A DNA stretch of 52,942 nucleotides, filler included, from Basidiobolus ranarum (Eukaryota): assembly GCA_040143965.1 (NCBI GenBank). It is 3 parts of 3 records of this genome, joined end to end, with 100 filler letters (N's around TTAATTAATTAA, not from the genome) between each part and the next. Parts side by side here need not be neighbours in the genome. Positions count along the whole stretch, not along the records: positions 17,697 to 35,285 come from JASJQH010000301.1; 2 more parts are not named here. One strand, given 5' to 3'. Positions 1-52,942 of this stretch are shown piece after piece. A program made the translations under genes and the position numbers. Under the pieces are notes generated by a model. That model was not told the origin of the DNA, made no database searches, and saw only the letters and a list, made by a program, of their open reading frames with translations. The number at the start of each line of letters is the position of its first letter. Positions within the stretch are counted from its first letter, which is position 1.

Positions 1-2133
1 ACACCCTGTCTTGTCTGAATCTATTAAGTAATATTACCTTCACGAGGAGGATCGTACATAGTAACAAATCCCACAAACGACAGCTCTTCAGCTTTCTTCC
101 CGTAGGCCATAGCAATTACTCTTAGTCCAAAGTTAGCGCATTCGCTTGCCCTTTTGGAGATCTCTTGTCTCTCATTACTAGTAAGCGGGCTTGTGAACCC
201 TTCACTGTTGTAGAAGGTTGTACACTTCTCCAAAACGCGTTCGACTGCACCTTTTACGTAGAATTGCTTTCCTTCGCCGGCACCACTGTACCATACACCC
301 ATCCATTTCTGATCAGAATTGAAAGGAACCTCTGAAATGCGAGTGAATTTCTAACATAATATTAGCTCAAGAGATGCGGTGCTGTTTATCATAAATTATA
401 GAGATACTTACTTCTCTTTCATCGGGAATCTCTGTTTTCGAAAGAAGATCAATTAAAGCGATTTCAGTAGATTGGCCGACAGGTTCACCACGATCATTTC
501 TTCCAGAATTATTGCAGAGATTTCCAATTCTGACGAGCATTTTTAAAGATGCGGTAAGAGGAGCCAGTCCTTGCTTGATATCAGTAATTTGGCGATCGGC
601 AATAGTGTACACCTTTGTAACCACCATTTTATTCATGGTAAGTGTACCGGTTTTGTCGGCACATATAACATTAACGGAACCCAGGGCCTCAACTGAAGGG
701 AGTTTTTTAACAATGGCCTTACGATTTGCCATTCGTAGTACACCAAGAGCCAAAGTAACGGTGACTACAATGGGTAACCCTTCGGGAATGGCGGCAACAG
801 CTAAACTAACTGATGTATTTTGCATATTAGATATCGTCCAATATCAGATATTACACAGATAATATAACTCTACCTCCAATAGTGAACATATCGAGCCAGC
901 TTCGTCCTTGGAATACTCCAATTAGAACGATCACTCCAATGATTGCGAACGAAAGGTAAGACAACTGTTTTCCTAATTGATCCATATTGTTTTGCAAAGG
1001 AGTCTTGGGTACTTCTACCTATGTATACCGAGAGTCTGTGAGCTACATATGTTTGTACATGTAAAGACGAGCCACATACCTCCTCCATCATGGAGTAAAC
1101 CTCACCAAACTCTGTCTGTTTCCCCGTTCCGATAACCACCCCTACCCCATGACCTATGATTTAGGATATTAATAGGCTGCCTTCAAGTAACAGGAAATAG
1201 AGTAAAACTCACCATTGCGGATCAATGTACCCATAAACGCGATATTAGCCCTTTCGGCGATATGGAGATCAGTATACAAATTGTCTTTAATGGCATCAGT
1301 GTGCTTCTGGCAGGGTTTGTTTTCTCCGGTAAGATTGGACTCGTCAATCTCCAAATTCACAGACTAAATATAGATTTTACATGTAAATTTAGATCTCATC
1401 TTACATACGGAAGAGTGGTGGCAATTATATCTACTTACCTCAATGATACGGACATCCGCTGGAACTCTGTCTCCAACTGAAAATCTGACAAGATCCCCAG
1501 GAACTAGTTCGTTTGCTAAAATCGTACATAATTTACCATCCCTAATTAAAGAGAAATAAATCAATAGGTGAAAAATATTGCTCTGTAAATCGAATAGGTA
1601 GCTAACCGAACAACATGACAATGATGAGGAACAAGCTTAGTTAGAGCTTCAAGAGATTTTTCAGAACGCTGCTCCTGTATAAAAGCCACTAGAATTGTAA
1701 TAAGAGTTAAATATCTCAAAATTCATAATGTGAAACCTCACGAAAGACAATACCAGTTACGACAATGATAATGGCCTGGAAAGTGGGGAATTGAGTAAGA
1801 AAAATAATCCAACCAAATATTATATCAGAGTAAACGTACCAGTGTAATGCTGAGGGCATCATCGAATTGACCAATAACTGCGGATATAGCGGCAGAGGCA
1901 AACAACAATAATATTAAAGGATTTGTAGCGAATGCCTGCCAAAATTTCACCAAAATGGATTCCTGCTCAGCTTTATCAAAATCATTATATCCGTAGAGTG
2001 CCAAACGCTCAACAACTTGCTTAGGCACTAGACCATTTACGGAATTAGTATGGAGCTCCGCGATAGTATCATCTACACTATACCGAGCATACAATGCTGA
2101 AGGGCACGTAGCTTTTGTTGGTAAGCCTTCCAT
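1..2133 (-). CDS. PMR1: Golgi/secretory-pathway P-type Ca2+/Mn2+ ATPase, multi-exon, 3' part runs off the contig start
   Basis: Exon ORFs carry P-type IIA motifs: [23 protein letters not shown], phosphorylation site DKTGTLT, KGAVE, DPPREG; separated by GT-AG introns. Start taken at the ATG at 2133 (MEGLPTK...). Confidence 0.93.
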
Positions 2134-5100
2134 TACACTTGTGTTCGAATTAACTGATAACGGGTAGAACAAGCTCGCAGGTTCACCGAAGGGTTGAAAA
2201 TATATATCAAAAATACGATAGAGGTACTTTATGGCTAGGGCTAATTAATAAGATAATCCAAGTCTATCGATATTGAGGGTGGATAAATATAGATGATTGA
2301 GGGAATTCCATCCCATAAGATTTTCTATATAGGCTCCAATTTAAGACTTGGACAATGATCGTTTTATTGCATGAGCAGACCAATGCGACACAATGCTGTA
2401 AACCAATAAAGAAGAAGAGGGGTACGAAGGACTTCACGAAGGTACATGATTGATCCACATGTGTTTACCGCGCGGTGACAACGATAATTGCAATTCAGAT
2501 ACCCTGATCAGCTAAATTCAGTGGATAAATCGGGTGATCTATGTTGCACACATTTCCGTCGTTATCATATTACAATCTAGTGGAATCCGCAAGGAAAGGC
2601 TAGTTGAGATCGTAGGAGTGCATAGGAGAGGAGGGGATCACGGCAGCATTGGGACTGTGTATTGTGTTCATTACTGGGGAGCAATCGAATCTGATTTGAT
2701 AATAGAATTGGACCACAGTATCATGAGTAAGCGCAACGTTTGTCTTGAAAGTAGCTGCCATTCTGAGGCGAAGTACTTAGGTACGGGTCATACAGGTTTT
2801 ATTCAGCAGGGGTGTGGTACGAGGTCGGCCAAGAACTCTCGATTACCCCTTTTGACCAGCATTGGTGAACTAATCTTTGACAGCATAGATCCAAATCAGA
2901 GTGATCAGAAATGTCAGTTTCAGCAGAGTTGATCTACTTGGTCATACCGATATTCAACAATAAAGGCTTAACGCTAAACCTTGCCATCACCAGTGCCATA
3001 GAGGTTGATTATCGCCCATGCTTATAGCCCAAATTAATATGCACAAATGCAGTGCATGTCCACTAAATATTCGTACCCCCTGACAATATCCTGATGTAGA
3101 GAGATGTAACCCAGTATTTTCAGGATCCAGAGCATCAGACGCCATCCCAAGCCTGAGAATTAGCTGGCAATCTTAAGGCAGATTGGATTGCAGCCAAGCA
3201 TTTTTCTCGATTGAAAACCCGGTGTATTTTATAATTTAGACGAAAATATGATTTACATTCATCGCAGCATTCGGACACTTTATGGGAGTTAGAGTGAACT
3301 TCCCTTTTCGGCAATACATCGATATCGCCTTGATCTGGACTAGCACTGCAATGCCTTTTGGCAAGTTGAACAGATGTCCACTTATTGATTACCAGCCTCA
3401 TCGTACAATCAAGGATTAGGTGCGGAAGAGGGGTTTGATGCAATGACCGTCACTAGCTACAGAGCACACTCGATATTGAGCAAGTATGCTACTTGCTCAA
3501 GAATACCACTTGACGTTTGCGTACGAAACTTGGGATTGTGCGGCTCTAGATACACTTATTGAAAGCGATAGCCAGTGTGAAACTCTGAGTGTCAAGTCAA
3601 CTGAACCCTACCTCCAATTGTTCTTCATAGTCCCTTATCTGTATGACCAAGTCAGACTCAAGGATGTTTCGAAAGTCATCTGCATAGTGCTGAACTCGTT
3701 CACTCCAATGAAAATGGTGAATCCTTGGTGCATATATGACAGAGATTTTCGTCCCGAACAGCATCAAGACCAACACATTGGCCGACAATACAAGGATAAT
3801 AGGGAATATACTCAAAGACGTGTTTGACCTATCAAGTGGGTTGCCAGTAAAACCATCCCGAGAATTATTATACTGATCTCCGCTCTAAAGACGGTAATGT
3901 AGGTTTCGAGTTCATTTTTAGTCACGTGGTGAAAATCACCTTTCATAGACGAGGAGAGATAGCTCATGCTGCTGGATAACCAACTCTGATCGTATGTGTT
4001 TTGGGTTATCATTATTGGTTTTACTTTGATTGATAAAAGTGAGATAGGTATTAGCATTATCCTTCAGCTATATATATTTATATAATTGATTTGCATTGAG
4101 GTATGCAATGATCATTCTGGGTATCATGAAGCTTTGTTATTGAAATCATGTCCTTTTTTGAGTTCGTGTACTCGCAATGTTGTACTTAATAAAGTCTTGT
4201 AGAAATGTCTGAATCTTCAACAAATGGTACCTCTTTTGAGTTGAGATTACTTGTCTTGTTTGAGCTCCGATGAATCCAACTAATTAACCTCATGTTCACC
4301 GCCTAACCTATTGATTAACTTCAAATATTTTAACAATCTCAGATCATTAAGAACAATCATTGTGATATATATACAACGAAGGCTTATTTCAAAAAGTTAG
4401 TGTTAATGATCAAAGCAACTTTTGAAATAGAGAGTAACACTGCTGGATCATCAGAAATAACCTATCCTGAATACGTTCAAGTCACGACAACAGGATACTT
4501 AAGTTCAATCATATCTCAAGATCTAGTCATGAAAGTTCGTAAAGTTTTGCAGTAACAATTCCTACACAACAGTCTCAATTCTGTCGCAATAGAAACAAAC
4601 TGTATTGCATCAATCTTGTCGATGTTGACACTTCTAGGATTCACTTTGCTTTAAAACTGATGCTCGTTCTGCATATTTTTACTCAAGTAACTTTGACATG
4701 TGAATATGTAGGGCAGAGCTCCGATCGATCAGTGCCGACTTCTTTACGAATCACTAGATTAAGCCATCTATAGCTGAATATTTTCTCGACCCAACCTGAT
4801 GAATCCTTAGACTACCCGCTAGCCGACCTATTTTCATTCAGGAACAATCCACCAGAAAATATCAGGTATATGCCTGCAAGCTGTTGTCCAAAATTTACCA
4901 TTACCGAAAACGTTAATGAAGAATCCTACTCACAAATGGAAAATAGATTTCAAGTAAAACTAAAAATAATCAAGAGGATATCAGCATAATCGAAGATAAA
5001 TCCATCAGATGTTAGTGTTAGCTCATTGAATTCCTTAGAATTATCCCCCACACTGAAAAGTCATTTTAGTGAATAACTAATTAATGAACTTTTTGCTAAA

Positions 5101-7483
5101 GATCTGCCTGACGAATATCTTGGTAAATATGCAAGTAACTTGCCCAGGTTTTAGTCTTCACAAAGGAAGTTGAAGCTTCTAATTGAGTTAAGGGCTTCAC
5201 ATCTTCTGGAGAGGCAGAAGAGGGTATTATCAGGTAGATATTCGCTTCAAATATCCTCCAATATTAAATGGTTCACTTTCTACAATTTCGTGAGGATATT
5301 GTCAAAAGAGTAACTAAAAATATAACATTCAAAGCTTCTGTAGATAGATCTGCGTTAAACATTTCGAGAGGCCAAGATTCTGGAGAATGAAAAGAAATAT
5401 CGGACCAGTAAAGCTATCTTATAATTTCACTCTAGTGTAGAGCGGGAAGAACGAAAGAAAACTGAAAGTGTGTCCAAGAAACATTCGAAAACACTTAAGG
5501 AATAGTATATGGAGTACTGGATAGAGTCGATCTTTGCCAGAGCTCAGTACAAATTAGGTATGGATGGGAAAGCCATTCAAGGAGGTAGATGCCAATATTT
5601 CATCATAAATCTACCGCAGGAGCTCTTGCGGCGTTTACTCGAGGGGAGCTATCCGAATGAAAGTGATATGGATGAGGAACTAGATGATGATATAAACAAG
5701 ATTGTTGGTCGCATCAACAAAAAGCTAAGCATCTTTGAGCTAATCGATTAAGAAAGAGCGCCTGAGGTCAAAAGTTTTGAAACGTACAGGTGGACAAGGT
5801 GAAAAGGCCGAGGGATTTTTACAAGATCATGGGCTACCTGATATATATATCAGGTACACAATAGGTTATCGGAAATGACGATCTTGAACCATGAAGCAGG
5901 AGAGATGAGGTAAGAAAGAACAATATATTGGTATACTGCAGTTCAAACATTCAAAACGTAGCAGACCTAAGAAAGAATGTGTTAACGATGCTGACAGCAT
6001 GCTAGCAGTGGAATACTAGAAGAGGAGAGTACTTCAGATCTTATCGGGACTCCGGATTAAGGCGATGGTTTGACTTCAAGAATGCCGACGGAGCAAACTC
6101 TGTAGAAGTCGTCAATACAAGTCTGCCTAGTTATTGACCAACACGTATTTGTCATACAGATGACTTAGATAATTTAGATACAGGGCCAAACATCGAAAAA
6201 AGAGTACGAATAAATACACTCAGACCCTCACCAGAAATAACCACTTTCAAGCGAACTCGCCGACAGGGTGTTTTAGATGAAAAACCTCAAGAATCGAAGT
6301 AGGCGAAGGATGAAATTTTATCAAGTTCTTTATACAGGGCTTTATAGTATTATTTATTCAATTTCAGGTCATTGTTTCGGTTGGCTAACCAAACTGGAAT
6401 CAAGGCTATCCAACAATGTTCATCTTTATAGATGAAAATCCAGACACGAAGAGATACCACGAAATGGTATCTGGCTTATAAACTAATCAGACAAAGATAT
6501 TTGTTCCAAATCAATCATCAACCATCTAGCAATAATATATGAAATGCTTATTATTACTGGTATGTTTGATTATTAGTTTAAGACATCGGGAAAAGCGACC
6601 AAAAGATCCATAGCTGTAAACATAGGTCTATTGAGAAAAAAGGTTGCCTGTCTATCGTATTAATGGGAAACCATCACCATTTGAAACTTTCGTAGTCTCT
6701 GTAAGCATATAAACAGCATCTATGTGTATCGTTTAGTATAGGATATTTTGGGATTCTTTCAAACTTTTTGATGATTTTTCTCGTGTTGCTGAGCCATGGT
6801 AAACATATCAAACTCAAATAGAATTCGCTCGGAACTCAAATGTACAGGAATGAAGAACTCATGTATAGTTGTCATCTGGAGGTTTTTCTGTGGTTGTTCG
6901 ATTATCGTTTCGATTCATCATCTCGAAATATTCGATGTCTACTGTTAAATATTACTATATTCGATCCATAACGAATACCGAGATATATGTATATGATAAA
7001 TCCCAAACGAATAAAGTATCGCAAATATGTAGAGGTGCAGATAGATAGAAAGTCACCAAGAATTTACGCAGCCTTCAATGCTAATTTATATCTCCGGAGT
7101 AGATGTATGGAACGGTTACCGTTATTACGCTGAAAGAAAATTTCCCTTCTACAACGAATTGATGGAACCTTCGTACTGTCGAAAAGGTTATTTTCATACG
7201 GAAAGTAGGAATTTATTGTCACTCAAAATCCGTTGATTTCGTAACTGGTGGAACTATTACAGACAGTAGTCTGGAGTCACGGAGATTTTCATTACATTTC
7301 CCTAATGCACCTAGAGTATCTCATATATCAATAAAAGAACACTCTCCAACAATCATTCAAAGTGTATCTCCCACTTTCACTCAAGATTCTTTCATAACTA
7401 GTCAGTTACTCGTATCCTTTAAAATCACAATTGTCGCACTACTCTTCACAAATAACTAAACACTCGACAAAATTCCCAATAGA

Positions 7484-8443
7484 ATGCTCAAATTAGCTTG
7501 CCTGATATTAACTGCTTGGTCAAGCATTCACCAAGTAAATGCACAAGGAAAGGCAGTACCGTTCTGTAAAAATGAATACGAAAAAACCCCCAAGAATTGT
7601 GGAAAGTTTCAATTTACCGTGAAGAAGGCTAATTGTAAGCTGGATGAAAAATTGACCCGAGAATTCTATAATATCGAAAAATGGTCCGCTGCAAAGATCT
7701 CTCCCAGAGCTAAAAAATATGCCGAGATTATAACCAACGTATTCGAAAACGGTGACGAGATATTCGGCTACGCAGCTTGCGAGAAATTAAACGATGGTAG
7801 AGGATTTACTTGTGGTAGGATAGGCTTTACCTCCGGTACAGGGGATGCTCTGACTGTACTACAGAAGTATGAAGGAATTGCTCCACGCTCCGCCCTCTCT
7901 AAATACATCCCTACTTTGAAAAAAATCGATACTCTAGCGCAATGCGATTCTAGAAGGGATAATACAAATGAACTGGTGGGATTTGATAAAGCCTGGATAA
8001 AGACATCTTGTCAAGACCCAAGATTTAACAGAATACAAGATCAAATCAACGACGGCATGTATTTTATCCCTGCATTAAAATTCGCCCAGAAAATGGGTAT
8101 CCAAAGTAATCTTGGAAAAGCCATCTTTTATGACACCATAATACAGCATGGGTGGCAAATGAATGAAGCCGACATCAACTTGGTAAAAATCTTGACTGTA
8201 ACTGGAAAAAGGGGTTACATGACAGAGAAACAGTATTTGGAGAAGTTCTTGAAAACACGGCGTCAACTATTATGCTGCTATCCAGATGACACCTGGCCAC
8301 CTTCTGCCGATCGAGTGGCTGACCTTCAAGCTGTTATAAAGAAAGGGGACATGAATCTTTCCCGACCAATCTATCTGCCAAATTATGGAGTCCGAGTTAC
8401 TGGAAAAGAAATTACTAATACGCCTGGACCCCAGTGCAAATAA
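7484..8443 (+). CDS. Secreted GH46 chitosanase, intronless
   Basis: Signal peptide MLKLACLILTAWSSIHQVNA; FENG...LNDGRGFTCGRIGFTSGTGD matches the GH46 catalytic Glu/Asp region; YDTIIQHG also typical of GH46. Confidence 0.88.
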   Translation: MLKLACLILTAWSSIHQVNAQGKAVPFCKNEYEKTPKNCGKFQFTVKKANCKLDEKLTREFYNIEKWSAAKISPRAKKYAEIITNVFENGDEIFGYAACEKLNDGRGFTCGRIGFTSGTGDALTVLQKYEGIAPRSALSKYIPTLKKIDTLAQCDSRRDNTNELVGFDKAWIKTSCQDPRFNRIQDQINDGMYFIPALKFAQKMGIQSNLGKAIFYDTIIQHGWQMNEADINLVKILTVTGKRGYMTEKQYLEKFLKTRRQLLCCYPDDTWPPSADRVADLQAVIKKGDMNLSRPIYLPNYGVRVTGKEITNTPGPQCK

Positions 8444-8863
8444 TATAATATATTTAGCCCAAGCTTTATATTTCCTTAAACCCAGTTACTATTTTTAGAG
8501 ACCCTTTAATATGTCATGGTTACTACCATTATGCCTTCCCTCCTATTTACACCTAACCTTAAGATATAGCGAATGCCATCGAGATTCAAATTGAGTGATA
8601 CACCTATGTTATCTTAAATATACAGTTTTAAAAGCTTTAGACACGTCTGTGACTATCCTGAATTGATTTTGATTCGATGTGGGTAGAATGGTAATGCCTG
8701 CTCTCTAACCTGACTTCACATGGCGAGAGAACGTGAACATGTGGTATAGTCTAAAGATGACTTTTATTAATGACCTTGTGGTCTTAAAATAGAATGTAGT
8801 GTGGGGGGTTTGTTTGATGCGAGTGTAAGACACATTTCGCTAATTTTGTTATTCATGTACTGA

Positions 8864-10435
8864 TTAATTTTCAGCTTTGACGGGCTCGGCTTCAGCTTCT
8901 TCATTTAGGTTCAAAGCGGCGATTTTAGCTTCAGCCTTGGCTTTGTTTTCAGCAGTAACACGGTCCTGGTTCTCCTGGAACCACTTCTTCTTCTCCTTGA
9001 TGGAAGCAATCGACTTATCCACATCGGTGGCGGAGACAGGGACCTCTAGTTTTAATTCCCACATTTGTTCCATAATGCTGAGAGGAAGTTTGAAAGCAGC
9101 TGGCTTAGATTCAACCTTGTTTTTGTTCTTGTTCTTCTTTGATGATTTTCCAATGAAGTACTCATCATCGGTTTTTTTCTTAAGAACAAAGCCTTCGGGA
9201 ACGTTGCTATTTGTGTCAGGTTGACGGATATTCAAACCAGCAGGGGCGGCGGCATTTTCAACATTTTCAGCAGTGGGTTGTTCAGCACCATTTTTTTGAA
9301 GATAGTTAAGAAGAGTGTCACAAGTGTTAATTTCATCAAGGAATGCAGGAATTTCCGCTAGTTCTCTTTCCTGATTAGCTAAGGCAGCCTTTTGTTCCTC
9401 AATTTCCTGTTGCTTTAACACAATAAACTGTTCTTGGCGGCGAGAACGATCTTCTTGTTGCCACTTGTAGTATTCATTATTGGCATGTCTGTAAGCATCC
9501 TGAACACCACGTTTTCTGTTGTAAACAGCATCAAGTTCTTTTTGAAGTCTATTGCGTTCATTGTATAATTCATTCTTCTTAGCACGCTCAGATTCATGAC
9601 CTTTGCTGAGTGCATCAACTTCAGCTTGAATAGCATTGTATTCATCATTCAAAGCCTTATTTCTAGGATCATCAAGAACCATCTTCAACTCCTCAATCTT
9701 TCTTTTGTCATCATCAACAGACTGTTGTTGAGCATCAAAAGAACCAGCATTTTTTTTGGACTTTTTAAGAGCGGAGATCTCGTTCACCACACGCTTCTCC
9801 TCAGAGAGTGTGAGAGAACCACTTTCGACTTGTTTTTCTAAGACTCTAAGAAAGAAAGAGAGAGGATATATAAGTGACGGTTCAGTACTATAAAAATACA
9901 GCTTTAAACTTACTCAATTTGTGTTTCTATTTCCTTTACAGTTCTAAAAGGAGATTTATCTTTGGAATCTTTCATCTCACCAACCTAGTAAAAGGATAAA
10001 GGCAATAAATATGATTATGCTTCAAAAGTGTAGATGAAAAAACCTCCACTACCTTTCTCTTGATGTTGGCGTTAAGGATGTTCATCTGGTCACGAGCAGC
10101 TTGTTTTGACTTCTTGATTTCAGCTTGTTGTACACGAAGACCTTGCAATTTGTCGAGCAATTGCGAACGTCTGTCGCCACTAGAACCTTTATTATCAGGG
10201 CCATTAATCTTCTCTCTGACAAGGTTCTATATTCATAAAAGCAAAGTTAGTTTGGTTACGAAAAGATAACAGGGATGAAAGGAATTCTAGGATAAATAGC
10301 CCAAGTCTGGATACCTACCAATTTTTCTTTAATTTTGTTGATGGAAGCATCGATGTCGTCAAGACTCTTTCTATAAGTTTCTTGGTCCGGTTTACCAACT
10401 CTCTTCTGAGCTTGGTTATTTGTATTGGCTGGCAT
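8864..10435 (-). CDS. BFR1: Bfr1-like coiled-coil mRNP/nuclear segregation protein, about 4 exons
   Basis: Spliced product MPANTNNQAQKRVGKPDQETYRKSLDDI...SPFRTVKEIETQI.SLEKQVESGSLTLSEEKRVVNEISALKK...EIPAFLDEINTCDTLLNYL...KKWFQENQ resembles the fungal Bfr1 family. Confidence 0.75.
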
Positions 10436-12865
10436 TCTTGAGGATTATAAACGAGTAGAGAGTGAATAATGTAGAGCGGAAATAAATACTCTATAAATTA
10501 TGCTACACCAAGTAATCAGTCGAAAATGCTAGCACGGGTATTTTGAATGAATTGAGATCTGACATTACTCGTAAGTATCTCCTACCAATCATACCTAGCG
10601 ATGTGGTTAAAACTTGACGAGGAACTGATATCCTTTAATTGGTTCAAAATGAAAATGTGCAGTGACCAATTCCAATTTCAGCTTCTCAATTAACTCGGTA
10701 AACACTATTCCCTAGATTCACCCAATCATATAGTCCAACATCACTCCCTTATGAACCATCCCCCCTTTTGAATGGAATTAATTGGCCGAAAATACTTAAG
10801 CCACCGCTGATAGTCATCATAAGCGCAACTCTAAAAAGCCTAGTTTCAAAAATGCCTATTGGATTTCAGCATCAGTACGGTATTTATAGCAACCAAGGTC
10901 AGTAAGACGCAAATTGATTGAATTCATATTCCTACATAAAATGTAACATTAATGGCAGCTGCGTCATCGAAAAGCTATGGCTGGTAGAGTGTTATCAGTT
11001 GGTGCAGCCATAGTTGCTAAGCACTACATGCTCGAAACTATATATGAGCTACAGGTCCATCGACAAAGAACTTGCGGATTGATGTTGTCTACATCCATCA
11101 CTAGTAAGGAAGCTCAAGACTAAGGACTGTCGTCACTTCATTCTACGTAGTGATGGTGGGTGAGTGACTCGGGTAAATTACAAAGGAGTTTTAGGTTCGA
11201 GAGCGTTACCATTCACACGGACACTCAAAGTGACTAAATTGTTTCATCTCAATCATACGACCCAAGTACTTAGTGGACCTTTCTAATTATTAAATATTGA
11301 TAGCTGTACTCTAGCAATGCTCGACCTTTCACTCGAAAATCCTCAGTAAAATACCTCAACAATGTGATATATTTCATTCTTGTACATTAAATAGAATGCT
11401 TCAATTAGGGTGTCCCTCTAATAGTTTCGATTGGATGAATTCCGTTTTCTTCATTATATTCGGTTACTCGGAACAGCCCTCCCCAGAAGGCTTCCTCTTC
11501 ACACATCATCTTTCATGAAGCAAGAGAAGTCAAAATTCCTAGTCAAAACCTTCCAAAATAGCATTGTATCATTGATTATGTTGAAGATTTCCGATTGGAA
11601 TTGAAAATAGATACTTGAGTGATAATAACGCTTTGGTTAATGCTAAAGATTTTGAGTGTTAATAAAATCAATCACGCATATCTTGTCCAGTGCTCAGAAG
11701 ACTGTGTTGAAGAAGTGACCAACTTTAAATAGTCTAGATAGGATTACCTTTGTAGAAAAAGCCTCCCCGATACAGTAACCATTCATACTCTGGACGATAG
11801 TTACAGGGCGGCTTGGCCTCTAAATCGTCAATGCTTGTTCGATACCAGTAATGATGTATAGTCGATTATTCATTCATCACATATTTCACCGATAATAGGA
11901 AAAGATTCAGGAATTATATCTTCACACTTCAAGGTCAGTTGTTACTCAAACAGGTACTATTGCTTCAATAAAAGCACGGTTTAAGTAAAGCCTATTTCAT
12001 GGTGAACCCTTAAGAAGTGCTTATCTTTAACCCGTGCAAATTTAGTAGATCTTGGATCCTTCTCATTCGTAGACAATCAGTTGTGTAATCATGGTGTGGG
12101 AATTAGTCTGACATAAATTTATGGTGTAGTAATTTATTTCAAACCTTGGAATACTGTGAATATGTCACCTCTAAGGATCGTGGGTTAAGAGTTGTCCTCC
12201 CCAAATTACGTAACCGACGCCCTTCGTGAGTATAGGAAGAATAAACAATTCTAAATAGTAACGGAGTCCACCTGGAAGTAGTCATCTATCAAAGGGGCGT
12301 GTGGTGCAGGCGGAACTCTCAGGGGAGGTGTGGCGGGCTAGATACAGTTGATCTAAGATGCCTGAATTCAGGTAACAATAGATAATCAGTGTGCTGCTCG
12401 GCAATCCTACAAAGATTATATTAGCACCAATTGTGGCTAATCTATACTAGTGTTACATTGTGTTAAATCTATCCACAAGCATCTTCCAATACCCGAATAT
12501 ACTTCAGTGAAATGCTCTCATCTACTCGTACACGTTACTACTATCCTGGCCGGGTGCCTTCTTTTACATCCTGTTCTTAATGAATGTGACCGCCATCTGG
12601 ATGTCTCCTTCTTTTCTACTAATTAGGGTCCAGGACACATGAGGGCTAGGTGATAATCAACAAAGGGAAACTACAGGTTAGATTGAGATGATCGACAAAT
12701 GTACATTGGCCGTCAAGTTGGTACTGGTTCTTTCATTCCTGTTCGATAATCTATATTTGAGTAAATCATAACTGACCACCAGAAAGCAATAAATATCACA
12801 TACAGAGTATCTGGCTGCAGAACACCTCAGTTGATTTCTTTCTTTATCACATATCACCATTCAAG

Positions 12866-14074
12866 ATGACCGTCGACCATAAACTTTGTATGATCCCTGG
12901 ACCTATTGAGTTCCACGAAGATGTCTTGAACGCTATGGCTACTCCTGCTTGCTCCCATGTTGATCCTACTTTCATTCCTATCTTTGGAGAATGTATTGAA
13001 TTGGTTCGTAAGGCTTTCCTAAGCTCCGGTCAACCTTTCATTATTTGCGGTTCTGGTACATTGGGTTGGGATATGACTGCTGCTAACTTGGTTGAGGCTG
13101 GTGAAGAAGTGCTAGTCTGTAACACTGGTTACTTTGGTGATCGCTTCGGTGAATGGTAAGTTCAACGTAACAGTTATCATTGTCTCATTCAAAATCAAGA
13201 TCAATAATCATTATTATGCTTCAGCTTTGAGACCTATGGTGCTAAAGTCACTCATGTTAGATGCCCCATCGGTAATGCTACTGCAGTTGAAGATGTCGCC
13301 AAAGCATTGGAATCAAAAACCTATAAATTGGTTTCCATCACTCAAGTTGATACTTCTACTGGTGTCTTGAATCGAGTACAAGAGATTACCAAGCTCGTAA
13401 AGGAAAAGTCACCAAACACTCTTGTTGCTGTTGATGGTGTGTGTTCCCTTGGTGCTGAAGAATTCCGTATGGACGAGTGGGGTGTAGATGTTGCTCTTAC
13501 TGCATCACAAAAGGCTTTAGGTGTCCCTCCTGGTTTAGCAGTTATGGCCGCTTCTAAGCAAGCTATCGAAGTATTCAAGAACCGTAACACTCCAGTCCCA
13601 AATTACTATGCCAATTGGACTCGCTGGTTACCAATCATGAACGCTTATGAATCTCGTAAACCCGCTTACTTCGCTACCCCAGCTGTTCAACTTGTCAAGG
13701 CTCTTCACGTCGCATTAAAACAATTAACTGGCCGTGGCATGGACAACGTGTTCCAGGCTCATCGTGACACTTCTAAGAAATTCAAGGATACCTTAGAATC
13801 TTGGGGTCTTAAATTAGTCCCTACCAGCCGAGATGTTGCTGCTAATACCATGACTGCGGTCTACTATCCTAAAGGCATTACTGCCACCGATCTTTTGCCC
13901 AAGATTTCGGCTCATGGAGTAGTAGCAGCCGGTGGACTTCATGTTGAAATCGCACCCACATATTTCCGTCTCGGTCATATGAGTATCTCAGTTTTGGAGG
14001 CTGAACGCGGTCATATGGAGACCACCTTAAAGGCAGTGGAGAACGCCTTGAAGGAGAATAACTACCCATTCTAA
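12866..14074 (+). CDS. AGX1: Alanine-glyoxylate aminotransferase (class V PLP-dependent); one intron 13156-13224
   Basis: MIPGP N-terminus, GSGTLGWD, VDGVCS, TASQKALGVPPGL (PLP lysine), YFATP, FRLGHM; GTAAG...CAG intron joins the two ORFs. Confidence 0.92.
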
Positions 14075-14982
14075 AGTATCCTATGGATAGGAAGGATGTG
14101 CTTTTTAAAGAAATATTCACAACATTACAATCATACTAAACACATCAACCTTTGTTGGTTCTTCTTATTCCACATCATCACAACCCCACCTCGTAATAGC
14201 ATGTAAAATCTGATCATTATTTGTAATAAACAACTGACAGTAAAGCCATATATTAGTATCCTTTATATGTGTAGTATTAACGCCTTCTGATCCATGAGGA
14301 TTGATTGATACTCGTTAAATGTTACTGATTTAATTAGTAGATCCGTGTCAATATTCCCACTCTGAGCTAAAGGTACTTACAACCTGAAAGTAATCGGTGT
14401 GGTTACTTTTCATGAGCATATTAGAAGAACAGTTCATTTTCAACTAGATGTTGATATCAATCAGCTTGGTTTTTTATTACTTTCATTTTGCCGAGTTTTG
14501 ACTTATTCACAAAGAAAGCAGGTGATATCAAGTATTGTGAGGGGTGGGGATTGTCGAGATGTTGGTCACCAGATGCGGTAGGAATCAGCCATAGGTTAAA
14601 CATCCGCAGTGCGACAAGAAGGGATGCCAAAGTACTCTCCACATCTATCTGGAAAGTGTACAAGACATAGGGATGGATTGCGTTGGGTCGAAATGGAGAT
14701 GGTTGATGAATAGATAAATATCAAATAAGATGACATTTTAACTTGCGCTAAGGATACATGATTATTAACGAAAACACAGGTGTCCATATCAAACAGTAAT
14801 TATTCCAAGGAAATGAAAAGAAAATTAAACCAGAAACCTTAGAGATGATGCTCATAGTATACGAAAAGATAAATACAGACTAAGATTTTAGAAGGTATAA
14901 GGGCGAGAAAATGGGTGAAACAAGTCATTTTTTCAACGGCAGGTAGATGGATCAGCTAGAAATTCCCACATAAATGGCGTCG

Positions 14983-16434
14983 CTAACTATTTTCAACGGT
15001 CAACGTTGTTGAAACTAGTAAGTAATGCTCTAACACTGTATAGGACGTCAAGACAACCATGGCTACTCGGTAGCCAACGTTGAACCAAAACACATCATTG
15101 AAAGTGTGAGTAGCTACTGGATAGAGTCCCATCAAGTCGAGGTCGGTCAATCCCAAAATTGGCACAAGAATCGGCAGCGCTGAGGCAAACAATAGCAGAA
15201 GTGCAGTATTGGTAAGCAGCACCAGAGTGGAGGTGTTATGGATTTTGGGTTTAAGCTTACTGAACCAGGTGCTTTCGTAACATCCAATTAAAAAGGTGAT
15301 CACGAAGTAAACCACCAAAGCAAACTCCATAAGAGCTATGATATAACGTGAAAGTGGAAGGTGTGATAGTGACAATGGGAGTGTAGTTAGGACACGGCCG
15401 CGGTATTGATCTATGGTTTCGTGGGATTCGGAGACAGAGAAGATATTTTTCGTCAAAGTAATGGCTACCGTCCAAACAAAAAGAAACCATATTCCAATAT
15501 TTAAAATGAATAAGATTACAAAGCTGGTGTTTCGGTAGAGTGGTGATTGATTTAAGCGCTTTTCTACTTTACGCTCTTGGCGCTCTAACGCAACTAATCG
15601 CTTGCGTAATTCTCTAACAGTGTCCCCAACCTCAGCGCGGTTCACGGAACCGGAGAGTTTACGCGCCGCGAAGGTTCCGGTCTTTAAACTCGAGTCAAAT
15701 CCACGACGAAGTTTAGTTAAATGGTAATCCAACTTTTGTTGGCACGAATTTCTCTCACATTTCAGCTCTGCCAAGTATGCTCGTAGTTTTTGACGATAAT
15801 TTGGCTTCAAAGGTAACGTGTGAATCCATTTGAAAATAGCAAGAGCCCCTTTAGGGACCATTTTGATTGATAGTAACGCCGTAGTAATAAAAGTACCCCA
15901 GTGAAGTACAACTGCATGCTCTTCATTCCATCCAAACAACTGTTGCAACACAAATATGAAGGTGTACACTAAAGTCGAAACGAGAAGGAAGACAATCATC
16001 GCTTGTCTGGATTTTTGAACAAACGAACGAAGTAACAAGTCAGTCTCTAGATAAAAATATGCAAAGGGAACCAGGCCAAACAAAGATATTGTGTTTCCAA
16101 AGAAAGCATAACGAGCAATAGTCGATAAAAGATCAGCATCCAGCCAATACAACCAGCCGTTCTGAGCGATTATTGGTAGCAGACAAAGGATCATAACTGT
16201 CACTGGGATGAACACCAGTGTTATGAAAGCCAAAGTCAAACAACATACGCAAATTAACTTGGGTAATAATGATTGAGCATCGTCGTCTTCTCCGGTGAAG
16301 CGTGCTTTACGTTGGAACTTTTGAGTTAGGAAGTAAGCGGGCACACAAACGAACAAGAAATATAAAAACGTTAATATATTCTCTCTCAGTATTTGGTAGA
16401 ATTGTTCAGATGGATCATGGTTATGTAACATCAT
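14983..16434 (-). CDS. LMBR1/LMBR1L-like multi-pass membrane protein
   Basis: 483-aa intronless ORF with many TM segments and a central coiled-coil loop; VPFAYFYLE and SALPILVPILGLTDLDLMG resemble LMBR1-family motifs. Confidence 0.75.
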   Translation of the reverse strand: MMLHNHDPSEQFYQILRENILTFLYFLFVCVPAYFLTQKFQRKARFTGEDDDAQSLLPKLICVCCLTLAFITLVFIPVTVMILCLLPIIAQNGWLYWLDADLLSTIARYAFFGNTISLFGLVPFAYFYLETDLLLRSFVQKSRQAMIVFLLVSTLVYTFIFVLQQLFGWNEEHAVVLHWGTFITTALLSIKMVPKGALAIFKWIHTLPLKPNYRQKLRAYLAELKCERNSCQQKLDYHLTKLRRGFDSSLKTGTFAARKLSGSVNRAEVGDTVRELRKRLVALERQERKVEKRLNQSPLYRNTSFVILFILNIGIWFLFVWTVAITLTKNIFSVSESHETIDQYRGRVLTTLPLSLSHLPLSRYIIALMEFALVVYFVITFLIGCYESTWFSKLKPKIHNTSTLVLLTNTALLLLFASALPILVPILGLTDLDLMGLYPVATHTFNDVFWFNVGYRVAMVVLTSYTVLEHYLLVSTTLTVENS

Positions 16435-17596
16435 CTATTTAATAAGCTAACGTTATAGTACGCAAATTACGAGACCCACAGGGTGTATATGTAAAGAGGG
16501 ATGAATGTTTCGAAAATAAGTAAGTACTAACTGCTTTAGGTTGGAAGTGTAGGTAGTTGAAGGTAGAAAATAGAATTTGGTTAAATAGTGGTCTCAGCTT
16601 GTGGTCATAATTTCGAAAAATCCGCGATACACCATTCGGTCAAAAGAAAAAAACATGGATTTTTCGGCTGTTTATCGTCAAAAACATGTTTTTCGAAATA
16701 CAAATATTTGGCTCAGTGTTCGCATCAGCATGTCAAACTGGCTACAATGGAAGAGGTAAATCAAAACAGATCTTGAATCTCAGGATTCAGAGCCAAATCA
16801 ATAACCAACTAAATTTGGCTACGCGACTTGACCACTTAGCCAATAGGGTGTCAAGTTGATGGCTAGATGCAAGTGGAAGATCATCTGCGGGTCAGCTGGC
16901 TAAGCTTACCATGTAACTATATGAAATCTAGCAAAACTTCCTTGCAAATCACGATTTCTGTGGGAGCTCTCTCAGGATAAACACATACCGTCGCTTTCTT
17001 GCTAAGGCACATTATGTTGCTATTTGGTAATCCTTAACATCCACTTGTGGATTGCGGTGGTTGGGTAACGAGTCGATGTTTCTATTTGCGGAGCCTTTAT
17101 TTAACAGAACTTAAGGGCTAGAGATGTCTAGCAGTCTGTTGTCAAATGCGCCACAAAACGTATATACTGCTCAAACTGGCTACGGTGCCTAAAGGATTAT
17201 CACGAAGGCCGAAGAATGTCTAATTAGAGATCTCCCCCAGCGATTGAACTTGTCCTGGGATGCGGGTGTCCTACATAGTAATTTGAAATCACGTGGATTC
17301 GCAATAAGTCTGAATATCGGACTGGAGGTGAGCCAGTGATAGTCACATCATGATGCAACTAAGCTTTGCTCAGAATCCACATGTGACTTCTTTAAAGGAT
17401 GTTGTAAGATTGTTCGCAGTATTTTTGACCTTCTGTAGCAATAAGGAAACCGTGTGAATATGAAGTGTACCTGGATTACATTAGTGTCTAGAACATTGAC
17501 CTAGATTATCTTTAGCTTAACACACAACGGTTATGGATTCAAGACGGCCGCGCTTTATTCAACTAAACACCGGGCCAACGCCACGATTTTACTTGC

Positions 17597-17696
17597 NNNN
17601 NNNNNNNNNNNNNNNNNNNNNNNNNNNNNNNNNNNNNNNNTTAATTAATTAANNNNNNNNNNNNNNNNNNNNNNNNNNNNNNNNNNNNNNNNNNNN
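17597..17696. other. Artificial contig linker (N44-TTAATTAATTAA-N44)
   Basis: Exactly 100 nt; the central 12-mer gives stop codons in all six frames; identical to the linker at 35286-35385. Confidence 0.97.
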
Positions 17697-18016
17697 GTGG
17701 TTTGGAGAATTAGAGGAATTGGTGGTTTTCACTTATTGATTTATTGAGTAGAAAGTTGACATTTATAGTTTTGTCAAGATGTAAACAAACTAATGTGTAG
17801 AATATGTCAAGGAAGGTCCCAGGAACATGTGTGCAAAGTTTGGGGCTTCTAGCCCAAGCTTGAAAAATCTATATATCTGAGAACTTCCAAGTTGGTAAAA
17901 ATATTCCAGGTAAATTCCAATTGAGAATAATTGATAATATCTTAGTGAATTATAAGACAGATAAGTACTAAGCTATATATGACTATATAGGTGTTTAGGC
18001 AATGCTAATTTCAACA
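17697..18016 (-). mobile_element. Ty1/copia LTR, truncated by the contig edge, inverted relative to the adjacent copy
   Basis: Starts TGTTGAAATTAGCATTG on the minus strand at 18016; ungapped match to 52733-52942 with 8 mismatches in 210 nt. Confidence 0.88.
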
Positions 18017-18447
18017 ACCAAACCATTAGCTAGACAGAAATTTGAGAAATTTAGACCTTTATTAGGATTAATTTATATAACTATTTAGTTGAGGGAGAGT
18101 GTTGAAATTAGCATTGCCTAAAAACCTATATAGTCGTATATAGCTTAGTACTTTGTTATCTTATAATTTGCTAAGACATTATCCATTATTCTCAATTGAA
18201 ATTCACTTGGAATATTCTTACCAACTTAGAAGTTCTCAGATATATAAATTTTTCAAACTTGCTTTAGAAGCCCCAAGCTTTGCACACACGTTTCTGGGAC
18301 CATCCCTAACACATTCTACACATTAGTTTGTTTACATCTTGACAAAACTACAAATGTCAACTGAATACTCAATAAATCAATCAGTGAAAACCACCAATTC
18401 CTCTAATTCTCCGAACTGCTTCCAACAGGCTCCCAAATACTTTACCA
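18017..18447 (+). mobile_element. 3' end of a Ty1/copia element: RNase H C-terminus, PPT and 348-bp 3' LTR
   Basis: 18017-18088 reads TKPLARQKFEKFRPLLGLIYITI* (copia RNase H end); polypurine tract TTGAGGGAGAG 18089-18099; LTR TGTTGAAA...TTTACCA 18100-18447 containing TATA-like and AATAAA signals. Confidence 0.88.
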
Positions 18448-18497
18448 TCTCCAACCACTTGCAACAGGCTCCCAAAATATTTTAACATTACCAGAGT

Positions 18498-18717
18498 TGA
18501 AGTTTCATGTATATAAATTTTTCAAACTTGTACTAGAGACTTCAAACTAGGTATACATGCTCCTAGGATCTTTGTTAATACATTCTATATGTTTGTTTAT
18601 ATATTCTTTGACAAATGTATAAATGTCAACTTTCCACTCAATAAATTAATAAATGAAAACCACCAATTCTTCTAGTTCTCCAAACCACTTCCAACAAACA
18701 TTCAAAATGCATTAACA
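18498..18717 (+). mobile_element. Older, diverged partial LTR of the same family
   Basis: Aligns to the LTR 3' portion (AAATGTCAACT...GAAAACCACCAATT...ATTAACA). Confidence 0.75.
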
Positions 18718-20514
18718 TGTAGAAGTTCAACCTGTGGTAATAGGTAGGGTAAACTCAGTAGTTCCTGGTACCATAGAATTTGATCTGCAGTTGTCAACAC
18801 TTTCCTTGCGATTGAGATATAGTGGTATCTAACTATCACTAGAGAGTCAAGCAGAAATTCCACTCTAAAGCACTGTTAAAAATGTGCTAACAGTATCATT
18901 GTTCCGATCTTCAAGCGAATGGCTCAAATTAGGGGCCTTCGGGTTCTTTGTAAGCACTGCAACAATATGTCACTTCAGATTTTGTAAGATTATTTACGAT
19001 TTGTTGAAAAATATTCGAAGAAAATTGTTCTGAAAAAGCGAAACATCAAGTCCATAAAGATATCTCGAGAGATACCAGACAAGATGTATTATAATTCAGT
19101 TAATACTCTTGGTCCGCGCCATTTGCAAACTAATCATGGATGCGTGGACTAGCTTATGGTAAGCGGATCTTTAAATGTAAGTAAGGTACTACAGACAAAT
19201 TCCTGCCCTTTTTGTTAAATCCGGGTGGTAGATGAGTTTTATGGGATGCGAAGAATCCTCTCGTTACTTGTATTTCTCTAACCAGTTATCCCCAGAATCA
19301 TGTGATCACCCAGATGGACTCGGGTCTCCACGAATATCTGATGTCTATTCAGATACTCTAATATAGGTGCTAATCTAACACCACTGACAAACTTCAATCA
19401 CCAGAGATGAGCAAGTTAGTGGTGGAATTTATACACTGGACAGAACGGTGCGCTGAAAAAGTTTCAAAAAGTACAAAATCCTAGACCATACAAAAGATAA
19501 AAATATCCTATTGTATATCGTTACGGCCTTTTAAGGTCAACTGTTTTTATATGTAAGTAAAAAATTCCAACCAAATTTCTGTTCAGGTGCAAAAACCAAG
19601 TGTTTGAAGGTCATAGCCAATACTACTGAAGATTCTCCCCTTCATCTTTGGAATCGTGATCTGGCTGCTACTTTGAACTTTAGACATATCCTTTTTAACT
19701 TGCGCTCAAAGGGAGAAAGACCAGAACGTTTTTGCATATTGAAGGAACCTCTCTCCACCGGGTATAAAAGAAAGGGTATCTCGTCAGCTAGCAGCTGTCG
19801 ACCAACTCAAAAAGCAATCAATTCTATGTGGTTATCGAATCCTGTGTGGCCATCGCTACAAAGTATCTTTTGCCATGTCTGAGCTTTTCTCCAATTTATT
19901 TTATGAAATGTCTAATTGATCTTTTTAATTCATCTTATTTTAGATTAAACTGTAGTACGATTATCATCTCTTTGTCGCGTTTATTGCACCGCGCCATTCC
20001 TGGTCACTTGGTTAGATAGCTTAGTACCCAATACAATCTTTCTACAAACAATCAGACAAGTGGTGAAGCTGGCTCTTTCTTGAAATATTCCGTTATGAGC
20101 TTTATTTTTGGGTACAGACGGAAAACTTCAATGCATATACAGACGCCATAATTTGGCATAATACCAATTCCTTCGATTAGAAGGGAAAATAAATCAGGTG
20201 TAATGATATAGAATTGAGGGAGACAATAAATATATACAAGGTGATAATAACATAGGCCGAGGATGATGCTAAAAAACCTAGGATATCTCCAATTACCAAC
20301 ATGAGTGAAAGTAATGGATATCTCGTTAGACTGATGGGTGGTATAAGCGATCTTGCGAGCATATGCCGTAAGATGCTCACGATAATACATATATATTTGG
20401 TGGAACAGTACATACGTATCCTTATCTATTTTATCCTTTACAAAGATATACGCGGCCATAGCAAGGAATTGGGAGGGTCCATAGACTTGTAGTTATAAAC
20501 TGTGGATTTGTTGT

Positions 20515-21595
20515 TCAAACTAGACCAAACCAAGGATGCTTTTTAATGGACTCTACGTCCAAACGTTTCTTTGGATTGCTTTGCAACAAAGATCGGAGCA
20601 AGTCAGCTGCTTCAGGTGAGATAGGTCTGTCTCGAGGTAATCTATAATCGGCGTTGGCAATTCTGTAAAAGAAACTACGTCTGGATTGACTTCCGTCCAT
20701 GGAAAACGGCAAGTATCCAACTAGCATTGCGTATAACATAACTCCCAACGACCACACGTCCGCCGTGAATCCATTAGAAGGCTGTCCTAGAATCACTTCA
20801 GGTGCTGTGTATTCCTCTGACCCACAGCGTGTGGTTAATATAGAGTTTTCATCAACAATCTCTGCTAACCCCAAGTCGGTAATCTTAACGTATACTGACT
20901 CTTCGGACAGCTCGTGTATTAGGACATTTTCCAATTTGAGATCGCGGTGACAAATATTTTTACTATGGAGATATTCGACAGCTATTTTGAAGATAATTTG
21001 TAAGTATGTGATGCGAGAATTGATAGAATAAAGACCTCTTACCATCTACTATATGCTTGAATATCTCCCGTACTTTGCTTTCACAATATTCGTTTGAATG
21101 ATTTGCTACGTAGTCGAATAAATCCCCATCTTGTACATACTCTAATACCAGTACATAATGAGTTTCTGTTTCAAAAGACTCATGGAACGTCACGACGTTA
21201 GGGTGTTCCAGGGTTTTCAACATCTGGATTTCGCGTAAGATAAGATGTTTGGTGGATTGATCACAGTTCAATTCCACCATTTTCAGTGCAACTAGACGTC
21301 CAACATTTTTCGAATCCTCGGCAAGGTAGACTTGTGAGAATGAACCAGAACCCAGGGGCCTTAAAACATTGTATGAACCAACGGTAAATAAAATATCTTT
21401 CGTCACTGGTGTAGATACGGGTGTAAGCAAAGAGAAATCTGATTCGGCTGTTGAGGAGGTATTACATGATAAAAACGATGCGGAGGGGTTTTCAGAGGAT
21501 TTAGGTATTCCATAGGAGGTGGAAGTTTCCGACATGTTGCTAAGACCCAAAACGGAGGGAAGACCGGATATGGAACTATGTGGGTAAGAGTTCAT
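20515..21595 (-). CDS. Ser/Thr protein kinase (CAMK group, Prr1-like); one intron 20982-21042
   Basis: GSGSFS, VALK, HRDLKLEN, DLG, RCGSEEYTAPE, DVWSLG; splicing restores HIVD-AVEYLH. Confidence 0.9.
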
Positions 21596-24500
21596 CTTGG
21601 TGTACGAGTGAAACTTTTAAATTACAGGAGTGGCTCGATGGCTGGTAAATATATAATAGGTTTTTCCTTCAGTTCAGTACTTTTGTATCGTAGGATATGA
21701 GATGGATTCTTCAGATATTCGTCAGTTTTAACGAAGAGCTAAAGATGTCCGTGGTAGACGAGGTTTATGTTGAGAAGCGACAGAAAATAGGCTTAAAAGC
21801 CAATTGTATATATATGAAAGTGCTTCCGGATTGAACTATATAGTAGGCTACAAGATTTTACACTAACGCTAAATAAACCCCAATGTGACAAGTTAGGAGT
21901 ATGCAGGAGACGATAGATGAAGAATGCAGCGAAAAACAAGGTAATCGATAAAAAATAGACGAATAGATTTACAAGACTCTTGAGGGAAAAGAAACAGGCA
22001 ATATAAAGGAAAATCACAGGCTGAGGGTAAAACTCTTTACCCCTTTTTCATCAGCTACTTTTCTTTCCCCTCAAATTGCTTAACAATCGGACATTGGACC
22101 AAAATGTAATAGAATAGAAAACCATTGTTCGATGCGAGTCTACTATTTTAGTAATCATCCATATTAGATAACTAAATATTAAGATCCCCATTTAGTTGTA
22201 TTTTTACCCTCCTAGTTTAGAATACCATTGGATAGAGTTGGGTATGAAGGCAACTGGCTATTTTAAATCAATCGTTTGATAGTGAATATAATTAAATTCA
22301 TTTCGCTGTTGGATCGGTCACCGTACGATCCGGGAATATCCGAGTGATTGAGTGTGGTAGCATATTCGACGCAATCGGCTTTCCCAGTCGGCCAGCATTC
22401 AGTGATCAGCTACATGAGCCAATATAAATAAATGAAGCGCCGAGATGGGAAAGTTATTTACCATAGGGGAGGGTAGAAATGCCAACGTGAGCCTTCTCAA
22501 TGGATCGTTGACTGTATACATATCTAAATGATATTCATCTATGTGCGTATTGTACCAAGCACAGACATCCAACACATAATTCAGTAATGAATGCCGGCCA
22601 ACTGAGAACCCGTTGTTGCAAAGAAAGGTTTGTTCTTAATTGAAACACTGAACACGATAGTTTAGGAGATTTAAAACCACCTATATTTGAGACTTGATAT
22701 AACAATGACTTGTTTAGGTTGAGAAGCAAATTTGAACAAGATCAAGAGGGTAGTAAATTTGCTTGCTCTAATCAAAGCTAAATTACTGGTAAGCAGAGGC
22801 CGATCTCTAGTATATTATAGATATCATAGAATGGAGGAGAAGGGCTCAATCAAGTAATGCTAAGCATTTTGCAGTGCGACTAGGCCATGATTGCAGACGA
22901 GAATACTAGTATTCGAAATCCCTCTGCATTAGCCAGAAATATGGAAACCATGAAGGGTCATTGATGCATCACTGTATTGTTCTGTTGACTAGCAAGGTGT
23001 TCGTTAGTGAAACGATGCCTTCTTGATGCAGCTCATACATAAACCAGTGATTCCATTCTGAATATTCGAAAGAAAGCGCTTCAACACCCGCTGTACACCA
23101 AACCATCCCAATATCATAAACATTCTCTCTCCATATCCATTTAGGTTGTAGATCAAATTTGTTTCTTGAGCTGTGGTTTGGGATGTTCGTGTCAATTGCG
23201 CTTGAGATCCAGCATCAAACATATATTAGTAACTGGTGTAGAGGCTTGAACAGATTGGTTATCAGTTTAGTTTCATGAGGTCTAGGCCTGCAGATTGGAG
23301 GTGGGAATGATTCGAATCAGTATCACGGATACTAATTGAAACTGAGTTTCATTCTTAGCTCAATCGAAATTCCGGGTCCAAGCTATTGTTGTTGTACATG
23401 AGCCATTGAATCGAGTCTCTACTAGCAGCAATGGTCAACTCATCATTCCATTGGCTGAAGAAGTGACCTATGCTCCTCCACTTAGTGTGGGATGGTATGC
23501 AATGGCAACCTAGCAAGCGCATATGGTATCCGCAGAAAAAGCCATTTCGTTCGGCTCGGGCTATTTTGATATCAACTTTGATTCATATATTAACACTGTG
23601 AAGAAGGGGCTGGAAAGGAAGATCCATGGAGCCACGGAATGGTACTTTTGATCCTCGGGTAAAGCTCGCAGATACCTAGAGAATGGTACAGATGCAGGAT
23701 TCCAGAGTACACGCTTAATTTGGAACAGTTTTGATATTCAGCTAAGGCAAGAATTCTTGAAACCTCCCGGTTAGATCAAGGAATGGATGATATTCATAAA
23801 GGATAAGTACACAATGCATATATGACTCTATTGTGCCACAGCATCTCTTACGTCAAAATTCTGAACTTTATATTGTTTATGTCAGTTAGTCCTTCATACC
23901 CGTTTGCACAATTCTACTTGAGCGCAGCAGTTGCCTAACACGGCGAAGTATCAGGTGAGTCTCCTCTAAGCCATCTACCACGAGGACAGTTGACTCATTA
24001 TGGCTTCATGGAAACTCCTAATTTGGCATTCCAAGTTGGAGATTCGATTCATTCCGTTTGTGCATGAACACTTGATCTCCCACCCAACTTTGGGGAGGGT
24101 GATTTAAGGGTGATTTCGGTCTTCAACATGATAGTCATTCGCTTATTCGCATGGATTTCTCAAATAGAATAATACTAGGTCATTAGTGAAGATATGGCAA
24201 ATCATGTGTTGCTTGAGATCATTATTAATGGGTATTGGCGATTATCAGTAAGATACTGCTACGTAAAGCCAGACTCCTCTTCCCAATGCTGACTAGTATG
24301 ATCGTGGATTCTCTGGAAATTCACCACTGGACACACCCATATTAGTAGGGATTTCGAGGTTTGCTCTCTCGAACAAGGCCATGTTGGGGTTGAGAACTTT
24401 ACAACTACCGCTATGGATCATCGATAGAAGGAACCACGTATGCCTAACTAGCCAGCATTTGACTGCTTCTCCTTTGACTAAGCCAAACTCATAACTTGTC

Positions 24501-25759
24501 ACCATTTTAGTCATGTTGGCTTTCTTTCATTAACAATATTGAAGATGATTTTCATAGATATCTTGCAGTTAAGTTATATGATGTTGGTAGAAGGAATCTC
24601 TGGTAATGTACTGTTCTGCGGGACATATGTTTATGAACACCTTTCAAGTTCAACGCCTACGTTTTGTGTATATTCTCAAGAGAAATATTCTTGTCCATGC
24701 TCAATCTGCGGGCGACTCTAACGAATCACTTCAGTAATTGATTATAATGTTTACCAACGTCAGTATTCCCCTATTCTGCGTCGTTTTGTTGAACGTTAAT
24801 ATCATAGATCAAAGATCGAGGATCAAGCGGTATCCAAGAAATCCTTAAAAAATGTTGCTTGCAGATGACTGGACGAATCCAAGCTAACCAATCAAGCTGA
24901 TATGGATCGGTGATATCGCTCGCATAAGCCTTCCTATACTAAGTTTAATTGAGTTTATGCAAGGTGCCTAGATGGACTATAGAAGGTAAAAGTCCAGAGG
25001 ACATATCGGAGTACTTATTCTCTCCATAGCACCAGAAGTCATGAGAACTCCTATTTTTCTTTTTATCAAGGTGCGATTATATCTAGTAATGTGCGGTCTA
25101 ATCCAGCCAAAATTTCCCATCGAATGATATCGCACTAGCATGTATGTTACATATTTCTATCTTTTCCAACATTAAACCAAAGCTGTGAATTGATGTATAG
25201 TCATCGAATACGCGTGTTACTTTGACTACTAGTCAGCGATTAGTTAATGCTTCCTATAATAAATGCCCTAAGCATGATATGTTGAGAAATAAGATTTTTA
25301 CCCGATGGAAGTCAATAAATCATTAGTACTTCCAGGACACTCACCACCCGAGAATCAACCAGGCAAATTAGTTCCAACGCAGAAGCTACCACAAACATTA
25401 TCTGGCTATATATTCCATTTTTACATTTATTGTTTTGCTGTTACTTACACAAGTTCATGTTTTTAGAAGTTGAAATCAAGATGAGGGATATGGACTTGAG
25501 GAGTTGGTGTACAAAAGTGCTATTTTGATTTTCCAATTTACAAAAAGGTAATTGGTGGATTATTTTCTAAGCGCCTTGTTTAACTATCTACAAGAATTCT
25601 AAGGGAAATGAACCAAGTGAATTCTTGTCTAGTAAATAAAATGGGGTTGACTTAAATAGAAGGAACAGAGAAACCAATATACTCGCAAGACAGTAAAAAA
25701 ATGAATTAACAACCTAAAGTAACTCAAGTGGACAACGAAGAATATCATTCACAGGAAAC

Positions 25760-26361
25760 TCAAAGAAGTGCTGAAGCAATACACTGGTTGACCACTTCCA
25801 GTAGATGTGAGTTTTCTAAAGCTGCTGCTACTCTTTCCTTGTCGTTTAGTTGCTTGTTAACTATATTGTTCATCAGTATTTGTTACAAATTGTTTCAATA
25901 TATACAGCGATACATACCGGCTACTTCACTTTGGTGAGTTCCCTCTCTCACTGAGATGTCGATTTTAAACCGATCTGGTAGAGAACGAAGCAATCTTACG
26001 CGAATACAGAGTCCTATTAGAGTAGCCATAGAACAATGCGGGATGGTTGGAGTAAATTCGACCAAGACCGAGTTTCCAGCATCGTCGACGTGAACATGAT
26101 CTTGCTGAACTACATTGAGTTGCTCCAGCGTTAAAGGATGTTCAGGATCATTAATATTTTTAATGAGTTCTATGAAAATAATCTTTTGTTAATCTCTAGC
26201 TCAATTAAGTTAAATCGAATTATCCAAGTACCAAATATTTCTTGTTCATCGAAAGGATCTTGTGTTGACTCGTCTTCTTCTTCAAGTCGAAACACTCTCT
26301 CTACCTTGGTCTTTGGAGCGTGTATGACAGGATTAGCGTTGATAAGATTTGGTCCGGCCAT
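25760..26361 (-). CDS. CIA2: Cytosolic Fe-S assembly component MIP18/FAM96B; two introns
   Basis: Manual translation: LINANP...[16 protein letters not shown]...[27 protein letters not shown]...[23 protein letters not shown]; mostly missed by the ORF track. Confidence 0.92.
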
Positions 26362-27415
26362 GCTGAATTTCACAGGTTAACAACCAATTAGTGGTTTCGG
26401 GTGTATTTAAAGGAGAGAAAAATAAATGGAGCGTTTCTTGATATTTTTGAGGGGTGTACTTTTAAGATTACTCATCCATTATTAGGTAATGTGCGGTTAT
26501 AAAACTGTGATTTAAGTTCATATCTTTTCTATATGAAGTAAAATAATCGACATTGGACGGGTCTGATTTGCTTGAATTTATTAGGTTTTTAATTTACTAC
26601 TAGTCGTTGTAATGCATGATGTTGACACATACCCCAGGTATATATCATGTCGTGAGTCACATCCACCCTACCTGACCACATCAGATAGTACGCTTGCTAT
26701 TTGCACTCGAAATTGATAATCACCTGGGAACATGAGTTGAAACTAAAGTAGTTCTGTATATTGGGATTTTGTTTGAATTAAAGTGAGTGTAAACCACAAT
26801 TAAGCACCTTCAAGTCCTTATATTAAAGTAACCAATATTTTTACTATGCATCTTCTATATACCCGGGTTTGTTCGTTTGGGTAAAACTAGGATAGTTTAC
26901 ATGCAAAATATATGCCCGATGAAATTCAACACTAGCCTTGGAACTTCCTGGTTATTCATTCCAAAGTTTGAGTGGATGGTTATAGAGGTACGCCAGTTGA
27001 TCAAGATCCAGTCCATGGAATATACATTCTTGATTTTGTTCATATCACCAATAACAATCAAATTCAATTGAGTTAACATGGATTCCTCATGGAGGTCCAT
27101 GCTGATGTGTGTTTAAGCGAATATGGGGTTCACCAACCTTTTGACTTGAATGTTCAAGCGTTGATAAAGTTAGTGATAAGTTACTCAAATCCACAATTTG
27201 TGAGAATAGCCAGAGATCGATCTGTATATCCTACTATCAGTTTTTAGAGATTTTTATTGATTTCTATGCTCAATACATGGAAAATTCCTAGAAGAGATAT
27301 ATTGAAGTTTTGAGGTAAGTCAAAAGATATGTTCATTTCATTAATTTTGTGCATAGTAACATATTATCAAGCAAAGAGGGTTAAATAATGAAGTTTTTTT
27401 GAAGTTATCAAAGGC

Positions 27416-28240
27416 CTAACTAAGAATCAATAAATTATACAGAAAGCCACCGGCAATACCACCAGCGTATGGTGCTACTACCGGGACCCAGAAGTAGTAG
27501 TCATGAGTGGAGAACACTTGCCAACCCCAACCGAAAAACGCGGTAAATAAACGAGGCGCAAAATCACGAGCAGGATTCAATGCATATCCAGTCATCCAGC
27601 CAAGACTGATACCGATAGCAGTCAAATGTAATCCTATAGCCAATGCAACATATCCTTTACCTTGGTTATTGCGTTCATCGGTAATAGCAAATATACCCAA
27701 AGTTAACGCAGCAGTGCCAACAAATTCAGCCAAGAATGCCGAGCCGATGTTATTAAACGATTGTGGATAGGTTGCAAAGATTCCCGCCGTAGTCATAGAG
27801 AACTTATCCCCCTTCAACATATCGAATGCTGGATTGTAGATGAAATAGACCACCGCAGAGGCGATGAAAGCTCCAAGAAATTGAGCAACTATATAACTCA
27901 AAACACGGTTCCAAGAGAACTTGCGTAGGTACGCCATAGCTACTGTGACAGCGGGGTTCAGATGACCTCCAGAAACCCCGCCCGAAACATAGATACCTGC
28001 GGCTAAGCCCAACCCCCACCCAATGTTGTTGCTCAGATAAGCGCTTTCACTGGCATATGTATTGAAAGTGTTTTGTGCGTTGACACCTAATCCAAAGAGC
28101 ACCAGAACAAATGTACCTAGAAACTCGGCCAATGCTGGCTTGTGTTCAGCTTTGAAGTGCTCCCATTTAGTGAGCGCAACCGAACCATGTCCTAGGAGAC
28201 TATCATGTTCTGTTTGTTGACCCGATTCGACTTCAGACAT
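27416..28240 (-). CDS. Aquaglyceroporin (MIP family, GlpF type), intronless
   Basis: AEFLGT, SGGHLNPAVT, GIFATYP, GYALNPARDFAPR (the D after NPAR is the glyceroporin signature). Confidence 0.93.
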   Translation of the reverse strand: MSEVESGQQTEHDSLLGHGSVALTKWEHFKAEHKPALAEFLGTFVLVLFGLGVNAQNTFNTYASESAYLSNNIGWGLGLAAGIYVSGGVSGGHLNPAVTVAMAYLRKFSWNRVLSYIVAQFLGAFIASAVVYFIYNPAFDMLKGDKFSMTTAGIFATYPQSFNNIGSAFLAEFVGTAALTLGIFAITDERNNQGKGYVALAIGLHLTAIGISLGWMTGYALNPARDFAPRLFTAFFGWGWQVFSTHDYYFWVPVVAPYAGGIAGGFLYNLLILS

Positions 28241-29227
28241 TCTGATAAGCTTGGAGGAGATCCAGGACCAGGAAGAAAGTTGAGGATTACTCAGTCTCGA
28301 GTCAACACATATTTATACTTTTTGCAATAGATTTGAATTCTGTAAGTCCACTTATTATACTTTATCACTCATTTCAAAGGTATACAAATGTCATCTCTTC
28401 AACTCCCTACTGTAATTGGGGTTCCACTTGGTTTAAGGATTATTAATTGAAACCTCGGTATACTACGATACACTGTATACTAATCTCTGATCATTATATT
28501 AAAAAAGATCCCACACTTTAGATGTACACTAACTATGCCATGCTAGTAGGTTAAGTAGTAAACATCAGGCTGAGTGATAGTAGATGTGTATTTGTCAGTT
28601 GATGTCGCAAGGACGCTCTAAGTGTATTAACCCGTTAACGAAGGAGGAGAAACAGTACTGAGGCTTCGATTACAAATTGAGCCTGCACTATCGGGTGGCT
28701 GGTGAAGTTTCATATTGATTGTGATTACAAGTCTTCACATTCATCCAGAAAGCGTTGTGTGTTGACAAGTATGATGGTTTTGCCTAGGAGGCTGAGGCTC
28801 CATGGTCAGGTGGATTTGAGGGAAACATGGTTGATTAGACGTCATAACCATTGGGAGTCTCTGTAGAATACATATGCCTCCAGATCACCATATCTATAGG
28901 TAGATTAGTTCAAACAAGGAGGTGTATTAGGTCACATTTCCTCTTGCCTATACTTGTTGAGTTTCTTGAATATAGATTTAATAGAGATTGGATATAAAAC
29001 ATGTATCAGTCTTGTTCTATTAGATACGTCGGACTGATCATCGTCAATTCATTTGCCTCCATTTCTACTCGTACATTACTACAGTATTTTAAGTTGGGTT
29101 TGGAACGTTTTTAAACAAAATTGGGGAGAATTGAAAAATATTTTGAAACACTTTTTCCTGTCTACTGTATATCTTCATATCTCTATATTCCTCCCTCACT
29201 CTCTCTTACTTTTTAGCGATATAACTA

Positions 29228-31332
29228 CCTATAAAATAAATGTTTAGAGAAAAAATCCATGATATATTAAAAATGGTTTGGAAGCGTAATAAAGAGATAG
29301 AAGAGGAACAAGGTAAAACCTAAAGACGTTATTATACATGATACATAGAAGATATAATAGCAATATCTGATACCCATGTACATAATATAGTCGGTACAAA
29401 GCATAAAAGACCTACTGAATATGAAAAAAATGAGTCAAAAAGGCAAAAATTTATGCAAAACGAAAGGGTAGTGAGGTTTAACAAGAAGAGAGCGTAGCTG
29501 TATGCTCAAGCTGTCACCAAAGCGGTCATAAAAGTTCAAAGTCAAGAGAATGTCCAAACCATAAGTCAACTAAGCAAGAGGAAGTACAAGCACTGCTGGG
29601 AAAGCACACAAGCATAGCAAGAAAGATAAAGTTAGACACGATCCTAAAGCTGGCATACAAGACACCCATCACAGCCAAGGTACGACTAGTATCAGAACAC
29701 ATTCGTAATATAATGATACGTGCTCAACTGTTTGTGGACTACTACGTAATTACCCACTGTGATCAAGCTGTTGACAAAAGAGTCTTTACACATAATTTTT
29801 GGTACTGCGTAACGCAGTTAGTTTTAAGAAAAAACCCAAAAAATACAAAGGCCATGCCAAACGGCTGTTTGACCTTTTGGGAAAGCTTCTTTTCAAGATA
29901 CAACGTAACTTATGAGATGACACCTGTCAGTGATTATTCTAAATTCTGCTACTGTCTACACAAACGCGATTGTAGACTGTTTCGAATCCAGAATTAGATC
30001 ATCCATTGTGTATGATATGAAATTATTCAAAAACGTAAATATACATACAAAATTATATTATTACTATTTCCAAATTACGCATTCATTCTTTATTTAGCCA
30101 AACAAAGGTCTCATAAAAAATTGTTCATTCATACTGCTATCAATACGTTTGTGGAGGAACTCCAGCCTGGCCAGATGCACTTCCTGAAGAATACAACGAT
30201 AAAAAACCAGCTATTGAAGAGATATGTAAGGATTTGCTGTTGACAGATATGCCTAATCCTGTAACGCTGGTAAGCTTGTTTGCCTCTCCTGGGGCATAGA
30301 TTTCCATGTTGGCTAGACTTATGAGAAAGAACGAATACCAACAAGAACAACAGCAGGGACAAGAAAAAAATAAGATGAAGAACAAAAACAAGAACCTCCT
30401 TGCTTGTTTTCGCTATGTCCTGAGCCTTCACTGAAGTGGAGGTTCATAGCGTTCAACCCAAACTGTATTTCCACTTTGGCTGATATAAAGCTCCCAGTCA
30501 CATACGAAGCCAAACTTGAAATGTTTAACAAGGTGTTTGATATTAAGAGACTCAGACTAAACAGTTAAGATGTTTGAGCCTATGTGACACATAGTATGTA
30601 AAAATTTCTTACTTACGAAGTTCTTGGGTATAGTAGCTTCCAAGACCTAAAAGATCCAGACAAGACAAAATTTGCTTTCTCAAACTTAATCAGAACTGAC
30701 GGCTACGCCGCTGATGTTATCTTTCATAAAAGTTTGCAAACGAGTACAGAAGACTTAGGATATTATCATATATATTCACGTGTTGTTTTATTAGAAGAGC
30801 CAACAGATATTGGAAGCCAGAGAAATTTAACCAAGATAAAAATAAGCTACCGATCATCTCCTTTGGTAACGGAATGTTTCGCAAAGGTTCGGTTAAGATT
30901 AAGGGCCTTAGAACAGGCGTCACCGGTGTTCTTTGGCGACAGCTCAAGTTCAGACAAAGATCTGGTGATCTTTTGCTCGTTTATGTCGACGAATTTCGAA
31001 CGTCGAAGGTACAAGATGTCGAACTGATTTTAGCTTATTTATGATTGAATCTAATAATACTGTAAACATGGACCTGTCATTCATGTAACGAAAGATCATT
31101 TACTGAAGCGTATATCGGGTTAAATAGTGTCCAAGCTTGTCAAAGTTGTGGGATATTATGGCAACGCGATGTAAACGCTTCAAAAGATATTTTCAAGATT
31201 TCCAAAGACGTAATCAGTGGTCATGGGTGCCCAACAGCATTTTCTAGAAGCCAATGACTTCTTTCATCATATATAATACATCCCCGTCTCGTACACGGTT
31301 TCTCTTTTCGAAGAGATTTAGATTTTTACAGG
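29228..31332 (+). mobile_element. Non-autonomous Fanzor-carrying DNA transposon with candidate TA target duplication and short imperfect TIRs
   Basis: Left TA|CCTATAAAATAAAT (29226-); right ATTTAGATTTTTACAGG|TA (-31334), whose reverse complement is CCTGTAAAAATCTAAAT; encloses the Fanzor pseudogene; no transposase seen. Confidence 0.6.
29421..31257 (+). pseudogene. Fanzor1 (eukaryotic TnpB/Cas12-like RuvC nuclease), degenerate, with introns
   Basis: CSSCHQSGHKSSKSREC knuckle (29503-29553); LFSLCPEPSLKWRFI; FSNLIRTDGY (30695); LPIISFGNGMF; VYVDEFRTSK (RuvC-II Glu 30991); CHSC...CQSC zinc finger; WQRDVNASKDI (RuvC-III Asp 31168); GHGCPTAFSR*. In-frame stops, frameshifts and an apparent RuvC-I deletion. 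Start position approximate. Confidence 0.85.
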
Positions 31333-31350
31333 TAAAAAATGGAATATCTT
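31258..31350 (+). ncRNA. Putative Fanzor omegaRNA scaffold plus flanking guide
   Basis: Lies between the Fanzor stop and the right end; hairpins CCGT-N7-ACGG (31284-31298) and TCTCTT-TTCG-AAGAGA (31301-31316). Boundaries are inferred. Confidence 0.45.
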
Positions 31351-31450
31351 TGAGCGCATCAATTCTGGAAGATATTCTTTGGAATTTATTGAGTAGAAGG
31401 GATAAAAAGATGCTTCTAAATGGGTTGGTCTTGATGCTCTAATTCGAATA

Positions 31451-32766
31451 CTATTCGTAGTCATCACGTACTTTATCTATTTGTCGCTCTAATTTCTTAG
31501 CATCATTAACTAGATTTTGATATTGGTTGATATTCAGTCCATGCTTGATATAAAGCTTCATCTGCCTTTGAGATACTGCGTAATGTGCCAATGCCTCATA
31601 GGTGTATTCCCGCTTAGTGATCAAGAAGTATAAGTATCCTACGATACCCATGCCAATACTAGTAAAGTATGCCACTGGCTCCATAACTATTTCAAAAGAG
31701 CATTTAGTTAAATAGGTCATCAACAAAAGTATATAAATCTGCACAAACCGTCCCATCCATAATCCCACCATGTTAGACGTGCCTAGACATACCCAGGATT
31801 CAATATAAATGAAATACGAAACGTATAAATAGAGAGATTAAATCCTACCATGATGCCAATGTATGTAACCAGGCCAGTGAAACTTCCAGTAGCTAATACC
31901 AGAGAAGCGGTTTGTGCCTGTTTATCTAATGATTTCTTCAATTTGGACATTGGTTCGATTCTAGATAGTAAATGGTTGTGAAATCTAACTAATCCGGCTG
32001 CTCTTTCTGTTACAATTTGATTTAAAAAGTTAGAACATCCAATTTCACCCAACGAAATTTTGTAAACATGTGGAAATATTTGCCTTCAAAAGTTGGGATT
32101 TTAACAAAGATTTTCTCGTTATCAATCACAACGATGAATCCCTTGGCTTCTCCACACGTAGCAGCTCGTACTAGATCATCCACTTGAAAGTCACTTGTCC
32201 AATCATCACCAATTTTTAATCCATACAAGGCTTCGTGAATGGAGATTTTCTTAATGTGAGGGTACTCTTCTTTTATCTGTTGACTGATGGTAGATATGGG
32301 TAAAGTGAAGCCCAATAACAAGGAAGCAAGTTGAGGTCTCTTACAGTTGGGAGTTGGAATTGGTAAAAAAAACCTAGGGTTTCCGCTATAAGTATCAAAA
32401 TCGAGATAACCTACGAAAAATAGAAATTAATCATTGAAGGAAAAAGGATGAAAGCTATACACTTCACTTACCCATGGCGACATTTCCACCTTCGGCGTCA
32501 GTAATGAACTCGGTTTGGTCACGCTCCTCTGGTTTCAGGTGACTTACCTGAGTGGTGAATTTTTGATTTCCTCCGGCGAACCATACTTTTGTTGCTTTAT
32601 TGACTCTCGTAGAAAAAGGTGAAGTCAGATCAGACCGAGAAATAGTGTCTAATATTTTTCTACCCGGAGCTTTAGGTCCCAAAGAAAGATGACGTGCTTG
32701 GTGCAATAAAATACGGGTGGCACTTAATGCATGTTTTGAAGTGATATGTAGAAGTCCAGCTTGCAT
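31451..32766 (-). CDS. MCU: Mitochondrial calcium uniporter family protein, multi-exon
   Basis: Basic, presequence-like N-terminus; a 34-nt exon (31749-31782) yields ARLTWWDYGWDVMEPVAYF, the WDxxEP selectivity filter between two TMs; C-terminal coiled coil. Confidence 0.88.
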
Positions 32767-33577
32767 TGTGTGGACTATTTATCCTTCACCACTAGTTAAA
32801 AGCAAGGCAACCAAAGAGTAAGTCTCAAAGAAAATATTGATTTCATTCTGAATCATAAATAATTTTACCCAAGGCCAAATATGAGATATTAATAGTCGAC
32901 GATGAAAATATTCGATCAGAAGGATTTCAAATGAGCCATGTACATGGAGCACCCTTTTCCATTCCTCACCACCCACCGAGCTCAAAAAACAATAAAACCG
33001 GTGCATCCAACCAATTAGACCACGATATCTAACAGTCGGCTAGTACCTTAAGCTAAGCATCTGTAGCAAATTTAAGATTGATAGAGGCGAAATGACTCGT
33101 GTACCTTTGTTTTACTATATTACGTCCAATATCTGCCATAGATAGGCAAGATCTTTCAACCAGGGATCAACCGATTGATTCATGTTTGACAGTTTTCCCA
33201 AATGGCAGGGGTGTCGACACATGTTCATTCGACAGTTATAGTTCGGTGCTTGTACAACTCCTTGACAAGCACACAAGGAGGCTTGTCTTTCATGCCTACA
33301 AAAGTTTGCTTACTAGGCCTAGAAATTTCCGAAAGCTCAATTGCAATAATAATCACATGCAAACAGGTCGGGGCTTTCATATAGTATCTTATTCATCCAG
33401 TTTTAGATGTTATCAGTATGAATGCTCAAAAATCAATCTCGGTCTACAGGCTTGTATGACGTATCATTTTCATGTGCTTGCTAACATACGACAGAATCTA
33501 CATTATGAGCTGATTGAGATTTCACTATTTCTATTAAATTGAACTTCTACTCTGACATAACCTCTCCCTCAATCATC

Positions 33578-34316
33578 ATGACTGAACAATCTTTCTTCGA
33601 CCTAAAGGCTAACGATAAGAGACACCAGGAAGTCGACTTCTCTACCTACAAAGATAACAAGGTATTTATATAAAATGAAGACATTTTAGTATATGCACTA
33701 AATTCTTATACCAGGTTGTCCTTGTTGTGAACGTAGCTTCCAAATGTGGTTTCACCCCCCAATACAAAGCTCTTGAGGCTTTATACCAGAAATATAAAGA
33801 TCGTGGCTTAGTAATTTTAGGTTTCCCTTGTAATCAGTAAGGTGTTTTCTTTAATCTGGCGGGTTTTATTCTATTCTAAATGTTGGTTTACAGATTCGGT
33901 GGCCAAGAGCCTGGAAACGAAGAAGGTAAAATATACTCCATAAATTTTGACCAATAATATTTTTTCTAATTAGAGCAATGTACAATAGAAATATCAAGCT
34001 TCTGTGAACTTAACTTTGGAGTAACTTTCCCCCTGATGGAGAAAATGTAAGTGGAGTTAAAATTTTCTTGAATGTGATTTAGGGAATAAGATGGTAATAA
34101 CCCTTTGCTTATTAAATTAGTGAAGTAAACGGTGATAACGTCCACCCTGTGTACCAGTTCCTGAAAAACGCCAAACCCGGCGTTCTTGGACTTACTCGTA
34201 TCAAGTGGAACTTTGAAAAATTCTTGGTAGACAAGGAAGGAAAGGTCTTCCAACGCTATTCCAGTTTCACCAAACCAGAGTCTCTTGAGAGCGATATTGA
34301 GACCCTCTTGGGATAA
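33578..34316 (+). CDS. GPX: Glutathione peroxidase-like thiol peroxidase (Hyr1/Gpx3 type, Cys form); 4 introns
   Basis: Manual splicing: [48 protein letters not shown]; absent from the ORF track. Confidence 0.92.
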
Positions 34317-34729
34317 ATTGCTCTCTTAATTTCTTACAATTTTGCTTGCATTTACTCTATCTGTATTGATTCATAAATCAATAAAATATCTTTTCTATGG
34401 TTGACCATTTGTTTAGTATTGCACCTACATGTTAAAGAGCAATAGTGGCTACAATCATCAACTAATTCTGAATATGCTTTTAGACATAGATACGAAAACC
34501 ATCTAACATTCAATAATAATTGGTTACACAAATCCAAGACACTCCCTAGTACACTTAATTGATTGGATAACCAAGTTACTTCCTACACATTCAATTCTAT
34601 GCTGTCATTTTCCAGATATTGACGAATTGGTTTATTTTGTAAGAAGTCACAATTTTTGCATCTTCAGACTGAGTTGGTTTTAACTAATTTTACTATTGCC
34701 AACTCTATATTTCTGTCCTAGTGGAAATG

Positions 34730-35285
34730 AATTCACTTGATTTTTTATCAAGTGCAAGTATACATTTTTACTTTTGTCAAGGAGTAGATAAACTAACATG
34801 TAAAGTACAAAGTTTGGAGTCTTTTGGACAAGTTTGAGAAAATCATATAATCTGAGCACTTCCAAGTTAGTCTCAATATTCCAAGTAAATTCCTCATGAA
34901 GATATTGAATAATAACATAGGGAAACTTATGTAGCCAGCTATATGACTATATAGATGCTTAAGCTATGTCATTTTCAACAAATATTTCATTGGGAGTTAT
35001 CTAGCCAGAAGACTGAAGAACTCTAGATATTCATGAGCATTTCTGTCTTGAAGGCAAATCAATACTCATTTTTGTTAAAGTTTTTTGGGAGTTTATTTGA
35101 AGTGGATGGAGAACTAGAGGAGTTTGTGATTTTCAATGTTGATTTATTGAGTGGAAATTTGACATATATAGTTATATCTATTGAAATAAGCATAGCCTAT
35201 GTTAAAGTATTTGGGAGCCTGTTGGAAGTGGTTTTGAGAATTAGAGGAATTGGTGGTTTTCACTTATTGATTTATTGAGTAGAAA
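34730..35285 (-). mobile_element. Cluster of three LTR fragments of the same copia family (about 34730-34980 old; about 35073-35175 old; 35200-35285 young, cut by the contig end)
   Basis: TGTTAAAG at 35073 and 35200, TTTCAACA ending 34980, and internal similarity to the LTR copies. Confidence 0.78.
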
Positions 35286-35385
35286 NNNNNNNNNNNNNNN
35301 NNNNNNNNNNNNNNNNNNNNNNNNNNNNNTTAATTAATTAANNNNNNNNNNNNNNNNNNNNNNNNNNNNNNNNNNNNNNNNNNNN
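35286..35385. other. Artificial contig linker (N44-TTAATTAATTAA-N44)
   Basis: Same 100-nt structure as 17597-17696. Confidence 0.97.
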
Positions 35386-35845
35386 TCTTGCAGCAGCATT
35401 TTCATTTTAATTTTCCAAACTTGATAATTGGTTCCATCCAATTTTTCAGAAGAGGGAAAAGTTCCATAAATTTGAGAAGTAGACATTACAGAGAGTGCAA
35501 GCTTGGGGCTCATAACCTGTTAAAGTATTTGGGAACCTGTTGGAAGTGGTTTGGAGAATTAGAGGAATTGGTGGTTTTCACTTATTGATTTATTGAGTAG
35601 AAAGTTGACATTTATAGTTTTGTCAAGATATAAACAGACTGACATGTAGAATATGTAAAGAAAGGTCCCAGGAACATGTGTGCAAAGTTTGGGACTTCTA
35701 GCACAAGTTTGAAAAATCTATATATCTGAGAACTTCTAAGTAAATTCCAATTGAGAATAATTGATAATATCTTAGTGAATTATAAGATTACTAAGTACTA
35801 AGCTATATATGACTATATAGGTGTTTAGGCAATGCGATTTCAACA
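35386..35845 (-). mobile_element. 5' end of a Ty1/copia element: 5' LTR (35845-35518), PBS (35517-35506), gag start (ATG 35486)
   Basis: LTR TGTTGAAA...TTTAACA directly followed by GGTTATGAGCCC; open frame MSTSQIYGTFPSSEKLDGTNYQVWKIKMKMLLQ is the typical copia Gag N-terminus. Confidence 0.92.
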
Positions 35846-36196
35846 TCTATATCTATATAACAAGTATGTCTTATTACCCTCACTTATCTATTATATCTTA
35901 TTACACAAACTCCTGAATATCTCAAACAATTGATTTACTTTTCTACTATAAAAGTCACCATATACTCTTAAGAATAAAGTAACTAAAACACACTATCATA
36001 AGTTGCTTCTAATACATAAAGTCTACCCCCATTATGTCAAGATCCTCCAACAAATATCAGAAGAGAATTCTATAGATCGACAATTTATGACAATAGCGAA
36101 TAAATTTCCAATTATACGCAAGGCAAAGAAATGAATATTTATTGGATAGATGCAAGGAGATGTCAACAATATGTAATGATTTAGAACCACAAATAT

Positions 36197-36487
36197 TTAA
36201 ATGAGTTGGTAAATGGTTAAACTACCAGCTATCAACATCATACCTGTCGAGTAATGTATCTCCTCTCCAGAGTTCCCAAACACATCATTGGTAGCGTTTC
36301 TAATATTCGATGGGACTGAAGCAATTCCTGAAGTCACTCGATTCCAAATACTTGGGAAAACTCCAGGTTCAGTGGTAGAGGTGGCTGCAGTAGGGGGTAC
36401 ACTGGAAGTGGCGGATGTGGGTAAGGTGGTTTGAGCTACAGTGGTGGCCAATAGTCCGGCGATCAAAGATAGGATACGAAGTTGCAT
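36197..36487 (-). CDS. Small Ser/Thr-rich secreted, probably GPI-anchored protein (96 aa)
   Basis: Signal peptide MQLRILSLIAGLLATTVA, S/T/P-rich core, NSG followed by a hydrophobic C-terminal tail. Confidence 0.65.
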   Translation of the reverse strand: MQLRILSLIAGLLATTVAQTTLPTSATSSVPPTAATSTTEPGVFPSIWNRVTSGIASVPSNIRNATNDVFGNSGEEIHYSTGMMLIAGSLTIYQLI

Positions 36488-36855
36488 GTTGAGGAGTGTT
36501 TGTTGGATGATGAACTTAGTGAGCTCCTGATCAGCTACTATATACTCGATCACTATGGCCAAGCCGAAGGGCTAATACCCTGTTCAGAAACTCTTCTTCA
36601 GCCCATCAATCGGTCAAGTCTATGCGTAATAGTAAGTATGGCTAGCGACGCCCAACCTGATGCCAAGCTATAGAAGCCCTTTACATATTCAAATCTATTT
36701 AGTTCTAACTCATTGGTTGGATGACCTCAGTAGCCCTAACCCTAGCACCCTTTTGGGTAAGCCTTACACCAAATTAATTGTTTATGTATGTGTATGTCGA
36801 ATTCTTAAACTAATTGTTTAGCTATGCGAATGACCTCTCCTATTCTGTTTGAGAG

Positions 36856-36922
36856 TATCCCTTAACATTCGATTCACCCCCTTTCCTTTATATCCCTTGA
36901 CATTCGATTCACCCCCTTTCCT
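36856..36922. repeat. Two-copy tandem repeat, 35-bp period
   Basis: TATCCCTT(A/G)ACATTCGATTCACCCCCTTTCCT at 36856 and 36891. Confidence 0.9.
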
Positions 36923-37014
36923 CCTTCAAAATAAGGGATCCACTTGGTATTTAAGCCTGGGAAAATGCAACTTGTTCAACATCAAGTATTCATACACTTC
37001 AAGTGATAATCAAC

Positions 37015-37137
37015 ATGCGCTTCAACACTGCCATCCTTCTCTTAGTCGGTCTACTCCTACTAACCACATCCACTATGGTCGATGCTCAAGGGGCCAAGAA
37101 AGGACTCAAGGCCAAGAAAGTGCCAGCTAGAAAGTAG
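37015..37137 (+). CDS. 40-aa secreted cationic peptide precursor
   Basis: MRFNTAILLLVGLLLLTTSTMVDA-QGAKKGLKAKKVPARK*; CAACATG start context, TATTTAA about 65 nt upstream, AATAAA about 85 nt downstream. Confidence 0.6.
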   Translation: MRFNTAILLLVGLLLLTTSTMVDAQGAKKGLKAKKVPARK

Positions 37138-37398
37138 TTGACCTACTGGTAGCTTCACCCATGTCCAGCAATTATTCTCACCCATTCACCCAGAATATTT
37201 GCCAGCTCAACTGGAGAACCTAATAAATCAATGCAACTCAATTTACTGGATTCAACCAATTTATTTTCATTCCAATTACGATAAGAGAGTAACTGATCGG
37301 AGGAGAAGAGAAGGGTTCAAGTACTCTATGAGCATCTACAATTCAAATAACAATTTTTTACAATAATGAACGTATGTTTGTATAAATGAGGTCTTCTT

Positions 37399-38235
37399 CT
37401 AAATGCAAACTGTGGGATTCTTTCGGTCTTTTAGTGGCGTTGTTGAGATATCTTGACCAGTAGAAACATCCAAGTTTGAATTGGTCAATCCTAGTGATTC
37501 CTCCAGCTCAACTAATTGACAAATCAGACTCATATTTGGTGAGATCGAATCACTACGTGATTTGACATAGTCATAGGCTTCATTCACATTCAAGTGTAAG
37601 CTACGCATAACATACGCGATGATCAGACTAGCTGAACGAGATACACCAAGTTGACAATGAACCAGAATGCCCAACTTGTGCGAACGGGCTTCATCGATGA
37701 ATCTAAAAGCTCCTTTAAATGAATTCAAAATGTTCTCTTCGTTATGACCCCAGGCAAGATTTTTATATCTTAAAATTCTGGTAGGATCGGAGAGGTACTC
37801 TGACTCCAGTTGAAGTGTATGGGAAACGATGGAAGGAGTAGTGGGGGAAATACTCCCCTCCAAATAAGGGGACTCCACTTCTTTGGCTACATTCAGTATA
37901 TAGTGAATATCATTCTTCACTAACATTTCTTTATCTTGGGCATTCTTCTCGCAACCAAGAAAGAGATATGAAAGAATGCAAACTGGCCCGGTCTTGTATG
38001 AATTGGGTCCGTCACCAAGTGTTTCCTCGGTTATTTGAAGTTGATTGATTTGTTGGGCGATGGAAGTCGTGGGAGTTTCAACCTTGGTTTCTTCTAACTC
38101 CAGAACCCCACAGCCGTTGGGGACTACCAACGACAAACGTTTCGAGTTCCTCCTTTTGTTCTTTAATAAAGGTTTTTTTACGAGGGAAGGGAAGGGAGAA
38201 TTGGAAAGGGTGCCTTGGGATAAGTCAAGAGTCAT
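37399..38235 (-). CDS. Dual-specificity (MAPK) phosphatase, Pmp1/Msg5-like
   Basis: KRRNSKRLSL docking-like motif, GPVCILSYLFLG, ILNVAKE, VHCQLGVSRSAS, ISPNMSLICQL. Confidence 0.9.
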   Translation of the reverse strand: MTLDLSQGTLSNSPFPSLVKKPLLKNKRRNSKRLSLVVPNGCGVLELEETKVETPTTSIAQQINQLQITEETLGDGPNSYKTGPVCILSYLFLGCEKNAQDKEMLVKNDIHYILNVAKEVESPYLEGSISPTTPSIVSHTLQLESEYLSDPTRILRYKNLAWGHNEENILNSFKGAFRFIDEARSHKLGILVHCQLGVSRSASLIIAYVMRSLHLNVNEAYDYVKSRSDSISPNMSLICQLVELEESLGLTNSNLDVSTGQDISTTPLKDRKNPTVCI

Positions 38236-39239
38236 TGTAGTGGAGAAGAGAAGGAACGCGTGGAAATTTTCACGTAAAGTCTATTTTCAAATAAAGAAGA
38301 ATTAACAAAGATATATAACACAAATTAAGAAAGTGTAACTGGGAGAAACTGGATGGGTGTATACAAAGAAAGAAAAGAAATGTCAAGAATGAAGGGAAGT
38401 TCCAAGTACCATTATAAGGGATAACAAAGGGATGATCCAGAGAATTCCACTGGACAAAAATCGAAGGCTAATTTTGGATTCTGGGAAAATTGATAACCAG
38501 CTCCTTTTTGGTCCATTGGAAATGATCGAGATGTGATCAATGAGGGAATTGGTAACGACAAGGCCTCCCAAGCCTGTTCTACATTATTGGCGGGTCGTGT
38601 CATGATGCATTGTCATCTAACCCAAGAACTATCCCATGATGATTGCTCTCTGGTGGAAGCCCCTGTATTTACCACCCTGCTCTTCCAATTCTCTACGCTT
38701 TACGAACTGGCTTTGGTCTAGACTTGATGATTGACATTGCCCAATTAGGTAGTACCAACCAATTCCGTCCAACAGTGATGCATGTCCAATGGTGGTCAAT
38801 TTCCCACTTTCACGTCTATTTCGAAAATAGTGCAGTAGATTGCTACCAAAGCGACACTAGTACTGGAGTAGAGAATATATAATAGGCATGATATAGGGAG
38901 TGGGCGCCACTATTGATGAAAAGGGTAAGGGCTAGTTTGGATATTTAATGTTAGCTTCAAGTTCGCACACCGATCGCCGACTTTAAGATCGTTTATTAAT
39001 TGGTTTTTGCCAACAATGGGCGGCACTTCCTCTTTGGTTTGAGTAACGGTGTGTGGTATAAGTGCGGTATATCCGTACTCGTACCCGTGCAGGAAAGGGC
39101 CAAGGGGAATTTATAACAATAAGTGCAGATATATATATATATATTGAATGGTAGATGAGTTTAGTGAAATCGTTTTTATAAACATACAAAGTTGGGTTCA
39201 GATATGGTTAGCCAAGTGAAAGCATGCATTTAGAGACAT

Positions 39240-41545
39240 CTAATGGACTCTTAGATTATTCAAATTCGAAGACATCTCGATCATTCCCTCTTCAGTACTT
39301 TCGTTGACCTCTTCATCTCGACGACAGAATAAACCTCCCCAGTATCTAAGGTATTTGGTGTCGGGGGTGATGACCGGCTCTTGTTCGTCTTGGACAAACA
39401 CTTGGTTTCGGAACTCTTCGATGTTAGAATTGAAATACGACCAAACAGAGAAGGTCTTCTTCTCCGATTGTGCCTCCACTTTCTCTTTCTCGCAGTTGAA
39501 TAGGAATGTGCCGAACTGACAGGAGTATACATGATAGTGCAGCTGAATCAAAAAGCGTTCATTGAATTCAAACCGAGTCGGGTTCTGGGTCCAGATTTGA
39601 TACACACAATCTAGAAACTGATGGAACACTGGAGACGAGTAGCGTCCTTGGTTTTGCTTGAAATATCGGTGGTGAACGTTGTTGAAGGTGCTGGCTGCGG
39701 CGTTCGTGGTGGTATTCACTAGGAAGTTTTTCTCGCTAGAAAGATGACCGCAACGCTCGGTAAATTTGTGTCCAAAAGAGAGCCATTCTTTCTCGATAAG
39801 AATCTCAAATCCTCGAATCGTGCGATAGAAAGGATCCAGACAGAGCTCAGCCAGAGCGGTCAATTGTGAAGTTCTATCCCAACCGTCAGAGCAGTGGACT
39901 AACACGTGGGAATTGAGCTGAGAAATGTTGTTCACAATCACCGCCACCCCCTCTAAGATGGATCCGATATGCTTCAGCCAATTTGTTTTGGAGAGCTGCA
40001 GTTTGCTCACTATGCCCGAAGGATCGGTAGATTGCATGGCTAGCAGGTAAAAATCAATGGATAAGCTTATGTGTGAGCGGGTATGTGAAATATGACTTGA
40101 ACTTTACCTTCGACCACTTTGTTCAAGCTGTCTCTCATTACATGAATGTTGTCAATGCCAAGGTACAGTTTCTTGCAATTTTTGTAATTCTCCATGTTCT
40201 CTGAGCCTGCACCGATCGCTACATTAGCCATGGCGTTTGCAGTAGGGCGTGCATCCACGATAAGGTTGGATGTGCTGGGGGAAATGGAATTTGGGGTCTT
40301 TGGGATGTTGCTAACAAATATGGCCTCTACGAGTTTCTCATCTTGCACGGAACGAGCTTGTTTTAATCCAACCATCGGCTGACTAGATCTGGAGATGGTG
40401 GCCTAGTGTTATAGAGTAAACATTGGTTCATTTGGAGATCAGGTAAAGGGTTGGAATCAGGTTCATTCAAACGAATGAAAAGTCCCGTTAAAAATTTAAA
40501 TAACAACCATGTTGGAGCCGTGAATATAGCTTAATATAGGGATTCGATTTTTACTACGATACTTGGCTGCATAATTTATCACCGTATCGCTAATTTTGCT
40601 GGGAACCACAAGAATTCGTGGATATGTGGAGCAAAGCTAATGAAATATACACTTCGGTTAGTATGAGAGAAGTGGTGAAGTTTACGCTGTAGGCATTACT
40701 TCGAAATTTTGGTTCAGCTTTGTAAATCTCCAACTGCTACTTTTCGTTCCGACACCCAGTCTTTCGTACTCTTGAATTGGATTATAAACTGACCAACCAT
40801 CATCAATGGTAAACTTTGGAAATGGTTGGTAGAAAAATGCATAAAGCTGAGTTATGTTATCTGTGAATAATTCATGGAAAAGAGTATGTCAGTGTTAACC
40901 GATAAAGTTCAGAATAATATGTTTGTCTGGCGCTCTGTTGCGTTCCTTTGAATTGGCTTGATAAGAAGAGTTATATTCAGAATGGAGGGAGTTTCTTACC
41001 AACGCAAATCAATTTCTGTACACTCTCAAATACGTCTATGGCATCCTGTTCTTTCTCAACTAGAAGCGTAACAAACAGAAAATTATGACATTTGAAGTTT
41101 AGCGGATGATAGCCATTAGGGGTCAACGCTTTCCGCTCAACTGTATGTATAATAGGATATGAGATCTACAATAAATTGCATAGTTATACAATGAAATGGT
41201 GAATTTAGTATTCAGAACGGACGTATTTTCGAATGTCATCAATAAACAAAATATTTCCTACCCATAACTCCTGTTCAGGGTGGTTGAATATAAGTTGGTG
41301 GGCTGTCAAATGAAGTGTCCCTACGTACGCATGTCGGTCTTTCTCTAACCGAACATTATCAACCTACGTGGGTAATACCATCAAGAAATTAGATGAATAC
41401 TGTTAGTATGGCTATACTAGGACAAAAAGAGAATGGTAGTTTATTATTTGCGCATTCACTATCGAAATGGTGATAGAGAATTCTTAGTCCTTCAACCTCT
41501 TTCATAATGGCACTTACGAACCTTTGCAATCTTGATGAAATCCAT
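39240..41545 (-). CDS. YMR1: Myotubularin-family PI3P phosphatase, multi-exon
   Basis: MDFIKIAK|V...GTLHLTAHQLIF (GRAM-like), TYPRILVVP, RSKNRIP, SSQPMVG, IVDARP, HCSDGWDRT, SPVFHQFLDCV. Confidence 0.9.
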
Positions 41546-42231
41546 AACTATCAATCTATTCCAGTAAAAGTCCTGCTATCAAGACTCTATGAAAGTCGTT
41601 TCGTTACCCTTCAGTAGGAATAAGAAAGTACGGGAAACAATGAGTAGTTAGAAAAAACTCCCAGTGTTGAAAGTCACAAAAGAAGAAGGGTGTAGAGTCA
41701 AAATGAATTTTTGAGGGATATAGTGATTACCTAACTGAAAACCTTGAAAACTTGCTACTACAACACTTTCAAAAAATCTGATTGTAAAATCAAATACCAA
41801 ACAAAGCTTCAATCACTCAGATACGTCAAATGCCGTGTTGATGAGCCACCTAGTGAAGATAGGTCACGTGCTTCATCAACTTGTATAATGCTGAAGAAAT
41901 TTAAATACTCATTAAACACCTTTTGGAAAATTTTGCTTCAATCATGATTCAGATAAATAAATCTGGGGGAGAATGCAACTCCTATGATTATTTACTCAAG
42001 CTGTGGCAGTAGCATAATAAACCCCAAACGTAATATCAATCCCCGCCTTTTTTTTTATCAAGTAAATGTATCTATCGTACTACTCACATGACCAAGCAAT
42101 TGATAGTGGAAATATTTTTTGTTAATATACTAGCTGGAAATCCGTCGAGATTGTACTATTTTGAAGATAGAGTTGGTGCGGTGCCTTTACCCGCCAGTTG
42201 ATGTTTGACTTTTCGATTTTTCTACGCTTAA

Positions 42232-44724
42232 ATGGCTCACTTAAAGCTATCTAAAGCGTCTAACATATTGCGCACTTGTTTATGCCTTAAGAGAGACACA
42301 CAACCTTTCCGTAGCCTATGTATAATGCCTGGTCGTCACCAGGCTAAACTCTCCTTTTCCACTACTCACAGTAGAAACACTTTATCCACAAGTGCTGAAT
42401 GCGACTTCAATACTTATACTATCAATGAAAAGCCCGATTCTACCAACATCAGCGCTTCCTCTTACCTGATATCACAAAAACACCTCCTTTCCCTAAGAGA
42501 AGCAGGGAAAACCAGTGCAGAACGAGCTTACGATGTGTACAAGTCTGCGTTACGGGACGGATTCACTCCAGATTTGAGGTTCTATACTCAACTCTTGAAG
42601 ATTTGTAAAATTTATGGCAAGTTAGATTTCGTATCAAAAGTATATTCCGACATGAAAGTTCGTCGTACTTTTCCTGATACTGTAGTATACAATATTTTAA
42701 TCGATGCATACACGAAAAAATTCCAAGTAGAAGAGGCTTCTTTACTCTTTCAAGAGATGCTCAAGCATGGTTGTCAGCCTACTGTGGTAACTTTTAGTAC
42801 ACTTATATATGGATATAGTAAAAAATCCGATATGATTCAAGCCATACACCTATTCAAAGAAATGGAAAAGAGAAATATTCAACCTAACGTGGTGACGTTT
42901 ACTACCCTCATCAATGGTTATGTACGGAAATCCGACTTGGAAAATGCTCTTTTACTATATAAGCAGATGCTTCTAACGAAGAGCGCCCGTCCCAATCTAA
43001 TGACCTACACAGTACTTATCGATGGTCTCCTTCAGCATTCAAAATTAAACGCAGCTAAGGAGATGTATGAAGATATGATTAAATCGAAAATCGTACCAAC
43101 TGTCGTCACTTATTCCAAGCTTCTGACCGCGTTCGTTAAGGCTGATCGACTGAAGGAAATAGTGAGTTTGAGAGAGCACATGATTCAAAACAATGTGACC
43201 CACAACCTGTTCATTTATTCCTCTTTGATACACGGCTACTTGAAGATGTCAGATGCCGAGAATGCATTCTATATCTTCCAAGAAATGATCCAAAAGAATG
43301 TCATTCCAGATCTTGGAATCTTTTCCGCTTTAATACCGTTTCTCATTAAGGAATCCCACGTGGAGAAAGCCATGTCTACCTATGGTAAAATGCTGGAATT
43401 GAAAGTCCGACCGTCAGTGCTAATTTTCTCTAGTCTTATCAACGGTTATGTTAAGCAACGGAATATGCACCGGGCACTGGGGGTATATTACGAGATGCTT
43501 GCAAACAATGTCCGCCCCGACACCCAGACGTATACTGTTTTGATCGATGGTTATGGCAAAATATCGGATATGAAATCTGCCTCCAAGATATACAAAGATA
43601 TGATAGCTAATGGGTGTGAACCTGACATCGTCACATTTAATGCACTTGTGGGTGGCTATGCACGGACATTGGAGTTGACTAAGGTCATGGATGTATGCCA
43701 AGATATGATTACACGAGGAGTAATCCCCGATCGTATCTTCTATACGACGCTCATCGATGCGTATGCTAAGAATGGAAAACTGGAGGATTCCGTAAAGTTC
43801 TTTCAACATATGCTAAAGCACGATATTCGCCCTGACTGTGTAACGTATACTGCATTGATAGAAGCATACGCTTCCAGGTTGCAAGTGGACGAAGCCATGG
43901 AAGTCTACCAGACCATGCTCAACAATGACGTCTGCCCTGATTCCATTTCTTTGCAGACTATAGTTGACATGTACTTGAAAACTTCTGATATCCATAGTGC
44001 GCGTGTGATATACCGGAAGGCGTTGGAGCTTGACTTGTTAAAGGGAGCGAGTATTCCAAACAAATTGATCAGTGCATACGTCAAATCGTCTAGTGTGGAT
44101 CGTGCTGTGGAAATTCTTTCAGATATGAAATGCCGCAAAATCACCCCTGATCATAATACATACATCCCTTTAATACAAAGCAGTATAAAGACTCAGAATA
44201 CACCGCGTATATTTGAATTATACAGTGAGCTAATAGAAAACTCAGGTCCGAATGCTTCTATACACACTTCTATCGTCCACTTTCTTCAGGAGCGATTCCG
44301 AAAGTATGGTGTTCGTACCGTCTTGGATCAGATTTCTAGTCAATTACCCTCACATATACTTTCGTGTGCGGCACCGGTATTATTAGAATCTTCGAGCGGT
44401 ATCCAAAGCATAGGCACTCATCGCCGTTCCAATAATCAAAACAGCGAAAGTGGTTTACAGAAGCTGACCAAAACATGGATGTGGCTTCAAGGACAAAATG
44501 TTATATTAGATTCTAGAGCGTATGAATTTTATATCGCCCAGCTGTGTAGGCACCGGGACGTAACCACGGCACGTAAGATCTTTTTTGAAGAAATGCCTAG
44601 ACAAGGCATTAAAGCGACCTTAGCTAGCTGTAAGGTCATGGTGAAGCAACTAAACCAGCTTGGCTTTAATGAAGACATCCGACGAATTTATCTTATGTAC
44701 CAAGATATTAGTAGTCGTCAATAG
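42232..44724 (+). CDS. P-class pentatricopeptide-repeat protein, probably mitochondrial
   Basis: About 15 tandem 35-aa repeats (e.g. VVTFTTLINGYVRK...PN) after an Arg/Ser-rich, acid-poor N-terminus. Confidence 0.93.
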   Translation: MAHLKLSKASNILRTCLCLKRDTQPFRSLCIMPGRHQAKLSFSTTHSRNTLSTSAECDFNTYTINEKPDSTNISASSYLISQKHLLSLREAGKTSAERAYDVYKSALRDGFTPDLRFYTQLLKICKIYGKLDFVSKVYSDMKVRRTFPDTVVYNILIDAYTKKFQVEEASLLFQEMLKHGCQPTVVTFSTLIYGYSKKSDMIQAIHLFKEMEKRNIQPNVVTFTTLINGYVRKSDLENALLLYKQMLLTKSARPNLMTYTVLIDGLLQHSKLNAAKEMYEDMIKSKIVPTVVTYSKLLTAFVKADRLKEIVSLREHMIQNNVTHNLFIYSSLIHGYLKMSDAENAFYIFQEMIQKNVIPDLGIFSALIPFLIKESHVEKAMSTYGKMLELKVRPSVLIFSSLINGYVKQRNMHRALGVYYEMLANNVRPDTQTYTVLIDGYGKISDMKSASKIYKDMIANGCEPDIVTFNALVGGYARTLELTKVMDVCQDMITRGVIPDRIFYTTLIDAYAKNGKLEDSVKFFQHMLKHDIRPDCVTYTALIEAYASRLQVDEAMEVYQTMLNNDVCPDSISLQTIVDMYLKTSDIHSARVIYRKALELDLLKGASIPNKLISAYVKSSSVDRAVEILSDMKCRKITPDHNTYIPLIQSSIKTQNTPRIFELYSELIENSGPNASIHTSIVHFLQERFRKYGVRTVLDQISSQLPSHILSCAAPVLLESSSGIQSIGTHRRSNNQNSESGLQKLTKTWMWLQGQNVILDSRAYEFYIAQLCRHRDVTTARKIFFEEMPRQGIKATLASCKVMVKQLNQLGFNEDIRRIYLMYQDISSRQ

Positions 44725-45204
44725 ATAATCCTTCCCAAGAATTCCATCAAAACATTTCCAGGTAGACATCATTCATTTACACGCATTTCCCTTAGCATAT
44801 TTCCTAGCATTTTCATGATATCGGCATCACTATACCATACCATATATGGGTCCTTCCTCCCCCAAAACAAACCACATTTGTTGATGTATTATACACATTT
44901 TAATCCAAGCCGGCTGTATATCATGACCGCACCATTTGACTGCATCTATCTAAAATTGACATCTCTCTACAACCTTCCCACAATCAATAAAAGCGTGCTT
45001 TTATGTATAGTATCACGTGACTCTTCCGAATGATGTATATTTTAATGGGTGATATCCAGAAGGGTTATTATACTTGACAAGAATGATTTTGGAGCTAACA
45101 ACGATTCTACAGAATTATATATGTAATTTGGATTCAATATAGAAGAAATGGTTGGTACAGAAATTATTACATAGGTGGTTAAAAGAAGTTAACGCTTAGC
45201 ATTT

Positions 45205-46273
45205 TCAACTATAGATGTTAGAGCCTTCAAGTATGGTGAGTGGCTCTTCGGAAGTATCTCGTCGTTTGCTCGTAATGGGTTCAACTTTATTTGGTTGGGT
45301 TAAAATTTCCATGGAGATTTCTCCGTATCCCTCCCATGGTTCTGTCTTATCATACTCTGGTGCGGTGATATTATTTGGAATAGAAGTGACACCTTTGAAG
45401 TCGTATTCAAGTTGGGTACTATGATGAATCGACGCTGACTGTGAGAAATTGCTCTTTCCTTGTCGAATTTGAAAAGAATAGCTTAGCTGTAAGGTGATGA
45501 GTGTGCACTGTATAGCCCCTAACAAAACCTCGGTTAGTATATGAAAAATTACTAGTAGATACGTGGATACACTCACAATCAACGTCAAAGAGAATCGAGG
45601 AGTTTTCACCCAAGACAGCTTTAACCACAAGACATGGAGTGATGATATTTGACACGGTGATTAGTAAAAAAAAATACATCCCATCCTTCAGGAATGATTT
45701 ATAGATTGGTGAGTGGTTCATACGATGATGCGTATAGATCACTATTAGGAAACATCCACTGAGAAAAGTGTTTAACGTCCACAGACATGTGAACCATAGT
45801 ATCATAATCAACGGGTCGGGTGTGTTTCCACAGGCACCAAATATCGATTTCGTGTACACAGCAGTCGTTGCGTGCCATGTATGCAGTCCAATAGAGGCTA
45901 TCAAGCAAATTGCACCTATTATGTAGATTATTTTGCTGTGTCGATTGCTTACTGTGGCTTTGATCAACAAAATAATCATAATACAATCCAAGGAGAATTC
46001 GTGAGCGTAGTTGGTGACAAAAGAGACTATCCGGCAGTCTACTTGTACGTGCATCAAAGGTAATAGAAAGGCCAACTCTCGAACGGGGCCAAGAAGATTG
46101 GCAAACAAACAAAACCAATATATAGGCTGTCGGTTATGGCGCAACATCTGTATAGATCGTGATATGCACCATAAGAAAACAACCAGCGCAATTGATAAAA
46201 TACATACAGAAATTTTTTCCATGAAGAGCGTCTCCATCAATGCGGACGTGTCCATTTCAATGAATCGCTCCAA
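45205..46273 (-). CDS. Putative 7TM/GPCR-like membrane protein; one intron 45519-45576
   Basis: About 7 hydrophobic segments, Cys at VDCR and GACG (possible extracellular disulfide), KDGMYFF, Ser/Thr-rich tail after splicing. Confidence 0.6.
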
Positions 46274-47020
46274 AGTTTGTGTGTAGGCAAACCACCTTCA
46301 TTCGAAGCACCAGAGGAATTACTTATATAACTTTAATGAACTCCATAACCAATCAGTTCTATCCGTGACTCGTTACACCTGTTTGAAATGAGTACAATTA
46401 ATTCAAGGTGTGCTTTTTTGGTATATGATGGATTTCATTAAACGATTCGCGTTGCTGTTCACGCAACAACAAGCTCGCTATCCCACATTATTATCCATTG
46501 TCTCAGTATTCCCAAGTGTAAACCACTTCTGCCTACTTGCCTTCCACAATGTACTTATTATCAAGACACATCCTACTATCGAAATTCACTTTGTGTGCTT
46601 CGTTATTCCGCATTTTCTAGGGCCTAGTGCTTTGTGAAACTTCGGTTAATTCGTGGATGTTTCTCAATGTTGTTCGGTGTTTCATATCCATCCAATTCGG
46701 CTTTATTAGGAGTTAATAAATCACACTGAGCACGAGTAATCCATATGTAAGCTCAGAACTAGGTTAACGAAGAGCGATATATCCTGACACCGTCCTACCA
46801 TTGATCTCTTCCAACGACCTCACTTTTGTGAGATGCTTGGGGATAGACGGGAGTCTCTCTACCCTTGTTTGTGATACCGTGTATGCCTTATATATACACG
46901 GAGGACGTTCAACCTGAATAATCATTACACATTTCGGAATCTATTCAAGGTTTGCTGCTGAATTATAAGCTACTTCCTTTACGTTACTGAAACTTACATC
47001 ATTTAGCGTGGAGATCTAGG

Positions 47021-48658
47021 ATGATCAAGAAAATACCGTTTTTGTTTCTTATTACCGTATTCGCCGGAACCGCTTTCTCTGATGACCTAGCTTCTACCTC
47101 ATCCTTCAGGTGTCCAACTACCAAACTTTCCAAGACTTTCTTGAGAAGTCTATCCAGATCCGTTTCTCCCCAGACTAAGATCATTTTCCCTGGTACGGAT
47201 GGATATTCTCGAGCACTTCATCATTGGTCCGAGACTGCTGAAGTGAAATCCGCTGCTGTTGTTCAGCCCAAAACTTCTAAAGATCTCTCCAATATTGTAT
47301 GACAATTCTCATTTTTGTAAACAACACCAGCATTCATTAATTCTCTTTGATAGATTACGTTGGCTGCTAACTATTCCATCGATACTGCCATCGTATCCGG
47401 TGGTCATAACAACGATGGAGCCTCTAGTACTCAGGGATTACTCATCGATTTATCTCAATTCAACCAAATCTGCGTTTCTGATGACAAAAAATCCGTAATC
47501 GTCGGTGCTGGTCTTAGATGGGGAGTAGTCTATGATCATATTACTCCTTACAACATCTCCTTAGTCGGTGGCCGTGTTAGCTCGGTAGGAGTAGGTGGAT
47601 TCACTTTGGGTGGTGGCTACGGTTGGAAGTCAGGAGAGTTTGGACTTGCTGCTGATAACATTATTGAAGCTGAGATGGTACTTGCGGATGGAAGAATCGT
47701 CACCGTTTCCCCAACTCAACATAAAGACCTGTACTATGGTATTCGTGGTGGTGGTGGACAATTCGGTGTAGTTACTAAATTCGTCTTCAAAGCTTGGCCA
47801 CAAGAGAACTTGGTGTTCTCTGGATTCTATAATTACAACAAAGATCAGGTTAAAGATGTTGCGGAAGCAATGGAGAAATGGGTGGCTACAAACAAAGATG
47901 AAAAGGCTGGTGTTATGTTGATCTTTGCCAAGCCACCACCTACCTTCGATGTAAGTGATATTAAACAATACACCTCCTCTCTACCAGTTTTCATTAATTA
48001 ACTTCTTTTCTTTCTTCAATAGGCTGTTCCAGTAGTCCTTGTCTGGTATGATGGCCCAGGTTCAGTTGGTAAGAATGCCTTCAAAGTTTTCCAGGATCTC
48101 AATCCCAGCTCTGATTCCACTAGTGATGTATCCTATGCCGTGAGCAATACCCTGCAAGATGATCTTGTTACTGATGGTGATCGTAAGACTATGTCCTCTG
48201 TTGCCTGGAAAACCATCACAACCGAAAAGATCCTTCAAGCCCATGAATTCTATGTTAATTTCACCAATAGTGTTCCTAGCGCGGCTCAGTCCTCAATCCT
48301 GATTGAACCAGTATTTAGTGGTGCCTTCGATGGTATTCGTGATTCAGATTCAGCCTATCCACATGGCGAAGTATTACACGTTACCGGTATAGTTCCTCGT
48401 TGGCCTACATCGGCAGATGACTCAACCATCAAGGCTTGGGTTGCCAAAGGAACAACACTCCTCAGATCCCTAGAGAGTCACAATATCGTCTATCCTAACT
48501 ATTCTATTTATAGCGAACCATTGGAGAACATGTTTGGCGAGAATTTGGACAGTCTCATTGCCTTAAAAGCCAAGTATGATCCCGACTGTGTATTCCGTCA
48601 TGGGTTCGTCTTCCCTACCAGAAGCTGTCGTCGCTGCCCAGCCCCCGCTTCATGGTAG
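47021..48658 (+). CDS. Secreted FAD-linked oxidoreductase (berberine-bridge/AA7-like); two introns
   Basis: Signal peptide; SGGH flavinylation motif; VGVGGFTLGGGYG; RGGGGQFGVVT; YPNY...LKAKYDPDCVF. Confidence 0.9.
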
Positions 48659-49411
48659 AGTAAGCTAACTCCATACCGCTATATTGATCTGATTCACTTT
48701 ACATCCAATTGAGTTGGGTTATTTGACTCTAAGTAGCAAAGAATGCATACGAAATACATACTGAATAATCAATTTTTGTTCATTTGGTTATTCAATGGAG
48801 ATCAGTTAATAAATTAATTTATAGTTCGATACATATTCATGCTCAGAATCGAAACCTCATTACTTCAAAAGTTTACCTTCAATAGACAGTTCGCCCACAT
48901 GTCAACTGACTCTTCAGTGTTCTAAGCTCAATCCTCCAAATCTAATGGTAGATTAACTAGTCATCAAATACTGAACGTAATAGACTTTGACAGTGCAGGG
49001 TGAGGAGTGAGATATTGAAATTATTAGTAATTGATGCAGTGCAACATCGATGAAGGATAGGAGATGGCTCTGGCTATAGTTGAATGGTTGGGTAATAAAA
49101 GAAGTGTGATAGAAGTGCCATTTTGGGCTAAGATGAAACGCTATTAATCCTGGCTTAGTTCTGGGCTGATCAACAAAAGATAGATAATATATCAGTTTGG
49201 GATATCGCCAAGTTCGCAAGTTTTTAGCCAGATATGCAAAGTTTTAGAAGTAAATGAATTAGGCAAAGAGCAATTTAACTACTAGCTAATGATTCACTTT
49301 GTTGTGATAAATTGCACCAACAGGGATGGTATTGTGAGCTTTAATGAGGTACAGTTTTGAGTTTAAAAATACGAGTCGAGTTCTTTCGTTTTCATTATTC
49401 ATCTCTTATCC

Positions 49412-50506
49412 ATGAAGTATCAACTCAACGCCTATCTTGCATGCGCACTTGTCATTCAGGTGGCTGCTCAAGAAGTTAATATTCAAGCATCATTAGCCCC
49501 GATAAATCCCGCCTGGACCAAGCAGTATAACCTTAGCAAAGTACCTAATACTGCTCCAAAGCAACCTGGAACAGGTGTCTGTGCACAAACTACTTGTGGC
49601 CCAGGGGAATGTGAAAAGTGTTGGGAGAGTTGTGGAAACTGTGCCAAGCCTGAGGATGTGTATGGATGTAAGGCAGGACAGTGGGCTCTATCGTTTGATG
49701 ACGGACCTTCGGAACATACTGCTGAGCTTCTGGATATCTTAAAAGCGGCCAATGTTAAGGCCACTTTCTTAATGATCGGTTCAAATGTAGTGAAATTCCC
49801 GGACGTGGTGAAGCGCGCATATAGTGAAGGGCATCAAATTTCTCAGCATACCTGGTCTCATCCTCACCTAATGTCCCTGTCTAACGAGCAGATTGTGGCA
49901 GAGATACGGGCTGCAGAAGATGCAATTCTCAACGTTACTGGTGTTAAACCTGCATATATTCGTCCTCCTTATGGTGAGGCTGATGATCGCGTGAAAGCAG
50001 TCATGACGGCTATGGGGTACCATAACCTCCTTTGGAACATGGATACTTTGGATTGGGATATTGTGGCGAAGAACGAGAGTGCTACCCTGATTCTGAAGTC
50101 ATTCCAGGATACTCTTTCTAAAGGCACTCTACTCAATGCTCATAATGATCCAGGCTATATATCACTCCAACATGATCTTTATATAGACACAGTTAAGCAA
50201 GTACCTCAAATTCAAACACTCTTGGCCTCCCACGGCTTTCACTTTGTATTGAGTCATGAATGCACAGGAATCCCTCCTTACCAGAATTCTACTGCCATTG
50301 CAAATGGAAACTCTACTACTTCTACCACCTCCAAGGCTACTTCCGCCAGTCTTGCGCCTACCTCTGCCAAGGCCAAATCCATCCCTACCACTTCATCCCC
50401 AAATTCCGGTAAAGTGAATGCTAGCGCTAAATCAAGTGCAGATATTATTGACATTAATATTATGCTCTTCGGGTTTACTTTTTATATTTCAGCATTGATA
50501 TTCTAA
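49412..50506 (+). CDS. Chitin deacetylase (CE4), secreted and probably GPI-anchored
   Basis: SFDDGP, HTWSHP, RPPYG, DTLDW, LQHD; Cys-rich N-terminal segment; S/T-rich linker and hydrophobic C-terminus. Confidence 0.93.
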   Translation: MKYQLNAYLACALVIQVAAQEVNIQASLAPINPAWTKQYNLSKVPNTAPKQPGTGVCAQTTCGPGECEKCWESCGNCAKPEDVYGCKAGQWALSFDDGPSEHTAELLDILKAANVKATFLMIGSNVVKFPDVVKRAYSEGHQISQHTWSHPHLMSLSNEQIVAEIRAAEDAILNVTGVKPAYIRPPYGEADDRVKAVMTAMGYHNLLWNMDTLDWDIVAKNESATLILKSFQDTLSKGTLLNAHNDPGYISLQHDLYIDTVKQVPQIQTLLASHGFHFVLSHECTGIPPYQNSTAIANGNSTTSTTSKATSASLAPTSAKAKSIPTTSSPNSGKVNASAKSSADIIDINIMLFGFTFYISALIF

Positions 50507-52704
50507 TACCTTAATCACATACCAATTTTGGCCAAAGAATTGGATGAATTCAATAAATATGGACATTTATTAAGATTACTTAGCCCTTATATACTAATTC
50601 ATCTGACAATTTGTTCCCTTAATTACTCCCGTCTACTTAGGACTAGATAGCCAACCAACATATCCACTCGATCCATTATCTAGTAACGGATCTCACTTAT
50701 TAAATCTACTTTCCGCTTATTGCATCCGATGTAACACCAGATATCCTTTAGTATGTCAACTGGATCATTTTGTGGCGTTCTTTCCGATGTTGCGTGTATC
50801 CGAAGTACCGAAACCTATTTTCGTCAGCATCGTTCAAGTCTATTTTGGCTGGGAAGTAGTTTTCGTAGGTGCCACTGTGAACATCAAATGGAATAATACA
50901 AATATCTTACTGGAAGTCACTTATAATGGTAATTTTGAGAAATCTTTGAGCTATGTTTAGAAGCAATATACTCTTATCTTACGACCAGGGCAATTTACTG
51001 AGTTCTAAATTGAATCACTCCATGTTGAACAAATATTACTATATCTGAGTCTAGCACCAAAGTACATTGGTAGTACATATCATGAGAATTGAAGAATAAA
51101 CACTGACCTAAAATCAGCAAAGTGTGTCACTTAACTTTCATACTTCCCCCTCTCATACACATAAAGGTAATATGTCCTTCTGAAAATGTGGAGGATTGGC
51201 ATTTGAAAGATTATGAAGGCATGATATATTTAAATTGAAATTAACTGGTTTAGTTAAGTTTTCATACTCTAATCAAAATGGGCTTGAAACTAAGGCATAA
51301 TCAAGTATATAATACCAATTGACCAGTGTAGTATGTTCAATACAAAGAAAATATAGTATTCCCAATGTATGGTCTGCGTATTGAAAGTGACGTTGTATAT
51401 ATCTTATTGATAGGCAATTATGTAATCTAAATTGTAGAGTCATGTATCTATTTTTTAGTGTGTCATATTAAATATCCATGGTTGACTTATCCTGGAAACT
51501 GATAGTATTCTCAAACTCTTCCAAATCCACACCAAAACTCCTATGTCAATTATGCTTTTCCTCTACTTGCAATATATATACATATACACTGATTTGTTTC
51601 AATTCTAGTATCAAATTTATACATGCTACAATCTTACTGAGTTCATTAAACAATCTTAATTATCTTCATAAATACTGCATGCATGTTGGCCATATTTGGG
51701 GTCAGAAATTGGTCTTTCTTATAGTTAAACCTGGTGTCTCCACAACTTTGGCAACATGCACCACATTACTAGTGTTGATATTCAGGTGTTTAAAAAAATA
51801 GCCTGCTTGTGCCTTCAAGATTACAGGTACCGCTTGCAGATATAGGAATGAGAGAATTTCAGTTTATATTGCATAGCGCATATTTCAAATACAGTAATTT
51901 AAGGAACATACAGGTTGTGGCAAAATTTAAGGTATAAAATATTTTCAAATAATAGTCAACATAAATAGCTAGATTGTGCATGGAACATTAGATGCTGTCG
52001 AATATACCTTCCTGCAGTCAAGATGGGCAATTTTGATGTTTTAGATTCCCTTTTGCCTCTTCTTGGATAAATCGTATACATACTAAGCTTGCGCTCCAGT
52101 TATATCTAGAACATGTTTGCCTGAGCAGTACCAAAGCCATTTCTAATGCAGTATATGCAACTTTTGGCTCTATTTTGGCTATAAGAATAGCTAATGATCT
52201 TTGTGAGCCTTCCTAGTACCTTAAGGTGAATCACCTAGTTTATATTTTGTAGGAGAAATTCATTTGTGACCTGGTTCAGTCATATCTTCCTTATCACTAC
52301 TGTACAAGATATTCTACATTCCAAGATATACTTATAAAAGACAAAATCAAAATGGAGATTATGACAATTTGCATAGGTCTGGCAATATATTGCTGTATAT
52401 AAATATAATATTTGCTTTAAGTGAAGTTTATCCAAAATTGCTAAGCAGTTGTGACAGCTCGCAATAATTTGTTTATTCCGAGTGTGATTTTTATATATCA
52501 TATAACAAGGATTTAGTATTTAGAAAAGTCATAAGATATGCCAGGCACCTTGCTTTTGCATATCCTGTTTAACATAATTATTGCTCATCTGGTTGATACT
52601 TGTGTTCAATTCAGTTTAACAAAAAATGTAGTTCATATATTTCTTCAAATTATCCTAAACACTTCCACTTCACTGCATAAAAGGCAGTAATATATATATA
52701 TATA

Positions 52705-52942
52705 TGTTAAAGTATTTGGGAGCCTGTTGGAAGTGGTTTGGAGAATTAGAGGAATTGGTGGTTTTCACTTATTGATTTATTGAGCAGAAGGTTGACATTT
52801 ATAGTTTTGTCAAGATGTAAACAAACTAATGTGTAGAATATGTTAAGGAAGGTCCCAGGAATATGTGTGCAAAGTTTGGGGCTTCTAGCACAAGTTTGAA
52901 AAATCTATATATCTGAGAACTTCTAAGTTGGTAAAAGTATTC
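52705..52942 (-). mobile_element. Copia LTR (3' or solo), truncated by the window end, abutting a (TA)n tract
   Basis: TGTTAAAGTATTTGGGAGCC at 52705; no PBS after the LTR end, only TATATA repeats. Confidence 0.88.

What the first reader, a model, noticed from the sequence alone, without database searches (positions are those of the whole stretch)
29421..31257. Hidden Fanzor (eukaryotic RNA-guided TnpB-like nuclease) gene with spliceosomal introns
Seen: stitching + strand frames gives IRTDGY, IISFGNG, VDEFRTSK, CxxC...CxxC, WQRDVNA and GxGCPxxFxR* in the order expected for a TnpB/Fanzor RuvC C-terminus, with candidate introns at about 30035-30097, about 30565-30630 and 31009-31071. Established: Fanzors are OMEGA-family programmable DNA endonucleases. 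Inference: this genome hosts a Fanzor1 family, possibly uncharacterised, and intact siblings may exist. This copy looks dead: stop at 29479, frameshifts, and only about 110 nt between VIFHK and LPIISFG, so RuvC-I and the bridge helix appear deleted.
Basis: partly seen in the sequence, partly recalled or inferred. Interest (0 to 1): 0.92.

Follow-up and report, generated by a model that had tools for sequence, protein, structure and literature searches.

The report
Dead Fanzor1 nuclease gene relic
This is a decayed, non-functional copy of a fungal Fanzor1 (TnpB-like RNA-guided nuclease) gene with introns, an ordinary relic of a known transposon-borne family and not a working enzyme.

Summary
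They lie colinear with full-length fungal Fanzor1 proteins.

**What it is.** A profile of 11 relatives matches seven window reading frames in order, with E-values from 9e-37 to 1e-3. Against solved structures, the same profile finds Spizellomyces Fanzor1 first, at E 7.9e-10. The gene runs 29240-31257 on the + strand, so it starts 181 nt before the reported start. It has four introns at positions shared with relatives.

**Why it is dead.**
- Four frame breaks.
- Two in-frame stops, TAA at 29479 and TAG at 30297.
- Loss of about 0.5 kb, which removes profile positions 435-604 including the RuvC-I aspartate motif.
- A last intron without an AG acceptor.

**Relatives.** The closest named protein is a Basidiobolus ranarum fragment (89% identity). 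All other named relatives are from Mucorales. Some of those are 690-759 aa gene models with every catalytic motif.

**Other observations.**
- A 60-nt block just after the stop codon is conserved with a distant relative (0 of 300 shuffles reach its score). It might be an omega-RNA or element-end remnant, but folding gives no support.
- No terminal repeats were found.
- A second, different Fanzor1 relic lies at 19217-19735.

**Verdict.** I could not search the genome for intact siblings.

The parts
29240..29312 (+). Exon 1: start codon and first 24 codons (MFREKIHD...)
   Evidence: Translation. It resembles the N-terminus of P0107 (MFRQRIREK...; sequence) by eye.
29313..29390 (+). Intron 1, 78 nt, GTAAAA...ATATAG
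   Evidence: The relatives P0178 and P0179 resume at the same LVGT/IVGT junction.
29391..30034 (+). Exon 2 (N-terminal K/R-rich stretch, CCHC-like knuckle 29503-29553, helical region). Lesions: a frame break near 29449, an in-frame TAA at 29479-29481, and a frame break with about 23 nt missing at 29941-29947.
   Evidence: (profile 52-197, E 9e-37; 215-258, E 1e-3)
30035..30097 (+). Intron 2, 63 nt, GTAAAT...TTTAG, in phase
   Evidence: Same position as the read-through intron in P0179, the spliced Parasitella model P0180 and L002.
30098..30563 (+). Exon 3. Lesions: a frame break in the A-run at 30113-30119, an in-frame TAG at 30297-30299 (Tyr in P0179 and P0180), and a frame break between 30377 and 30395.
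   Evidence: (profile 254-309, E 1e-11; 336-394, E 1.4e-12)
30564..30620 (+). Intron 3, 57 nt, GTTAAG...CGAAG, in phase
   Evidence: The spliced reading ...RLRLN-ILGYSSFQDL fits P0107 ...KLGFESIQEL.
30621..30775 (+). Remaining part of exon 4, with the conserved IRTDGY strand motif (30689-30706)
   Evidence: (profile 387-434, E 7e-7)
30776..30804 (+). Deletion junction. About 0.5 kb (profile positions 435-604, holding the RuvC-I D-P-G-R motif and the following helical region) is missing and the frame changes. The acceptor-like ttattag at 30790-30796 may be the end of an intron that relatives have just before KWKP.
   Evidence: no frame of the window matches profile 435-604. (relatives hold about 170 residues here). 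The exact breakpoint is inferred.
30805..31008 (+). Exon with the rearranged RuvC-II region. Gly at the canonical position (30865-30867, in IISFGNG) and the alternative Glu (30991-30993, in VDEFRTSK).
   Evidence: (profile 605-674, E 6e-27). PMC10530073 passages.
31009..31071 (+). Intron 4, 63 nt, with a GT donor but no AG acceptor (ends ...CATGG)
   Evidence: The close relatives P0002, P0003 and P0005 also read TSK-V... into an intron here. L001 and L002 have no intron at this place.
31072..31257 (+). Last exon. Zinc ribbon (CHSC inside 31072-31086, CQSC 31138-31149), RuvC-III Asp of QRD (31168-31170), GHGCPTAFSR tail, TGA stop 31255-31257.
   Evidence: PF07282, E 1.7e-5; profile 674-734, E 2e-12
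31275..31334 (+). Conserved non-coding block 18 nt after the stop. Candidate remnant of the omega-RNA scaffold or element end; function not shown.
   Evidence: 75% identity over 61 aligned columns with L002 3145-3205. 0 of 300 dinucleotide shuffles reach its 40.1 bits; the best shuffle scores 34.6. Folding is not better than shuffles.

Best explanation
Window 29240-31257 (+) is a pseudogene of a Fanzor1 gene. Fanzor1 is the eukaryotic, intron-bearing, transposon-borne relative of bacterial TnpB.

The copy belongs to a subfamily with an N-terminal CCHC-like knuckle. That subfamily is common in Mucorales and has a sibling in Basidiobolus ranarum. An intact member would be an omega-RNA-guided RuvC DNA endonuclease; this is inferred from the family, not tested here.

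This copy cannot make that enzyme:
- The reading frame is broken four times.
- It is stopped twice.
- The exon region holding the RuvC-I aspartate is deleted.
- The last intron has lost its acceptor.

It sits alone between an aquaporin gene and a mitochondrial calcium uniporter gene. No transposase and no recognisable terminal repeats accompany it. It is therefore a stranded, decaying remnant of an old insertion.
For: **Colinear match to the family.**
- The family profile matches colinearly in seven pieces.
- Full-length relatives P0032, P0107, P0179, P0180, P0003 and P0009 match colinearly too.

**The family is Fanzor1.**
- Profile A1 finds SpuFz1 8gkh at E 7.9e-10. LaTranC and TnpB/Cas12f-type chains follow at 1.8e-3 to 0.42, 9 sequences in all.
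- P0032 alone finds only SpuFz1, at E 1.8e-4.
- 17 of 33 aligned members hit PF07282.

**Fanzor signature kept in the window.**
- Gly at the canonical RuvC-II site and Glu 42 residues later.
- TS-x-x-CxxC...CxxC-x5-RD.
- The GxGxPxxFxR tail aligned to SpuFz1.

**Lesions**.
- P0179 carries the parts that match window 29437-30562 in one continuous 448-aa frame. The window needs three frames and shows two stops there.
- Host frames nearby are intact: the MIP frame is 298 aa and gives 186 bits. General assembly error is therefore unlikely.
Against: - Three of the four frame breaks fall in or beside A-runs (about 29449, 30113-30119, 30377-30395). That is where sequencing errors also occur.
- Five of the six window pieces gave no Pfam hit. 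The sixth is 1 bit under the PF07282 cut-off.
- The RuvC-II exon alone finds nothing meaningful in the PDB.
- No transcript data could be examined, so splicing and silence are inferred.
- No structure was obtained. The job failed and later jobs were not accepted.
Confidence: 0.9

Rival explanations
1. The protein gene is dead, but the locus is still used. On this reading it is a deletion derivative, like the 'ghost' loci of Spizellomyces. Its conserved 3' block would be transcribed as an omega-RNA that guides intact Fanzor1 proteins made elsewhere in the genome.
For: - A 60-nt block 18 nt after the stop is 75% identical to the same place in L002. The L002 protein is only about 39-50% identical to the window.
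- 0 of 300 shuffles reach the block's score.
- P0005, a Logan relative, also goes from the TDG motif almost straight to ISFGNG. Internally deleted copies may therefore recur.
Against: - Only two sequences share the block. L001 does not.
- Folding energies are no better than shuffles: z +0.82, -1.05, -0.29 and +0.87.
- No Rfam family matches.
- In L002 the right terminal repeat lies 140-230 nt after the stop. The window shows no such repeat.
- No RNA data are available.
Confidence: 0.06
2. The gene is intact and functional, and the breaks are assembly errors or unusual splicing.
For: - Three frame breaks lie at A-runs.
- The exons are still 46-60% identical to relatives.
Against: - TAA 29479 and TAG 30297 are substitutions inside conserved, aligned exon sequence.
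- About 170 profile positions, with the RuvC-I motif, are absent from the entire window.
- About 23 nt are missing at 29941-29947.
- Intron 4 has no AG.
- The B. ranarum sibling P0001 reads the same non-homologous frame across 30375-30416. The break at 30377-30395 is therefore probably shared, not an error of this assembly (inference).
Confidence: 0.03
3. It is not a Fanzor. It would be a chance collection of motifs, a bacterial TnpB contaminant, or an unrelated host zinc-ribbon protein.
For: - Most single pieces have no Pfam hit.
- A cluster mate of relative P0009 is labelled Klebsiella pneumoniae.
Against: - The profile E-values are in the right order.
- GT-AG introns are shared with fungal relatives.
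- All other named relatives are fungal.
- Eukaryotic host genes lie on both sides.
- SpuFz1 is the best solved relative of the family.
Confidence: 0.01

Closest known systems
Spizellomyces punctatus Fanzor1 (SpuFz1, PDB 8GKH and 9CEU-9CEZ), an experimentally shown omega-RNA-guided DNA endonuclease
   Same: - It is the best solved relative of the family: profile E 7.9e-10, aligned over the RuvC-I D-P motif region and the DE-x-x-TS...zinc ribbon...W-x-RD...G-x-G-R-P-x-x-F-x-R tail.
- The window's last exon aligns to its C-terminus.
- The RD aspartate corresponds to the catalytic D606 named in PMC11423790 (passage). The numbering offset is my own inference from the fusion chain.
   Different: - The similarity is at profile level only.
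- The window family has an N-terminal CCHC-like knuckle.
- The window copy lacks RuvC-I and is broken.
- No inverted repeats and no shown omega-RNA.
Mucorales 'Cas12f1-like TNB domain-containing' and hypothetical proteins: Mucor lusitanicus P0107/P0167 (744-759 aa), Mucor flavus P0032/P0152/P0153 (690-720 aa), Parasitella parasitica P0180
   Same: - Same subfamily and colinear from N-terminus to tail.
- 33-60% identity by segment.
- Same knuckle and the same intron places.
   Different: - These gene models keep the D-P-G-R RuvC-I motif and an open frame.
- The window copy does not.
Basidiobolus ranarum hypothetical protein K7432_007851 (P0001, 239 aa)
   Same: - Closest named sequence: 89% identity over 64 residues and 82% over 38.
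- It reads the same wrong frame at window 30375-30416. It begins right after the place of the window's TAG. It therefore probably shares lesions with the window copy.
   Different: - P0001 keeps a stretch (…NRFYLYQGVQRARAEM…K/R-rich) that the window has lost.
- It is only a gene model, and I did not see its DNA.
Bacterial/archaeal TnpB of IS200/IS605 and IS607, and Cas12f
   Same: RuvC plus zinc-ribbon (TNB) C-terminal architecture. PF07282 hit. Weak profile hits at E 0.011-0.018.
   Different: The window gene has eukaryotic introns, a long N-terminal extension and the rearranged RuvC-II glutamate. No TnpA is present.
Parasitella parasitica Fanzor1 (PpFz1, PDB 9CF0)
   Same: It is the best match of the second relic at 19535-19879, at E 3.6e-5.
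   Different: It is not found by the profile of the main finding's family at E up to 1. It is therefore a different Fanzor1 subfamily.

Membership tests
TnpB/Fanzor superfamily (motif of Bao and Jurka 2013: D-X(125,275)-[TS][TS]-X-X-C4 zinc finger-X(5,50)-RD; PMC3627910, passages) | First aspartate (RuvC-I) | tested here: not met
   Profile positions 435-604, which hold the D-P-G-R motif in relatives, match no frame of the window. Relatives have the motif.
TnpB/Fanzor superfamily | [TS][TS]-X-X-C4 zinc finger | tested here: met
   T-S-K, then intron 4, then T-C-H-S-C ... C-Q-S-C. PF07282 hit at E 1.7e-5, 25.3 bits against a cut-off of 26.3.
TnpB/Fanzor superfamily | X(5,50)-RD after the zinc finger (RuvC-III) | tested here: met
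   C-Q-S-C-G-I-L-W-Q-R-D, with Asp at 31168-31170. Aligned to the RD of Cas12m, TnpB-like L79 and SpuFz1.
Fanzor (PMC10530073, passages) | Canonical RuvC-II Glu replaced by Gly or Pro, with an alternative Glu about 45 residues downstream | tested here: met
   Gly at 30865-30867 and Glu at 30991-30993, 42 residues apart (coordinates). F-G and D-E-x-x-T-S are invariant in 10 of 10 aligned sequences.
Fanzor1 | Sequence relationship to an experimentally validated Fanzor1 | tested here: met
   For the family: SpuFz1 at E 7.9e-10. For the window's own last exon: only E 0.014. For its RuvC-II exon: none.
Fanzor1 | Fold of a full member compared with SpuFz1 | not tested
   The structure job failed. 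New jobs were not accepted.
Fanzor (eukaryotic adaptation) | Spliceosomal introns and an N-terminal basic (NLS-like) stretch | tested here: met
   Three GT-AG introns and one with a lost acceptor. Intron places are shared with relatives. A K/R-rich stretch at 29391-29478 is seen directly. No NLS predictor was run.
Fanzor/OMEGA system | Omega-RNA encoded at the 3' end of the element | tested here: inconclusive
   A conserved 60-nt block follows the stop. There is no folding support and no Rfam hit. RNA data are not available.
Fanzor/OMEGA system | Residence in a transposon with recognisable ends | tested here: not met
   No convincing inverted repeats flank the gene. The L002-type terminus is absent. 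Relative L002 has 92-nt terminal inverted repeats.
Functional gene | Open reading frame after splicing | tested here: not met
   Four frame breaks, two stops, one deletion and one lost acceptor.

The most novel reading that the evidence does not exclude
The relic is one of a set of internally deleted copies that were propagated after the protein gene had died. Its conserved 3' block would be the omega-RNA or end module of a CCHC-knuckle Fanzor1 subfamily that has not been biochemically characterised. Basidiobolus would have acquired that subfamily horizontally from Mucorales-type fungi, and intact, active siblings would still exist in this genome.
Probability: 0.1. Interest if true: 0.5.

Novelty: new member of a known kind. 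Interest (0 to 1): 0.2.

Why it matters
Fanzors are the eukaryotic RNA-guided nucleases and are of interest as compact genome editors. This copy cannot be one.

Its value is modest:
- It marks a Fanzor1 subfamily with an N-terminal knuckle in a Basidiobolus-like genome. My two full-text searches found no paper that links Fanzor or TnpB with that genus.
- It shows two different Fanzor1 lineages decaying within 12 kb of gene-dense DNA.
- It points to a short conserved 3' block that could help locate the subfamily's guide RNA in intact relatives.

Tried and rejected
**Searches that could not be run or found nothing**
- Whole-genome search for siblings: no genome is held.
- Metagenome scan with the window's RuvC-II exon: 445 pattern matches, none a relative.
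- Metagenome scan with alignment A2: 2 loci, L001 and L002.
I did not repeat it.
- Viral contigs: 23 distant loci, mostly giant-virus bins, at 23-39% identity. I did not follow them up.

**Weak or negative sequence tests**
- Pfam on six window pieces: 5 of 6 without a hit.
- PDB search with the RuvC-II exon alone: only CalO2 at E 1.9.
- Rfam over the whole window: 0 matches. tRNAs: 0.
- Terminal repeats around the gene: only short pairs of 70-94% complementarity, of the kind expected by chance. I accepted none.
- L002's terminus motif: 0 matches in the window.
- 3' block motifs elsewhere in the window: no more matches than in shuffles.
- RNA folding of the 3' regions of the window and L002: z-scores +0.82, -1.05, -0.29 and +0.87.

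**Readings I dropped**
- My first guess that 30732-30796 is simply an intron. Frame 2 continues to resemble P0003 up to about 30775, so I read it as exon remnant plus a deletion junction.
- L002 as an 'intact' example. It has one frame break near 1040.

**Other**
- Structure prediction of P0167 with alignment A4: the job was interrupted and new jobs were not accepted.
- Atlas search with the neighbouring aquaporin: gave no useful taxonomy.
- A FastTree of the 68-residue RuvC-II region places the window with P0001 among Mucorales and unnamed sequences. The alignment is too short, and no support values were examined, so I draw no transfer conclusion from it.
Full report
**1.

The script gives their coordinates:
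- IRTDGY 30689-30706
- VIFHK 30716-30730
- IISFGNG 30853-30873
- VDEFRTSK 30985-31008
- TCHSC 31072-31086
- CQSC 31138-31149
- WQRDVNA 31159-31179
- GHGCPTAFSRSQ 31219-31254, followed by TGA

The distance from VIFHK to LPIISFG is 116 nt. The region occurs once in the window.

**2. It is a Fanzor1 relative**

Direct tests on the window pieces are weak:
- Of six stop-to-stop pieces scanned against Pfam, one hits. The last exon matches PF07282 (Cas12f1-like TNB domain) at E 1.7e-5 and 25.3 bits, one bit under the curated cut-off. The other five give nothing.
- That exon alone finds Cas12m (4.3e-4), TnpB-like L79 (6.4e-3) and SpuFz1 (0.014) among solved structures. The W-x-RD...GHG-x-P-x-x-FSRS tail aligns to the SpuFz1 C-terminus.
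- The RuvC-II exon alone finds nothing meaningful in the PDB.

The link becomes firm through relatives:
- A full HMMER scan with the RuvC-II exon gave 216 proteins at E up to 1e-3, 37 up to 1e-10 and none up to 1e-30.
- Two of them are full-length, P0032 (690 aa) and P0107 (744 aa).
- P0032 passes PF07282 at 31.5 bits. Its only solved relative is SpuFz1, at E 1.8e-4.
- A profile of 11 relatives (A1) finds SpuFz1 at E 7.9e-10. The alignment includes the RuvC-I D-P motif and the C-terminal DE-x-x-TS / zinc ribbon / RD / GxGRPxxF region.
- LaTranC and TnpB/Cas12f-type chains follow at 1.8e-3 to 0.42, 9 sequences in all.
- 17 of 33 members of a wider alignment hit PF07282. Many of the others are fragments.

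The window also shows the Fanzor-specific rearranged catalytic site described by Jiang et al. (PMC10530073, passages seen). Gly occupies the canonical RuvC-II position, and a Glu lies 42 residues downstream (coordinates). F-G and D-E-x-x-T-S are invariant in 10 of 10 aligned sequences.

**3. Gene structure**

A local hmmsearch of profile A1 (738 positions) was run against all 2805 stop-to-stop frames of the window. It matches, in order:

| Profile positions | Window frame | E-value |
|---|---|---|
| 52-197 | 29482-29994 | 9e-37 |
| 215-258 | 29921-30094 | 1e-3 |
| 254-309 | 30117-30296 | 1e-11 |
| 336-394 | 30374-30565 | 1.4e-12 |
| 387-434 | 30602-31024 | 7e-7 |
| 605-674 | 30730-31041 | 6e-27 |
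| 674-734 | 31066-31254 | 2e-12 |

The tblastn maps and the codon read-out complete the model. The gene starts at ATG 29240 and has four introns:
- 29313-29390 (78 nt)
- 30035-30097 (63 nt)
- 30564-30620 (57 nt)
- 31009-31071 (63 nt)

The first three have GT-AG ends and keep the phase.

Relatives support the intron places:
- The Logan frame P0179 reads through the second intron, where the spliced Parasitella model P0180 skips it.
- The metagenome locus L002 has stop-containing inserts at the same place.
- The closest relatives P0002, P0003 and P0005 all run from T-S-K into V..., as expected for a GT donor at the fourth intron.

**4. It is dead**

Relative to homologues that carry these parts in a single frame (P0178, P0179), the window shows:
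- a frame break at about 29449
- an in-frame TAA at 29479
- about 23 nt missing, with a frame break, at 29941-29947
- a frame break in the A-run at 30113-30119
- an in-frame TAG at 30297, where P0179 and P0180 have Tyr
- a frame break between 30377 and 30395
- loss of profile positions 435-604 together with a frame change near 30776-30804
- no AG acceptor for the fourth intron. The only AGs between 31009 and 31100 start at 31014, 31032 and 31093.

The lost segment holds the D-P-G-R RuvC-I motif and the following R-C-S-T-K-E-Y-Y ... L-Y-x-G-R-Q-R-A region in relatives. From the Asp of T-D-G to the Trp of (K/Y)-W-K-P there are 113 nt in the window, against 654 nt in L002 (coordinates). So about 0.5 kb is gone. 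No frame elsewhere in the window matches it.

Neighbouring host frames are intact: a 298-aa aquaporin frame gives 186 bits. General assembly error is therefore an unlikely explanation, although three of the frame breaks lie at A-runs.

The B. ranarum sibling P0001 reads the same non-homologous frame across the equivalent of 30375-30416. It begins just after the equivalent of the TAG. This suggests that some lesions are shared, either through orthology or through copying of an already dead element. That is an inference from a gene model, because I did not see its DNA.

**5. Relatives and host**

- The closest named protein is B. ranarum K7432_007851, with 89% identity over 64 residues.
- Of 30 relatives looked up by exact sequence, every other named representative is from Mucorales: Mucor, Mycotypha, Rhizopus, Phycomyces, Cokeromyces, Spinellus, Gilbertella, Apophysomyces.
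- One partial cluster mate is labelled Klebsiella. I take it for contamination.
- The rest are unnamed Logan or JGI sequences.
- Two further word-based searches added Parasitella, Pilobolus, Benjaminiella and a Phycomyces 'CCHC-type zinc finger transcription factor'.
- NCBI places Basidiobolus in its own phylum under Fungi incertae sedis.
- Bao and Jurka list 10 Fanzor1 families in Mucor circinelloides (PMC3627910, passage).

The kind is therefore known.

No paper in the searchable library holds Fanzor or TnpB together with Basidiobolus, or Fanzor with 'zinc knuckle'. Supplementary tables were closed and may list such loci.

**6. Surroundings and possible RNA part**

The relic lies between an aquaporin gene (27416-28312, minus strand) and the last exon of a mitochondrial calcium uniporter gene (31451-31837, minus strand). 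The window is gene-dense. No transposase and no convincing terminal repeats flank the relic.

The relative L002 sits inside 92-nt terminal inverted repeats with TA|CAGTCAG... termini. These look Tc1/mariner-like, which is my recollection of that superfamily's ends and not a test. No such terminus occurs in the window.

The strongest DNA-level similarity between the window and L002 is not coding. Window 31275-31334, starting 18 nt after the stop, matches L002 3145-3205 at 75% over 61 aligned columns. 0 of 300 dinucleotide shuffles reach its 40.1 bits; the best shuffle scores 34.6.

[quoted passage not shown] The block is therefore a candidate scaffold or end remnant.

The case against that reading:
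- Only two sequences share the block.
- L001 does not.
- None of four folds beats shuffles.
- Rfam finds nothing.

**7. Verdict**

This is a Fanzor1-type gene with spliceosomal introns, it is dead, and its RuvC-I region is deleted. It is a new (pseudogene) member of a known kind.

Noticed in passing
window 19217-19735 (+): A second, different Fanzor1 relic. The frame 19535-19879 (…LHLWNRDLAATLNFRHILFNLRSKGERPERF) finds Parasitella parasitica Fanzor1 (9cf0) as its best solved relative at E 3.6e-5. Upstream frames hold VVDEFY and SCDHPDG pieces. There is no Pfam hit. Only C-terminal fragments seem to remain.
   Followed up: partly
window 17597-18688: A run of N at about 17597-17697 is followed by a large inverted repeat: arms 17700-18016 and 18100-18416, 317 nt, 90% complementary. 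A third partial copy lies at 18505-18688. It is just upstream of the second Fanzor relic and may be a foldback or MITE-like element.
   Followed up: no
L002 73-3390 (metagenome contig): A close relative of Mucor flavus P0032. It lies inside 92-nt terminal inverted repeats (84% complementary) with TA|CAGTCAGRCTGGG termini, so it is a Fanzor1 carried by a Tc1/mariner-like non-autonomous element. It has one frame break near 1040. The P0032 gene model appears to skip the exon holding the T-D-G motif, which L002 encodes at about 2077-2133.
   Followed up: partly
window 29503-29553 and relatives: An N-terminal C-x2-C-x4-H-x7-C knuckle is conserved in this Fanzor1 subfamily: window, P0032, P0107, P0041, P0178, P0179. 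Only 1 of 33 members reaches a Pfam zinc-knuckle model (zf-CCHC_6, E 7.5e-4). No paper in the library pairs Fanzor with 'zinc knuckle'.
   Followed up: partly
window 7460-8443 (+): A 327-aa open frame with a glycoside hydrolase family 46 (chitosanase) domain, E 2e-44. As I recall, this family is mostly bacterial, so it may have been acquired horizontally by the fungus.
   Followed up: no
L003-L025 (IMG/VR): 23 loci, most from giant-virus bins (GVMAG), encode distant relatives of the C-terminal RuvC/zinc-ribbon region at 23-39% identity. This agrees with published reports of Fanzors in giant viruses.
   Followed up: no

What the first reader, a model, noticed from the sequence alone, without database searches (positions are those of the whole stretch)
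31258..31355. Candidate omegaRNA at the Fanzor right end, with a guide drawn from the flank
Seen: the 75 nt between the stop codon and the putative terminus hold two hairpins, CCGT-N7-ACGG and a 6-bp stem with a TTCG loop, followed by the TIR. Established: TnpB/Fanzor guide RNAs comprise the element right end plus the flanking host sequence. Inference: the guide would be about TAAAAAATGGAATATC (31333 onward), about 120 nt downstream of the convergent MCU stop codon.
Basis: partly seen in the sequence, partly recalled or inferred. Interest (0 to 1): 0.78.

Follow-up and report, generated by a model that had tools for sequence, protein, structure and literature searches.

The report
Guide-RNA remnant of dead Fanzor
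The short stretch after a broken Fanzor (RNA-guided nuclease) transposon gene in a Basidiobolus-like fungus probably still holds the folded scaffold of that nuclease's guide RNA, but the nuclease gene is dead, so this is an ordinary relic of a known system.

Summary
On folding energy alone they are no better than chance: z -0.05, with 87 of 200 shuffles folding at least as well.

A distant, intact-looking metagenomic relative (L002, about 45% protein identity) supports them. It has the same 4-bp/7-nt-loop hairpin with one compensatory pair, a hairpin at the second position, and then a 15-nt block with one mismatch (1 of 1000 shuffles). Similarity fades after TTTTTAC/GGTAA, at 31329-31335.

The layout matches the published PpFz1 omegaRNA and the ROr-1, ROr-2 and PBl-1 consensus sequences: stem-loop, 14-21-nt linker..GG, TA.

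The guide-RNA scaffold reading is therefore probably right. Several points weaken it:
- The Fanzor gene is dead. About 165 codons with the RuvC-I aspartate are missing, and there are two frameshifts and an in-frame stop.
- No TIR was found.
- A second relative, L001, does not support the hairpins.
- No expression data could be obtained.
- The guide start is uncertain: 31333, about 31340 or about 31355.

The scan had already noted dead Fanzor1 relics on three other pieces of this genome. None of those notes dealt with the guide-RNA end.

The parts
29241..31257 (+). Fanzor1-type nuclease pseudogene with introns: CCHC knuckle, REC/WED part, RuvC-II, TNB zinc ribbon and RuvC-III. RuvC-I is missing.
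   Evidence: tblastn with Mucor flavus P0037 and other relatives hits only this stretch, in changing frames. The start ATG at 29241 was judged by eye against P0105.
29924..29948 (+). Frameshift, frame 1 to frame 2, inside continuous homology.
   Evidence: P0002 residues 29-198 map to 29437-29943 in frame 1 and residues 200-264 to 29924-30118 in frame 2. The two stretches overlap on the DNA, so there is no room for an intron.
30297..30299 (+). In-frame TAG where relatives have Tyr.
   Evidence: The window reads ..ASPGA*ISMLARLM... P0002 and P0003 read ..ASPGAYIPMLAT.. and ..ASPGSYIPMLAT...
30378..30394 (+). Second frameshift, frame 3 to frame 2.
   Evidence: P0002 residues 241-351 end at 30377 in frame 3 and residues 352-407 start at 30395 in frame 2. 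The gap is 17 nt.
30770..30811 (+). Junction of an internal deletion of about 165 codons that removed the RuvC-I aspartate region.
   Evidence: P0037 residues about 399-556 (containing SLDPGR) and P0007 residues 60-226 (containing GLDPNR) have no counterpart in the window. The flanking HSPs abut at 30805-30826.
31009..31065 (+). Conserved-position intron after ..DEFRTSK. The in-frame acceptor reads TAA rather than an AG.
   Evidence: Many relatives' gene models break after TSK(V). L002 has GTAAAT...TTTACAG at the same place. Loss of the acceptor is an inference.
31124..31159 (+). Helix inside the last exon (31124-31131 pairing with 31152-31159) around the second CxxC. It is kept in the window, L002 and L001.
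   Evidence: RNAalifold and pair counts: the 9-bp helix has 100% of cells paired and 3 pairs changed on both sides. Across all 13 pairs counted (with a 4-bp inner helix), 12 of 500 shuffles reach the observed value, and the slid controls give 34-55% paired. The exon fold has z -3.44.
31284..31298 (+). Hairpin 1: CCGT, 7-nt loop, ACGG.
   Evidence: It is in the MFE and centroid fold. L002 1766-1780 has CCGC-N7-GCGG at the co-linear place: 4 of 4 pairs kept in both sequences, one of them compensatory. The hairpin is not seen in L001.
31301..31316 (+). Hairpin 2: TCTCTT, TTCG loop, AAGAGA. This is the candidate SL1 of the omegaRNA.
   Evidence: Fold. L002 has UCUU..GCUAGU-UAAA-GCUAGU.AAGA at the co-linear place. 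PpFz1, ROr-1, ROr-2 and PBl-1 have a stem-loop at the same distance from ..GG TA.
31311..31329 (+). Conserved block AAGAGATTTAGATTTTTAC.
   Evidence: The 15-nt core 31315-31329 matches L002 1811-1825 with one mismatch, a result reached by 1 of 1000 shuffles. The whole-flank local alignment is reached by 6 of 500 shuffles. The motif is expected 0.03 times in the whole window.
31331..31339 (+). GGTAA plus AAAA: probable 3' edge of the scaffold, possibly including a TA target-site duplication.
   Evidence: GGTAA aligns with L002 1836-1840 after a 9-nt insertion. GG TAAGC follows the linker in PpFz1, ROr-2, PBl-1 and L002. The PpFz1 guide starts about 7 nt after GG (inferred).
31340..31360 (+). 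Candidate guide region.
   Evidence: No significant similarity to L002 downstream of TTTTTAC: 322 of 500 shuffles reach the score. The imperfect palindrome is (I5). The guide itself is an inference.
31451..31771 (-). Last coding exon of the convergent host MCU gene. The candidate guide lies in its 3' flank.
   Evidence: ORF. Pfam PF04678, E 1.4e-16.

Best explanation
Positions 31284-31335 (perhaps to 31339) are the decayed remnant of the omegaRNA scaffold of a Fanzor1 element that inserted downstream of the host MCU gene.

In an intact element of this subfamily, the 3' end of the Fanzor transcript would be trimmed to a small RNA made of hairpin 1, hairpin 2 (the SL1 equivalent) and a linker ending ..TTTTTAC(A)GGTAA. 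About 15-20 nt of whatever DNA lies beyond the element would follow. The nuclease would bind the stem-loops and use the flank-derived tail to find and cut matching DNA next to a TAM.

Here the nuclease gene has lost RuvC-I and carries frameshifts and a stop codon. The locus therefore cannot supply an active enzyme, and the RNA end is a fossil. At most it could be a 'ghost'-like guide usable by intact copies elsewhere.

Shown: the sequence features, the gene decay, the similarity to one relative and the published layouts. Inferred: transcription, processing, protein binding, and the scaffold/guide boundary.
For: 1. Gene identity. The pieces translate to a CCHC knuckle..VYVDEFRTSK and CHSC..CQSC..WQRDVNASKD. 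The last piece hits Pfam TNB PF07282 at E 1.7e-5. A full-length relative, P0037 (Mucor flavus, 690 aa), passes the Pfam cut-off at 31.5 bits and hits the solved SpuFz1 structure 8gkh at E 1.8e-4.

2. Relative L002 looks intact, with VAVDPGR, IDEYYTSQ and WQRDINAGKN. It is co-linear with the window from the GRP codons to the block. The shared 15-mer has one mismatch and is reached by 1 of 1000 shuffles. The whole-flank alignment is reached by 6 of 500 shuffles, and the hairpin-1 region by 13 of 500.

3. Hairpin 1 keeps 4 of 4 pairs in both sequences, with U-A changed to C-G. Slid controls give 12.5-50% paired against 100% for the real register. In L002 this stretch is coding and in the window it is non-coding, which points to a constraint at the nucleotide level.

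4. A hairpin at the second position is present in the L002 MFE and centroid folds.

5. The layout matches the PpFz1 omegaRNA (Table S3 of PMC11423790) and the 3' parts of the ROr-1, ROr-2 and PBl-1 consensus sequences (supplement S2 of PMC3627910). All have a stem-loop, then a 14-21-nt linker ending GG, then TA. The window has a 16-nt linker.

6. Of 806 perfect 6-bp hairpins on both strands of the window, only this one has GGTAA 10-35 nt downstream. This test is post hoc.

7. [quoted passage not shown]
Against: - Folding energy is at chance level: z -0.05 and +0.25.
- Only one relative is informative. With two sequences the shuffle control for hairpin 1 is uninformative (247 of 500).
- L001 is the closer relative by protein (62% identity). 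It has only 56 nt after its stop codon and is not significantly similar to the window (69 of 500 shuffles reach the score). It also lacks the 5' arm of hairpin 1.
- Hairpin 2 has 6 bp and a tetraloop, against 7 bp and a hexaloop in the published SL1.
- MAFFT did not place the two hairpin-2 stems in register.
- There is no TIR or TSD.
- There is no second copy in the window.
- Rfam gives nothing at or above gathering score: 7 matches, all with E of 0.81 or more.
- No RNA data could be obtained.
- In ROr-1, ROr-2 and PBl-1 the consensus continues about 190-330 nt beyond GG TA, so GG TA need not be a transposon terminus.
- GGTAAG also resembles a 5' splice site.
Confidence: 0.58

Rival explanations
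1. The element is the same, but the boundary differs. The scaffold ends in a long terminal hairpin (window 31307-31354), so the right end is near 31354 and the guide starts near 31355. Hairpin 2 would then be only an alternative fold.
For: - An imperfect palindrome has arms 31308-31329 and 31332-31353, 22 nt each, 73% complementary. It is the MFE fold once the flank is included.
- L002 folds the co-linear stretch 1805-1856 into a 9-bp-closed long hairpin, z -2.49, matched by 2 of 200 shuffles.
- Both 3' arms contain A(A/T)TATCTT, and the best local alignment runs through it.
- Published Fanzor1 reRNAs use the TIR and TSD as part of a scaffold stem (PMC10711439 passages).
Against: - The window fold is at chance level, z -0.05 and +0.50.
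- Similarity downstream of TTTTTAC is not significant on its own: 322 of 500 shuffles reach the score.
- The arms are conserved in sequence, so there is no covariation.
- PpFz1 has only a 4-bp SL2.
Confidence: 0.2
2. The conserved block and hairpins are a DNA-level or mRNA-level signal of the element, such as a subterminal transposase-binding site, a 3' UTR or polyadenylation signal, or a terminator for the convergent genes. They are not a guide-RNA scaffold.
For: - The conservation evidence does not say at what level selection acts.
- The region is AT-rich and lies between two convergent genes.
- In ROr-1, ROr-2 and PBl-1 the module lies inside the annotated element, not at its tip.
Against: - The same stem-loop/linker/GG-TA module is the experimentally recovered PpFz1 omegaRNA.
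- Hairpin 1 changes by a compensatory pair.
- The hairpin-2 stem in L002 uses G-U pairs that would be A-C mismatches on the other strand, which favours RNA of the + strand.
Confidence: 0.14
3. These are chance hairpins and chance similarity in AT-rich intergenic DNA. Nothing of the element survives downstream of the stop codon.
For: - Folding z-scores are near 0.
- The 15-mer occurs at least 118 times by chance in viral contigs, none beside a Fanzor gene.
- L001 shows no significant similarity.
Against: - 1 of 1000 and 6 of 500 shuffles reach the observed similarity to L002.
- The spacing from the GRP codons to hairpin 1 is co-linear: 51 nt in the window and 53 nt in L002.
- The layout agrees with four published right ends.
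Confidence: 0.08

Closest known systems
PpFz1 omegaRNA (Parasitella parasitica Fanzor1; Cell 2024, PMC11423790; passages and Table S3 read)
   Same: It is a Mucoromycota Fanzor1. It has a short scaffold with one main stem-loop (SL1), then a 12-nt linker ending ..GCAGG, then TAAGCAA before the guide. The window has a 6-bp stem-loop, a 16-nt linker ending ..ACAGG, then TAAAAAA. Scaffold length is about 45 nt from 31294 to 31339, against about 46 nt in PpFz1.
   Different: - PpFz1 SL1 has 7 bp and a TTATCG hexaloop. The window has 6 bp and a TTCG tetraloop, plus an extra upstream hairpin.
- The proteins are only distantly related: pieces of the window protein gave no PDB hit.
- The window gene is dead, and nothing here is shown experimentally.
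SpuFz1 / SPu-1 of Spizellomyces punctatus (Nature 2023, PMC10432273, passages read; PDB 8gkh)
   Same: It is the closest solved protein to the subfamily (P0037 against 8gkh, E 1.8e-4). Its omegaRNA fills the roughly 80 nt between stop codon and right end, with a 75-nt scaffold and a 14-15-nt flank-derived guide.
   Different: SPu-1 has 30-33-bp inverted repeats and a TA duplication. No TIR is detectable here. SPu-1 has no introns, whereas this gene has several.
Right-end modules of ROr-1, ROr-2 and PBl-1 (Bao and Jurka 2013, PMC3627910, supplements S1 and S2 read in part)
   Same: They have a stem-loop with covarying stems, a linker ending ..CAGG, ..TTGG or ..CTGG, and then TA(AGC).
   Different: - They are different protein subfamilies: none of FGNGMF, FGAGMF, LFVNYY or WQRD occurs in the paper's protein file.
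- There the consensus runs about 190-330 nt further, to 12-90-bp TIRs.
SfAV Fanzor1 reRNA (Yoon et al. 2023, PMC10711439, passages read)
   Same: The RNA comes from the element's right end, and the TSD is counted into the scaffold, with about 15 nt of flank beyond it. This would put the guide start at 31335 here if TA is a TSD.
   Different: It is an insect-virus element with clear TIRs and a three-stem fold, and its expression has been shown in vivo.
Fanzor 'ghost' loci of S. punctatus (PMC10432273, passages read)
   Same: They have an omegaRNA-bearing right end without a working nuclease gene at the same locus.
   Different: Ghost loci are short, IR-bounded and multi-copy. This is a decayed full-length element, seen once in the window.

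Membership tests
Fanzor1 nuclease (TnpB-like, RuvC plus TNB zinc ribbon) | RuvC-I aspartate (..DPG.. strand) | tested here: not met
   P0037 residues about 399-556 (SLDPGR) and P0007 residues 60-226 have no tblastn counterpart in the window. Relatives keep the motif. The window copy is deleted there.
Fanzor1 nuclease (TnpB-like, RuvC plus TNB zinc ribbon) | RuvC-II glutamate in DE(F/Y)xTS | tested here: met
   VYVDEFRTSK is encoded at 30979-31008.
Fanzor1 nuclease (TnpB-like, RuvC plus TNB zinc ribbon) | CxxC...CxxC zinc ribbon followed by the RuvC-III aspartate | tested here: met
   CHSC..CQSC..WQRDVNASKD. Pfam PF07282 gives E 1.7e-5 at 25.3 bits, just under the 26.3 cut-off. Relative P0037 scores 31.5 bits.
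Fanzor1 nuclease (TnpB-like, RuvC plus TNB zinc ribbon) | Sequence relation to an experimentally characterised Fanzor1 | tested here: inconclusive
   Window pieces gave 0 PDB hits. The full-length relative P0037 hits SpuFz1 8gkh at E 1.8e-4, with no single stretch passing on its own.
Fanzor1 nuclease (TnpB-like, RuvC plus TNB zinc ribbon) | Uninterrupted reading frame after splicing | tested here: not met
   Two frameshifts, an in-frame TAG and the internal deletion.
Fanzor1 omegaRNA | Encoded on the nuclease strand at or just after the ORF 3' end | tested here: met
   The hairpins and block lie 27-75 nt after the stop codon on the + strand.
Fanzor1 omegaRNA | First stem-loop of seven base pairs (PMC11423790) | tested here: inconclusive
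   Hairpin 2 has 6 Watson-Crick pairs flanked by U/U. L002 has a longer composite stem.
Fanzor1 omegaRNA | Scaffold conserved among copies up to the right end, with flank-specific sequence after it | tested here: inconclusive
   One relative (L002) shows this, with the break at 31329-31335. L001 is too short and not significant. Genomic copies could not be fetched.
Fanzor1 omegaRNA | Right end marked by a TIR and TSD that enter the scaffold | tested here: not met
   No inverted match to the left region above shuffles. The left end is not located.
Fanzor1 omegaRNA | Expressed as a small RNA extending about 14-21 nt into the flank | not testable with these tools
Fanzor1 omegaRNA | Binds the nuclease and directs TAM-dependent cleavage | not testable with these tools
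   This needs RNP purification and a cleavage assay.

The most novel reading that the evidence does not exclude
The two hairpins plus the AAGA(T)GATTWAGATTTTTAC block define the so far undescribed omegaRNA scaffold of a CCHC-knuckle Fanzor1 subfamily that is intact and multi-copy in Mucor flavus. Its precursor would reach back into the ORF, where a covarying 9-bp helix wraps the second CxxC of the zinc ribbon (31124-31159). That would be a TnpB-like overlap of guide RNA and coding sequence not reported for the short fungal Fanzor1 omegaRNAs. The Basidiobolus relic would still be transcribed and loaded in trans.
Probability: 0.15. Interest if true: 0.5.

Novelty: new member of a known kind. Interest (0 to 1): 0.3.

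Why it matters
The locus itself is a fossil and changes nothing about how Fanzor systems are understood. Its use is practical.

Together with the metagenomic relative, it marks where the guide-RNA scaffold of an uncharacterised Fanzor1 subfamily lies. That subfamily carries an N-terminal CCHC knuckle and is intact and multi-copy in Mucor flavus. This is the information needed to test those intact nucleases as compact genome editors.

It also adds a Basidiobolus-like host to a family so far described from Mucorales and chytrids. A full-text search for Fanzor together with Basidiobolus found 0 papers.

Tried and rejected
- Own-genome search for other copies: no genome is held.
- PDB search with two window pieces: 0 hits.
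- Pfam on six pieces: only the last piece hit.
- Rfam: 7 sub-threshold matches with E of 0.81-9.2, treated as noise.
- Metagenome scan. The closer alignment A2 gave 3 loci out of 184 pattern matches. L003 is a weak 28-residue match and was not studied.
- Viral-contig protein scan: 394 pattern matches, none confirmed.
- Prokaryote genome-contig scan: 1 weak hit (L004, in an Oscillibacter bin) out of 79, not studied.
- 15-mer scan of viral contigs: at least 118 matches. None is next to a Fanzor relative, so the scan served only as a control.
- Motif text searches in the Bao and Jurka DNA file. The window's block is absent (one unrelated coding hit), and the GGTAAGCAA hits are mostly 5' splice sites.
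- Protein motifs of this subfamily are absent from their protein file.
- TIR search: nothing above shuffles.
- A 3' UTR intron ending at TTTTTACAG was considered and dropped, because L002 has no AG there.
- MAFFT alignment of the two hairpin-2 stems did not put them in register, so no pair count was made for hairpin 2.
- The published omegaRNA and consensus sequences were compared by eye only and were not fed to any tool.
Full report
OBSERVATION

The coordinates are right. The stop codon TGA is at 31255-31257. CCGT-N7-ACGG is at 31284-31298, TCTCTT-TTCG-AAGAGA at 31301-31316 and ACAGG at 31328-31332. The two hairpins are the minimum-energy and centroid fold of the 75 nt.

Thermodynamically they are unremarkable. 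The MFE is -7.8 kcal/mol against -7.68 for shuffles, z -0.05, and 87 of 200 shuffles fold at least as well. The 32-nt end is unique in the window.

The 'TIR' could not be found. The best inverted matches between the right end and 28241-29240 are reached by 203, 245 and 243 of 300 shuffles.

THE GENE

Earlier notes of this scan place the genome in a Basidiobolus-like fungus. The flanks are host genes: an aquaporin (PF00230) and a convergent MCU (PF04678, E 1.4e-16).

Between them, 29241-31257 encodes a Fanzor1-type protein in pieces:
- a CCHC knuckle and REC part, 46-58% identical to proteins of Parasitella, Phycomyces and two unnamed assemblies;
- ..IISFGNGMF..VYVDEFRTSK;
- after an intron at a conserved position, CHSC..CQSC..WQRDVNASKD. 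Pfam TNB gives E 1.7e-5, just under the cut-off.

A search of 1.84 billion representative proteins with the 73-aa RuvC-II piece gave 198 proteins at E of 0.001 or better. The full-length ones include P0037 of Mucor flavus (690 aa). P0037 has paralogues at 78-96% identity in that fungus, passes the Pfam TNB cut-off and weakly hits the solved SpuFz1 (8gkh, E 1.8e-4).

The window copy is dead:
- tblastn shows no counterpart for P0037 residues about 399-556 or P0007 residues 60-226, which carry the RuvC-I aspartate.
- There are frame changes without room for introns at about 29945 and 30378-30394.
- There is an in-frame TAG at 30297-30299 where relatives have Tyr.
- Two splice sites also look damaged. 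This was judged by eye and is an inference.

A second Basidiobolus ranarum copy exists as protein P0005 (89% identity over 64 residues), but its DNA could not be reached.

RELATIVES OF THE 3' REGION

The only DNA of relatives came from one metagenome scan, in which 3 of 184 pattern matches were confirmed.

L002 (2190 nt) encodes an intact-looking relative about 45% identical, with VAVDPGR, IDEYYTSQ and WQRDINAGKN. From the conserved GRP codons onward the two loci are co-linear.
- Hairpin 1 is CCGT-N7-ACGG in the window and CCGC-N7-GCGG in L002. All 4 pairs are kept in both, and one is compensatory. Slid registers pair 12.5-50%. With two sequences the shuffle control says nothing (247 of 500). 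This stretch is coding in L002 and non-coding in the window.
- At the place of hairpin 2, L002 has UCUU..GCUAGU-UAAA-GCUAGU.AAGA, with its stop codon in the loop.
- Then comes AAGA(T)GATTWAGATTTTTAC. The 15-nt core differs at one base, a result reached by 1 of 1000 dinucleotide shuffles. The whole-flank local alignment is reached by 6 of 500 shuffles, and the hairpin-1 region by 13 of 500.
- After TTTTTAC, L002 has 9 extra bases and then GGTAA, as in the window. Beyond that point the similarity is not significant (322 of 500).

L001 is closer by protein (62%) but ends 56 nt after its stop codon. It is not significantly similar to the window (69 of 500) and shares only ATGCGGTTT with L002 (25 of 500). 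It lacks the 5' arm of hairpin 1. This counts against a universal hairpin 1.

PUBLISHED omegaRNAs

I read passages and Table S3 of PMC11423790. The PpFz1 omegaRNA is 71 nt: 6 nt, a 7-bp SL1 with a TTATCG loop, then 12 nt ending GCAGG, then TAAGCAA, then the guide. I place the guide start at about nt 47, because the text names U26 as scaffold and C50-C58 as guide behind a 3-bp heteroduplex. That placement is an inference.

In supplement S2 of PMC3627910, the 3' parts of ROr-1, ROr-2, PBl-1 and one further Phycomyces entry show the same module with covarying stems. The linkers end ..CAGG..TTGG..CTGG and ..CAGTG, each followed by TA. The window reads 6-bp stem, 16 nt ending ACAGG, then TAAAAAA.

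Of 806 perfect 6-bp hairpins on both strands of the window, only this one has GGTAA 10-35 nt downstream (the pattern was chosen after seeing the data).

Two cautions apply:
- In ROr-1, ROr-2 and PBl-1 the consensus continues about 190-330 nt to the TIRs.
- GGTAAG is also a 5' splice-site word.

In SpuFz1 the scaffold fills the roughly 80 nt after the stop codon and the guide is 14-15 nt (PMC10432273 passages). Yoon et al. count the TSD into the scaffold (PMC10711439 passages).

BOUNDARY

Conservation is secure to 31329 and plausible to 31335. The guide could start in three places:
- at 31335-31340, if TA is a TSD or if the PpFz1 analogy holds;
- near 31355, if the imperfect palindrome 31307-31354 is the true terminal stem. 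In L002 that palindrome is matched by a long hairpin with z -2.49.

This cannot be settled with two sequences.

MECHANISM AND VERDICT

The stretch is most likely (0.58) the fossil scaffold of a Fanzor1 omegaRNA. Hairpin 2 is the SL1 equivalent, hairpin 1 is a subfamily-specific addition, and the linker ends ..ACAGGTAA. Because the nuclease gene lacks RuvC-I, the locus is not a working system. Any activity would need an intact copy in trans, and none was seen. This is a new member of a known kind. Interest is modest.

LIMITS

- There is one informative relative.
- There are no expression data.
- Published sequences were compared by eye only.
- The supplements of PMC10432273, PMC10530073 and PMC10711439 were not read and may list omegaRNAs of this subfamily.

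Noticed in passing
window 31066-31257, chiefly 31090-31194: The last coding exon folds far better than shuffles: z -3.44, with 0 of 200 shuffles as good. Its core helix, 31124-31131 with 31152-31159, brackets the second CxxC of the zinc ribbon. It is kept in the window, L002 and L001 with 3 pairs changed on both sides. Across the 13 pairs counted (with a 4-bp inner helix), 12 of 500 shuffles reach the observed value, and slid controls give 34-55% paired. It may be an RNA element overlapping the ORF end.
   Followed up: partly
Published consensus sequences ROr-1, ROr-2 and PBl-1 (supplement S2 of PMC3627910): The stem-loop/linker/GG-TA module that matches the PpFz1 omegaRNA lies about 190-330 nt inside the annotated right terminus of these TIR-bounded elements. 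Their 'guide' would therefore be element-internal sequence that is partly conserved between Rhizopus and Phycomyces.
   Followed up: no
window 29241-31257: The Fanzor relic is not CpG-depleted: observed/expected is 0.78, against 0.73 for the whole window and 0.82 for the aquaporin ORF. Earlier notes on this genome report near-total CpG loss in other transposons.
   Followed up: partly
window 29482-29570; P0004: This Fanzor1 subfamily starts with a CCHC zinc knuckle. The Phycomyces homologue is named 'CCHC-type zinc finger transcription factor' by its source, which looks like a misnomer for a Fanzor fragment.
   Followed up: no
L002 1789-1808: A tandem duplication, GCTAGTTAAA then GCTAGTTAAG, spans the stop codon. 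Because GCUAGU pairs with itself, the duplication creates the inner stem of the second hairpin.
   Followed up: partly
window 31060-31066 with 31324-31330: In the 273-nt fold, CUGUAAA at the end of the last intron pairs with UUUACAG at the proposed right end. The overall z is -2.70, with 1 of 200 shuffles as good. The score is driven mainly by the exon hairpin, and the significance of the long-range pair is unknown.
   Followed up: no
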